Source: Octopus vulgaris (lineage: Eukaryota). From it: a DNA stretch of 64,000 nucleotides. The stretch spans positions 36,642,001 through 36,706,000 of the forward strand of contig OX597820.1 in assembly GCA_951406725.2 (NCBI GenBank), in the 5' to 3' direction. The notes beneath the pieces were generated by a model. The model searched no databases. It saw only the letters and a program-made list of their open reading frames with translations, and had not been told where the DNA came from. The first letter of the stretch is position 1. Each line of letters opens with the position of its first letter. The translations under genes and the position numbers were made by a program. This document shows, piece after piece, positions 1 to 64,000 of this stretch.

Positions 1-310
1 TTATTCTTTTCATTTATGTGGACACCACCAGTTTTATCACATTTTCAATGGCCATTCTTATGTGATTGGCTTTTGGAGAAGGAGAAAGTTTAAAATTTGA
101 GTTTTTTGCCAGGGCTTAACCAGTCTTCAGCAGCTTCACATAGCTGTCTGAATTGAACCTCAAACCCTGTTCAAAGATGCCAGGTATCATGATGTCACTT
201 TCACTGAAAACACTCCCAAAGGCCACCTTTTCCCACAAAGTATATATGTAAAATATGGGTGCATTTTATGCAAGAGTGTGTCTTGTACATCAGCAAATAT
301 GATTAAAAAA

Positions 311-632
311 AACTGGCACTCCGTTGCTAACAATGACGAGGGTTCCGGTTAATCCAATCAATGCAACAGCTTGCTCGTGAGGTTAACATGCAAGTGGTTG
401 AACACTCCACAGACATGCATACCCCTTCACATACTTCTCAGGGAGATTCGGGGTGACACAGAGTGTGACAAGTCTGGCCCCTTGAAATACAGGTACTACT
501 CAATTTTGTCAGCTGAGTGGACTGGAGCAACGTGAAATAAAGTGTCTTGCTCAAGGACACTACACTGCTGAGAATTGAACTCGCAACCCTACAATCATGA
601 GCCAAATACTCTAACCACTAAGCCATGTGCCT
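311..632 (-). mobile_element. tRNA-derived SINE
   Basis: Minus strand begins GGCACATGGCTTAGTGGTTAGAGT (A box) ... GAGTTCAATTC (B box), followed by GTGTCCTTGAGCAAGACACTT and a non-tRNA body. Confidence 0.75.
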
Positions 633-1297
633 TCCTTCACATAGCAAATATGATATTTATAATGGAAATTATGTATTGACATTTCAGATATATTTAACGA
701 TACACTTATTTCATGTGTTATGTAATCACTTACAACACACATATCATTAAATACACTCAGAATACCAATAACTAGTTTCTATCCTTATTCAAATTATATA
801 AATATCACCATCATCATTTTACAATTTTCCATGCTTGCATGGGTCAGACATAGTTTATTGAACCAGATTTTCTGCAGTCAGATGCCCTTCCTGTCTCCAA
901 CTCTTACCTGTTTCCAAGTACAGTAATATTTCCCCATGACCTGACATATTTTTCACGGAATATTAGAAATGAATAACACTGCTTTCATGACAGGACACTC
1001 ATTTACAACTACTATATGGTGTCAAGCAAAGGAGACACAAATATACACACACAGGCTTCTTTCAGTTCTTAGTTTGACCTGGTATCTGGTAACATGAATT
1101 GCATTTAAGTAAGCCACTGTGTGTGTGTGTGTGGGTGGGCACATAAGTGGAAATGTTGATTTTAAGACAGAAATTTACCTATGCTCTACAATTCTTATTT
1201 CCAATCTTGATAGAAGGGTATGGTTACTAACTGATGAATATAATATTAGTTTTTAACAGCTGATATAAAGTCCAACTTGTGCTACATTCCCATTTAA

Positions 1298-1433
1298 CCC
1301 TTTTGTTTTCATTTTCTGCTGAAATACACTACATTTATTTCAATTCAATTTTGAAAATGATAAAGAATTTGGTAAAACAACTGTCATTATTGCAGAACTA
1401 GAGGTGGTCTCAATTGGGTTAGTACCAAAAGGA
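1298..1433. mobile_element. degenerate piggyBac-like MITE
   Basis: TTAA|CCCTTTTG ... GTACCAAAAGGA|TTA; its interior matches the reverse complement of part of the intact copy at 47901-48118. Confidence 0.55.
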
Positions 1434-1759
1434 TTATGGTTTCTAGTAGTTACTAGGGTAAAGCTTTTGAACTCTAACATTCCTACACCCACTCCAATAA
1501 AATCTGACCATTTACCAAACTATACAAAATTCTATTCTATTTTACTATTTCAGACTCTGTATTATCTGTGTTGAAAGCTTCTGATGTGTTTGAGACTTTA
1601 CAGAATTCCCTCTATGTGACAACATACGATGCCCTGATGGCAATTGAACTACAAGATGAGGTTAATATGGCTTACATTTAATATTTGTTACAATATTCTC
1701 TCAATATTTGATCTCACATTCTCTGTTCTTCACTTTCTCTCATATATATATATAATCCT

Positions 1760-1942
1760 TATCATCATCATCATTTAACATTCGTTGTCCCTGTTGGCAT
1801 GGGTTGGACGGTTTGACCAGGGCTGGTAAGCTGAGGGGTTTGCACCAGACTCCAATCTGACTTGGCATAGTTTCTACAGCTGGATGCTCTTCTTAATGCC
1901 AACCACTCCAGGAGTGTAATGGGTGCTTTTGCATGCCATTGG
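1760..1942 (-). mobile_element. RTE LINE 3'-tail fragment
   Basis: (CAT)n-TTAAC...GCATGGGTTGGACGG...CTACAGCTGGATG, the reverse complement of the LINE 3' end at ~12000-12181. Confidence 0.8.
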
Positions 1943-2481
1943 CAAGGTGTTGTTATCTGTTTGGTGGGATAGGAAACGTTTAGTCCACTTTAAACTTTTA
2001 AACCCCAACCAAATGATAAGAAAAGAGATCTACTGCAAGCAGCTAGAAGAAAAAGTCAGCACTAGAAGAAAAACAACCATCTTTGATTTCAAGACAAATG
2101 GTGTTCTTCCATCAAGATAATGCTCAGCCACATACAGTGAGGATGACATTCCAAATGCTGGAGCAGTTTTAACGGGAAACAATACCCCATCCACCATATT
2201 CGCCAAACATTAACCCATCTGATTCTCATTTATTCCACAGTCTTCAAAATCATGTGGACGAAAAAATATGAGTTCTGTAAACAAGATCAGAACAGTACTG
2301 GAGGAGTATTTTTTGTCACAGACAAGTGAATTTTGTAAGTGGGGCCTTGCAAGTCTACCTGATAGATGGAAAAGCATTGAAGGAGAGTATATTTTAGTTT
2401 AAAAAAGAACTTTGTTTATCTTAATTTTGAAAAATAAAAGAAGTATAAAAAAATCTGCATTATTTATGGGATGACCCAATG
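1943..2481 (+). pseudogene. mariner (DD34D) transposase remnant with right TIR
   Basis: Translates across frameshifts as VLLSVWWD..LVHFKLL.PNQ.I..EIYC.QL, FHQDNAQPH, HPPYSP...SDSHLFHSLQN; ends in the TIR-like TTATTTATGGGATGACCCAAT. Confidence 0.85.
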
Positions 2482-2499
2482 TATACGCACACACAAGAA

Positions 2500-3682
2500 T
2501 AGGCTGACCAAGATACTCTCATGGAACGTGACCAAATGAGCTTTATTTTTAAACAAAGTCCTCTTGTGGTCTACACACTTCTCCTATCAGTGCTGCATTG
2601 CTTGGATCCCATTCATGAAGAAGCTTTCAGCCAGTTACTCAAAAAAGTCACTGACAGTGGATATGATATTATCATTACTGTGTTACTGGTTCCTAACCAA
2701 GTGTTTTTTGATGTTGGGCAACAGATGATAGTCAGATGGGGCTGGATCAGGAGATTAAGGAGGTTGATCAAACAGTACAAAGTCATAGTCACACACAGCA
2801 GCCACTGAAACCAAGGACTTCTGTGCTGGGCTATTGTCCTCATGAAACAAAACTCCTGTCATCAGTTTTCTTGAGTTTGGTTTTGGTAACCTTTCATAAC
2901 TCCCTCAGCATGTCGGCATATTACTCTCCATTGATGGTGTAGCCCTTTCCAAAATAGTCAATAAATGTAATGCCTTTTACATCCCTGAAAAGTGATGCAA
3001 TCGCCTTCCCTGCAGATTAAACCACCTTGGCCTTCTTTGGAGCAGGTGATCAGGGGTGTCATCACTGCATCAATTCTCTCTTTGTCTCTGGATCAAAGTG
3101 ATGAACCTAACACTCATCCTCGTTGAAGAAATGCTCAAAGAAACCAGTTGGGTCTACCTCAAACAATATCAGATTTTCTCAATCTTTGTCATGCCAAGCT
3201 CATTGTGCAGAATATTTTTGACTCTCTCATGGGATATGCTAACAGCATTAGCTGTTTGATTTACAGTCAACTGCCTGTCATCCATCACCATGTGGTGAAC
3301 ATGATCAATATTTTCCTCAGTGGTGACAGTTGCTGGACGTCCAGAGACTCTCTTTTCTAAATTCAGCTGCCTACTTTTGCATTGATGATAAAGCTGGTGT
3401 GTCATCCCCTAATGTAGCAAGCATGTCACAATGAACGTTCTTGAGGGCTAAATCTTTTTTCTGCAGGTACTTGATAACACCACAATGCCAAATTTTGTCC
3501 ACTTTCAAAAGAAATCACTGCTAGTTACTTTTTAAGTGCTTTTTGAACAGCCAGATGTTTGCTTACCAGGAAAGAAACAATGCAGTTATTAATAAGAAGA
3601 GTCAAAATTAATGCATGCAAGATTTCACAGCTCTAGTATCACCCCATAGTTAGCCTATGAACTTTTCAGCTCACCCTCATAC
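2500..3682 (-). pseudogene. second mariner transposase remnant
   Basis: ORF 3169-3405 contains SGRPATVTTEENIDHVHHMVMDDRQLTV..ANAVSISHERVKNILHNELGMTK (mariner HTH region); minus-strand DNSPAQ and HPPYSP-like codons at 2730-2840; TIR-like TAGCCTATGAACTTTTCAGCTCACCCTCATA at ~3651-3681. Confidence 0.85.
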
Positions 3683-5169
3683 ATTTCTGTACTCTTCGAA
3701 GTAAGTTCATATTTCCTCATGACCAGACATGTTTTCACAGAAGATTGGAAACAAAGGACTATGACACTCATTTGCAACCATCATGTGATGTCAAGACAAG
3801 AAAACTCAAATTTACACATATCCATCATCATCATCATCATTCAATGTCCACTTTTTCATGCTTGCATGGATTAAGCAAAATTCATTGAGGCAGATTTTTT
3901 TCCTATGTCTGAATACCCTCCCCGTCACCAACTCTTACTTGTTTCCAAGCAAGGTAATATTCCCACCATGGCCAGACATTGTTTCTCATGAGAGATTGGA
4001 AAGGAACAGCATCAGTTGTATGACAGTGATGCTCATTTACAATCATCATATGATGTCAAGACAAAGAAACACACCTGCACACACGCGTGCACAAAAACAT
4101 ACGTACAATAGGCTTCTTTCAGTTTCTATCATTGAAATCCATTCACAAAGCTTTGATTAGCCTAAGGCTATTATAGGAGACACTTACCTAAAGTTCCATA
4201 CAATAGAACAGAACCCAAAACAATGTGGTTGAGAACCAAACTTCATTACCACACAAAGCCTGCATTCAACATGTCTTCAGAAAGCTACCAGCTGTGATAA
4301 TGAGATCATTATCATTTGTTATCAAAGCAGTCTTTTCACTTATCTGTCAGTCTATTATCCTTTTTCTTCTGTTCTTGCATTCTGAGTTTAAATTTCAAGC
4401 CTTGTGCCTTTAGTAGAAAGGATTATAATTATTATAAAGGGTAGTAATTTGGAAGAATTGTTAGTTTGTCAAAATCCCTTACAATATTTGTTCTGGCTTT
4501 TTACATTGTGAATTCAAATCCCCAAGGTCTTCCTTACCTTTCATCCCTCTGGGATCAACAAAATATTATACCAGTCAAACACTGATGTCAATTCTATCAA
4601 CTAAATCCTTTCCCTCAAAATTACTGGCCTCATATCTATATATGAAATAAATTTTAGAATTGTCTTGCAAAGTTACTATTTTTGATTTTTATTGTCTTAC
4701 AGGATGTATAGAAGCTCATTTTTCGTAACAGCAATGCATCTGCGATTTGGAAGTTTTTTCTTTGAAGACCTCTACTCATAAATCTAAGGAATACAACTGT
4801 TCTCTCCATCTAATGACAAACCAAGAGCTAGAGGACATAGTCACATTTATTAACCGTGAAACCAATACACAATGCTTGAATCACAAAGGAAGAATATTTC
4901 ATCAAACTTAAATTTTAGAAATATATATACAGAAGATATTTTCTTATTATCTAATCCAAGCACATATATATGTTCTTTTCTTAATGCATTATGCATATTA
5001 TTATCTTTAAAAAATACATATTATTCAGGTACATGCCACAAGTGGAAACTCAGGACAGACTGCAAGCCATTAATAAAGTAAATTGTCAACAAAAGCCTCA
5101 CAATCTGAAAAAAATATTGACAAAAAATATTTACTTACATTATATATTAAGTGTGTATATGTATGTATG

Positions 5170-5206
<37 letters not shown>

Positions 5207-5220
5207 GAAATTAATTTGTG

Positions 5221-5435
5221 TCATCGTCATCATCATCATTTAACGTCCGCTTTCCATGCTAGCATGGGTTGGACGATTTGACTGAGGTCTGGCGAACTAG
5301 ATGGCTGCACCAGACTCCAATCTGAACTCTGCCAGATCAGATCTGGTGCAGCCATCTGGTTCATCAGACCTCAGTCAAATCGTCCAACCAACCCATGCTA
5401 GCATGGAAAGCGGACGTTAAATGATGATGATGATG
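5221..5435. repeat. fold-back made of two inverted RTE 3'-tail fragments
   Basis: (CAT)n TTAACGTCCGCTTTCCATGCTAGCATGGGTTGG... is mirrored by ...CCCATGCTAGCATGGAAAGCGGACGTTAA(ATG)n; arms about 90 bp. Confidence 0.9.
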
Positions 5436-5810
5436 GGAAATTGATTTGTGTAAAAATCAGTAAGAGTATTCCATCTAATTAGTCTAATATTACTATAAAT
5501 GCTCCATACAACATGCGTTATATGTGCTACTAATAGTTTCACATACATAAGTATATTCATCAGGCACCTAATGAAAGTATATACTTGTGTACGTGAAACT
5601 ATTAGTAGTACATATAATGCGCTTTCTTCCAAGGAATCTAATGCGCTTGACTTTCCCTTGGGGGCTGCCCAGATCGGAGCAATCTCAAGATTAGTCAGCC
5701 GGAATTGCGAAGATGATCCGGTTCTTGACTGATGATTGAGGGCTTCGAATGTCCCGTCCGTGTTTTTTGTGTCGTCTTCTAAATGTTTCACGTTCTTGTC
5801 CCAGTTTGTA
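5436..5810. mobile_element. probable Penelope-like terminal repeat (pLTR) fragment with inverted duplication
   Basis: About 36-bp inverted arms around 5520-5615, each carrying a hammerhead-like core; flanked by a (TA)n/(TG)n microsatellite. Confidence 0.55.
5524..5567 (-). ncRNA. minimal type I hammerhead ribozyme
   Basis: Minus strand reads GUGC-CUGAUGA-AUAUAC(UUAU)GUAUGU-GAA-ACUA(U)UAGU-A-GCAC: intact core, 6-bp stem II, palindromic stem III, GUA cleavage triplet, stem I GUGC/GCAC. Confidence 0.75.
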
Positions 5811-5828
5811 TATTTTTTTTACTTTTAC

Positions 5829-5879
<51 letters not shown>

Positions 5880-6699
5880 TGTGTGTGTGTGTGTATGCAT
5901 ATATATCATATACTTTTTTGTGAAATCTGATGTGTCCATGTGTAACATAACTACTGCTTTGGTTCAACTCCCCCCTCTCTCTTCGGTATGTATGGACACA
6001 GAAGACAAGAACAATAATATGAATGTGTTCAGTCTGTCTTCCCCTCCCTCTTTGTTTCTCTGTCTTTTTCTGTATTTATAATGCTTGGTACAAGCAAATA
6101 CATGTGCTTACAGGTACATATTTATGAATATGACAGCAGTATAAAATGACTACCTGTCTGTCTGTATGTATGTATTTATGTATGTATATGTATGTGTGTG
6201 TACATGTATATGCATGTCTCCTTATTTAGAAAAAGGCAAAGAAGGGTAGAGAGAGATGGGACTAACAAGAAAGAATTCATATATTTTCTTCCAGTATTAT
6301 AAGCTACTTCTTTAAAAAGATTATGTATCTATCATTACTTTTACCTTGAGCTTTCATCCAATACACAAGTTCACACCAGTTTCCTTCATTTAATAATTTC
6401 AGAAAACCAATTGAATGATTATTTTCTTACAGTTATTTTTCTATTCCTCAGCTTCTTCATGGACTAAATTCAGTCTTTAAAGACAATATATCAAAAGATG
6501 GCAATGAGTTATATGAAAGTAGATGGCATAAAAAATTATATGTATTTTGATCTATTAAATATTTCTTTTATTTCAAAATTGTTTTACCTTTATTCTTTCT
6601 TACATAAAAACCAATAATTCAATGAAGCCAAGTATTACTTATTCCAGTTATATTCATAGAATAACAGGCCATGCACTAATATATATATATATATATCAA

Positions 6700-7215
6700 C
6701 ATCATCATCATCATCATTTAACATCTGTTTTCCATGCTGGCATAGGTTGGACGATTTGAATGAGGACTGGCGAACCAGATGTTTGCACTAGGCTCCAATC
6801 TGATCTGGCAGAGTTTCTACAGCTGGATGTCCTTCCTAACGCCAACCACCCCAAGAGTGTGATGGGTGCTTTTACGTGCCACCGGCACGAGGGCCAGTCT
6901 GGCGGTACTAGCAACGGCCACACTCAAATGGTGTTTATTACATACCACCTGCACAGGAGTCAGTCCAGCAGCACTGGCAAAAACCTCGCTCGAATGTTTT
7001 GTTCATGTACCAGTAAGGCGATGCTGGTAACGATCATGCTCAAATGGTGCTTTTTACTGCCACCGGCATGGAGGCCAGACAGAGGCTCTGGCAGTGATCC
7101 TGCTTAGATGGAGTTGTGAGCACGGGTTCCAGTCATCGAATTTGGTTCAATTTCGATTTCACTTGCCCCAACAGGTCTTCGCAAGCAGAGTTTAGTGTCC
7201 AATGAAGGAAGGTTT
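6700..7215 (-). mobile_element. RTE LINE 3'UTR/tail fragment
   Basis: (CAT)n tail, CTACAGCTGGATG..CTTCCTAACGCCAACCAC and several GGTGCTTTT..GTGCCACCGGCAC units like those at 10690-11960. Confidence 0.85.
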
Positions 7216-7216
7216 A

Positions 7217-7247
<31 letters not shown>

Positions 7248-7819
7248 CATCATTTTACATCCACCTCCTTGCTACTGTCATAGGTTGGAAAGTTCGACAA
7301 GAGCTAGCAAGCCAAAGGACTGCGCCACGCTCTATAGTCTATTTTGGAATGGTTCCTATAGCTTTATGCCTTTCCTAATGCCAACCACTTTATAGAGTGT
7401 ATTGGATGTTTTTTTTATGTGGTACCAGCACCAGGAAGGTCACCAAAAAAACTTGCAAGATTTGACTCTTCAACTGAGCAGGGAGTAGCATTCAAGGAGG
7501 TAGCCTTGTACCAGATGACAAGAGATTAGAGTATGATAGTAGGTGTCTTGTAGGAGATACATGGTTAATCCAGTTAGAAAAGGAGAGATAGATGGTGAAG
7601 ATGTGTTGGGGTGTACTTCCAAGTTACTGGGTGAGGTGCTATAGATGATTGGATAGGGCGAGGTAAGTGTGCAAGAATATGAAAGAAAAGTGGAAAAAGG
7701 TGGATAGGGGAGTGCAGTAAGTGAACACAGATGGAAGAAGTGAGGATAGGAAAGGGCATAGACATAAATGATGTACCTTTAGGGCTTCGTTTTTACTTGG
7801 AAGGATCTTCTCAAGCAAT

Positions 7820-8570
7820 GCAAATCATCATCATCTCAGTCCTTTGTCAACCCCTCTGTGAGGCCCAACATCTGCAGGTAATTTTTCACTTCATCCCATG
7901 TTTTCCTGGTTCTATCTTTTCCTCAGATTCTAATCACATTTAGCAATTGGCACTTCTTTATGCAGCCATCCTATCCTCATCCACAAGCATCACATAACCA
8001 ACACAGTTTTCTCTTACACACCACATCTGATGCCTCTTATACCCAATTTTTCTCTCAACACTTTTACATGTCATCATATGTGCATGCTAACATTACACAT
8101 CCAGCAGAGCATGCCTGCTTCATTTCATTCAAACTTTCTCATGTCCTCTGTATTCACAGCCCACATTTTCCAATAATACCAACATAAGCATCATACAATC
8201 TGCTTTTCATTCTGAGAGAAAGGTCCTTTGCCACCAACAATAGTAATAGCTCTTGGAACTTACTTCGCCACTTCTGATTCTAGTGACTACTGCTATTAGG
8301 CGACTTAGGTAACAGAAAACATCTCCTACCTCCAAAAATGCACTTGGGCATTTGAGGGAACCTATTTCCTGTGTATTCTTAGTATTTATTGTTCTTTAAC
8401 AGCTGTCACACACAAAGACTACTTTCTGTGTTAACCTTCCTGTAATTCCACTGAACCACTTATGGATTCATAACTTGCAATGGGTGCACAATATAGAATT
8501 TCTACCCATGCCTTTACATCAAGTAGAGCCATTTCCCATTTGTCTGCTTTCTTGCTTACTAGGATTTTGG
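7820..8570 (-). pseudogene. old RTE LINE RT C-terminal remnant
   Basis: Degenerate reverse complement of the 9700-10500 region, e.g. codons for F.YL.D, ERNEASML.WMCN and the Cys-rich finger. Confidence 0.7.
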
Positions 8571-8571
8571 T

Positions 8572-8603
<32 letters not shown>

Positions 8604-8856
8604 TAAAAACAGTAAGATAACAAAAAAAAGAAAGAGACCTCAATATTATGTAAATAGAGGAAATTTATCTGTAAAATAATATGTGACAATTATTCAATAG
8701 CCAAGATAAATTGATGTAAAAGCATGGGTAGAAATTCTATACTATGTACCCATTGCAAGTTATGAATCCATAAGTGATTCAGTGGAATCGCAGGAAGGTT
8801 AACACAAAAAGTAGTCTTTATGTGTGACAGCTGTTCAAGAACAATAAATACTAAGA
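8375..8856. repeat. inverted duplication (~145-bp arms) of RTE sequence around a (TA)n-containing spacer
   Basis: 8375-8522 (…AGCTGTCACAC…CTACCCATGCCTTTACATCAA) is the reverse complement of 8711-8856 (TTGATGTAAAAGCATGGGTAG…GTGTGACAGCT…). Confidence 0.85.
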
Positions 8857-8914
8857 TATATATTTTACAGATATATATATGTATATATATACACACACAG
8901 ATATATATATATAC

Positions 8915-10619
8915 AGATAAAGCAATTAAGGATATGAAACCGGGTAAAGCCCCCGGCCCATCAGGAATCACTGCTGAGATGCTTAAAACAGCTGGTTATG
9001 CGGGCTATGGCCTAGTCACCCGTATTGTTAACCAGGTAGTTCATAATGGAGTCATACCCAATGACTGGCGTAGCAGCACCATAGTCAACTGCTACAAGGG
9101 TAAGGGTGATGCTCTAGATAGAAATAACTACAGGGGTGTTAAACTGTTGGATCAGGTGATGAAGACCACAGAGAGGGTCATAACCCATCTCATTAGGGAG
9201 AGAATTTGCTTAGATGAGATGCAGTTCGGTTTTGTGCCAGGTAGAAGCACCACTGATGCTATATTCCTGGTCCGACAACTGCAGGAGAAGTACCTAGCTA
9301 AAGATAAACCCCTCTACATAGCTTTTGTGGACTTGGAGAAAGCCTTTGACAGGGTTCCCCGATCTCTTAACTAGTGGTCGATGCGGAAACTGTTGATTGA
9401 CGAATGGCTAATAAGGGCTGTACAGGCTCTATACAGAGAGGCTGTCAGCAAGGTTAGGATTGGCAACGAATATAGTGAAGAATTCCGGGTAGAAGTAGGT
9501 GTACACCAGGGCTCAGCCCTCAGTCCCCTTTTATTCATCATAGTCCTCCAGGCAATAACAGAGGAATTCAAAACAGGTTGCCCCTGGGAGCTCCTCTATG
9601 CTGATGACCTGGCCCTCATAGCAGAATCACTACCGGAACTAAAAAAGAAATTTTGGGTGTGGAAACAAGGGTTAGAATCTAAGGGCCTTAGAGTTATTGT
9701 AGCGAAGACCAAAGTTATAGTATGCAGAAAGGCGAACTCAGCACACACCCCATCGGGCAGGTGGCCCTGCTCGAGCTGTAGGAAAGGTGTAGGTAGAAAC
9801 TCCATAAGATGCACCCAGTGTAAGCTATGGACGCATAAGAGGTGCAGCAACATCAAAGGGAAATTAACTGATAAGATAGCTTTCACGTGTGGCAGATGCA
9901 CAGGGACAACAGACACCACAGACACTCAAAAAACAGATTCCATCACACTCCAGGGGGAGAAACTAGAAGTAGTTGATAGTTTCCGCTACCTGGGTGACCA
10001 AGTTAGTAGTGGGGGTGGATGCTCAGAGAGTGTCACCACTAGAATACGAATAGCCTGGGCAAAGTTTAGAAAGCTCCTACCCCTACTGGCGACAAAGGGT
10101 CTCTCACTCAGAGTGAAAGGTAGATTGTATGATGCATGTGTGCGAACTGCCATGCTTCACGGCAGTGAAACATGGGCCGTGACTGCAGAGGACATGCGTA
10201 GACTTGAAAGAAATGAAGCTAGCATGATCCGCTGGATGTGTATTGTCAGTGTGAATGCACGACAGAGTGTAAGCACCCTGAGAGAAATGCTAGGCATAAG
10301 AAGCATCAGATGCGGTGTGCAAGAGCGACGCTTGCGATGGTACGGTCATGTACTGCGGATGGATGAGGAGAGATGTGTGAAGAAGTGCCACTCCCGAACA
10401 GTTGAAGGAATCAGGGGGAGAGGTAGACCCAGGAAGACATGGGATGAGGTAGTCAAGCATGACCTCAGAGCGTTGGGCCTCACTGAGGCAATGGCGAAGG
10501 ACCGAGATCTCTGGAGATGTGCTGTGACTACTAAGACCCGGGATGCTCCCGGCACCAGTTCCGCATACCCCCTGCCCATCCAAAGTACCTTGGATCCCAG
10601 AACATCTCGCTGTGCTTGA
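8915..10619 (+). pseudogene. RTE reverse transcriptase (one in-frame TAG at 9372-9374) with an embedded PHD-like zinc finger
   Basis: KAPGPSGI, NYRGVKLL, QFGFVPGRSTTDAIF, FVDLEKAFDRV, GVHQGSALSPLLF, LLYADDL, FRYLG, RRLRWYGHVLR, GRGRPRKTW; ORFs 8820-9374 and 9381-10619 are in the same frame. Confidence 0.92.
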
Positions 10620-10689
10620 GGAGACCTGTCGAGTCAAGTGCATATACATGAACATCGAACCAAATATCAATGGAAACAGTAGCTGTGAT

Positions 10690-11960
10690 ACCTGTGCCGG
10701 GGACACATAAAAAGCACCATTCGAACATGGCCGTTGCCAGTGCAGCCTCGACTGGCTTCTGTGCCGGTGGCACACAAGAAGCACCATCCGAACGTGGCCG
10801 ATGCCAACCCCGCCTCGAATGGCTTCTGTGCCGGTGGCACATAAAAAGCACCATCCGAACGTAGCCGATGCCAGCACTGCCCCGATTGGCTTCTGTGCCA
10901 GTGGCACATAAAAAGCACCATCCGAACGTGACCGATGCCAGCACCGCCTCGACTGGCTTCTGCGCCGGTGGCACATAAAAAGCACCAACCGATCGTAGGA
11001 TCCCGGAACATCTCGCTGTGCTTGAGGAGACCTGTTGAGTCAAGTGCATGTACATGAACATCGAATCAAATATCAATGGAAACAGTAGTTGTGATACCTG
11101 TGCCGGTGACACATAAAAAGCACCATCCGAACGTGGCCGTTGCCAGTGCAGCCTCCACTGGCTTCTGTGCCGGTGGCACATAAAAAGCACCATCCGAACG
11201 TGACCGATGCCAACCCTGCCTCGAATGGCTTCTGTGCCGGTGGCACATGAACATCGAACCAAATATCAATGGAAACAGTAGTTGTGATACCTGTGCTGGT
11301 GACACATAAAAAGCACCATCCGAACGTGGCCGTTGCCAAAAAAGCACAATGCGAACGTGGCCGTTGCCAGTGCAGCCCCCACTGGCTTTTGTGCCAGTGG
11401 CACATAAAAAGCACCATCCGAACGTGACCGATGCCAACCCCGCCTCGAATGGCTTCTGTGCCAGTGGCACATAAAAAGCACCATCCGAACGTGGCCAATG
11501 CCAGCACCGCCCCGACTGGCTTCTGTGCCGGTGGCACATAAAAAGCACCATCCAAGCATGGCCGACGCCAGCACCGCCTCGACTGGCTTCTGTGCCAGTG
11601 GCACATAAAAAGCACCAACCGATCGTGGGATCCCGGAACATCTCGCTGTGCTTGAGGAGACCTGTTGAGTCAAGTGCATGTACATGAACATCGAACCAAA
11701 TATCAATGGAAACAGTAGTTGTGATACCTGCCGGTGACACATAAAAAGCACCATCCGAACGTGGCCGTTGCCAGTGCAGCCTCCACTGGCCTGTGCCGGT
11801 GGCACATAAAAAGCACCATCCGAACGTGACTGATGCCAACCCTGCCTCGAATGGCTTCTGTGCCGGTGGCTCATAAAAAGCACCATCCGAACGTGGCCGA
11901 TGCCAGCACCGCCTTGACTGGCTTCTGTGCCGGTAGCACATAAAAAAAGCACCAACCGAT
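10690..11960 (+). repeat. tandem ~65-bp repeat array in the RTE 3'UTR with higher-order duplications
   Basis: Unit GGCTTCTGTGCCGGTGGCACATAAAAAGCACCATCCGAACGTG(G/A)CCG(A/T)TGCC..., interleaved with a repeated GAACATCTCGCTGTGCTTGAGGAGACC...AATGGAAACAGTAG block. Confidence 0.9.
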
Positions 11961-12183
11961 CGTGGCCGATGCCAAACCCCTCTGGCACCTGTGCAGGTGA
12001 CACGTATAAAGCACCCACTACACTCGCGGAGTGGTTGGTGTTAGGAAGGGCATCCAGCTGTAGAAACACTGCCCGATCAGACTGGAGCCTGGGGCAGCCC
12101 CTGGCTCCCCAGACCCCGGTCGAACCGTCCAACCCGTGCTAGCGCGGAAAACGGACGTTAAACGATGATGATGATGATGATAT

Positions 12184-12540
12184 ACAGGGGTTGGACAAAA
12201 TAATGGAAAGACCTTAAAATTTCAAACAATCTTATTTTAGTATGGGGTAGGACTGCCTTTGGCATTAGTTACAGCTTGAATTCTATGAGGTATGGACTCA
12301 TACAAAGTTTGAACTGTTTCCAAAGGAATTTTTGTCCATTCTTCAGCTAAAACAGTCTCCAGATCATCACAGAACTTCCTCCATGTTTAACAGTTGAAAG
12401 AAGGCAGTCTGGGTCAAATGCTTCTTTTGGCTGTCTTCACACATATACTCGGCTGGTGGTCGGAAATAGGGTTAAGGATGACTCGTCCGAGAAAATAACA
12501 TTCTTCCATTGCATAGGTTTTTTACTCCACTTTAAATTCT
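12184..12540 (-). mobile_element. Tc1-like transposon remnant
   Basis: TA|CAGGGGTTGGACAAAATAATGGAAA terminus; the minus strand near 12480-12515 encodes QWKNVIFSDES. Confidence 0.75.
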
Positions 12541-14340
12541 TTGATCCAAAAAATGTTGCTGTACATATTAATTATATGCTATTGAATAAACTTCCAGGAG
12601 AAATATTCACTTATAACTCAATTAACAGTGTTGTTGATTAGAATAGTGTTAATTACCCCATCGAATTTTTGAACTCACTACAACCACTAGGTACAGCTCC
12701 TTACTGTCTTCAGCTGAAAAAAAGGACTCCTATTCTACTACAGTGTAATTTGTCTCAGCCAAAATTATACAATTATACAAGATTAATTGTGCACAAACTC
12801 ATGAGGAACTGCAGTGAGGCAAATATTTTCACTGGTTGTGGTAAAGGTGAGGCCATCTTCATTCCTCACATACCAGTTATGCTACCTAATGTCCCATTCC
12901 AATTTAAGTGGTAATTTCCTATCCGAGTTTCTTTTGCCATGAGCATTAATAAAAGTCATGATGAAACACTAAAAGTTGCTGGATTGCAACTCGAACAACC
13001 ATGCTTTTCACATGGCCAACTGTATGTATGAGGATCACGTGTGGGAGTGAAGCCAAATCATTTTGCTTATGCACCCCAAAATAAAATAAAAAACATTGTT
13101 CATAAAGAAATATTTACTCTTAATACAACATGAATACTTCAATGTTTAATTTGCCACTACTATCATTACTTTTAAGAATGAGTAAATTACCTATTTAAAT
13201 GAAGTGTATTATATAATTGCCACTGCTATACTGATAAATAAAATAATACATTCAACTTGCTTATTATCATATAATAAACAAACAGAAGTTCATATATGAA
13301 ACTAATCTTTTTCTACTTCAATTATCATATGAAATCAAGGCTTTCAAGAGATCAATCAACTGAACTATTTGCAGAGCAGCTTTTGAAACTCGGAGTAGAG
13401 TTAGTCACAATTGATGAAGAACAGTTTCATACACTCAATCCAATATGTAATTCAACTGATTCTATCGATGGATGTATCTTGGTGGATGAAATCTTTCCTA
13501 ATCTTCTTCATAATTACAACAATACAGATTGGATCTGTGAGCGACCTATCCTAGCTCCAAAAAATGTTGCTGTACATAGCATTAATATGCTGTTGAATAA
13601 ACTTCCAAGAGAAATATTCATTTATAACTCAATTGACAGGGTTGTTGATGATTAGGATAGTGTTAACTACCCCATTGAATTTTTGAACTCACTACAACCT
13701 CTAGGTACAGCTCCTTACTGTCTTTAGCTGAAAAAAGGGACTCCTACTATGCTATTACATAATTTGTCTCAACCAAAATTATACAATGGTACAAGATTAA
13801 TTGTGCACAAACTCATGAGGAACTGCAGTGAGGCAAATATTTTCACTGGTTGTGGTAAAGGTGAGGCCATCTTCATTCCTCACATACCAGTTATGCTACC
13901 TAATGTCCCATTCCAATTTAAGTGGTAATTTCCTATCCGAGTTTCTTTTGCCATGAGCATTAATAAAAGTCAAGATGAAACACTAAAAGTTGCTGGATTG
14001 CAACTCGAACAACCATGCTTTTCACATGGCCAATGGTATGCAGGAACATTATGTGTGGGAGCAAAAGCAGATCTTTTTGCTTAAACACTGCAAATAAAAC
14101 AAAAAACATTGTTTCTAAAGAAATATTCACTCTTCAATAACTTAATTTACCATTACTATCACTACATTCAAGAATGAGTAACTTACCTATTTAAATGAAG
14201 TGTTTTATATAACTGCCATTACTGTATTGATAAATAAAATAACACATACAACTCATCATATAATAAACAAACAGAAGTTCACGTATGAAATGGATCTTTT
14301 TTCTACTTCATTTATTACATATTTTTCCCTTATAAAAATA
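12541..14340 (+). pseudogene. two tandem Helitron RepHel (PIF1 helicase) C-terminal remnants
   Basis: [89 protein letters not shown]; copies at ~12541-13330 and ~13330-14340, both with stops. Confidence 0.88.
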
Positions 14341-14357
14341 CACACATATAGGAGGAT

Positions 14358-14750
14358 TATCATCATCATCATTTAACATCCGCTTTCCATGCTAGCATGG
14401 GTTGGACGATTTGACTGAGGTCTGGCGAACCAGACTCCAATCTGATCTGGCAGAGTTTCTACAGCTGGATGCCCTTCCTAACACCAACCACTCCAAGAGT
14501 ATAGTGAGTGCTTTTATGTGCCACTGGCACGAGGGCCAGTTTGGTGGTACTGGCAATGGCCACGCCCAAATGGTGCTTTTTATGTGCCACCTGCACAGGA
14601 GCCAATCCAGCGGTACTGGCGATGACCTTGCTCAAATGTTTCATGTGCCACCAGCACAAGTGCTAGTAAGGTGACGTGGTAACGATCACGCTCGAATGGT
14701 ATGTTTAACGTGCCATCGGCACGAAGGCCAGCTTGTTGCTCTGGCAACCA
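14358..14750 (-). mobile_element. RTE LINE 3'UTR/tail fragment
   Basis: Same (CAT)n-TTAAC...GCTAGCATGGGTTGGACGA family as 6700-7215. Confidence 0.85.
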
Positions 14751-15011
14751 TCTTGTTTTTTAAGAAAATTTCAATGGCAGACCGTCACCACACCCCCATT
14801 CCGTCTTTTTCCTTCTTTTTTTTAAAGAATCGCACATTTTCGGCTACGGAGATTCCGAATCTGTAAAGAAATTTGCATTTCAAAATTTATATAAAACAAC
14901 GCGTTTTAATCGATGGCGAACAATAAAGTTTGAATAAAAGCCTTCTTTGAACTGGTTTATGACATTTTGGTGGTCGGGAGTTAAAAGTAAACATTAAAGG
15001 AAAGACTTCCT

Positions 15012-15420
15012 GGATCTTTTCGGTTTGAACGGCAGTTTTTTAAAATAATTTCCACGTAACTAAACACTTTTAAACTTCGTATACTGGTAGAATGTGTTTA
15101 TAAAACATCTTTTTCTCTTGGCTTTATTGAGAAAATTCTATGGTTTGTAAGATATTTGTTGTTGTTTTTTCTTCAATTTCTGCAATTTCAACCAATCAAT
15201 GACGTCTATTGAGGTAAAAAAAAAAAAAACATTCTGTGCCGTATGAATATGTCCCTCGTTTAAGAAACAGATTGGGTTTATTTACATTTGTGAAGAAAAA
15301 AAGATACCCTCCCCCCCTAACCCTAAAACAGATTGAAATGCAATAGATCGATACTAGGGCCATAATTATGGGTGACAATTTCATGACACCACTAGAAAAA
15401 ACTGCCGTTCAAACCGAAAA
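15012..15420. mobile_element. Merlin-like MITE family B, copy 1
   Basis: TIR GGATCTTTTCGGTTTGAACGGCAGTTTTT ... AAAAACTGCCGTTCAAACCGAAAA (right tip lost); near-identical to 20332-20739; absent at the paralogous site ~23100. Confidence 0.85.
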
Positions 15421-15975
15421 TTTCCTGCTTTAAAATGAGTAGACATAAAAAATTCGGGAACAAGGTTGAGAAGGTTATGAAAAATGAAGTCGGGGTGGGC
15501 TATCAAACAGTAGTTCCGTCTGCCATATAAAAAAAACCGGATTTTGGTCGGTAATCTAACAATTTGTTTCATTTTTTAATTAAATTTTGACTTGATATAA
15601 AAGCTTGACAGATAACTTTCTATTATTTATCTCTATGTTATATTATATATTTATTTTCATTCATTATTTACCTTAAATACGTGTTGGGTGCTGAAATGTT
15701 TCTAGCTTTGGATAACAGAAAATACAGAAGAATCGGTTAATTATGATTTTATTTAACATATTTCCGTCAGATTCACACACTTGTTGCAGCGGCCCTTCAG
15801 TTTTTCTAAGTCCTGTAAGTCGGAAGGTTGGCCTCCAACTAGGCCTTTCGCGACACCCTTAACGTCAAGAACTTTTCAACACTCCGTCGTATATCGAGTT
15901 TAAAAATAAATTACGGAAATATGGACATTATTCGATATCTCCAAGCGGACATATCAGACGAACATTAGGTATCTG

Positions 15976-16568
15976 GGCATAGTTTCGGTTGTAGTAGCAC
16001 AGATTTCCGTCGATTTCCGTAAAAAACTTTTATTTTTTTACATAAGTAATGAGAGCGAAAGAGACTAAGAGGAAGCCATTTTACGACGAGAAGGTTTCAC
16101 TTTGAAGTCGGCCTGTGTGTGTTTGATGGGGTGTGGGAGACAGACAGTATGTTGTGTAAGTGAAGTGCTTCTGTTAGTGTGTGCGAAGAGACAGACATAC
16201 ATATACACATACACCGAGTACATACATACATACATACACACACACACATACATAGATACATACACACACACACACATACATGCATACATACATATACACA
16301 TACACCGAGTAAAAAATCAGTTATCTCTCTCTTTCACACATTACTCTCTCTGTCTCTTCGCACACACTAACAGAAGCACTTCACTTACACAACATACTGT
16401 CTGTCTCCCACACCCCATCAAACACACACAGGCCGATTTCAAAGTGAAACCTTCTCGTCATAAAATCGCTTCCTCTTAGTCTCTTTCGCTCTCATTACTT
16501 ATGTAAAAAAATAAAAGTTTTTTACGGAAATCGACGGAAATCTGCGCTACGACATGCGAAACTTCGCC
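15976..16568. mobile_element. Merlin-like MITE family A, copy 1 (long TIRs, (CA)n core)
   Basis: GGCATAGTTTCG...ATTTCCGT and ACGGAAAT...CGAAACTTCGCC; about 200-bp inverted arms; same family as 19414-20294. Confidence 0.85.
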
Positions 16569-17232
16569 TATGCCTTTAACTTTTAGGTGGGGGTTACACG
16601 TTTAAAGATACGGAGATTACAATTTTGTAAAAAAATATTTTCCACTTTCATTTCCTGATCATAAAACGAAAAATACCAAGAAAACACTTTGTTAAAAGGT
16701 TTTATTTATTTTGGAGATGGATAATGATGTTCAATATTTTCTTAATAGTTTTTTTACAAAAATAAATCCATTCAAATGAAAAAAATGTCCAAGGAAAATT
16801 GAAAATCAACTTTTTCACAAAGTACATGATGTGTAAACATAATATATTGGTCGCATGGCCTAAAACAGACAGTACCGAGTTCTCAAATTAGATGTCCCTA
16901 CCGTATGGGGAAAGAAAAAGGTTATAGGAGTAAGGGGAAAAAATCAAATGTCAAACATTAAAATTCATCATAAAAAACAAAATTCAGAATCACAATTACC
17001 AGAATATTAAAAACCTAAGCTGGGAAAAAAAGAAAAACATACCTTTTTCTTTACCCCCCAAAATAGGGACATCTTTTCCGAACCTCACACATAATTATGC
17101 AAATACATTTACAATTATTAAGAACAATCCATATCAGAGGCGTAACAAGATGGGAGACACCGGTGCGAAAAGAAACAAGATTTCTCCTCCTGACTTACCA
17201 TAAGTATTAAATAAGGCGACAAAGTCAAATGT

Positions 17233-18009
17233 CTACCTCTCTGCTGAATTACCAATAGAATCCTTCCATATCTCATGTTCTCTATACTTTTTGTTTATAT
17301 CACGAATTCTTATATTTGACTTCTTTAAATTCTTCGGAGTAATTGTAGTAAGCTTTAGAGCTTTGAGGAAATTCATTCCATCGGTATGATGGTTTTCCCG
17401 ACCTTTGAATAAAACCTCAAGCCTCTTGCGCCAGTCAAACCTATCTACAATTCCTTGTTTCTCATCACTTTCGGGGCAAGGATACTTATGATCGATTATG
17501 TAGAAGTAATAAGGAATTCCTAGCCAACGCGCGACATCCTGAGGTGGAAAGTTATTTTTTTCAAAAAGCTCTCCAATATGTAAAATCATTTCGTTTGTAA
17601 TTTGAAAGGGGTCCTCGTACAGTTCCCATTGACAGAAAGTTTTTTCGCGAATTCTGTGGTCATGTACATTTATGTTAGCCATGCTTTCCCATGTCTCCCA
17701 TTTTTCGAGCAAATGTCCTATGCTAGTTTCTTCTTTTTCGTTCTTCACGCAAGGTTCGAGCCTTTCCTTGATTTCATCCAAGATACTTTTATCTGAACGT
17801 TTACCGCGGGTATCGATGAAAGCAGCGAAGGCGAATACAGGTATTAAACGGACCTTATCAGAGCAGAGAAAGAACTCTTCCATAGTCTTGATAGCAAGAA
17901 AATCCAAACCAAGTTGGATTGAGACTCTAAAGAGGGACTTAGGGTCAGCCAGTTTCTCAGACATCTTTTGTAAATTTTCATAAGAAAACATACAACTATT
18001 GTTTGCCAT
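17233..18009 (-). CDS. orphan protein (258 aa from the ATG at 18009), putative tandem death-fold-like domains
   Basis: Uninterrupted 777-nt ORF in very AT-rich DNA, good Kozak context (CAACC-ATG-G), globular composition; N-terminal motif shared with the 30088-31527 ORF; second repeat ITNEMILHIGELF....PQDVARWLGIP. The domain call is by eye only. Confidence 0.7.
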   Translation of the reverse strand: MANNSCMFSYENLQKMSEKLADPKSLFRVSIQLGLDFLAIKTMEEFFLCSDKVRLIPVFAFAAFIDTRGKRSDKSILDEIKERLEPCVKNEKEETSIGHLLEKWETWESMANINVHDHRIREKTFCQWELYEDPFQITNEMILHIGELFEKNNFPPQDVARWLGIPYYFYIIDHKYPCPESDEKQGIVDRFDWRKRLEVLFKGRENHHTDGMNFLKALKLTTITPKNLKKSNIRIRDINKKYREHEIWKDSIGNSAER

Positions 18010-18590
18010 GGTTGGAAAAAAAAAATTAAACAAAACTGTGTAGACACCAAGGAAATGATTGACGGTCTGTGCCAGTAAATATCACTCCAGAAAATTTATC
18101 AAATCGAATAAGTTAGATTGTTGGGCTCATCCAGTTGTAAGTGATGAATTTAAATGCTTTTAATAAAATAAAGTTATTCGTTGTAAAAGTGAAAAAGGTG
18201 GCAGTGTGTCTGAAAATATAGAAGAACGAAGACCAGTGAAGAGCATTACTTAAATAGCTGCGAAATGAATCTCGCCAATATTTTTTAGTGATAAACGTTT
18301 AGTATTTACACGACTTCCGTGAATAGAAAACAAAAAAAAAACTTACGTCATTAAAACAACAAAAATAACTCGTTTCACAAAATATAACCTCCGGAAGCTT
18401 TCGCCTGTGTCCGATATTCTACGGTATGTTCCGGAGTATAACCGCTATTAAAAAAATAGTAGAGGCAGTAAAAAAAAAAAGATTTTAAAAGTAACTTTGG
18501 ATGATGACTTGTATTAATGACATATATTTGGCTTTAAACTTAAATAAAAGTAAAATCGAAGTGACATTTCTTGACTAGCCTACATATTTC

Positions 18591-18625
18591 GGTTAATGTT
18601 TAAAAGCACACCATTTAGATTAACC
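18591..18625. mobile_element. 35-bp micro-MITE / internally deleted Merlin-like element
   Basis: CATATTTC|GGTTAATGTTTA...TAGATTAACC|CATATTTC: exact 8-bp TSD; termini match the element at 32210-33701. Confidence 0.7.
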
Positions 18626-19413
18626 CATATTTCTAATACATAACCTGCGTAAGTGGATATGTATGTAGATGTTAACTGAGTATATATAGCCTGAATATGT
18701 CAATTGGACTTATATAGTCTTATATGCATGCATACATAGAGATTACCTATATCGCTAATGATAGAAGTCAAAAAATACTTCTGTACAACCAAATATTCAC
18801 AAATCTACTACAGGCAAGATAGGTCTTACCTCAAATGGGTACTCATATATAAATATTTCCTGTGGATGTTGACTATGTATACTTAACATTAATAGTGTAG
18901 CTACATACTATAGGTATTAAGCTTGTGTTATTTATTCCTTGCTATAATACTCTAATACAGCAAATTTATGGGCATACCTGTGGCGGAGACGAATCCCCCC
19001 TCCTACTTCGTTTTTTAATTTGTTTTTTTTTTTTACGGAAACCCACATTTTCGGCTATTGAAATTCTGATTTTGAAAAAAAATGGCAACTTCAAAATTTC
19101 AATACCCACTTCATTTTTCACTTTCTTCAGAAACCTTTTTTTTTTTTTTTTTTTGGCGAAATACGGAAATTATGATCCTGAAAACAAATTGTTTGTAAAA
19201 TTTCAATTTTACAAAAAAAAAAAATTTAATTACCCCCAAACCCCTCTCCTCCCGATTTACGGCCTTCAAGCAGGATACCCACATGCTAGAAATAACAGCC
19301 AAATCTCACAGATACTCTTATCAGTCTTTGCATTTCCCTTGGATAACATTGGTGGCATGGTGACGGTAGGCTGGAACGCATGGGTGACTGCCGGTCTTCT
19401 ATAAACAAATTTG

Positions 19414-20294
19414 GGCATAGTTTCGGTTGTAGTAGCACAGATTTCCGTAAAAAACTTTTATTTTTTTACATAAGTAATGAGAGCGAAAGAGACTAAGAGG
19501 AAGAAATTTTACGACGAGAAGGTTTCACTTTGAAGTCGGCCTGTGTGTGTTTGATGGGGTGTGGGAGACAGACAGTATGTTGTGTAAGTGAAGTGCTTCT
19601 GTTAGTGTGTGCGAAGAGACAGACATACATATACACATACACCGAGTACATACATACATACACACACACACACACATACATAGATACATACACACACACA
19701 CATACATACATACATACACACACACATACTTACACACACACACACATAGATACATACACACACACACATACATGCAGACATACATATACACATACACCGA
19801 GTAAAAAATTACACTGAATCGACCATACATACATACACACATACATACATACACATACACACATACATAGATACATACACACACACACATACATGCAGAC
19901 ATACATATACACATACACCGAGTAAAAAATTACGATGAATCGGCCATACATACATACATACACACATACTTACACACACACACATACATAGATACATACA
20001 CACACACACACATACATGCATACATACATATACACATACACCGAGTAAAAAATCAGTTATCTCTCTCTTTCACACATTACTCTCTCTGTCTCTTCGCACA
20101 CACTAACAGAAGCACTTCACTTACACAACATACTGTCTGTCTCCCACACCCCATCAAACACACACAGGCCGATTTCAAAGTGAAACCTTCTCGTCATAAA
20201 ATCGCTTCCTCTTAGTCTCTTTCGCTCTCATTACTTATGTAAAAAAATAAAAGTTTTTTACGGAAATCTGCGCTACGACATGCGAAACTTCGCC
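19414..20294. mobile_element. Merlin-like MITE family A, copy 2
   Basis: CAAATTTG|GGCATAG ... CTTCGCC|CAAATTTG (8-bp TSD); internal ~120-bp CA-rich units ending in CACCGAGTA. Confidence 0.9.
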
Positions 20295-20331
20295 CAAATT
20301 TGCCCAGACTTGTATCTTGGAGGGGGACTTT

Positions 20332-20739
20332 GGATCTTTTCGGTTTGAACGGCAGTTTTTTAAAATAATTTCCACGTAACTAAACACTTCTAAACTTCGT
20401 ATACTGGTAGAATGTGTTTATAAAACATCTTTTTCTCTTGGCTTTATTGAGAAAATTCTATAGTTTGTAAGATATTTGTTGTTGTTTTTTCTTCAATTTC
20501 TGCAATTTCAACCAATCAATGACGTCTATTGAGGTAAAAAAAAACATTCTGTGCCGTATGAATATGTCCCTCGTTTAAGAAACAGATTGAGTTTATTTAC
20601 ATTTGTGAAGAAAAAAAAGTTACCCTTCCCCCTAACCCTAAAACAGATTGAAATGCAATAGATCGATACTAGGGTCATAATTATGGGTGACAATTTCATG
20701 ACACCGCTAGAAAAACTGCCGTTCAAACCGAAAAGATCT
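20332..20739. mobile_element. Merlin-like MITE family B, copy 2
   Basis: GGGACTTT|GGATCTTTTCGG ... CCGAAAAGATCT|GGGACTTT (8-bp TSD). Confidence 0.9.
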
Positions 20740-20952
20740 GGGACTTTCTAAGTGTAATCTCATGGTCATTCATGACCAAAGGAGATTTTTACCCTTTTCT
20801 CCTTTTTTCTAGATATCCTCTACAAAAACCTGCACTACCGCACTTCCTTCTCATAGTTTATTCCTTTGTTCACTGGCATGAAGCTGACGCCCATTTCACA
20901 GGATTTGTAGTTCTGCGAAGTTCATGGATGTTAGATGGGTACTACTTGAGAA

Positions 20953-21183
20953 CAGTGGTCCCGGTGCGCGCACTCGCGTAGTCGCGCATCCGCGCTAGCT
21001 AGTCGTAACTAGTCGATCCTACAACGACTACCTAGCAAAGTAAATAAAACACAAAATAAATAATTTTTTAACACAAAATAATTTTTGTTAAACAAAGTAA
21101 ATAAAACACAAAAACACAAAGTAAGGATCGACTAGTCATGACTAGCTAGCGCGGATGCGTGAGTGCGCGCACCGGGACTACTG
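20953..21183. mobile_element. GC-rich fold-back MITE
   Basis: CAGTGGTCCCGGTGCGCGCACTC...CTAGTCGATCCT mirrored by AGGATCGACTAG...GAGTGCGCGCACCGGGACTACTG; no clear TSD. Confidence 0.7.
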
Positions 21184-21364
21184 TTTCTAGCACGTCTCAC
21201 GATAACCCTCCTCGTTTCTTTCTCTCTCTTGCATGTATTGATGTTTTTCAATATTTTTCTTCCCATAAAAACATGTAGCGGACTCTCTCTCTCTCTCTTT
21301 CTCTGTTATATATACATGAATACGGACGTAGTAGATAACAGCTAGCCTTCGGCTACTTGGAACC

Positions 21365-22236
21365 TGTTGTATCCACTACTCTGATTGGTTGGTATTGGCG
21401 CAGTTTGTCTCTTGCTCTGTTACACGCCAATGTGCAACCCAACCAATCGCAGCTTTCTGATAAGGTCACGTGAGACAGTCTTTTCTAAACCTCAGTTGCG
21501 CCGATTGAATGGTATAAAAAAGCTAGTTTCAACACCGTATTTCATCTTTCGGTTAGTCTAGACCTTCTAAGGTCTAACCACTGACCACAGAGCACACAGC
21601 CAGTTCCAGCGACAACACCAGCAGCCACATTGGAGACTCAACATTCATCCAACAGCATACAGCAATCTCCATCTCCGTCATCAACATCTCTACATACACC
21701 GCAACCAGCAACCGTCGCACAGGTTTTATCTCAACACTGTTCGTGAATTACTTCACCATGGTTAACAGCTAATACAACCTGCGAGATGTGTATCAAGTAA
21801 CCGGCACTGCATAGTAGCCACAGTTTCCCGCACGCCTTGTGCCTCAATCGGCTCTGCTTCTTCGCCACAACTTCTTGTTACAGGACTTCAACTATCGCGT
21901 ACCTTGACTACGAACTGGTATTTATTCATCCTTGTGTCTGAGCATTCTTCTAGCGGTCCTATTATGGACTCTTTCTATGCTCTGTATTTTAATGCACACA
22001 CATACACATGATGTATACATGACGGCCTGTCTATTGTTATTATTATATATGTACTTATGACGCACACACAGACACACACGTTAATTTATCAATAAAATCT
22101 TCTCTTAACATTCTATCGGTTGTGTCGTCTCTTTTCCTTCTGGCACTCATACACATTTATTCTTTTCGCATCTCTTGTAAACGACCGTGCGGTGTATTAA
22201 AGGAGCTGATAGACGGACACTGTCTTTATTTAACGT
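21365..22236 (+). mobile_element. solo-LTR-like element
   Basis: Starts TGTTG; has CCAAT boxes, TATAAAA (~21513) and AATAAA (~22091); patchy similarity to 39550-40424 (CCAGTTCCAGCGACA, GGTTAACAGC, CCTGCGAGAT, TACGAACTGGTA). No TSD found. Confidence 0.5.
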
Positions 22237-22503
22237 AAAACAATACGCTTAAATAAGAATATAAGAAATAAACTTGACTTCTCTCACAAACGAGAATACT
22301 AAAAATGAACGCGACTCCTCTCAAAAATTAAGTAAAAAGAAAATGGAAAAATAATCCAGTATCCTTGTCCGGTACCTGATCGATCCGACGGACATGGCGG
22401 ACCGTTGCCATACCCCCATTCCACACCCCCTTTTTTAAAAAAAGAAACCCACATTTTCGGCTACGGAGATTCCGAATCTGTAAAAAATATTTACATTTCA
22501 AAA

Positions 22504-22902
22504 TCTATATATATAAAAGTGAGGTTGTGTGCTGTCTGTCTCCTACGATTTAGATTCCTTACTCCCACATTTTGCGGTGCAGTTTAACCAAAAGCGGGTA
22601 TCTTATAGTCGTGATTCATATCGAGCCCTTCTGAGTATTAGCGCGCGTCTACGATGAGTCTACGATTTAAAAAAAAAAATTACCATAATTTTTCCGCATT
22701 TTTAATGCATTTTCGCTCGGTTTATATAAGGGAAGTAACTCTCTAAAAATGTATTATTAAATCTCAGAACGTAAAAAGCTACAGTAACAACCCCCTCGTT
22801 GTGGTTAGCCATATTGAGATGGCTATTATACTTTACATCTCTAAAAATGCTTATATAGTTATTTCCCTTACAAACCCGAGCAACGCCGGGCGATACTGCT
22901 AG
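22504..22902 (+). mobile_element. non-autonomous Helitron
   Basis: A|TCTATATATATAAAA 5' end; 3' hairpin CCCGAGCAACGCCGGG then CTAG|T; no TSD; the empty paralogous site CAAAA|TTTATATAAAACAACGCG is at ~14885. Confidence 0.92.
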
Positions 22903-23639
22903 TTTAATATAAAACAACGCGTCTTAATCGTTGGACAGCAGTGATTAACCTATTAGATGGCGAGCAATAAAGTTTGAATAAAAGCCTTCTTTGAACTGGT
23001 TTATGACATTTTGCTGGTCGGGAATTAAAAGTAAACATGAACCAATGTATGTGTTAAAATTACTTTAAAAAACCACCCTCGATTCAATGATACAAACTTC
23101 CTGCTTTAAAATAGGTAGACATAAAAAATTCGGGAAGGTTATGAAAAACTAAGTCGGAGGTGGGGCATCAAACAGTAGATCCGTCTGCAATACTAAAAAC
23201 CGGGGTTAATGTTTACAACGGGTCGGATTATTCAAAAGCTTGACAGAAAACTTTCTATTATCAATCTCTACGTTATATTAAATATTTATTTTCATTCATT
23301 ATTTACCTTCAATATGTGTTGGGTACTGAAATGTTTCTAGCTTTGTGTAACAGAAAATACAAGAGAATCGGTTAATTATTATAAAGTTTTCAAACTTTTA
23401 GTTTCCCCACACACCCGCCTACTTTTAACTTTTATGTGGGGGTTACACATCTAAAGATACAGAGATTACAATCTTGAAAAAAAAAAATCCACTTTCATTT
23501 CGTGTTCATAAAACGAAAAATACCAAGAAAACACTTTAAGAGCTTTTATTTGTTTTGGAGATGGATACTGATGTTCAATATTTTCTTAAAAGTTTTTTTA
23601 CAAAGATAAATCCGTTCGAATGAAAAAAATGTTAAGGGA

Positions 23640-23932
23640 TGTGGGATGACGTCAGCAGCCGGACGTCAGCAGCGGGGTGCGTTGACCGGAAGCTGGGGCA
23701 AGCGGAAGGGGTCAGCTGTCAAGCGTGCGCAGGGGACGGAAATTGACTTTTCCAACGTGGGTCGTGCTGGGGACAAGACGTGCGAGGACGTCGCTAAAGA
23801 GTTTGGGGCCAGCAGCTACTATCGTTAGTGTTCGGGTAGGGGCTGTGAGGAAGGACCAGTCATCTCTGGAGGATCTCCGTCACCGCGAAGAGAAGGTAGG
23901 TGCCTCTATATTCAAATCGCACACTCACTACA
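23640..23932 (+). repeat. 5' LTR
   Basis: TGTGGGATGACGTCA...CACTCACTACA; differs from the 3' LTR by a 14-bp duplication and five transitions. Confidence 0.95.
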
Positions 23933-23977
23933 AGCTATTTCGGCAGTTCGTAAACATTCTCATTTTTTTTCAACACG

Positions 23978-24739
23978 ATGTCTGCAAAAATTAGGATCGC
24001 CAGTGACGTCGTCAGACCTTTTAACGGCGAAGGCGATGTAGTGGCCTGGATTCGGAAAATCAGGCTGGTGGCGAGACTGCAGGGCATAAGCGACGTGGCG
24101 AGTCTTATGGCGCTGTATTTGGAAGGGAGTGCGTTGTCGCTTTACCTAGAGATGGATGAAGAGGAACGGCTCTGCGATGAGAATATAGAGCGGCGCTTGT
24201 GTGACGCATACACGGAATGCGAGTACACAGCTTTCGCTAGGCTAGGTGCAATCAGGTGGACGGAAGGCCAGGTGGATGATTTTGCATCGGAAGCTAGAAG
24301 GCTAGCGACTCTGCCGGGTTTGCCGGAGAAGGACTGGAGAGAGCAGCCCGACTGGCGTTCGTGAATGGGTTCCCCGACGATGTAGGGATTCACCTACAAC
24401 GACTCCCCGGGTCAAAAAGATGCCATTGAGCGAACTTGTAGCTCATGCTCGGCGTTGACGAGACACTCTGGGCGGAAGGCGATAGCGATGGCTGTGACGG
24501 AGGCGCGTAAAGACGGACGACGTCCCGAGAAAGAGGTACAGAAGCTCACCGTGCAACGAGAGCGGCCGTTCTCAGGACGGTGTTTTAGATGCCAGGGACC
24601 GCACATGGCGCGGGACTGTACGCAGCCGGGGCCCGTTTGCTATCGATGCAGGTAGACAGGGCACATTGCCCGTGATTGCGGCCAGGGAAACGACCGCGGG
24701 GAAGTTGCTGCCTCTCGAACTTTCCCCTCAAACGAGTAG
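23978..24739 (+). pseudogene. gag: Gypsy gag (frameshifts, one stop)
   Basis: RPFNGEGDVVAWIRKIRLVA...YLEGSALSLY; zinc knuckles CFRCQGPHMARDC and CYRCR*TGHIARDC. Confidence 0.85.
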
Positions 24740-24743
24740 AGGC
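24685..24743 (+). other. -1 programmed ribosomal frameshift signal (slippery heptamer plus pseudoknot)
   Basis: G-GGA-AAC in gag phase, 6-nt spacer, stem GGGGAAGTT/AACTTTCCCC, loop GCCTCT pairing with downstream AGAGGC; pol is in the -1 frame. Confidence 0.8.
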
Positions 24744-27550
24744 GCTATTGGAGACGCTGCCATTGATTGACGTGGAGGCCGAGGGGGAGACGTTCGAGGC
24801 CCTTGTGGATACGGGCTGTACGACCACCCTGGTGACTTCGAGGGTGACGAAGGAATGGAACGGGGTGTGTAGTGTCCGGGCGGTCGACGGCAGCGAAATC
24901 CGTTGCAGAGGCAGCAGCAAGGTAGAGATAGTGGTGCGCGGCGCGACGCTAAGGCTACAGGCAATTGTGGCCGAACGCGTGATAAATGGAGTTGATGTGG
25001 TGATGGGGATGGACGCCATCAACTGCCTCGGTGGCGTCAGTGTTGTGGGAAATGAGGTCACGTTCGGAAGCGTGGGGGCGTCGTGCACTGCGAGTCAGGA
25101 TCGCCAGAGGAAGCAGAGCCCCGCGAGGGACTGCGCCGCTTACACCATCGAGGACAAAGACTTTCAGGCGGCGTTCGATGGTCAGCGGTGGACGATAGAG
25201 TGGAAATGGAAGGACGAGCCCCCGACACTGGAGAACAGGGTGAGCTGTTACCAGCATACACTGAAAGGCCACGCCAGGGTTGAGTTTGAAGACGAGGTGG
25301 AGAGGTGGATCGAGGAAGGGGTCCTTGTCCCTTGGAAGGAGGAGGTAGCGGGCGGAGTGCTACCCCTGATGGCGGTGGTGCAGCCTACGAAGGGAAAAGT
25401 CAGACCGGTGCTGGACTTCAGGGAGCTAAACCAGCACATATCGTGTCACACGGGAGGTGAGGCGACAGACGTTTGTGGTGAGGCATTACGTAAGTGGAGA
25501 CAGTCAACTGAGGCAGCGACGATTGTCGACTTGAGATCGGCATACTTGCAGCTCCATGTGAGCGACAAACTATGGCGATATCAGCTGGTGCGGTACAAGG
25601 GCTGGACGTACTGTCTAACCAGGCTGGGTTTCGGGCTGAATTCCGCTCCGAAGATCATGGCGGCAGTGCTTAGGTCCGTCCTAGGGAAAGACGGCAAGAT
25701 TAGAAAGGCCACCAGCTCCTACATTGACGACATTTTGGTGGACGAAACCGTAGTGCCAGCCGACGAGGTAGTTAGACATCTGGAGAAGTTCGGACTGATT
25801 GCTAAGCCACCGGAGTCGATTGAAGGGGGAGCCGCGCTGGGGCTGAAGCTGCGAAGAGATAGATCAGGTGAATTGGTGTTCCGGAGAGGAAATGAAATCC
25901 CAGAGCTGAGTTCCAGCGTCAGCAGCAGAGAGCTGTTCTCGGTGTGTGGGAAGTTGGTCGGTCACTACCCGATCGCTGGATGGCTGCGCACGGCGTGTAG
26001 TTACACCAAGAGACGAGCAGAAGGAGAGAGGTGGGGCGACAAGGTGGGAGAAGGGACGGTGGCGATGATGCAGGAGATCCTAGAGAGGACAAGAGCGGAA
26101 GACCCGGGGGGAACTGGTACGTGCCCAAGACGAAATGCGGGACCGTCAGGTGTGATGCTAGCAGTATAGCGGTAGGGGTGGTGTTGGCAATCGAAGGCAC
26201 TGCGGTGGAGGACGCGGCCTGGCTTCGGAAAGCAGATGATTTCAACCACATCAATGTCGCCGAATTAGACGCGCTGCTGAAAGGGGTGAACTTGGCCTTG
26301 AAATGGGGGCTGCGCACGATTGAAATGCGGACGGATTCGGCCACTGTCCTTGGCTGGGTAGGATCGGTGATCACCGGTGACAGGAGAGTGCGGACGAAAG
26401 GTGCTGCGGAGATGTTAGTGAAGCGCGGTCTAGGAGTTCTAGGTGAATTGATCGCCGAATTCGGACTGAAGCTGAACGTGGTTTTCGTGCCTTCGGAGAA
26501 AAACAAGGCGGACGTACTGACCAGGGTGAAAAGGGCGTGGTTGGAAGAACCGGAGGAGGCCCGGAAAGGGATAGCTGCGGCGTGTCGGTTGGATGACTCT
26601 GAACTGAAGAAACTGCACGCTATGCATCACCTGGGTGTGGACAGGACCCTGTATCTGGCAAAAAAATTGATGCTGACGTCACCAGGAGAAGCGTCCGGAA
26701 GGTGGTCGGGAGCTGCGACAGGTGTCAGTCCATCGACCCTGCTCCGAGTGGGCATGAGCAGGGAAGCCTTTCCGTGGAGCAGAACTGGAAAAGGCTAGCT
26801 GTGGATGTGACACACTACCGTCAGCGAATGTACCTCTCCATGATCGACTGTGGGCCGGGCCGGCTGGCCATTTGGAGGGAGTTGAGATCAGGCATTGCTG
26901 ACGAGATCGTGCAGATCCTGAACGGGATATTTTTAGAGAGAGGTCCCGTGGAAGAACTACTGATGGACAACGGGGCGGCGTTTCGTTCGGAAGCATTGAG
27001 GGTTATGCTTGATCGGTGGAACGTGCGACGCTTGTTCAGAGCAGCGTATAGGCCGGGCGGTAACGAGATCGTGGAGAGGCACCATCGGACAGTCAAGGCC
27101 ATAGCGGAAAGAGGGCACATTTCGCCGCTTGAAGCAGTTTTTTGGTACAACTTGTCTCCCCGATCCGGACAAGCTGAGGAATCTGTGCCGCAGAGAGCTG
27201 TGTTCAAATATGAATGGAGGCACCCGAGCAAAGCGCCGGAGGGTCACGAGGAAGAGAAGGGACCCGTTCGCGTGAAAATAGGGGAGGAAGTCTGGGTCAA
27301 GCCACCGAAGGCGCGCTGTACGTCTCAATGGAGCAGAGGAACGGTGACGGCGATCAATTCCAGAAGCAACGTATCCGTAGATGGCACACCACGACATGTC
27401 TTGGACCTTCGCAGGATTGTTGCTTCGACGGACGATGATTCGGGAGAGGGGGAGAATGAGGAGCCCAGCTTGAGAAGATCTCGACGAGCAAGGCGCTCTC
27501 CCGGTTGGATGGTAGACTACAACATGGAGCGGAGAGATTGTGATCTTTAA
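24691..27550 (+). pseudogene. pol: Gypsy pol (PR-RT-RNase H-IN) with two frameshifts
   Basis: ALVDTGCTT (PR), VRPVLDFRELN, VDLRSAYLQ, FGLNSAP, YIDD (RT), CDASS/AELDA (RNase H), HH..CDRC, AVDVTH, MDNGAAF, IVERHHR (IN); breaks near the G6 run (~26110) and the A7 run (~26662). Confidence 0.95.
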
Positions 27551-27563
27551 GATCAGGGTGTCG

Positions 27564-27842
27564 TGTGGGATGACGTCAGCAGCGGGGTGCGTTGACCGGA
27601 AGCTGGGGCAAGCGGAAGGGGTCAGCTGTCAAGCGTGCGTAGGGGGCGGAAATTGACTTTTCCAACGTGGGTCGTGCTGGGGACAAGACGTGCGAGGACG
27701 TCGCTAAAGGGTTTGGGGCCAGTAGCTGCTATCGTTAGTGTTCGGGTAGGGGCTGTGAGGAAGGACCAGTCATCTCTGGAGGATCTCCGTCACCGCGAAG
27801 AGAAGGTAGGTGCCTCTATATTCAAATCGCACACTCACTACA
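27564..27842 (+). repeat. 3' LTR
   Basis: TGTGGGATGACGTCA...CACTCACTACA followed by the TSD AGGGA. Confidence 0.95.
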
Positions 27843-27860
27843 AGGGAAAGTGAAAATCAA

Positions 27861-28488
27861 GTGGGGAGAGGACTTCGGAAAATTCACCAGGTCCGAGCTT
27901 TTTCCTAATAACTTTTAGGAAAATGGGATTTTTTTCAATGAAATTTTATAGAAATACCTTTCAAACGGCATACATTACGATTATAAAGAAATTTGTGGGG
28001 GAATTCTTGAGGTGGGGAGAGCACTTTCGGAAAATTCCCAAGATCCGAATTTTTCCTCGTTCTATTCCGAAATCACATTTAACTATCTACAGATACCCTA
28101 GCGTATGTGTTTAAATCTACCCACTTTCAATCATTTTTAATGTTTTCGCTTCAGTCTTATTTCATTTTCAATTATTTATACGCTCTTTTAACACTTCATC
28201 GTTATTCTCATTCACTCATTACTTTCTCTGTATCTATCTATCTATATATATATATATAATAAATACATATATCATATACATACACAAATATATATGTCAT
28301 GAAGGAAAAACTTGGATCTTGTGAATTTTCCGAAGTCCTCTCCCCACCCTCCCGTTGCTTTGCACGCATATTTTTTCATATTCGTTTCCTACACATTGTT
28401 TTACACCCATCCCAGTATTTTTTCTTTTTTCTTTTCTTTTTTTTTTATTATTGATTTTCATTTCCGGTTCAAGATATAAACATTAACC
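27861..28488. mobile_element. truncated Merlin-like modular fold-back element (family C)
   Basis: GTGGGGAGAGGACTTCGGAAAATTCAC modules; right end ...TAAACATTAACC; interior is the reverse complement of ~32550-33190. Confidence 0.8.
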
Positions 28489-28629
28489 AAAAGTTTTTCA
28501 AAAAAATGCATTTTTCAAGGTGAGGTGCGAAACTGCATTAGCCCCATTTCAGTCAAGCTGTTGAAACGTGAAGCTAACGGTTTAAGAAATACTCCTAATT
28601 GGCAAAATTACAGTATGAGTACCGTTACT

Positions 28630-29336
28630 GTCACATACACACATACATGCAGACATACATATACACATAGATCGAGTAAAAAATTCCAGTTATCTCTTTC
28701 TTTCACACATACTAACAGAAGCACTTCACTTACACAACATACTGTCTGTCTCCCACACCCCATCAAACACACACACACACATGTACATCAATGCTTCCCC
28801 TGGACGGTAACTTCAAAAGAACTTCCCTCGTCATACAATCGCTTTCTCTTAGTCTCTTTCGCTCTCATTACTTATGTAAAAAAATTTGGTAATCTTTCGT
28901 TTTAACTCGAAATAATGTAAACACTGAATCGGCCATACATACACACACACACATAGATACATATACACACACATACATGCATACATACATATACACATAC
29001 ATGCATACACACGCACGCACTATAAAAACCGAGTAAAAATATTCAGTTATCTCTCTCTTTCACACATTACTCTCTCTGTCTCTTCACACACACTAACAGA
29101 AGCACTTCACTTACACAACATACTTTCTGTTTCCCACACCCCATCAAACACACACATGTACATCAATGCTTCCCATGCACGGTAACTTCAAAAGAACTTC
29201 CCTCGTCATACAATTGCTTTCTCTTAGTCTCTTTCGCTCTCATTACTTCAAAAGTTCCCGCAAGCCCATATGCAAAAAAATAAAAGTTTTTTTACGGAAA
29301 TCGACGGAAAAGTATACTAGAACCGTAAGATTGCCG
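28630..29336. mobile_element. partial family-A-related MITE sequence
   Basis: Two copies of CTAACAGAAGCACTTCACTTACACAACATAC...CCCATCAAACAC; ends AAAGTTTTTTACGGAAATCGACGGAAA...GATTGCC. Confidence 0.7.
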
Positions 29337-30087
29337 AATAAGAATTAAATAAAAGAACTAGAAATCTAAACTTAAAATATTTTATTATTTTCAGTACAGA
29401 AAATTATCAAATTAATTCAACACTGTTCATGGTCAATTAATATTTTTGCAGGTGTCAATTGAATAATTGCAAAGAAAAAATGGGAATGAAGGGGGGGGGG
29501 GTAGACGAGGAAGTATAGAAACAAAAATATTACTTTAGTTTCATAGTGAAATTGATGGAAGAGGAGAATCTGTTGAGTGGATTAGGAAAAAGTGATTTAC
29601 ATAGAGTTGTAATATTAAATGAAGTATAGACGATGAAATAGTTGTAATAACTTCAGAATGAGATGCTATAAATTTTTGTGAGTTCAGGTTTGATGTGATG
29701 TAGAACGAGGGAGGGAGGTGATCTACATATATATGAGCAACATTATAGTTCAAAGCATATTTTGTCGTTGTAAACGATTCGGATATATGAAATGTTTTTT
29801 TTTTTTTTTTTTTTTCTTTTCGTAATGACAGTAAACATCTATATATTAAAGTAGGGAAATAACGAAAAGCCTAAAGGGAAGAAAGAGAAAGGAAATAATA
29901 TATAAACTGGAACAGAAATATCAGGGAGGTGAAAGGCACAAGAATGTAAAAACAGCGGATGAAAAATTATAAATGTATCCGAAACAATTCTTCACAAAAT
30001 CAAAATTTGTAAAACTAACAAACCGATGCTTAGTAATCATTTAAAAATAACAGAAAAGACAAAAGGGTGAATAAAAAATTCAAATCC

Positions 30088-31527
30088 CTAAAACATGCTA
30101 TTGATGCTAGGGCCCTCAATAGCATATACTCTTGTTGTGACGTATTTACCTTCCTTCTGTATTTCACGGAACTTTGCGAAGCCTTCATAATTCTTGTGGA
30201 GCAGATATTGGTCGAGAGTAAGAGCAAATTTCTCTTCTGGCCACTTGGCTCTCCATATGCATAGGACCCGGAAAGTACGTAGCCAACGGCAGTTGGCAAA
30301 TTTCCTTTCTAACTCTATATTGTGATCTCTAAGACTGTGTAACATATCTCCTTTCCACATGCGATTTGAATCAACGACCCGAATCAGATTAATTAAATAT
30401 TGATCAGTAAACAGTCTCTCATCATATTGAACGTAACATTTGGTGTGTGCTGTGAGATTTCGTTCCACCGGTAGAAAACAATTTATAAGTCTGTGTGAGA
30501 ACAATTGTCTCAGCTTTTCTTCCCAGCTTCTTATCTCCTGGTCCTCTTTAGAATCCATGAGATAGCCCTTTACGGTAGAATATATTTTGATTAATTTAAA
30601 CAAAGGGTATTCGACGAATTTTGGTGTTTCGGTTGGATATTCAGGAAAACGTTTCTTTTTAGTAGAGCTCTGTTTCTCATCAGAAGTAGAACTCTGTTCA
30701 TTATCTGGGGAAAGAGTTTCTTGATTTGTCGATGTTACTTCATTTTTCTTTGGTGAATTTTCATTTATGATCTTATAAGTGTAGTGTTTAGTTGCATGTT
30801 CTTCGAATGCTTTCAGTTTTTCCTCATAATCCCTTTTTTTCTTTACTCTTGTAAAGTAGTCATCGATATCATCCAAACAGAGAATGTGTTTATAGCGTTC
30901 CAATTTAGTTTTCTGCTTTATAATATCTTCGAACAATGCCAAACAATCGTCTTTCCTTTTATCGAACTCCTCTAATAACCATCTCATGAAGTGATCTTCA
31001 TATTTATCACGAAAAGTACAATCCATAGTGTATTCGTAAGTTTCTTTCTTTATACGTGCCTTCAAAGTTTTTTGGGCTCCGCGTGGACAGCCAAATATAT
31101 TGAAAGGCCATGACGACAGCTTTAAAACTTCTCGTACTCTTCGGTAAAATCTAAAATCAGTTTCATTTGGATTCAAAGCGAGATAATTACAGATAAATTC
31201 GTAAATTGCATCATGAAACATCGAATCTGCCTTTCTATCGTAATCGATATGAAATATCCCAGTAAAACTATTCACTGCCAGTTCAGAAAATCCAAGCGTA
31301 TATCCTAATCTAAAAGCAACATCACGATCGTTAATGCTGTCTGCCCACTTCCGTATATTTTCGTGCGTGAAGAAACCTTTGTATTCTTTGCAATTCATGG
31401 CAATAACAACATCTTCCTGTTCCACAGGACTTTCCCAAAACTTTATTCGGTATTTTTCCGCATCCTCAAGAGTTGGCCCTTTTGCATTCTCATCGTTTGG
31501 CCCAGACCTCGTCTCTTGTACTTCCAT
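30088..31527 (-). CDS. orphan protein (479 aa), putative N- and C-terminal death-fold-like domains with a charged/low-complexity linker
   Basis: Uninterrupted 1440-nt ORF starting AAA-ATG-G; N-terminal motif aligns ungapped with the 17233-18009 ORF; C-terminal LFTDQYLINLIRVV...W...RTFRVLCIWRAKWPEEKFALTLDQYL resembles death-domain helices. The domain call is by eye only. Confidence 0.78.
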   Translation of the reverse strand: MEVQETRSGPNDENAKGPTLEDAEKYRIKFWESPVEQEDVVIAMNCKEYKGFFTHENIRKWADSINDRDVAFRLGYTLGFSELAVNSFTGIFHIDYDRKADSMFHDAIYEFICNYLALNPNETDFRFYRRVREVLKLSSWPFNIFGCPRGAQKTLKARIKKETYEYTMDCTFRDKYEDHFMRWLLEEFDKRKDDCLALFEDIIKQKTKLERYKHILCLDDIDDYFTRVKKKRDYEEKLKAFEEHATKHYTYKIINENSPKKNEVTSTNQETLSPDNEQSSTSDEKQSSTKKKRFPEYPTETPKFVEYPLFKLIKIYSTVKGYLMDSKEDQEIRSWEEKLRQLFSHRLINCFLPVERNLTAHTKCYVQYDERLFTDQYLINLIRVVDSNRMWKGDMLHSLRDHNIELERKFANCRWLRTFRVLCIWRAKWPEEKFALTLDQYLLHKNYEGFAKFREIQKEGKYVTTRVYAIEGPSINSMF

Positions 31528-32209
31528 TTTACTTAGGATTTTTTTAATAAAACTTTTCTAAAGGGAGATAACTCACACGCTTTGGGCGTGGAAACAAAGT
31601 TTGACCTGACTTAAAGTGTCGAATTTTCTCAGAAATGCATAGTTTTTACGAAATTTTGTCGAGGTAAAAGTTACAATTTTGCTGATGGCATTAAAAATCT
31701 GGAGGGGAAAAGGTTTCAGATCATTTTCTTCCACATGGTCATAACTAAACTACATGGTCATAACTACAGCGCAATTCCCCACCACCAACAGCAAATTTGT
31801 TTCCTAACTTTCTTAAAAACGTATATTTTCTAATGAAATTTTGCCGAGATACATTTTCAAAGATATAGATTATAATTATATTAATGGGGAGTTTCGGAAT
31901 TATATCCTCCATGCAGGTATAACTATGGCGCGATTCCCACTTCCACCACCACCACCATTTTCAAGGATACAAATTATAATCACCTGAAATGGCGGACCTG
32001 GCGCACAGTTACCCCGCATATTTTCTTATATAACATATAAACATGTACATCTTTTAGAAAATTGTCATTTTATAACACTTTGCTGGCAAATTTTTAAATT
32101 AACATAAACATTTATTTAAGTGAAAGAAAATTACCGGAGAACTTTCATCTAGTTTTTCCAAATCTCTCAGTTAATACTGTATTGAAACCATTTGTGGGGA
32201 AAAATTGTG

Positions 32210-32614
32210 GGTTAACTCGAAAATGAAAATTTAAAAAAATACTGGAATTGGTGTAAAACAATGTGTAGGAAATGAATATGAAAAAAAATCCGCGCAAAGC
32301 AACGGGGGGGGGGGGTAGGGAGAGGACTTCGGAAAATTCACAAGATCCGAGTTTTTCCCTCATAAATTTTAGGAAAATGGGGGTTTTGCAATGAAATTTT
32401 ATAGAAATATTCAGGAAAATATTCGGAAAATTCACAAAATCTGATTTTTTCCTTCATAACTTTTAGGAAAATAGGGTTTTTTCAATGAAGTTTGAAATGG
32501 CATACATTACGATTATAAAGTAATTTGTGGAGAAAATCTTTTCCAAAGGGTGGGGAGATGACTTCGGAAAATTCACAAGATCCAAGTTTTTCTCCATAAC
32601 TGTATATGTGTGTT

Positions 32615-32649
<35 letters not shown>

Positions 32650-32680
32650 ATACATGTGTATATATATATATATATATATG

Positions 32681-32720
<40 letters not shown>

Positions 32721-33701
32721 TACATGTATACAATATATGTATATATATATAATATACATATATCTTTCTCTATATATATAGATAGAGAGAGAAAGGGAGA
32801 GAGAAAGTAATAATGAGTGAATGAGAATAACGACGAAAGGTTTAAAAAGCGTAAAAATAATTGAAAATGAAATAAAATTGAAGCCAAAACATTAAAAATT
32901 ATTGAAAGAGGGGAGAAATAAACACTACATAGTGTAGTAGTACTACGCTAGTGTATCTGAAAGTTGAATGTGATTTCGGAATATAACGAGAAAAAATTCG
33001 GATCTTGGGAATTTTCCGAAAGTGCTCTCCCCACCTCAAGATTTTCCCCACAAATTACTTTATAGTCATAATGTATGCCGTTTGAAAAGTATTTCTATAA
33101 AATTTCATTGAAATAAAACCATTTTCCTAAAAGTTATGAGTGAAAAACTCGGATTTTGTGAATTTTCCGAAGTCTTCTCCCCACCCCATGGAAAAAAATT
33201 TTCCCCACAAATTTTTTTATAATCGTTATGTATGCCGTTTGAAAGGTATTTCTATAAAAGGTGGCGAGCTGGCAGAAACGTTATCACGCCGGGCGAAATG
33301 CGTAGCCGTATTTCGTCTGTCGTTACATTGTGAGTTCAAATTCCGTCGAGGTCGACTTTGCCTTTCATCCTTTCGGGATCGATAAATTAAGTACCAGTTA
33401 CGCACTAAGGTCGATGTAATCATCTTAATCAGTTTGTCCACTCTATGTTTAGCCCCTTGTGGGTAATAAAGAAATAGGTATTTCTATAAAAGTTCACTGA
33501 AAAAACAGCATTTTCCTAAAAGTTATTAGGGAAAAACTCGGATCTTGTGAATTTTCCGAAATCCTCTCCCCACCCTCCTGTTGCTTTAAGCGCGCGCATT
33601 TTTTTTTTTTTTTTCATATTCGTTTCCTACACAATATTTTGCAGTCATTCCAATATTGGGGGGAAGATTTTCATTTCCGGGTCAAGATGTAAACATTAAC
33701 C
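32210..33701. mobile_element. complete Merlin-like modular fold-back element (family C)
   Basis: AAATTGTG|GGTTAA ... TAAACATTAACC|AAATTGTG (8-bp TSD); repeated GGGGAGAGGACTTCGGAAAATTCACAAGATCCGAG modules in both orientations; (TA)n core; SINE inserted at 33260. Confidence 0.88.
33260..33476 (+). mobile_element. tRNA-derived SINE with Nin-type central domain
   Basis: GGTGGCGAGCTGGCAGAA...GAGTTCAAATTC...GCCTTTCATCCTTTCGGGATCGATAAATTAAGTACCAG; 16-bp TSD GGTATTTCTATAAAAG. Confidence 0.88.
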
Positions 33702-33924
33702 AAATTGTGATGTGTTTATCGCATGTAACGTCTTGTTCATCGCATTTGCATTAAATACATATTGAATGCTTAAAACTACTTGTTTACTCGTTTCTTTTTG
33801 TCATTGAGGAGGTTGTGAGATGTGCTAAAAATAATAAATAATTAACAAATAATAAATAAATTTTATGGAGATGTACTTGCATAGCATGTGACCTGATCTT
33901 AGATCATGTGCTGAAACAAAAACA

Positions 33925-34123
33925 ATTGCAGCGTGGAAAGTGTTTATAAGCCATTTAAAAACACAAAAACCGTTAGATACACTTCAGCGCACGGAATTTT
34001 GTCAGTGAACAGGTCACGGTCTCAAAGCGATGAAAATATTTTGACCAATTAAATTTAAATTAAGTGAATCTAACAGTTTTTGTGCATTTTTAAATGGCTT
34101 ATAAACACCTTCCACGCTGCAAT
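33925..34123. repeat. inverted repeat / MITE remnant
   Basis: TTGCAGCGTGGAAAGTGTTTATAAGCCATTTAAAA mirrored by TTTTAAATGGCTTATAAACACCTTCCACGCTGCAA. Confidence 0.75.
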
Positions 34124-34171
34124 AAATAAATAAATAACGTTATTTTGGGGGTAAATATTTTAAGTTCGTGC

Positions 34172-34333
34172 GGATCTTTTCTTTTTGAAGGCCAAATTTT
34201 CCTAGTTAACTAAAAAATTTGAAACTTCGTATTCTGGTAGAATGTGTCAAAAGAAAACATTATTGTAAACAAAATTGTAATTTGTAACTTAAACGTAGTT
34301 TAATTTTTACGAATTTTTAAAAAGAAAATATCC
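34172..34333. mobile_element. short Merlin-like MITE related to family B
   Basis: GTTCGTGC|GGATCTTTTCTTTTT ... AAAAAGAAAATATCC|GTTCGGGC (8-bp TSD, one mismatch); shares AAACTTCGTA..CTGGTAGAATGTGT with family B. Confidence 0.75.
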
Positions 34334-34929
34334 GTTCGGGCTGTTGCTTTAAATGCATATTGAATGCTTCAAACTGCAAAACACGTGTTGGTTACAAATA
34401 TTGACAACACGTACTATTTTCAGAATATTGATGACAAAATATGCAGTCACGCACAAAATGACAGCTTCCAAATCCTGTTTCCTGACTGGGTGACAATAGT
34501 AAAATTTTAAACCTCTGTAACTTTTTAAAAACTCCTGCAATCCTCTCCAGCTGGGCAAGACCAGTAGACCATGGCTTCTGAATCTTTACTCATTATTTTG
34601 ACCTGCCTGCTAGAGATGGTAGACAATCGTCTCTACTCACAATATATAAACAGAGAAGCGACAGGCAATCGCTGATCTCGAAACTAGCAAAATAGCTAGT
34701 TTTAAAATCTCTAAACGTGATAGATGTAGTAACAATAAAAGACGGTGAAGTTTTTTTTGCCACTGTAACATGGCTGCTCTATAAAGTCTTCCATGACTAC
34801 AGAACAAAGAAATAAAGAGAAGGGTTGACACAAAATGTTTAAGGGGATGGGAGTGATAGCAGTTTCGCTTTTAAAACTTTGGTTATCAAGGAAAATTATT
34901 GGTTTTATTATAAATTGTTACGACTTAAA

Positions 34930-35430
34930 GGCGGCAAGCTGGCAGAATCGTTAGAACGCTGGGCGAAATGCTGAGTTCTGTCCATTTCTATGTTTTGGCC
35001 CCGGTGGGCAATAAAGAAATAGGTATTTCGTCTGTCGCTACGTTCAGAATTCAAATTCAACTTTGCCTTTCATCCTTTCGGGATCGATAAATTAAGTACC
35101 AGTGAAACACCGGGTCGATGTAATCGACTATTGCCCTCCCCCAAAATTTCAAGGCCTTGTGCCTTCAGTAGAAAGGATTATTTGATATGACTTAAAGACA
35201 GCGAGATAGCAGAATCGTTAGCACGCTTGACGGAATACTAAGCGATATTTCGCCCATCGGTACGTTCTGAGATCAAATTCCACCAAGGTTGACATCGCCT
35301 TTCATCCTTTCGGGATCTATCGCCTTTCATCCTTTCGGGTGTTTATAAATTAATTACCAGTGAAACACTGGGGTCGATGTAATCGACTTACTCCCCTACC
35401 CCAAGCTGCCCTTGTGATAAAAGTTTGAAA
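34930..35430 (+). mobile_element. two tandem Nin-type SINEs, the first interrupted by a SINE tail
   Basis: Heads at ~34930 and ~35197, each followed by GCCTTTCATCCTTTCGGG...TACCAGTGAAACAC..GGTCGATGTAATCGACT. Confidence 0.82.
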
Positions 35431-36329
35431 TCATTATAATTTGTTACGACTTACACAACTTTCTGTGGTCACTATTATTACTACTACTGCTGCTGTCGTT
35501 AATATTATTGTTGAGGCTACTATCGCTCCCATCCCCTTAAACAGGTTTATGTCAACTATTTCTGTCCTGTGGTCATGGACTGATACATTCTTTGCTTCGC
35601 AGTCACTAATTCTTGATTCTGCTGTATTTCTATAATGCCAAAAGTGCTCCACTGAAAGAAGTAAGGAAGAGAAAATACATGAATTACAAGTCTAATTTAG
35701 TTGACCTACTAAGCTCAACAAGCGTTGATAGTAATGACTGACCTATATAATAGAAATACAATATATTAAATCCTGGAGCCTATACATCAAGTCAGTTGCA
35801 GTAACACTGTATCAATTAAATTTTCTTTGTTTTGCATAATCGTATTAATTCCATTATAGAGAAGACAGAATAAAAAAAAATTGGCGAAAATTCGTAAAAA
35901 TAAAACAAGTTATGAGGGGTTTTAGCACGCGCTTACATTATAACTCCGCTTATTTATCTGTGTGTGTGTGTGTGTGTTAGTGTGTGAGTGCGTGTGTGTG
36001 TGTGTGCGTTCATGCAAGCAAGCAAGCAGAAAAAGAAATAAAAATGTTTAACGGAACTAGTGTCGAACTAGTGGTTTTAGTTTTCCGAGATCAAAATCGA
36101 TGGATTGTGGTTTTATTTTTTTTTATCATTATCTACCTTTCTTTTGGGATGTAGGTTTCAAAAATCAAATTCGTTTTCTTGAGGACAACTCCGTTGCAGA
36201 GCCTTTCTGGGTTAAACACACGTACATAACAGCATACATGCGCATTAGCACCCCAAAATTTTCAACCTAAGGTGGTGAATTGTTTATTTTTTTTCTCTTC
36301 TTCTCACTCTTATATATATATATATATAC

Positions 36330-38290
36330 TCCTGACACCCATCCCACTTAAAAAGAAACATCCCATATAGTATGGCAAGACGCATATGTAGCATAGTAAC
36401 TGACTCACAAACACGCCTAATAAGACTAGATGAGCTTAAAAACTCCCTACTAGAACAAAAATACCCCCTTAAACTAATAAAAAATGGAATCTCAAGAGCA
36501 ATGAAACTGGACATCATACAACTCAGGACCCCCAAAACAAAAAACAAAGAAAACATTATCCCTTTCATAAACACACACAACCCTGGAGTTACCAACATGT
36601 TTCGAATCATACATTCAAACCTACCAATAGTCTTACAAAGCCCCAAAATGGAAAACATACTAAACAAATATTGCATAAAAAACAGTAGACGATAAGACAA
36701 AAACCTGAAGAAACAACTAACAAGAGCGAAATTCTCATCAGAAACTAAAACTGAATTCTTTGTAAAAGAGTGCGGAGATGGAGATGTGGGATCTGCAGTA
36801 ACCCCACCTATAAATGCATAGAGGGAGACAAAGAAATGAAATTTAAAAGTGGTCACATGTTCAAAATAAATGCAGATATGAACTGCAAAATGCAGAACGT
36901 AATATACTGCATAACCTGCCCCACATGCAAGGAGGATTACAGAGGTGAAACTGGAAATTCTTTATGCCAACGAGCTAGAATTCACCAACATGTCCGACAG
37001 GAGGAACTCCGCAAGGTACCACTGAGTAAACACCTAGATACAAGTGGAGAAGGAAAATTTAAGATCTTTCCCTTCTACAAATGTCCAAGGAATGATACTT
37101 CCTTCAGGAGGAATATGGAAAAATACTTCATAACTAAGTTCTCCCCCAAACTGAATGGCTGAAAATATCTCTATAATAAGCTGTACTAGATGAAGGACCA
37201 AATATGTAAAGTAAATTGTATTAAACACACACACACACACTCACAGTTCTACACATATGTACACATACATAAATAAAAACAATCTCTAATCCAGATTCTC
37301 CATCCCATGTAAGCACAGAAATCAAACATTGGATTCAAAGAACTGAATAGTGGTATAAATATCAACACAATTATTTCTTCTTCCTCTTTTTCTTCTTTTT
37401 TCCCTTCTCCAACGACACCCCTTCCATATTGACAGGCACCCACACACACACACACACACACACGCACGCACCTTCACAAAACAATAATAAAAAGAAATCC
37501 AGGCAATTCTTTTTTGAAATGGCCAATTTCTAAAAACCAAAAATCCTTTACAGTTGCAAAAATATAAACAAAAGTGGCATTCTTGACCATTGCTAAAAGC
37601 CAATGACTGGTTACTTTTAACAACTTGACCATTCCTCCTTAACAACTCCTTTCAGATACAAAAACACAAACTCACACACACATGCATGCACATAAACACA
37701 TACACACACACACTCTCTCACAAGACAATGATAAAAAGGAAATACAATTTATGGTCTTCTTTCTCTCCCTTTTCTTCCTTTCCTTCTTTTTCTTTAATAC
37801 TATTTTCAGATACAAAAACACACACACATACATGCACACACGCATGCTCTCTCTCATTTTCTCCCCATTCATCACACTCTTGTACTATCTTATATCCCTC
37901 CCCACCACTACACACTCAATAACACTTTAAAATGGTCACATTTTCCCCCAAGATCTTAGACCCCGCTTGGAGTAAACATTCTGACCAACTCCAAATGAAA
38001 CCAGCAAAACAATTTTTTTCTTCTTCCTTCTCTCCCTTTCCTTCTTTTTCTTTAATACTCATTTCAGATACAAAAACACACACACACATGCACACACACG
38101 CGCACACATACACACACACACACACACACACGCGCTCTCTCTCACTTTCTCCCCATTCATCACCCTCTTGTACTATCTTATAGCCCTCCCCACCACTACA
38201 CACTCAATGACACTATAAAATGGTCAAATTTTTCCACAAGAACTTAGTTCTATTTGAAAACCCCACTAGAATGGGCGAAAGCGCTAATAT
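36330..38290 (+). mobile_element. Penelope-like element 3' part (RT C-terminus plus GIY-YIG endonuclease, frameshifted)
   Basis: HPSHLKRNIPYSMARRICSIV, YPLKLI, IPFINTHNP, NLKKQLTRAKF, RCGICS, NVIYCITCPTCKEDYRGETG...R...H, RRNMEKYFITKFSPKLN; CA-rich tandem 3' region ending in a decayed hammerhead-like motif at ~38250-38290. Confidence 0.85.
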
Positions 38291-38365
38291 ATGATATACT
38301 AGCTGAAGGTGACCCGCTCTACGCGCGGGTAAGAGTGTGGTTGTTACTTTCTGTTGCTTCCTTTC

Positions 38366-38670
38366 AGCACGTAAAAAGCACCATCCGAACGTGGCAGATT
38401 GCAGCGCCGCCTTGACTGGCTTCTGTGCTGGTGGCACGTAAAAAGCACCAACCGATCGTGGCCGCTGCCAGCCCCCCTGGCACCTGTGCTGGCGGCACGA
38501 AAAAAGCACCCACTACGCTCACAGAGTGGTTGGCGTTAGGAAGGGCATCCACCTGTAGAAACACTGCCAGATCAGACTGGAGCCTGGTGCAGCCTCCTGG
38601 CTTCCCAGACCCCGGTCAAACTGTCCAACCCGGAAAACGGACGTTAAACGATGATGATGATGATGATGAT
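38366..38670 (+). mobile_element. RTE LINE 3'-tail fragment
   Basis: Matches 11870-12181, including GGAAAACGGACGTTAAAC(GAT)n. Confidence 0.88.
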
Positions 38671-39304
38671 GATTCTCCCTCTTTGTTTCTCTCTCCTTTC
38701 TCTCTCACTTTCCCACTCTCTTACTCTTCCTTTCTCTCGGACTCTCCCTCGCTTTCTCTTACTCTCTATCTTTATCTATCTCTCTCCCATTTATAAACAA
38801 CAAAAGATCTTGAGTAAGTTGAGAAATAAAATATTTAGAAAGATCAATCATAAATATCAGGCAGTAACAACGGAAAGGTCTGCTTCAAGGCAGACAGCAG
38901 AACACTAACATTTAAAAGGGACAGACGAACTTGCGAGCTGAATAAAAATAATAATGGCATTTCTTAACGACGGACAGCAACGTATTGACAGTTCAACGGC
39001 TGGCGTAAAATTTTGAACTTGATGTAAAAGAAAATCCCTAAACACCAAGTTTTGAATTGATTCTTTCTCACGACAGTAAACTGACGATGGCAAGCATTCA
39101 AAACTTCTTCATCATGGACGGCAACACATTGATGATTAAAAGGCTGGCGCAAATTTTTTAGCTTGATGTAACAGAGAATTCCTAAACACCCGCTCCTTTA
39201 AATTTTAATCCCCTTCCAGCCTCATTTAGACCGCTTTTCACATTTTGGTTAATATAACCCGATTTCATTTGGGTCTACTGGGGCCACATTTTATAAGATG
39301 AGGA

Positions 39305-39547
39305 CTCAACCAAGTTTCCTGAGTTCTGGCCATAGACCATAGAACACTCAAGCAAGTTTCCTGAGTTCTGGTCATAGACCATAGAACAGTCAAGCAAGTT
39401 TCCCGAGTTCTGGTCATAGACTCAAGCAAGTTTCCTGAGTTCTGGTCATAGACCATAGAACAGTCAAGCAAGTTTCCCGAGTTCTGGTCATAGACCATAG
39501 AACGCTCAACCAAGTTTCCCGAGTTCTGGTCATAGACCATAGAACAC
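39305..39547 (+). repeat. 42-bp minisatellite
   Basis: About 6 copies of CAAGTTTCC(T/C)GAGTTCTGGTCATAGACCATAGAACA(C/G)TCAAG. Confidence 0.9.
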
Positions 39548-39549
39548 TT

Positions 39550-40424
39550 AGCTAAAATCTAGTTTCTACCTAGTCTGAACCAATCAATCCGCCGCAGTCT
39601 TCATCCACACAGAGCTTACTCAACCATGTTCCAGTTCCAGCGACAGACGACCAGACCAGCCAGTCATGTTCCTGCTCCAGCCTAGTCTGAACCAATCAAT
39701 CCGCCGCAGTCTTCATCCACACAGAGCTTACTCAACCATGTTCCAGTTCCAGCGACAGACGACCAGACCAGCCAGTCATGTTCCTGCTCCAGCCAATGAC
39801 GACGCTAACATACACCAGCAACGCCACCGACGCCTTCATCTCAATGTCGCCTTTCTCTGCCGTCGCCATCACCATCGTCGTCCTTCACCTTCACTTCGTC
39901 TCCATCTCCGTCGCCTTCATCTCCAGCAACACTAATATGTACATAGCACTCATTCAGGTTAAGCTTTCACGCTGTTATGATTTTCACCGAGGTTAACAGC
40001 ACAGCACTACCTGCGAGATCTTCTGTACCAATGTAACCTGGCACAGCATTGAAGCCACAACCGCTACACATGTGTTCAACCGGCATCTGCACTTGTGATC
40101 CGAACATCCTGTTACAGAACGAACTGCTATTATGTACTTTACTACGAACTGGTAAATTAACTCCATCTTGTCTGAAGTACCCTGAGAGACTTTTCCTATG
40201 CGCTGTATTTTGTTTTGCCCGCATACACCTTGTTTGTACTTCTGTCGCACACACGAACACACATAGTTAATACACACACAAATGCTATCTCTGTCACATT
40301 CATACGCCACACATGCCTTTCTCGCTTGTTTTCCATGCTCAATGTGCCCTTGTAAACGCAACTCATCTCTGTAAGACCCTAGGTCGGTCACGCATACATA
40401 GAGAAAGTTGTTTGTCCCTTACAA
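39550..40424 (+). mobile_element. LTR-like element with an exact ~112-bp internal tandem duplication
   Basis: 39570-39681 is repeated at 39682-39793; related to 21365-22236; ends ...CCCTTACA. Confidence 0.5.
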
Positions 40425-41709
40425 CGCGCCAGCATGCCACACTTTTGTTCCTGCACGACCGAGGCATATAATAGCTCAAGCACTGGCTGGCAGCCTCAGC
40501 CTTACTGCATTAATCACTGGCATATTCAATACTGTACACTGTATTTCAGCCTAGTAAGCCCTATTGCACTCATGCACCTCTGTTCTGCACGTGTACTCCC
40601 TTGTTTTGCAACACGTCTGCATCAGCTCAATTCTTCTCCCGACTCAAAGCACGTCGGATGTTCACATGCGCTGCGCTCATGTTTAGGCATAATTTTCCCC
40701 CTGTTAGACCCCTGTTGGTCACGCAATTAACAGAGAAAATTATCTGTCTCGCACCCAAGTTGCACCCAAAAAGTGTAAAGAAGCAACCAGTTCCCTTTAC
40801 GTAACTATCAAAAAGTATTAAAAAGTTTAATATACATAAATACAGATATATACACTTTGTATATATACATTATATATACATATTTATATATCGAACACAC
40901 ACACACACACACACACATATATAAATGAACGCAATGAATATCTGATTCATAATATTTGTTCTCATGATTGTGTGTTGGTCGTGGCGTGTGGCGATGATAA
41001 TTCTTCCTATGAATGCAGACAGATACATCAAAGAACGCCGTCTGACGAACCTTACATTAAATAACGGGAGTGGAATTGTCAAAGTTATAAATGAAGGGGA
41101 GTTAGGGGGAAATGGAGGAAATAGCGTGAGTGAGGAAGATGGCCCCTAGCAACCACACCTTTTAAGATAGGGATTTATAAGGTAGCCCACGGGCATCGTC
41201 ACCTCATTCTACATGTCCCTGTAAATTTTGGAGCGAATCGGACGGGACGTAGTGGCATTGAAAGCGATCCAAGCTGTAAAAACGCATTTCAGTTTTATAT
41301 ATAGAGATTTTATATATAGAGATGTGAAGGTACTTGGCTTTTCTAACGCCTTAGCCTCGCCATCGCTCGTAGTAATGCTGTGAGCATGCAAGCTTACTTC
41401 AGTAGGTTCTGTTAAACCTTGTGATGTGTGACCAGTTGCTGTGATAAAAAAAAGCCCCACAAATGGTTTCAATACAGTTTTAACAGAAAGATTTGGAAGA
41501 ATTAGATGAAAGTTCTCCTGTAACTTTCATGTAAATAAATGTTTATTCTAATTTTAAATTTTGCCAAGATCTTATAAAATGACAATGTTCTAAAAGTTGT
41601 AGATGTTTATGTGTTGTATATGAAAATAAAAACTCTATTAAACTATAATAGTAAATGAAATTTGGGTAAATTTTCATCCTTTCACCCTATAATGGTAGAG
41701 TTTTAAGTA

Positions 41710-42385
41710 GAAGTCCAGGCTCACCAGTTGTAACGATAAAGTTTTGGTTCTTAGGAAGGCTGCAATTCTCTTGTTCGTGGTCACCAGTTGTAACGTGTTT
41801 AAATTTGTTGTTATAATTGCATACTGTGTTGTATGAACAATGCATAAAGTTTTAAGGGAGTATTTATTTACCGTTACGTTACAAATACCTTGCCTCGACG
41901 GGCAGGTTATGATAAATCCAAAAGCACGCGAAGTGAAGTTTGTGTTTGTGTCCTCTTCATTGTTTAGTAGTAAATACAGATAGCGATAGAATGATGTTGT
42001 AAGAGAACAGAATTAGAGCTAGTGAGAGTTGTAGGGTGTGGGACGTTGTCTCACAGTTGCCGACAGTAAACTTCCTTTCTCCCTCTGACCAAGGCTAGTC
42101 AGCCAGACCTCGTTGAGTCGTCACCAAAGTGACTTACTGATTTTTGCTTGGGGTATGCTTGCTTATATAACTATCCAGAAGGATAGATATATCATTGAGA
42201 ACAATAGATTTAGTTGGTGGTCTTGTTATCTCTATTCTAGCTTTTGGTGAAGTAGAAGGGGTTAGAAAGGGTCAAGCGGTGAAGACATTATTTCGGCCTA
42301 GCCAAAGGCATCTGGAAAATGTAAAGCTGCTGTCAGAGAAAAACCATTGTTCCATCGTGGGAAAAGTTCTGTTGCCGTGGTAATT
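41710..42385 (-). mobile_element. LTR remnant with PBS-like sequence
   Basis: Minus strand has TATATAA (~42165), AATAAA (~41865), then GTTACA-AC-TGGTGACCACGAA and a second GTTACA-AC-TGGTGAGCCTGG. Confidence 0.45.
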
Positions 42386-42443
42386 TAAATTTGGCTATGG
42401 TGGATCGAATCCACTTCATGCTTGCAAAATCCACTACAACCCA

Positions 42444-42985
42444 CACGATTTTCACTAAGAAAAAAAAAACTCGGATTTTTTGCGTGGAATCAAATACCCT
42501 GACCTAATATGCTGCAAACTCTTATTTTTGTTCAGTGGACTGGACCCACCCCCACCCCATCCCAGAATCTTTGGAAATTCTTTTCTTTTTTCGTTGAATG
42601 AATTTCTGTGACCTCCTTATATACTACAAAACACTTTTTTCGGGTTCGGAAAACAGGATGGGGTGAGGTGGAAGCTTCGGAAATTTCACCCCCCCCCCAC
42701 CTCCACTGATCTTTTCACTTGCACGATTTTCACTAAGAAAAAAAAAACTCGGATTTATAGCATGGAATCAAGTACCCTGACCTCCCAATATGCTGCAAAC
42801 CCCTTATTTCTGTTCGGAAAAAGGGCAGGTGGGAAACCGAACTCCCCCTCCCTATCCCGGAATCATTGGAATTTTTATTTTTTTCGTTGACTGAATTCCG
42901 GTGACCTAATATGCTACAAATTCCTTTTTGGGATCCGGAAAACGGGATGATGTGGAACCCACGGAAATTTCACCCACACCCCCAT
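42444..42985 (+). repeat. ~278-bp tandem duplication, probably DNA-transposon subterminal modules
   Basis: CACGATTTTCACTAAGAAAAAAAAAACTCGGATTT...GGAAATTTCACCC occurs twice. Confidence 0.8.
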
Positions 42986-44119
42986 TTTCAAATATTTTTT
43001 GCTATTTCTTTCTTTACCTATAATTTTAGATAACATTTTGCAGAAATGTTTTCGAGAGAGTGTGGATTACATTAGATTGAAAATTCAAAGAAGTTTGAAA
43101 TGAATAAGTGAAAATACAAAGGTTTCAGAAGTTAGTGGTAACGAAGTGTGGAGAGATAAACGATAAATTCTTCTTAAAAAAAAAAACACGTTAGAGTTTT
43201 TGCATGTATGAGTGAAACGGAGTAAAAGTATATTAACAAAATATCCTTTTCCACCCTCTTAAAATCACTGGATATATATAATAATCTCGAATAGATTTTC
43301 CTAGCTTGCCAGTCCTCATTCAAACTGTCCAACCCATGCCAGAATGGAAAGCAGACTTTAAACGATGATGGTGATGATGATGTATAATGATGTATATAAA
43401 ATGCCAGTCAAGTACTGAAATCGATGGTGTGTACTAAAGCCCCTTTCCATTGGGGTTGCTGATCTTGTGCCAAATTTAAAAACAATTAGTCAGATATTAA
43501 TAATTGATTCAAGTCGATCGTGAAAATGCAATAGCAGTCACCGAAATTAATGTTTAATACACCGGTCCATACTGTTATATGAAAAGAATGTATTACGTAC
43601 TTATTAGCTTTTATGTATTTAGTAACAATAGATAAAGAAAATATTTTACGAAAGTAAGGCTGATACATTGGCTTTATATTGAGATATATATCAGGTGGTA
43701 AGTTCCTCACAACCACTTCAGACTTAGTGTCTGCAGCTTAATGTATTTATTTTTCAATGTTATTGAACTAAATAGGGTGGATAAACATAAGTAAAACTGT
43801 AAGTTGACCTTTTGTCAGTTGCTAATAAGTTGAAGGTTTTCAGTATAATCGTCTGCCCCATGTCCTGTGATATTTTAAGCCTCGTCGTAAGAAAGCAACA
43901 TGCTGAATACAAAGGTGTAATCGTAAAAATTTGCCGGAAAAGGGCACGGTTTAGGGGCAAACATGTAAAAAAAAAAACCGAATTTTGAGGACAAACGATT
44001 CTTTCGCAGAAAGAAACAACCACAACTTCCTTGTCCTTTTCCTTCTCCCTGAAATAATGATAGCTAATAGAAAGTCCGCCGATCAATGATTACACCCGTC
44101 TCGTGAGACAGGTGTAATA

Positions 44120-44765
44120 GTCAAATTTTATCAAAACAAATTCAAAATATCAACCACAAACACCACTTAAGTTAGTTGGTCAGATAGTTTGTTGTTTACC
44201 GTCTCTGGAAAAGTCACCGATTATCAGTCACGTATTCCAGCTGTCTACTTGAAGTGTCAGTTATAATGATCACACAATTTTTTTTTTAATCAGAGGGTGG
44301 TGTGACTTCTTTTGAATGTTTCTGAAATATTCCACTGATTGAAATAATTTTTTTAAATATTGACTTATTTGGAGGTCGATAAATTTAGGGATAAAAAACT
44401 CATCGAAAGGTTTTGGCAGGATGTAAAAGGTTGGCTTAAGAGACTACATTTTCATTCAAAATAACTATATCTGCTTGGCAAAGTATTTGTTCATTTCTTC
44501 TATTGTAGATAAGAAAATTATTTCGCCACTTCTTGGTTCTGGCAACCAACATATACCATCCTCTCTCAGACAGCTACCGACCCATTCATTACACTAAAAT
44601 TTAGATTCAGAGTCGGAGAATGAGGAAGAGCCTTAGCCTATCTTTGTATTAAGTGTTATGGGTTGGTTTACATAACTAGTGATTTCTGACGGTTTTGAGA
44701 GTCATATAGGTTCAAAACACATCAGAAAACCAGAAGAAAAACAAAAATTTACTAAAATAAGGACC
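44120..44765 (+). pseudogene. Merlin/IS1595-type transposase remnant
   Basis: 44396-44495 translates KLIERFWQDVKGWLKR...(shift)LAKYLF, like the IExxWxxxK...YLxxY/F C-terminal DDE motif; the region ends in ...AAATAAGGACC (GG terminus on the minus strand). Confidence 0.5.
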
Positions 44766-45484
44766 AGCAAAATACTGGGATCTATTTAATCGATTATTCC
44801 CCTCCTTCCCAAAATTGTGACCTTCTTCTTTAATGCAGAACTTTGTGGATTACTAACATGCAAAATAATCCGATAATAAAATACCTTACTGTCCGTTTTT
44901 TTTATCTTCGTTGTTAAAATGTTTGTCTATGCGAGAAATCATTTTCGGTAAATATTAAACCCTATTAAAATTCAGTGAAACCACTTGTCCCTATATTGTC
45001 TTTTATCTCTTTGGATAATTCTTAAAAAAGTATTAATCCCATTAATGATCTTCGCATTAATTTCAGGTTTTATTAAAAACGCCTATTTACTGTTCACCAA
45101 TTTATTTAGCAAAATTAATTAGTGATATCAGCTTTCTAGAGTTTATCTCACTGCAATAGATGAAATTTCCGTTACTGTTCTCTAAACAACAAATGTTTTC
45201 TTGACAGAGAAATCTGTCAAGAGAACATATGTTATTTAGTGCCTCTCTGTCGTTCCATTGGCTTGTTGGCTTCTCAACATCACCATCTCGGTATGGTTTT
45301 ATATATATATATATATCTGTTTTTCCTTCACCACTTACATCTATCGTTATTTAGCACTCCAATGCCACTTGGGAGGGTGTTAATGCTCAAATTCAGATCC
45401 AGTGAGAGCCTCTACCTTTCCCGACCTGCTAGAAACGGCAGCTAAATCTCCTTTAATGCCCTAGAAATAGGACATATATATAGT

Positions 45485-45952
45485 TAACCCTACTGTTGGG
45501 CATGGGGACATTGAAACTCCGACGTCTGGCAGCTGACTTGGTAGACACCCATAAAATTATCAACCATCGTACAAACAATAACTCTGAGCACCTTTTCAAA
45601 CTCCACCCATCTAACACTCGTGGACATATTTACAAAGTCAGAAAACAGCACAGCTCCCATGACTTCAGGAAACATTTTTTCACGCTGAGAGTTGCTGAAG
45701 CATGGAACAAACTGCCGGCATCAGTTGTTAGTTGTCGGAGCACTGCATCCTTCAAAACTTCCAAGCTTTCTGAGATTCGCCAATACTACACCTGATTTTC
45801 TCCCCTCCATTCACACACAAGCATGTATCTGTCTCATACATTGTTCGCTTTCCAGACATTTTTACATTACTGCATGTACTTTATATGCACTTTCTGACAA
45901 GTTGTGGTGCACCTGAGCACTGTATACAATAATTTCATTATTATTATTATTA
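45485..45952 (+). mobile_element. 5'-truncated CR1-like LINE 3' end
   Basis: LGM.TLKLRRLAADL..THKII...NTRGH.YK...RKHFFTLRVAEAWNKLP...FK; (TTA)n tail; same family as 55411-56290. Confidence 0.85.
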
Positions 45953-47900
45953 AATGAAATATTTTCAACCACAGATCCGCTAAACGACTACAATAACTTT
46001 GGCTGGGCAAACCAACTTCGACGACACGGTTTTTACGTTAAATGGGAGACAAGTGTTCATATTCGTTGATCACTTTCAGCATTAACAGATACAAGTATTA
46101 TTATAATCACTTCTGTCAAATGTGTGCAAACAAGTCTTTTAAGTGTAGAAAAACTGTGCTACTAACAATCTCGGGCCGACTAAATTTTGTGAGTAAATTT
46201 AGTCTGCGGAAACAAAAGAAGACCATCGCGCACGCGCGTTTGTTCGTGTCTTGACATGTTTCTGATCTGTGAACGTGTCCAGATATAAGGGAAATATCTT
46301 GCCTGGAAACCGATAAGAGTTGTCGGCAAGAAGGATATCTAGCAGTAGAAAACTACCTCAGTGAATTTCATCTCAGCCATACAAGCATAGAAAAATGGAC
46401 ATTAAAGCAATTATGATGATTGTATACATATAACTCGTATATCTCATCATTTTCGTGTCCACTTTTCTGTGCTTGCTTTGGTCAAATAGAATTCATTGAG
46501 GCACATTTTCCACAGTTCATGCCTTTCCTGTCACCAACTCTCATGTTTCCAATCATAAGGGTAAATATTTCTCCATCACCAGATTTGTTTATGCAGAGGA
46601 CTGGAAATGAAGAACACTACTTGCTTACAACTATTATGTGATGTCAAAACAAAGAAATACAAATACCCACATGTACACGTGTGCGTATAAGAAGAAAATG
46701 GAGATTGGGAAGTTAATAATTGTTTATATATATACATCCCTTTAGCATTTAAACCAGCCTTATCTAGCCCAAATAGTCTGCCCATTTTATTTTCAAACTG
46801 GCCATATCCAATCTCTCACACATACTCTACAATGTTATTCTTAAGATAACAAACACATCATTGAAATCTTGAAGCTATGAGATAATGCATGATTAATTCA
46901 AAACAGTGTGAATAAATAAGCATTGCATTTGACTGAGTTAATCTGAATGCTGGAGGCTTTACACTCCAGTTCAACTCTACCACCTGGTCTTTTGGTTTCT
47001 TTTGCAGCACTCTCATTGCAAGCATGCAGATCAGGTTCCCAGTTGGAAAATAACTATGTTCCTCTTACCAGCTTCCAATGCACTGGAAAAAAAGAAAGAG
47101 AGCCTTGTGTGTTGCCTTTTTCTCCTTGACTAAATGTAATTAAAAAAAAAGATCCTAACCATGACCATCCCACCTTTTATCCTAACCCAAGCTGAAAACT
47201 TTCTGTATTAATCTCATTCTCAAGAACAGAAATACTTATGAAGATGTAAAACTCTTTCCTTTTTCAGATTTACAAATAGAAATGAGAAAAAAAGTAAAAA
47301 TGAAAATTACTAAGCTTCACATTTCCAACAGCTTATATTGATAAAAAAAAATATCCACAGAGTGCATGACTACTTGCTCTAGTGTAGCAAATATGGCAGT
47401 TTAAAACAAAACTGGCACAGCTAGCAACTAATGGGAAAATGAAAGGGGGATACACACATATATATGTATATTTAGGTGCAGGCATGACTATAGTTTAGAA
47501 GTTCCATTTGCAATTACATAGTTTGGGGTTCAGTCCCATTGTATGGCACCTTGAGCAAGCAACTTCTACAATAATCAGAGGTCAGCTAATGGAAGCCTGT
47601 GTGGTTAAGAAATTCGCTTCCCAATGTCATGTTCAGTCCCATTGCATTATAATTAATTCATCTTGCTGCTTATCTGAATATAATTTTGTGATTGGAATAA
47701 CTCAGTTTTGTTATTATTAGTTTGTGGAGGAAGAGCTGTTCTATGGAACAGATGAAGTTAAAAATAAACTCTCATTCTATTCTATAACATAACTGCTGTT
47801 GATGTTTGTGTGTTTAGACAATTTCTTTTTTTTTTATTCCACTTTTTCATTTAAAGTATCTGGTCTAGTCTTTTTGTTATAACATTTTATTGTTCTTTAA

Positions 47901-48118
47901 CCCTTTTGATATCAACCCACCTGTGACTGCCTCTGGTTCTATAATACAAGCTTCCTTTTAAAGTGATCTAAATTAAAACCTTCCTTCAAAAATTCCATGT
48001 TAATTTATGTCCCAAACTTCAGTTTAATAATGACAAAGTTATATCACAAAATTCTTCATTATTTTCAAAATTAATTGAAACAAAGACAGTGTATTTCAGC
48101 AATATGGTACCAAAAGGG
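47901..48118. mobile_element. piggyBac-like MITE
   Basis: TTAA|CCCTTTTGATA ... TACCAAAAGGG|TTAA. Confidence 0.85.
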
Positions 48119-48652
48119 TTAACTCTTATTGTCTTTAATTGAATTTTAATCTTATACCATCATCTATTTCAGGGTATAACATGGTGAAATTGGCACAAGA
48201 ATACCTCACCAATAGTTCATTTATAACTTTATCAGATTGTGTATTCTAGAGAATGACTTTATTGAGGATCAAGGACATGTGATGCTGTTTCTATAACCTT
48301 TATTGAATTACTTAGAAAATATTTGTACCAAACAGTGGTTGCAAAGATTTCTTATGTTGATTTCATTGATATCTTTGATGATGGTGGAGAGGGAAAAATA
48401 AACCATAAACTGAAATTTCCACTCTGATGCATAATGTTGTAAAAATGTTGAATTCTAGTTGAAGATCATTTCATTAAGAGAAAGGTTTCCAAAATTTTTG
48501 TTTGTTTGTTTGTTTTTTTTTTTGTATGAATAAGTGTTTTACAAATTTTCTCATTTATCACCATCTGAAAAATATAATCTGTTGGTAATGATTTGTAAGG
48601 ATTTCTGAAATGTTTCTTTTCTATTAGTATAGTTTAGTTTTAAATCAAGTCC

Positions 48653-49789
48653 ATGGAAGGTAAGGGTGAAACACAGTCTGAAACTAGTGATTTAACTCCT
48701 CACACTGAAGTAAATAAAAAGAAGAAATCATATCCTTGTGACATTTGCGGAAAGACATTCTCACAAAGTAGTAATGTAATTCAGCATAAATTAATTCACT
48801 CTGGTTCAAAACCTTATGCTTGTGGTGTTTGTGGTAAGAGGTTCACTGCAAATAGTTCTCTTTCTTGTCATAAACGGATCCACACAGGGGAAAGACCCTA
48901 CAACTGTAATGTCTGTGGTAAAGCATTTACAATCAAAAGCAATTTGACAAGCCATGAACGCATACATTCTGGAGAGAAGCCATTTCATTGTGAAGTATGT
49001 GGCAAAACATTAGCTCGCAGTACAGAGTTAGCTCATCATATACGGACACACACAGGGGAAAAACCATATCAGTGTGATGTTTGTGACAAGGCATTCTCTA
49101 AAAAGGATTCTTTGGTACGCCACCAACGTATTCATACCGGAGAGAAACCATACAGCTGTGATATTTGTGGAAGAACATTCTCTCTAAAGGGTTCTTTATC
49201 CACTCACCAGCGAACTCATGAAGATAAGTTATCGTATCAGTGTAATATATGTGGTAAAATATTATATCGAAAACATGATTTAGTGAGGCATAATTGTGCT
49301 CGCACTCTACAGAGACGATTTATATGCAATGTTTGTGGTGAAGAGTTTCTTCAGAAATGTCATTTATTTAACCACAAACAAACTCATGCAGGAGAAAAAC
49401 CATACCACTGTGACATTTGTGATAAACCATTCTCACAGAAAAATCAACTGCTTGTCCACAAACGTACACACACAGGAGAAAAACCTTATAACTGTGATAT
49501 CTGTGGTTATATGTTCTCTCAGAAAGGTCATTTGTCTCGTCACAGACGAATTCACACTGGTGATAAACTATACCTCTGTGATATCTGTGGTAAAAGTTTC
49601 TCTCGATGTAATAATTTGTCATCTCATGTGCGCACACATACGGGTGAGAAACCATTTGAATGTGATGTCTGCGGTGAAGCTTTCACCGTAAATAGTCAAT
49701 TATCTACTCACAAAGGTATTCACAGAAGAAGCAATACATATTTCACAGTGAATATTGTCACTAAGACATTTAAACCTCCTGACAATTAA
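48653..49789 (+). CDS. C2H2 zinc-finger protein, 12 tandem fingers (finger 7 is C2HC), single coding exon
   Basis: 378-aa ORF with repeated (Y/F)xCxxCGKxFxxxxxLxxHxRxHTGEKP; TCC-ATG-G start; possible upstream splice acceptor TATTTCAG|G at ~48172. Confidence 0.93.
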   Translation: MEGKGETQSETSDLTPHTEVNKKKKSYPCDICGKTFSQSSNVIQHKLIHSGSKPYACGVCGKRFTANSSLSCHKRIHTGERPYNCNVCGKAFTIKSNLTSHERIHSGEKPFHCEVCGKTLARSTELAHHIRTHTGEKPYQCDVCDKAFSKKDSLVRHQRIHTGEKPYSCDICGRTFSLKGSLSTHQRTHEDKLSYQCNICGKILYRKHDLVRHNCARTLQRRFICNVCGEEFLQKCHLFNHKQTHAGEKPYHCDICDKPFSQKNQLLVHKRTHTGEKPYNCDICGYMFSQKGHLSRHRRIHTGDKLYLCDICGKSFSRCNNLSSHVRTHTGEKPFECDVCGEAFTVNSQLSTHKGIHRRSNTYFTVNIVTKTFKPPDN

Positions 49790-52700
49790 GTTTACCACAA
49801 ATGGGTTCTTTCATTATCATCATTGTTTTAATGTTTATTTGTCCATGCCTGCATAGGTCAGGTGAAGCTTTGTTGGGACAGAGTTTTCTACAATCAGATA
49901 CCCTTCCTTATGCCAACACCACCTATTTCCTGTCTTTTGGACAAACAACCTGAACGTGCTTATACAGAAAACTGGAAACAAATGAGACTTTTTTAATGAG
50001 CCTTTTGTTTACAAAGATTGCGCAACATGTCAGTATGCCTGGGCATACTTTTGTGATGAGCTACAAGCAAATGACACCATTTACATGAACAGAGAGGCCA
50101 TTGTTTACAACCAACAAACACACTTGAAGATGAAGGGGAAATACAAACTCCCACAAGCACACATACAGGAAGACGCATTATACCACAGGTTTCTTTTAGT
50201 TTCCATCTACCAAATCCACTTGCAAGGCTTTTATCGGCCTTGGGTTATAGAAGACACTCACTCAAGGTGCCACACAGTCATGCTTGTGCCTGTATGTGTG
50301 ATGGACTTCTTTCAGCTTCCATCTACCAGATACATTCACCAGGCTGTAGCCAATCGTGTGGCTAAAGGAAAAAGCTTGTAGCATAAGTCTGTAAGACTAG
50401 TTCACATCATTCAGTACACATGGTTGTATATATGGACAATACTGTATAAAACGTTTGCTTGTGAGAAAACCTTCAACTGTAACAACAAATTGATGCTAGA
50501 AAGTATCAATTTTAGTGAGTTTTTTCCAAAAGTTGATTTAAAAAATTTCTTTTTGAAAATGCTATGACTAAAATGAGATAACATTTTTGTAGTATTGACA
50601 ATCCCTCATAACTTAATAGCCTCCATCATTATCAAGATGAAAACAAAGCAAATGTTTAATAACAATTTTTTCCTGGTGCAGTTTATTGTAAAATGTAAAT
50701 TTCATTAAAAAAAATGTTTCATAATTATTATTATTATTTTAATTTTTGTTTCTGTCTTAATAAAGTTTGGATGGGCTAATAATACAATATCTGACCATGT
50801 TGTCATCTCATCTGTAATGCTTTGTGTGACACATTACTAATTCTTTCTTCTGAGGTCTTTTGATCTACTTTGTGCTATCACTTTATGTAATTCTTCTATT
50901 CAATATGCATCATCCCATAATTATGGGTATCACTCTTGCTAGTGTAACCATATCTCCTCCATGTATCTACTAATATCTTTCAGAATCTACCTGTGTGCAG
51001 CCTTTTCTTATGAGTTATCACTAAGAAACTCTCCTGGTAAAAGCATATCCTTAACATTGCGAGGATATCTTCCCCCAAATCAATCCTTCTCTTCAAGGCC
51101 AGAAAATATTTCAATCTCCAACAGCTGATGACTCTCTACAAGATTCAAGTGAGGTCTGCAGTGAAATACTGTGCCTAAATCTGGGATGGTACTGCTGCTA
51201 CATACTGATCTTTTGGACCACATCTAGAGAAGTGCCACACAACTGACTAGTATTCAATCACAAATGGACACACTCCAGCCTCTGGCTCACAAGTGTACTC
51301 TCTCTCCTCTCTGTCTTTGCTATCACTATTATAATAACCTCTGTTCCTTGAAGTTGGCTGGTATCATGCCTTCACCATTCAGGTATCCTCAACCCACCTC
51401 TTGTCACCATTGTTGCATCCAATACCCCCACCCCACCTCTTGTCACCATTGTTGCATCCAATACCCCCACCCCACCCCTAATGTCACACTAACCACTATT
51501 CCAAGTCCTTCCTTCCTGCAACATTGGCTCACTGGAATTTTCTTGTTGTTCATTATCTTTCCTGCAGTTGTTCACTCGACACAATTTAAACAGAATACTA
51601 ATGGCATCAATCTCATTGGTCTCAGAAGCCTTACAAAAGTCATGGGCTCTGCCTCTTCCTCCAGACTCAGCAGGTAAAACAAAAATGAACATTACACAAT
51701 AAACAGGCCATAATCAATTTCTCTTTTATTGGTGCAGACACTTCTACAAAATATTTCATACTGTCCTTAGTTTTACATAAGAGAAAACTTTTGTGTCCAT
51801 TATTAGTGCTGGACTCCCACTAATATTTTCCACCCACCTATTTATAGCTCCATCTACCATACTAATAACATAACTTAGTAAAACTTACCTTTTTCTGACG
51901 TTGATTTCTGAAAACTGAGCAGGTCACACGTTTCAATGAAAGGATGCAGCTTGTGCTGACTGTTACTCCACTGCATGACAAACAGTTGAAGTCCATTATC
52001 CTGCTTGCTTAGTAAAACTTACCACCTTTTTATAGTCTAGTACATTGTATTGGCTCTTCTTGAATACTGCAAAATGTCATTTATATGGCCATTATATTTG
52101 TGTTTTGCCTCTACTACTGGTCTGTTGTAGATCACTATTACTTGTCTATTGTAAGTCACTACTACTTGACCATTGTAGGTTACTATTGGTGTATTATAGA
52201 TCATTGTTACTGGACCATTGTAGGTCAGTACTATTGAACTATTTTAAATCACTAATACTGAACTCTTGTAGATCACAACTGGTCTGTTGTAGGTTGTTAC
52301 TGTTCAACCATTGAAAACCTCTGCAATTATACTGTAGTAAGTCACTGCTATTTCTTTATATTCCATGAAGGTATTTTGGTGAGCCTATGAACTTTTCAGT
52401 CAACTCTTGCACAATAATTTTAGTGAACATTTTCATAAGTGGGATGCCTGTGAGATTCTCTTGGTATAGTAAATTGACTTTGACCAACAAAATCTTTTAT
52501 ATCTGGCAGATCCCCAACTCTACTGAGAATAAAACAACTGACCATGTATGAACACATTTGTTGTATTGTAAAGAAAGGAACTTATTTCAATTAAACAGAG
52601 AAAAACAGATATTTAGTCATAAGGTTTTCTTAATAGAAATTTAAAGAACAGAGGTTTATCCTTTTCTTTGTTTCCAAATAAACTTCTTTCAAAAGAATAC

Positions 52701-54589
52701 ATGCATGCACACAGAGATGAGGAGCACATTTGGTGAGAGAGAGATGAAAACAGAATATTGTTGCTTGCTTGACTTTGAGAAATTACATGTTAAGGATTCA
52801 TTACATCATGTTCAATTATAAAATGAATTTGAAAATAGCTGCAAGAAAATAATCATTCAATTTTGTAATGATTGAATGGAGGAAATGGATAGTGCCTGTT
52901 AGTCATCAAAGTTATTTGTGTATTGAATGAGATCAAGGTAAACACAATGGTAGATAGATATAGAGCATTTCTTATTGCAAAGTAACTTATTAAAATTTAA
53001 CAGAGAAAAATAAATATTTGTAAGTTTTCTAAACAGAAATTTGAAGACAGGAGATTCATAATTTTCATTCTATTTTATAATAAACTTGCTTCTTCGATGA
53101 AATTTTCTATTGAAAATATCTCTGACAATTGAGAAATGTGAATGTGTGGTTGGCCTTTTTTTGTTGTTGGTCAGCAGTATTGCAAAGACAATAAGTTGAC
53201 CATCTCTACTGTGACTTGGCTGTTTCCAGAAACAAATGTTTAACCCCAAGTACACTTACCACCTCTACACTCATGGATACACCATGAGCCAGTATCTTCC
53301 CAGCATCCATAGAACCACAGGGATGCTAGATATTGGTTAAGCATAACCTTACATATCTGCCTTATGATCGCTTCCTTCAGATTCCCTCCCTTAGCAGGGG
53401 CCTGTTATGACGGGCATAATTTCTGCTGAACCAGTCTCATTCTCCAAACTTATATTAGCCAGGGGCAATGAGTGCCATGAACCCAGTAAGCAGTATGCAA
53501 GATTTGAATGGAGTTACCTCCTCTTAGATGATTGAAAGAGTCTAATCTCCCCTAGGTTAGTTAGGTGTCTGTGAGTGACCTAGAGGTAATTTTAGGACAT
53601 GCTGATTAACCTTTGACTGCGACCTTGTGTGTGTGTGCATGTATATATATATACATAGTTATATTTTTCTAATGAAATATATAGATTACTTAGAAGTGCT
53701 CAAGTCAAACCTGAGACATTAGATATAAAAAAGAAAAAGTTCAGATTAGGCAAACCTCTTTCAACATGTAGATTTGATCAAGATAAAATTCATCAAAATT
53801 AAAACATATATTAATATATCAAACATAGAAAAATTTAGGAATATTAAAAATATAAATATGAGTGTAGAAGCACAGTGATAATATAGTAAAAGATAAGAAT
53901 ATAGAAGATAGTGAAAAGTTAATAATTGGCATCTAATAAGGTTTCGGGTTACAATTTTAGGCGATAATATTCTGACGGCCATTTCTGGAGTTCATTCTTC
54001 TGGATAAAAAAAATGAATCTTGAAATCCATTTTGGAGAATGTCTCCATCAGGAAAAACAGTGATATTCATGGTAGATATGCACTCAGTGCATTGCCATGG
54101 GAGGAGGCAATCATGAGCTTATATAGAACAGGTTTATGTATGCAAATAATGGAAATCTTTATGAGGGCTGATGGGAGTAAAAATTACATTACGTATGGAA
54201 TTTATTGAAATTTATATTTGGTAATATATTGTTATAGGCAATAAGATATTAAGTTGTGCAACTGAAATTACTGAGGCTAATTATTTAGTACATTCGGACT
54301 TATCTCATGAAAGTAGAGTAATATTTGTGATTACATGAATATATAGCATCAGAAAACTTATTTAATATAGTAGTATCATACAGATGAAGTATAGTGTAGG
54401 ATTCTTTTATGTACATTCTACATCTACCCATAATCGTATTGAAGGTAGGGGCCTCATCTATAATAGACTGCATTTAAATTGATGTAATGATTGAATTGTT
54501 CAACTAAATGGAGCCACTTGAAATGGTTTTACTGCATCACCTCTGGATATCCTGTTGCTTATTTTGATATATATATATATATATATCTG

Positions 54590-54990
54590 TATGTATACAT
54601 GTATACGTTTGTGTATGTGGAAAGAGAGAGAGAGAGAAATGTATGTATACTTTTTATTTATAGGAAAATGAATATGTGAGCCAGCATGATCTTCCTCACC
54701 TCCCCTTCCAAACCAAAATACATTTAATAAAACACTTCTATCAACAAATATTTTTATCAAAAGTCCTGTATCTTACACCTCATTAACATTTCAATATATA
54801 TATATATTAAATGTTAATGAGGTGTAAGATACATGTCTTTTGATTAAAATGTTTGTTCATATGTATTTTGGCTTGAGAGAGGAGGTGAGGAAGATCATGC
54901 TAGCTCACATATTCATTTCTCTATGAACAAAAAGTATATATACATTTCTCTCTCTCTACATACATACACACAAATACATGTATACATATA
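54590..54990. repeat. ~400-bp imperfect palindrome centred on (TA)n
   Basis: AATATGTGAGCCAGCATGATCTTCCTCACCTCC...TGTATCTTACACCTCATTAACATTT (TA)n AAATGTTAATGAGGTGTAAGATACA...GGAGGTGAGGAAGATCATGCTAGCTCACATATT. Confidence 0.9.
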
Positions 54991-55410
54991 CATACATACA
55001 TACCTTTACATGTATATGCATACATACACACACACATACAAATGTACTCATACATATAAATACATACGCACCTATATCATGATCATCATTTAATGTCCTT
55101 TGAATGGTTCAACTGGGGTCTGGAAAGTCAGGAGGCTGCACCAGGCTCTAATCTTATCTGGCAGTGTTTCTACAGCTGGATGCCCTTCCTAACACAAACC
55201 ACTCCAAGTGTAGGGTGTGCTTCTTTTACATACCACTAGCACAGGGGCCAGAGGGGGTTGTTATCGATCATGATTGGATGGTGCTTTTTACATGTCACTG
55301 GCACGGGAGCCAGTCAAGGCAGCACTGGCATTGGCTATGTTCAGATGGTGCTTTTTACATGTCACCAGCACAGGGACCACAAACTACAATTTCCATTTGA
55401 TTTTGATTTT

Positions 55411-56290
55411 AATAATAATAATAATAATAATAATGAAATTATTGTATACAGTGCTCAGGTGCACCACAACTTGTCAGAAAGTGCATATAAAGTACATGCA
55501 GTAATGTAAAAATGTCTGGAATGTATGCCTGTGTGTGTATGGAGGGGAGAAAATCAAGTATAGTGTTGGCGAATCTCAGGAAGCATGTAAGTTTTGAAGG
55601 ATGCAGTGCTCCGACAACTAACAACTGATGCCGGCAGCTTGTTCCATGCTTCAGCAACTCTCAGCGTGAAAAAATGTTTCCTGAAGTCATGGGAGCTGTG
55701 CTGTTTTCTTACTTTGTAAATATGTCCACGGGTGTTAGATGGGTGGAGTTTGAAAAGGCGCTCAGAGTCACTGTTTGTACGATGGTTGATAATTTTATGG
55801 GTGTCTGCCAAGTCAGCTGCCAGACGTCGGAGTTTCAATGTGTCCATGCCCAGGGAAGTAAGGCGTTCAGGATATGGCAAATGCCTGATGGAGGGTATTC
55901 TTTTGGCTGCACGTCGCTGAACAGCCTCCAGACGATTGATATCCTGGGCAAGATAGGGGTTCCAGACCGGTGATGCAAATTCCAAGTGAGGTCTTACCAT
56001 AGCTATATAAAGCCGCAGAGCGGCTCACAAAGGATTTGGTGAGTGATGCCAAGACACCCGCAGCTTTCTTGACAATTTTAGCGATGTGTTTTGTCCAACG
56101 CAAATCACTGTCGACAATAACACCAGGTCACATGAAGACTTTTGAGACTAGTGTTGTGGAGGGAGTAGGTGGACACTGGGTTTCTCCTCCCAAAATGCAT
56201 GGTGGTACATTTGTCCACAGCCAGTCCATGATCCACTGCTGCATTGTGTCCAGGTCTGCTTGCAATAGAGATCTATAGTGTACAGGATTT
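55411..56290 (-). mobile_element. CR1-like LINE 3' fragment (RT C-terminus)
   Basis: VRPHLEFASPVWNPYLAQDINRLEAVQRRAAK...YPERL..LG..TL..RR; (TTA)n tail at 55411-55433; inserted into an RTE 3'UTR remnant (55075-55410 and 56305 onward). Confidence 0.88.
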
Positions 56291-56304
56291 GACCTCTTTA
56301 TTTT

Positions 56305-56945
56305 GATATACTTGACTCAAAAGGTCTCCTCAAGCACAGCATGTTGCCCTACAATCCAAGGTAATTTTTTAGTGGGCTGGTTATGCATCACTGGTGTAGG
56401 TTACAGCTGTGAACTCACTTTATTTGCTGGGTCTTCTCGGTCACAGCATATCTCCAAAGGTCTCAGTCTTCCGTCATTGCCTGTGAGGCCAAATGTTTGA
56501 AGGTCATACTTCACCACCTCATCCTATGTCTTCATGTGTCTCCTTCTACCCTGGATTCCTTTCACTGTTTGGGAGTGGCACTTCTTCACATGGTTCTCCT
56601 CATCCATCCGTAGTACATGACTATACCAACACAAATATCACATCCAGATCACGCTAGCTTCATTTCTTTCGAGCCTACACGTCTTCAGCAGTCATGGCCC
56701 ATGTTTCACTGCCATGAAGCATGGCAGTTGGCACACATGCATCGTACAATTTACCTTTCACTCTGAGTGAGAGGCCTTTTGTCACCAGTTGGGGTAGAAG
56801 CTTTCTGAACTTTGCCCAAGCTATTCTTATTCTAGTGGTAACACTCTCTGAGCATCGACCCCCACTATAGACTTGGTCACCTAGGTAGCAGAAGCTATCA
56901 ACTACTAGTTTCTTCCCCTGGCATGTAATGGAATCTGTTCAGTGT
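56305..56945 (-). mobile_element. RTE LINE remnant
   Basis: Reverse complement of 9960-10640-like sequence (LVVDSFCYLGDQV, AWAKFRKLLP, LHGSETW). Confidence 0.85.
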
Positions 56946-57115
56946 CTAAATTAGGTAGTTTGTAGTTGGGGTGCTTACAAGTGTAATCTACTGTTACCTT
57001 AATACTTTGGTGGATGGAGTTAGCTATTTGCTGGATGCTTTCCATGGTGCTAGCTTCTTGTAGAGGTGCTTTTGCTACTATGCTGATATTATCAACATAG
57101 TGGGAATACATGGTT
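56946..57115 (-). pseudogene. Penelope-like RT fragment
   Basis: YSHYVDNI...IQQIANSIHQSIKVTVDY...KLPNLD resembles the PLE RT YVDD to LPFLD region. Confidence 0.55.
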
Positions 57116-59065
57116 AAGGCTATGGAGCTCTCAGCTACGTAGTGAGGCTTCTATGACACCATACCATAAAGAATTTAGCTACATTGCCAGCGACCCTGAC
57201 ACCAAAGGCTACACCCTCTCCTTGGGTGTATATTTTGTTATTGAACTTGAACATGTGGCCCTTTAGTCTAACTTTGGTACTCACATCCACTTTATGTGAT
57301 ACCATTTTTCTCACTGATCATAGTTTTTGTGGGGTCCATATGGCTCTGGTCCACCTTTTTTTAAGGATCTTCTTGGCCATTGTTATAGTGAGAAAATAAA
57401 GAAGGCAGGGTGACTGAAGTGACAGTGTGATTGAGAGAAAAGGAGACACATTGCAAGAAAGAATAATGAAAGAGGCAGTAATAGCAGAGGGGAATGAGGC
57501 AGTAGTAATGGAGAATAATGGGAGAGAATAAATGATGGATAATCATAAAATAGTCAGTGGTGAGAGTATGATGGATGACAATAATGAATGATCTGAGGAG
57601 AGAGAGGGAGTGGAGACTAACAATATAGAATGGTAATGTTAGTTGGTAAGAGAAGGCATGGTTGATAAAGTATTCAAGCTGGCAATGGAAACCTGAGAAA
57701 TAGGGAGTGGAAACTGGGGGAGTGAGGCATATTAGATCTGATGCAATCCATCATTAATTAAGCATTGTGATAAGAGGGAAGCACCAGATGCTGATGAGAG
57801 AGATGTACGCAATAGATTTCAATGAAAGCAACACAAGAAGGTATTATCAGCTAGTAAGAGAGCAACAAATATCAACTGATGGATGACCTGAGATAGAGAG
57901 AGCAATTTGCTAGCAATATGTGTAGGAGTGTATAAGATGTTAAGAGCTAAAGCAATCAATCCCTCATTACTCAAGCAACTTGATAAAAGGAGGAGCAGAA
58001 AGACAGAGATGGTGGTAAAAGTGGCAATTGAGTATGAGTAAAGTTACTGCTTTTCTTATTCATGAATGGCAAGGAACAGTGAATAAGGGAAAGAGAACAG
58101 AGAGATGTGAGTGTGTCAGATAAGAAAGAAGAACAGTATGTGGAGATTCAACGGGTGCAAAATAGGGGAAAAGCATAGTTTTAGGTAATATATAATCCAA
58201 AACTACCTCAACTTTTAATGTATATTTTATCATGTTTGCATGGGTGGTCATGTTTTTTCCAGCATCACATACTGCCATCCATTAGCATACATGCAAAAAT
58301 ATACATTGCATATATGTATTTATGTATGTACATATGCATGCATGACATAAAACCTGTGGTCAAAATAGTACTAGTCATCTTGTAATGCTTGTCACTGGAC
58401 CCTACTAAGGACCTATAGAGTAGCAATAGTGTTGTGCAAGCTTTTATTACTTAAGTCTAATGACATATAGATGTCTCACTATCATTTCATTTTTTGATTC
58501 ATTTTGAATGATGGATGCATGACTGAAAGGTCATATCTATGCACATGTAAGGATAAAAGTAAATCAGAACAATCAGGCTGAAATGCATGATGGCTATCAT
58601 CATATACATTGTAATGATGTTTATCCGTATAGCACGTAATACAATATTGATTGGCTTCTCAGTATCAAAATCTACATCAACAGGTTTCAGATTAGAAATG
58701 TCTGATTTGGCATGTTAATTATTGCAGGAAGAAATGAAAATAGTTTTAATAAATAATTAGAAATATCGTATATGCTGAACAAGAATTAAAAAAAAAGAAA
58801 ATACATCTAAATCCATTTTCCAATAATTTTTTTTATTAGAAATCTAAGTCTTCTACACAAACCTTTTTCTATAGTGGCTTAAGTATTTTATTGTGCAAAA
58901 AAACCCCAAAAACATCTATTTTGAATTTCTCTAAGGATTACACTTTCATTTTTTTGTTTACTGTGCAACTTTATGTAACTTTTTAAGCTACTTTTTTGAG
59001 TAAATGATTTACCACAGATCATCATCATTTAACGCCCGTTTTCCATGCTAGCATGGGTTGGACGG

Positions 59066-60695
59066 AGAGATATCAAAGTGATATGGTTTCTCACTTGTGT
59101 GAGTAGTTAAATGACCATACTGAGTGAATGTTTACCACAATGATATGGTCTTTCACCAGTGTGTGTATATCTATGATTAGTTAAAATACAATTCTGAGAG
59201 AAGGACTTGCCACAGATATCACAGTGGTATGGTTTTTCAGCTGTATGCATTTGCATGTGAATGGCTATATCACCTTTCCAACAAAATGCTTCACAATGAT
59301 AAGGTTTTTCACCTATCTGTAATCATATGTGACAATTTCAAGAAAAACTTTTGCCACAAATATTACAATGATATTGTCTCTTTTATGCAAACCTTTGTGA
59401 CCACTCCAAGAGATGTTTTTACCACAGATATCACAGTGATATAGTTTCTCACCTGTATGAATATATCTGCGATGAGTTAAATGACTGCTGTGAGAAAATG
59501 CTTTACCACAGATTTTACAAGAATATGGTCTTTCTCCAGTGTGAACACACTCGTGACTTGTTAATCCACCAATCCGAGAGAATGATTTACCACAAATATC
59601 ACAGTAATATGGTTTCTCTTGTGTATGGATTCGTTTGTGACAATTTAAACTGCTCAACTGAGAGAATAATTTCCCACAAATATCACAATAGTATGGTTTC
59701 TCATCTGTGTGAACCTGCATGTGGCTAATTAAACGAACCTTTAGAGTATATGATTTACCAGAGACATCCCTGTGGCCTATGCCAGGGGTGTAACCAGCCC
59801 ACTTATGCATACCTTCCCTTCATTGGATACTGCTTGCGAAGACCTGTTGAGGCAAGTGAAATCGAAATCAAATTAGATGACTGGCATTCGTGCTAGTGGA
59901 GCACTAAGAGCACCATCTGAGTGTGATCGTTGCCAGAGTGGCTAACTGGCATCCATGCCGGTGGCATGTAAAAAGCACCATTCGAGCGTGATCGTTACCA
60001 GTGTCAACTTACTGGCACTTGTGCCCGTGTGCAGGTGGCATGTAAAAAAAAGACCATTTGTGCATGGCCGTTGCCAGTACCACCTGACTGGCCCTCGTGC
60101 AGGTGTAGTAAAAGCACCCTCTACACTTTCGGAGTGGTTGGCATTAGGAAGGGCATCCAGCTGTAGAAACTCTGCCAGATCAAGACTGGAGCCTGGTTCG
60201 CCAGTCCTCAGTCAAATCGTCCAACCCATGCTAGCAATGGAAAGCAGACATTAAAGGATGATGATGATCATCATCACAGAAGTATGGCTTCCCACCTGTA
60301 TGTATACATTTGTGATAAGTTAGTGTTATCTTTTTAGTAAAGCTTTTACCACATATTTGCCAATTATACAACATGTGTGAATGGGTAACCTATTTTGTTT
60401 GAACGTCATCTCACACATGCCACATTGGTAGGGTTTGTTATCCCTGTGAATAACCATATGAGTAGACAAATACCTATTTTTAGCTAACTGCTTTCCACAA
60501 ATTTCAGTTATAAATCACTGCAGGTGTATGAAGTAATTTATGAACATTGAAGTCACTAGTTTGATCAAATGTCTTCCCACAGATATCACAGGTATACGAT
60601 ACCTTCTTTGTATCTTCTTGTGTCTCAGGAAATAAATCACTACTTTCAGACTGTGTTTCACCATGAACCTGACGTTGCAACATTTTCTCCTCCAT
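59066..60695 (-). pseudogene. C2H2 zinc-finger paralog, disrupted
   Basis: N-terminus HGETQSESSDL...SYTCDICGKTF matches the intact gene's KGETQSETSDL...SYPCDICGKTF; fingers at 59313-59760 retain HTxEKPYxCDICGK; has frameshifts and an RTE insertion. Confidence 0.88.
59765..60270 (+). mobile_element. RTE 3'UTR/tail insertion inside the ZNF pseudogene
   Basis: AAAAGCACCATTCGAGCGTG units, GGCATCCAGCTGTAGAAAC and a (GAT)n tail. Confidence 0.85.
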
Positions 60696-61934
60696 AAGTT
60701 CTAATCTTATTCACATAAATTTAAATTTCTGATATTGTCATAACTAAAGAGAACACTCCATCTCAAAATTTTTTTTTTTGTTGATAAAACTGATATTAGA
60801 CTTATATTTTCTTTCACAATAAATAGTGTCATTTGTCAAAATCCGAGGATTTCTTAGCTATGAAGGAACACTTCAGGATAGGTTGGTTGTAGCATAATTA
60901 CTTTGTTCTTTAGTTAGAAACCATCAAATAAAAGATTCTTAAAGTAGTTCTGATTATCAACAGATATCCAAATAAAACACACCATGGAATCAGAAACAAA
61001 TATATTCTTCAGTACGAAAGTCCAGGTTGTAAGTGCAGTCACCAATGTCCTTGATTATTCCATAATCTTTAGTGTTTGTTGAGGATTTTCAGATGACTGT
61101 CTTCTTGAGGTTACCAGGTATCTTAAAATTAAAGAAATGATATATAAGACAAACATAAAAACAAATGTTTAATGGAGAGAAGAGTTACTGAAAGACAGAA
61201 CAGGAAAAAATGGTACAAAGATAGAAATAAATATGGAAATGTAGATGAGAGCATTGAGTTTTAAAAACAGAGACATTAACAGGACAAACAGACAGGAAGA
61301 AAATACTTTTAGCTTGATTGGTACTAAATTGAATATTCAGTGATCCATATATTGCATAAACAATATAGAAAAGCAATGGTAAAGAGTAATATTTGGATAA
61401 ATGCTTCCTACTAAGGGGCAGTTTCAACAGATTCTTATTCCAAAGATCAAAGAAACATCTTCTTTTCAGAGTTAAAGATCATTTGTAAGATTATGACAAG
61501 AAATTATCAGAAGCAAAAAATATTTATTGTATGTTTTTTTGAATCGTCCTTCCTTTAGGAAGTCAAATTTTTTGTCATAATTGTAGAGCTTGGAAGAACA
61601 AAGTGTCCGTGGGCTTCACAGGCTTTCCTAAACAAGGGAGATTGATGCCATTAATGTTTCTCTTGAACATTCAACACCCATGGAAAATATATGAGAAAAG
61701 AAGGAATTCTAGAAGATTGACTTTCTAGGAAAGGGCTGAGTGTAGTGAATACAAAAAGAGTGATGTGAAAAGGAGAGATGAGTGGGATGAGAGAACTTGT
61801 ATAGAGGTGGCATAAGCCTAGCCAGGTCCAGGAATAAAAGCCATTTTACAGAAGTTTTAGAAAAGGCAGAGAGAGAAAGCAACATGTTTGTGAGCATTGC
61901 TTATAATTTCATCAACCTCATTACCTTCTTGTAT

Positions 61935-62140
61935 TGATTTCAAATTTTGGCACAAGGACAGCAAGGAAAAGAGAGAGGGTAAGTCGATTACATTAACCCC
62001 AGCATTCAACTATTCTATCGACCCCAAAAGGATGAAAGGCAAACTTGAGCTCAGTGGAATTTGAACTCAGATGTGAAGATGGATGAAATGCCGCTCAGCA
62101 TTTTGCCTGGCATACTTATGATTCTGCTAACTTACTGCTT
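61935..62140 (-). mobile_element. Nin-type SINE, diverged
   Basis: AGTCGATTACAT...ATCGACCCCAAAAGGATGAAAGGCAAA...GAATTTGAACTCAG...GATTCTGC is the reverse complement of the 33260 family. Confidence 0.75.
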
Positions 62141-63199
62141 TGTCCTTTTCATATTATCCTGAAAAGGTGGTAGATTGGGAATATTATTATCATAATTATT
62201 TAAACATCCATGTTCCATGCTGACAAAGGCTGGACAGTTTGACAGGATCTGATGGGTCCACAGACTGCATCATGCTCCAGTGTCTGCTTTGGGATGGTTT
62301 TCATGCCACCAGTACAAGTGAAGTCCCTTTGCAGTATGTAACGCTTATGAGCTCTGAAGTGAGCAGCAGTTTCATGCCAGGAGATGAGAGGTTAAAGAAT
62401 GAAAGAAGGAGGTCAGAATAGAACAGATTTCTTGCTGTAGAAGAGCTACATGATAGCTCACATTTTAGAAGAGTGAATGGGAATGATTAGGTGGAGTTCA
62501 GAAGAGAAAAAATATAATGGTGATGAGGTGTCTGGGTGGATCCTCAAGGTATGAGGTAAGTTGATGTGAGTGGAGACTGTCATTCGATATTTAATTATAG
62601 TTTTTTACATTCTTAGTTCAAATTCTGCTGGACTCAACTTTATCCTTTAATCCTTCAGAATAATAAAAAATAAAGACTCTTTCAAACACATAGGCACAGG
62701 TATGGCTGAGTAGTTAAGAAACTCAATTTGCAGCAATATGATTTTGAATTCAATTCCACTAGACAACACCTCGGGCCTTATACTAGAACCACAGGCTGAT
62801 GGAAACTGTGTGGAAGCCTGCCGAATATATATGTGTGTGTGCATACACACACGTTTATGTATTTGTTTTGCAAAGTTCTTAATGCAAAACTGTGCGTTGA
62901 AACTTGAATACGACCATCCTCAAGTAAAACAATATATATGTCTGGTTTAGACTCAAAGGTCCTGACACTTCTGTTTGACAAGACACAGATCCTATGTGCC
63001 AATGAACCAAGTGTGTTGAACACAATGTCGTCGAAAAAAGTTATTCTCGGATGACACATTATCTATACAGCGAATTGCATATTTTGAGTCTCAACCTACC
63101 TGGACGTTTTAAGAATAAATATGCAAATATAAGTTCCAGATTGTGCTGCACACGGTGAAAATTACGTTCTTACTGAAATTTTAACTTTACAAAATCATA

Positions 63200-64000
63200 G
63201 GTTATGTAATTTACATGTAATTACTATTTTTGCCTTAAGGATTAAACCGTTTTTTCATACGGTATTTTAGAAACTTCACCTATATAGGTAATTTCAATTT
63301 TAAATGCGATAACGAGATCTAGTCCGTAGAGGATTTTTCATATGCAGTTTCGCACCTCTTGGAAAATGCATTTTTTTTTTTTTTTAATTTCTACGTTTTA
63401 GAAGTCGGAGATTACGAATATGCAAAAAAATTTTAACCTCCCCACCTCTTTAATTTAAATTGTTGATTTTGTTTACTTTAAACAGATTGTAGCGAATTGA
63501 CGAACATATGCAGATTGAAATTAAATACAAAAACGTTAAAGTGAAAGAATTTGTTTTACTTGTATTTGCCTTAAATAATTGTAAATAATAATTTAATGTA
63601 AATTAAATATACACCATTTTATGAGAAACAAACATTAATGTTTAACAATTAATGTTAAAAAGTTTAATAAGGGACTCAAATTTGACCCCCTACCTCAATT
63701 TTAAATTTTGAATTTTTTCATCTATTTATTTATCCCTGTCCATTTATACATAAAATATATTTGTCAACTAAATGTGACGGTCCTAGGAAGACACATCTAT
63801 TTATCTCTTTATACACATATCTATATGCTTAGTGAATTTAAAATTTTGAAAACGTGGTTTCTTGCATATTAGGAATTTCCGAAAAAAAAATTTCAAAAAG
63901 TTCAAAATTTTAAAAGGGAGGGGGAGTGGTGGTGGTTAAAAAAATTTTTTTGCATATTCGTAATCTCCAACATCTAAAACGTTAAACTGCGAAAAAATTT
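63200..64000. mobile_element. fold-back DNA-transposon-like sequence, running off the window
   Basis: CGTTTTAGAAGTCGGAGATTACGAATATGCAAAAAAATTTT (~63395-63434) is inverted at ~63940-63981; GCAGTTTCGCACCTC..GAAAATGCATTTT is the reverse complement of ~28503-28535. Confidence 0.55.

Follow-up and report, generated by a model that had tools for sequence, protein, structure and literature searches.

Two uninterrupted octopod genes as candidates for highly divergent death-domain proteins

A 64,000-nucleotide stretch of the Octopus vulgaris genome (hereafter the window) contains two long open reading frames, ORF1 and ORF2, among the remains of transposons. The question is what kind of protein they encode and where they came from. 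An earlier note on this DNA had proposed a lineage-specific family of two-death-domain adaptors or decoys, possibly of viral or transposon origin. We favor, with a probability of roughly 0.55, the reading that both are uninterrupted octopus genes for highly divergent death-domain (DD) proteins, which would bind other DDs and so serve as adaptors or decoys.

Reading frames, octopod relatives and expression

Both frames lie on the minus strand as first described: ORF1 (P0001, 17233..18009) encodes 258 aa and ORF2 (P0002, 30088..31527) encodes 479 aa, with no internal stops. The strong Kozak contexts assigned to them are present as well (A at -3 and G at +4 in each). Open frames of this length exceed chance, the expectation from base composition being ~5e-5 (ORF1) and ~7e-13 (ORF2) per window. 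Each has a single match in its own 2.8-Gb genome. Two further proteins read from the genome are identical in every letter to Octopus vulgaris records, which assigns the window to that species. As the first reading had stated, they lack transposase, reverse transcriptase (RT) and zinc-finger motifs; no Pfam family matched at a meaningful level, the best E-values being 0.16 for the full proteins and 0.064 for a cut piece. Likewise, no catalytic, TIR, LRR, kinase, ZU5, ankyrin or receptor domain was detected in either protein.

ORF1 is predicted to be all-helical and likely comprises two divergent death domains, unit 1 (aa ~8-88, 17746..17988, minus strand), which contains the segment common with ORF2, and unit 2 (aa ~138-250, 17260..17598, minus strand). 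ORF2 consists of an N-terminal likely death domain, a helical middle, a low-complexity linker, and a helical C-terminal part. Its unit 1 (aa ~47-141, 31105..31389, minus strand) is the best-conserved part of the protein. The helical middle (aa ~180-256, 30760..30990, minus strand) contains a predicted helix of 39 residues, was assigned to no family and gave no DD profile score. Unit 2 (aa ~371-458, 30154..30417, minus strand) is a conserved helical domain with DD-like spacing, for which a DD identity is unsupported.

The two ORFs had been taken for orphans, a description that has to be dropped, as both have octopod relatives. ORF1 is matched at 93% by XP_036360574.1 of O. sinensis, at 57% by P0003, and at 30-37% across two blocks by GAB1609508.1 of Argonauta hians, which is labelled partial. 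ORF2 is matched at 66% by P0004 and at 33% across 447 columns by GAB1603233.1 of A. hians. A search of 1.84 billion representatives at E<=0.001 returned five proteins: ORF1, P0004, the pair from Argonauta and a repetitive protein, which was dropped; in reverse mapping, the Argonauta proteins matched only ORF1 and ORF2 at E<1e-3. Within the sensitivity of these searches, no relatives outside octopods were identified. The deposited relatives carry no function, being annotated as 'uncharacterized' in O. sinensis and 'hypothetical' in Argonauta. One study treats argonauts as a separate octopod superfamily (PMC9635652). Since Argonauta relatives exist, both ORFs are older than the argonaut-octopus split. 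These relatives are found on two records of different length (10.5 and 2.7 Mb), and the adjacency of ORF1 and ORF2 is therefore possibly not old.

Conservation is concentrated in the helical units. In ORF2, 87/93 residues of aa 48-140 are retained in P0004 and 46/93 in Argonauta, compared with 23/49 and 15/49 in the linker and 58/88 and 35/88 in unit 2. The units of ORF1 retain 82/84 and 97/99 residues in O. sinensis, and its linker 24/33. The proposal that the frames were kept open by selection gains support from relatives that are intact over their full length at 33-66% identity and whose conservation is confined to the domains; at the level of sequence comparison, intact frames together with uneven conservation suggest purifying selection.

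Both genes are likely expressed. None of the sequencing runs is recorded as RNA. Fourteen of them, spread over five studies and taken for RNA by guess, contain 86-100% of the words sampled in the ORF1 region. Their assemblies comprise only 15-110 million letters, and for a stretch present once in 2.8 Gb of genome, recovery from assemblies so small is hard to explain if the runs are DNA. ORF2 is spanned by jointless contigs in two guessed-RNA runs, with cover ending at 29418 and 29491; contigs from such runs carry no information on transcript ends, strand or level. The only AATAAA/ATTAAA hexamer in 29300-30087 is a candidate ORF2 poly(A) signal at 29381..29386 (minus strand), and the end of contig cover shortly before 29386 is a weak hint of its use. 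For ORF1 the candidate signal is at 16705..16710 (minus strand), again the only such hexamer in 16500-17232.

Family relationship and death-domain resemblance

ORF1 and ORF2 appear marginally similar as proteins. The ungapped 36-aa segment reported for the pair was recovered with 11/36 identities, and BLASTP gave 12/41 identities at E 2e-4; the likeness is limited to ~45 N-terminal residues. For the four pairs that join P0001 or P0005 with P0002 or P0004 the score was equalled by 2-9 of 3000 shuffles, and for two pairs involving P0003 by 866 and 552 of 3000. In profile-profile comparison, ORF1 against ORF2 gave P 0.035 with two rows each and 0.0029 with 4 and 3 rows at full length, and the two cut N-terminal units gave 2.4e-4, the best of 15 unit pairs. 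The N-terminal alignment spans 42-51 columns at P 2.4e-4 to 0.003. A single mixed profile recovered relatives of both ORFs, partly by construction. At the DNA level no similarity had been seen, and the local score of the coding sequences was indeed equalled by 9/100 shuffles. The old paralogy suggested earlier is plausible, and the odds lean somewhat toward paralogous genes, but the argument covers ~45 residues and is inseparable from common DD ancestry, which by itself could produce the signal.

The death-fold reading was moderately borne out for three of the four units, ORF1 units 1 and 2 by profile and ORF2 unit 1 by structure search. Pfam Death (PF00531) reached its curated cut-off in 0/7 family proteins and 0/4 cut pieces, and ORF1 and ORF2 are absent from the 44 Pfam Death matches in the genome. 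Against a profile of octopus DDs, ORF1 unit 1 scored at P 6e-4, with 0/60 column shuffles as high (0/40 in the global comparison); the two ORF1 units together range from P 2e-4 to 8e-4 (0/60 and 0/40 shuffles, under a lenient null). Scores of both units against CARD and DED profiles were non-significant; for unit 1, as good a score was seen in 55/60 shuffles with CARD and 54/60 with DED, the DED profile having 3 rows. The AlphaFold2 model of ORF1 unit 1 yielded no DD match. On this evidence ORF1 is probably a DD-DD protein.

For the N-terminal part of ORF2, a structure search in which 48,161 chains were aligned returned death-fold chains in 31 of 36 rows. Identity to known death domains was 10-13%, and DDs ranked above DEDs. 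The first unit of ORF2 is likely a DD. Its unit 2 aligned in register with the DD profile over 74 columns, a score that 35/40 shuffles equalled; it was modelled at pLDDT 32-43 and gave no DD row in the structure search. A second DD at the C-terminus is a tentative assignment, with the odds somewhat against it. The notion that each protein carries a second unit similar to its first fails in alignment, where the second units match neither the first units nor each other, and among the second units only that of ORF1 has independent DD support. No DED was matched by Pfam in either protein, 0/4 units scored with the 3-row DED profile of the octopus, and neither ORF is among the genome's 3 DED matches.

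Candidate roles and competing explanations

Death-fold domains act as homotypic adaptors in apoptotic and immune complexes (PMC8195603), and MyD88, IRAK and TRAF6 are reported to be expressed in O. vulgaris haemocytes (PMC4199593). By analogy only, ORF1 and ORF2 might enter DD assemblies resembling the Myddosome, DISC or PIDDosome. ORF1 could link one DD partner to another, or weaken the signal by capping an assembly as it grows; a bridging or signal-blocking role is suggested because it has a FADD/CRADD-like plan without a caspase-recruiting DED or CARD. ORF2 could be a scaffold that acts through its near-invariant N-terminal DD, which would imply that its partner is fixed; the long helix and the C-terminal domain would likewise belong to the scaffold. 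An extended version, unlikely when taken whole, is an octopod two-gene module of a DD-DD adaptor or decoy and a DD-stalk-DD scaffold, derived from one ancestor that predates the argonaut-octopus split and diverged beyond profile detection. Such a module, if real, would alter the wiring of apoptosis or Toll signalling, or put a brake on it, in a manner specific to the lineage; it would also mean that cephalopod 'orphans' conceal a layer of death-fold genes.

The best-surviving rival accepts a real death fold but has the proteins serve as scaffolds in a setting unrelated to immunity or cell death, such as the germline, development or the cytoskeleton; we consider it improbable. The DDs of ankyrin and of nuclear matrix protein p84 are examples of such non-immune scaffolds, and in the structure rows of ORF2 the ankyrin-G DD (rank 2) and p84 DD (rank 7) stand level with apoptotic DDs. 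The lack of a detected effector or sensor domain fits this rival too, as does ORF2 unit 1, whose 87/93 retained residues suggest an unchanging partner and not an arms race. Against it are the rapid overall divergence (identity is 93% with O. sinensis, where the changes gather in the linker, and ~33% with Argonauta), a pace that fits immune regulators, and several arrays of death-fold genes in the genome.

A slightly less probable rival holds that these are unrelated all-helical octopod genes, whose DD resemblance and common segment arise from amphipathic helix patterns. It would have to accommodate the predominance of death folds among the ORF2 N-terminal rows, DD-profile scores that are specific relative to CARD and DED profiles and to helical control regions, and the agreement of three methods.

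If the DD assignment is true, ORF1 and ORF2 become testable candidates for regulators of cell death or innate signalling that are specific to octopods, and some orphan genes of cephalopods would be ordinary signalling folds that have diverged past detection. Surveys of apoptosis and immunity in cephalopods that rely on Pfam are blind to both. No paper on these genes was found in a search of literature listings.

Neighbourhood, origin and closest known systems

Broken transposon ORFs had been noted nearby, and RT, integrase and GIY-YIG pieces were indeed identified. By Pfam, the neighbourhood holds LINE, LTR and GIY-YIG fragments together with a C2H2 zinc-finger gene; by inspection, many more C2H2-type ORFs are found across the following 200 kb. 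Between ORF1 and ORF2 lies a broken LTR retroelement (23630..27844, plus strand) with RT and integrase fragments and 273-bp repeats that are 98% alike. A dispersed MITE-like palindromic repeat is located downstream of ORF1 and outside the gene (15971..16568), and a second copy upstream (19406..20302) is an independent insertion, whose two 8-bp ends are identical and are taken to be a target-site duplication. Each ORF is flanked by inverted repeats, which are palindromic dispersed elements with more copies in the 464-kb region. Pack-type transposon cargo, for which one pair of terminal repeats sharing a target-site duplication and several gene copies would be expected, is not borne out: the flanking repeats are separate elements, one with its own 8-bp duplication, and each gene has one copy.

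Searches for viral counterparts gave no viral match in BFVD at E<=0.001 and none in phage records; in IMG/VR, 0/88 candidates held up for ORF1 and 1/56 for ORF2, a short match within an unrelated helicase-like ORF. The libraries hold few invertebrate DNA viruses, which makes this a weak test. No viral gene context was seen among 11 neighbouring ORFs scanned with Pfam. In the octopus genome, the DED+DD protein (185 aa) and the CARD+DD and CARD+CARD proteins (218 and 205 aa) are single open frames. Intronlessness is therefore not a viral sign here, since host DED+DD and CARD+DD adaptors are also uninterrupted. A viral or transposon-cargo origin followed by domestication (vFLIP-like decoys or Pack-type capture) is thus very unlikely: the intronless coding regions, the inverted repeats around each ORF and the two Argonauta records, which may mean that the genes have moved, would fit it, but it is opposed by the lack of viral matches (in libraries thin in invertebrate DNA viruses), the dispersed repeats with a target-site duplication of their own, the single genomic copies and the uninterrupted FADD-like and CRADD-like host genes. 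The viral or transposon origin raised in the earlier note is accordingly unsupported, and so at the family level is its analogy to the tandem-DED vFLIPs, with no DED score (3-row profile) and no viral homologue or context. The simplest reading would be a host origin, in which a DD gene was duplicated or retroposed.

As divergent DD proteins, ORF1 and ORF2 likely represent a form of signalling adaptor that is known in kind but here restricted to octopods, their function being putative and judged from sequence and models. The nearest subfamily is that of PF00531, with the DDs of PIDD, FADD, RIPK1, ankyrin-G and TNFR1, from which the ORF2 rows differ in lying at 10-13% identity, below Pfam detection. 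ORF1 resembles FADD (DED+DD) and CRADD/RAIDD (CARD+DD) in size and two-unit layout; those have an N-terminal DED or CARD, whereas the units of ORF1 score as neither (DED profile of 3 rows). The genome has canonical DED+DD and CARD+DD genes at other places, and ORF1 and ORF2 are therefore not FADD or CRADD orthologues. A lophotrochozoan survey lists FADD and CRADD in molluscs and reports PIDD and TRADD as not detected (PMC11463336). Given the latter, ORF1 and ORF2 may be considered candidate DD partners for the several CARD+DD genes of the genome. For a decoy role, primate POP2 and the other POPs and COPs offer a model of how such proteins could work, being likewise lineage-restricted and composed only of a death fold; POP2 is reported to inhibit NF-kB and inflammasomes and is likely a retrogene (PMC3056782). 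Each of the POPs and COPs is one PYD or CARD copied from a parent gene that can be identified, whereas the octopod units are DD-like, much older, and without an identifiable parent.

Sequence around ORF1

Differences between ORF1 (258 codons; window 17233-18009, minus strand) and its relative in O. sinensis (XP_036360574.1, a record labelled isoform X1) are concentrated in the linker that joins its two likely death domains. The flanking units are identical at 82/84 and 97/99 positions, and the linker itself (aa 89-121; window 17647-17745) at 24 of 33, with an indel in addition. Judged from this sequence comparison, the linker is possibly a fast-evolving segment. Just 5' of the ORF1 start, at 18040-18130, lies a pyrimidine-rich stretch which ends in AG and contains a branch-point-like motif. 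This could be a splice acceptor of the ORF1 5' UTR.

The downstream flank of ORF1 (14774-16788) has a second copy at 22394-23632, with 76-95% likeness between the two. The duplicated sequence takes in the last part of the ORF1 3' region together with the candidate poly(A)-type hexamer (16705-16710), and, apart from this copy, the 16575-16788 part of the flank finds no long match elsewhere in the genome. The second copy may be what is left of a duplicate of ORF1 that has lost its coding part; tblastn found no trace of the coding sequence. At its end, this copy abuts the broken LTR element that lies between the two ORFs (23630-27844). Agreement between the two repeats of the element begins only at 23662/27572, and the ends of the element show no evident target-site duplication, which together suggest a rearranged junction.

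ORF2 and neighbouring genes

Reads differ within ORF2 (479 codons; 30088-31527, minus strand) at 30420, 30435, and 30631, with one silent difference and two amino-acid changes, in codons 370 and 365. The codon 365 change is present in two runs, and these differences are likely alleles. Near ORF1 and ORF2 a C2H2 zinc-finger gene is found at 48653-49789, and similar genes, each in a single frame, form a long cluster adjoining the two ORFs, at +117 to +259 kb counted from the window start.

Death-fold genes elsewhere in the genome

In the O. vulgaris genome (G000), the 44 matches to Death include about 20 that belong to an expanded family of closely similar death-domain (DD) exons on C29 and C31 (loci L059, L062-L067, and L069-L078 in part). 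An array on C24 (38.85-39.06 Mb; L081-L091) holds 11 CARD-encoding frames in about 200 kb, and additional CARD clusters are found on C26. One open frame encodes a CARD+CARD protein of 205 aa (L093:1459-2076, minus strand). CRADD-like CARD+DD proteins of about 215-240 aa are encoded by single open frames clustered on C14 (75.54-75.63 Mb; L061, L068, L077, L094, L095, L098), and a FADD-like DED+DD protein of 185 aa is likewise encoded in one open frame (L102:1489-2046, plus strand).
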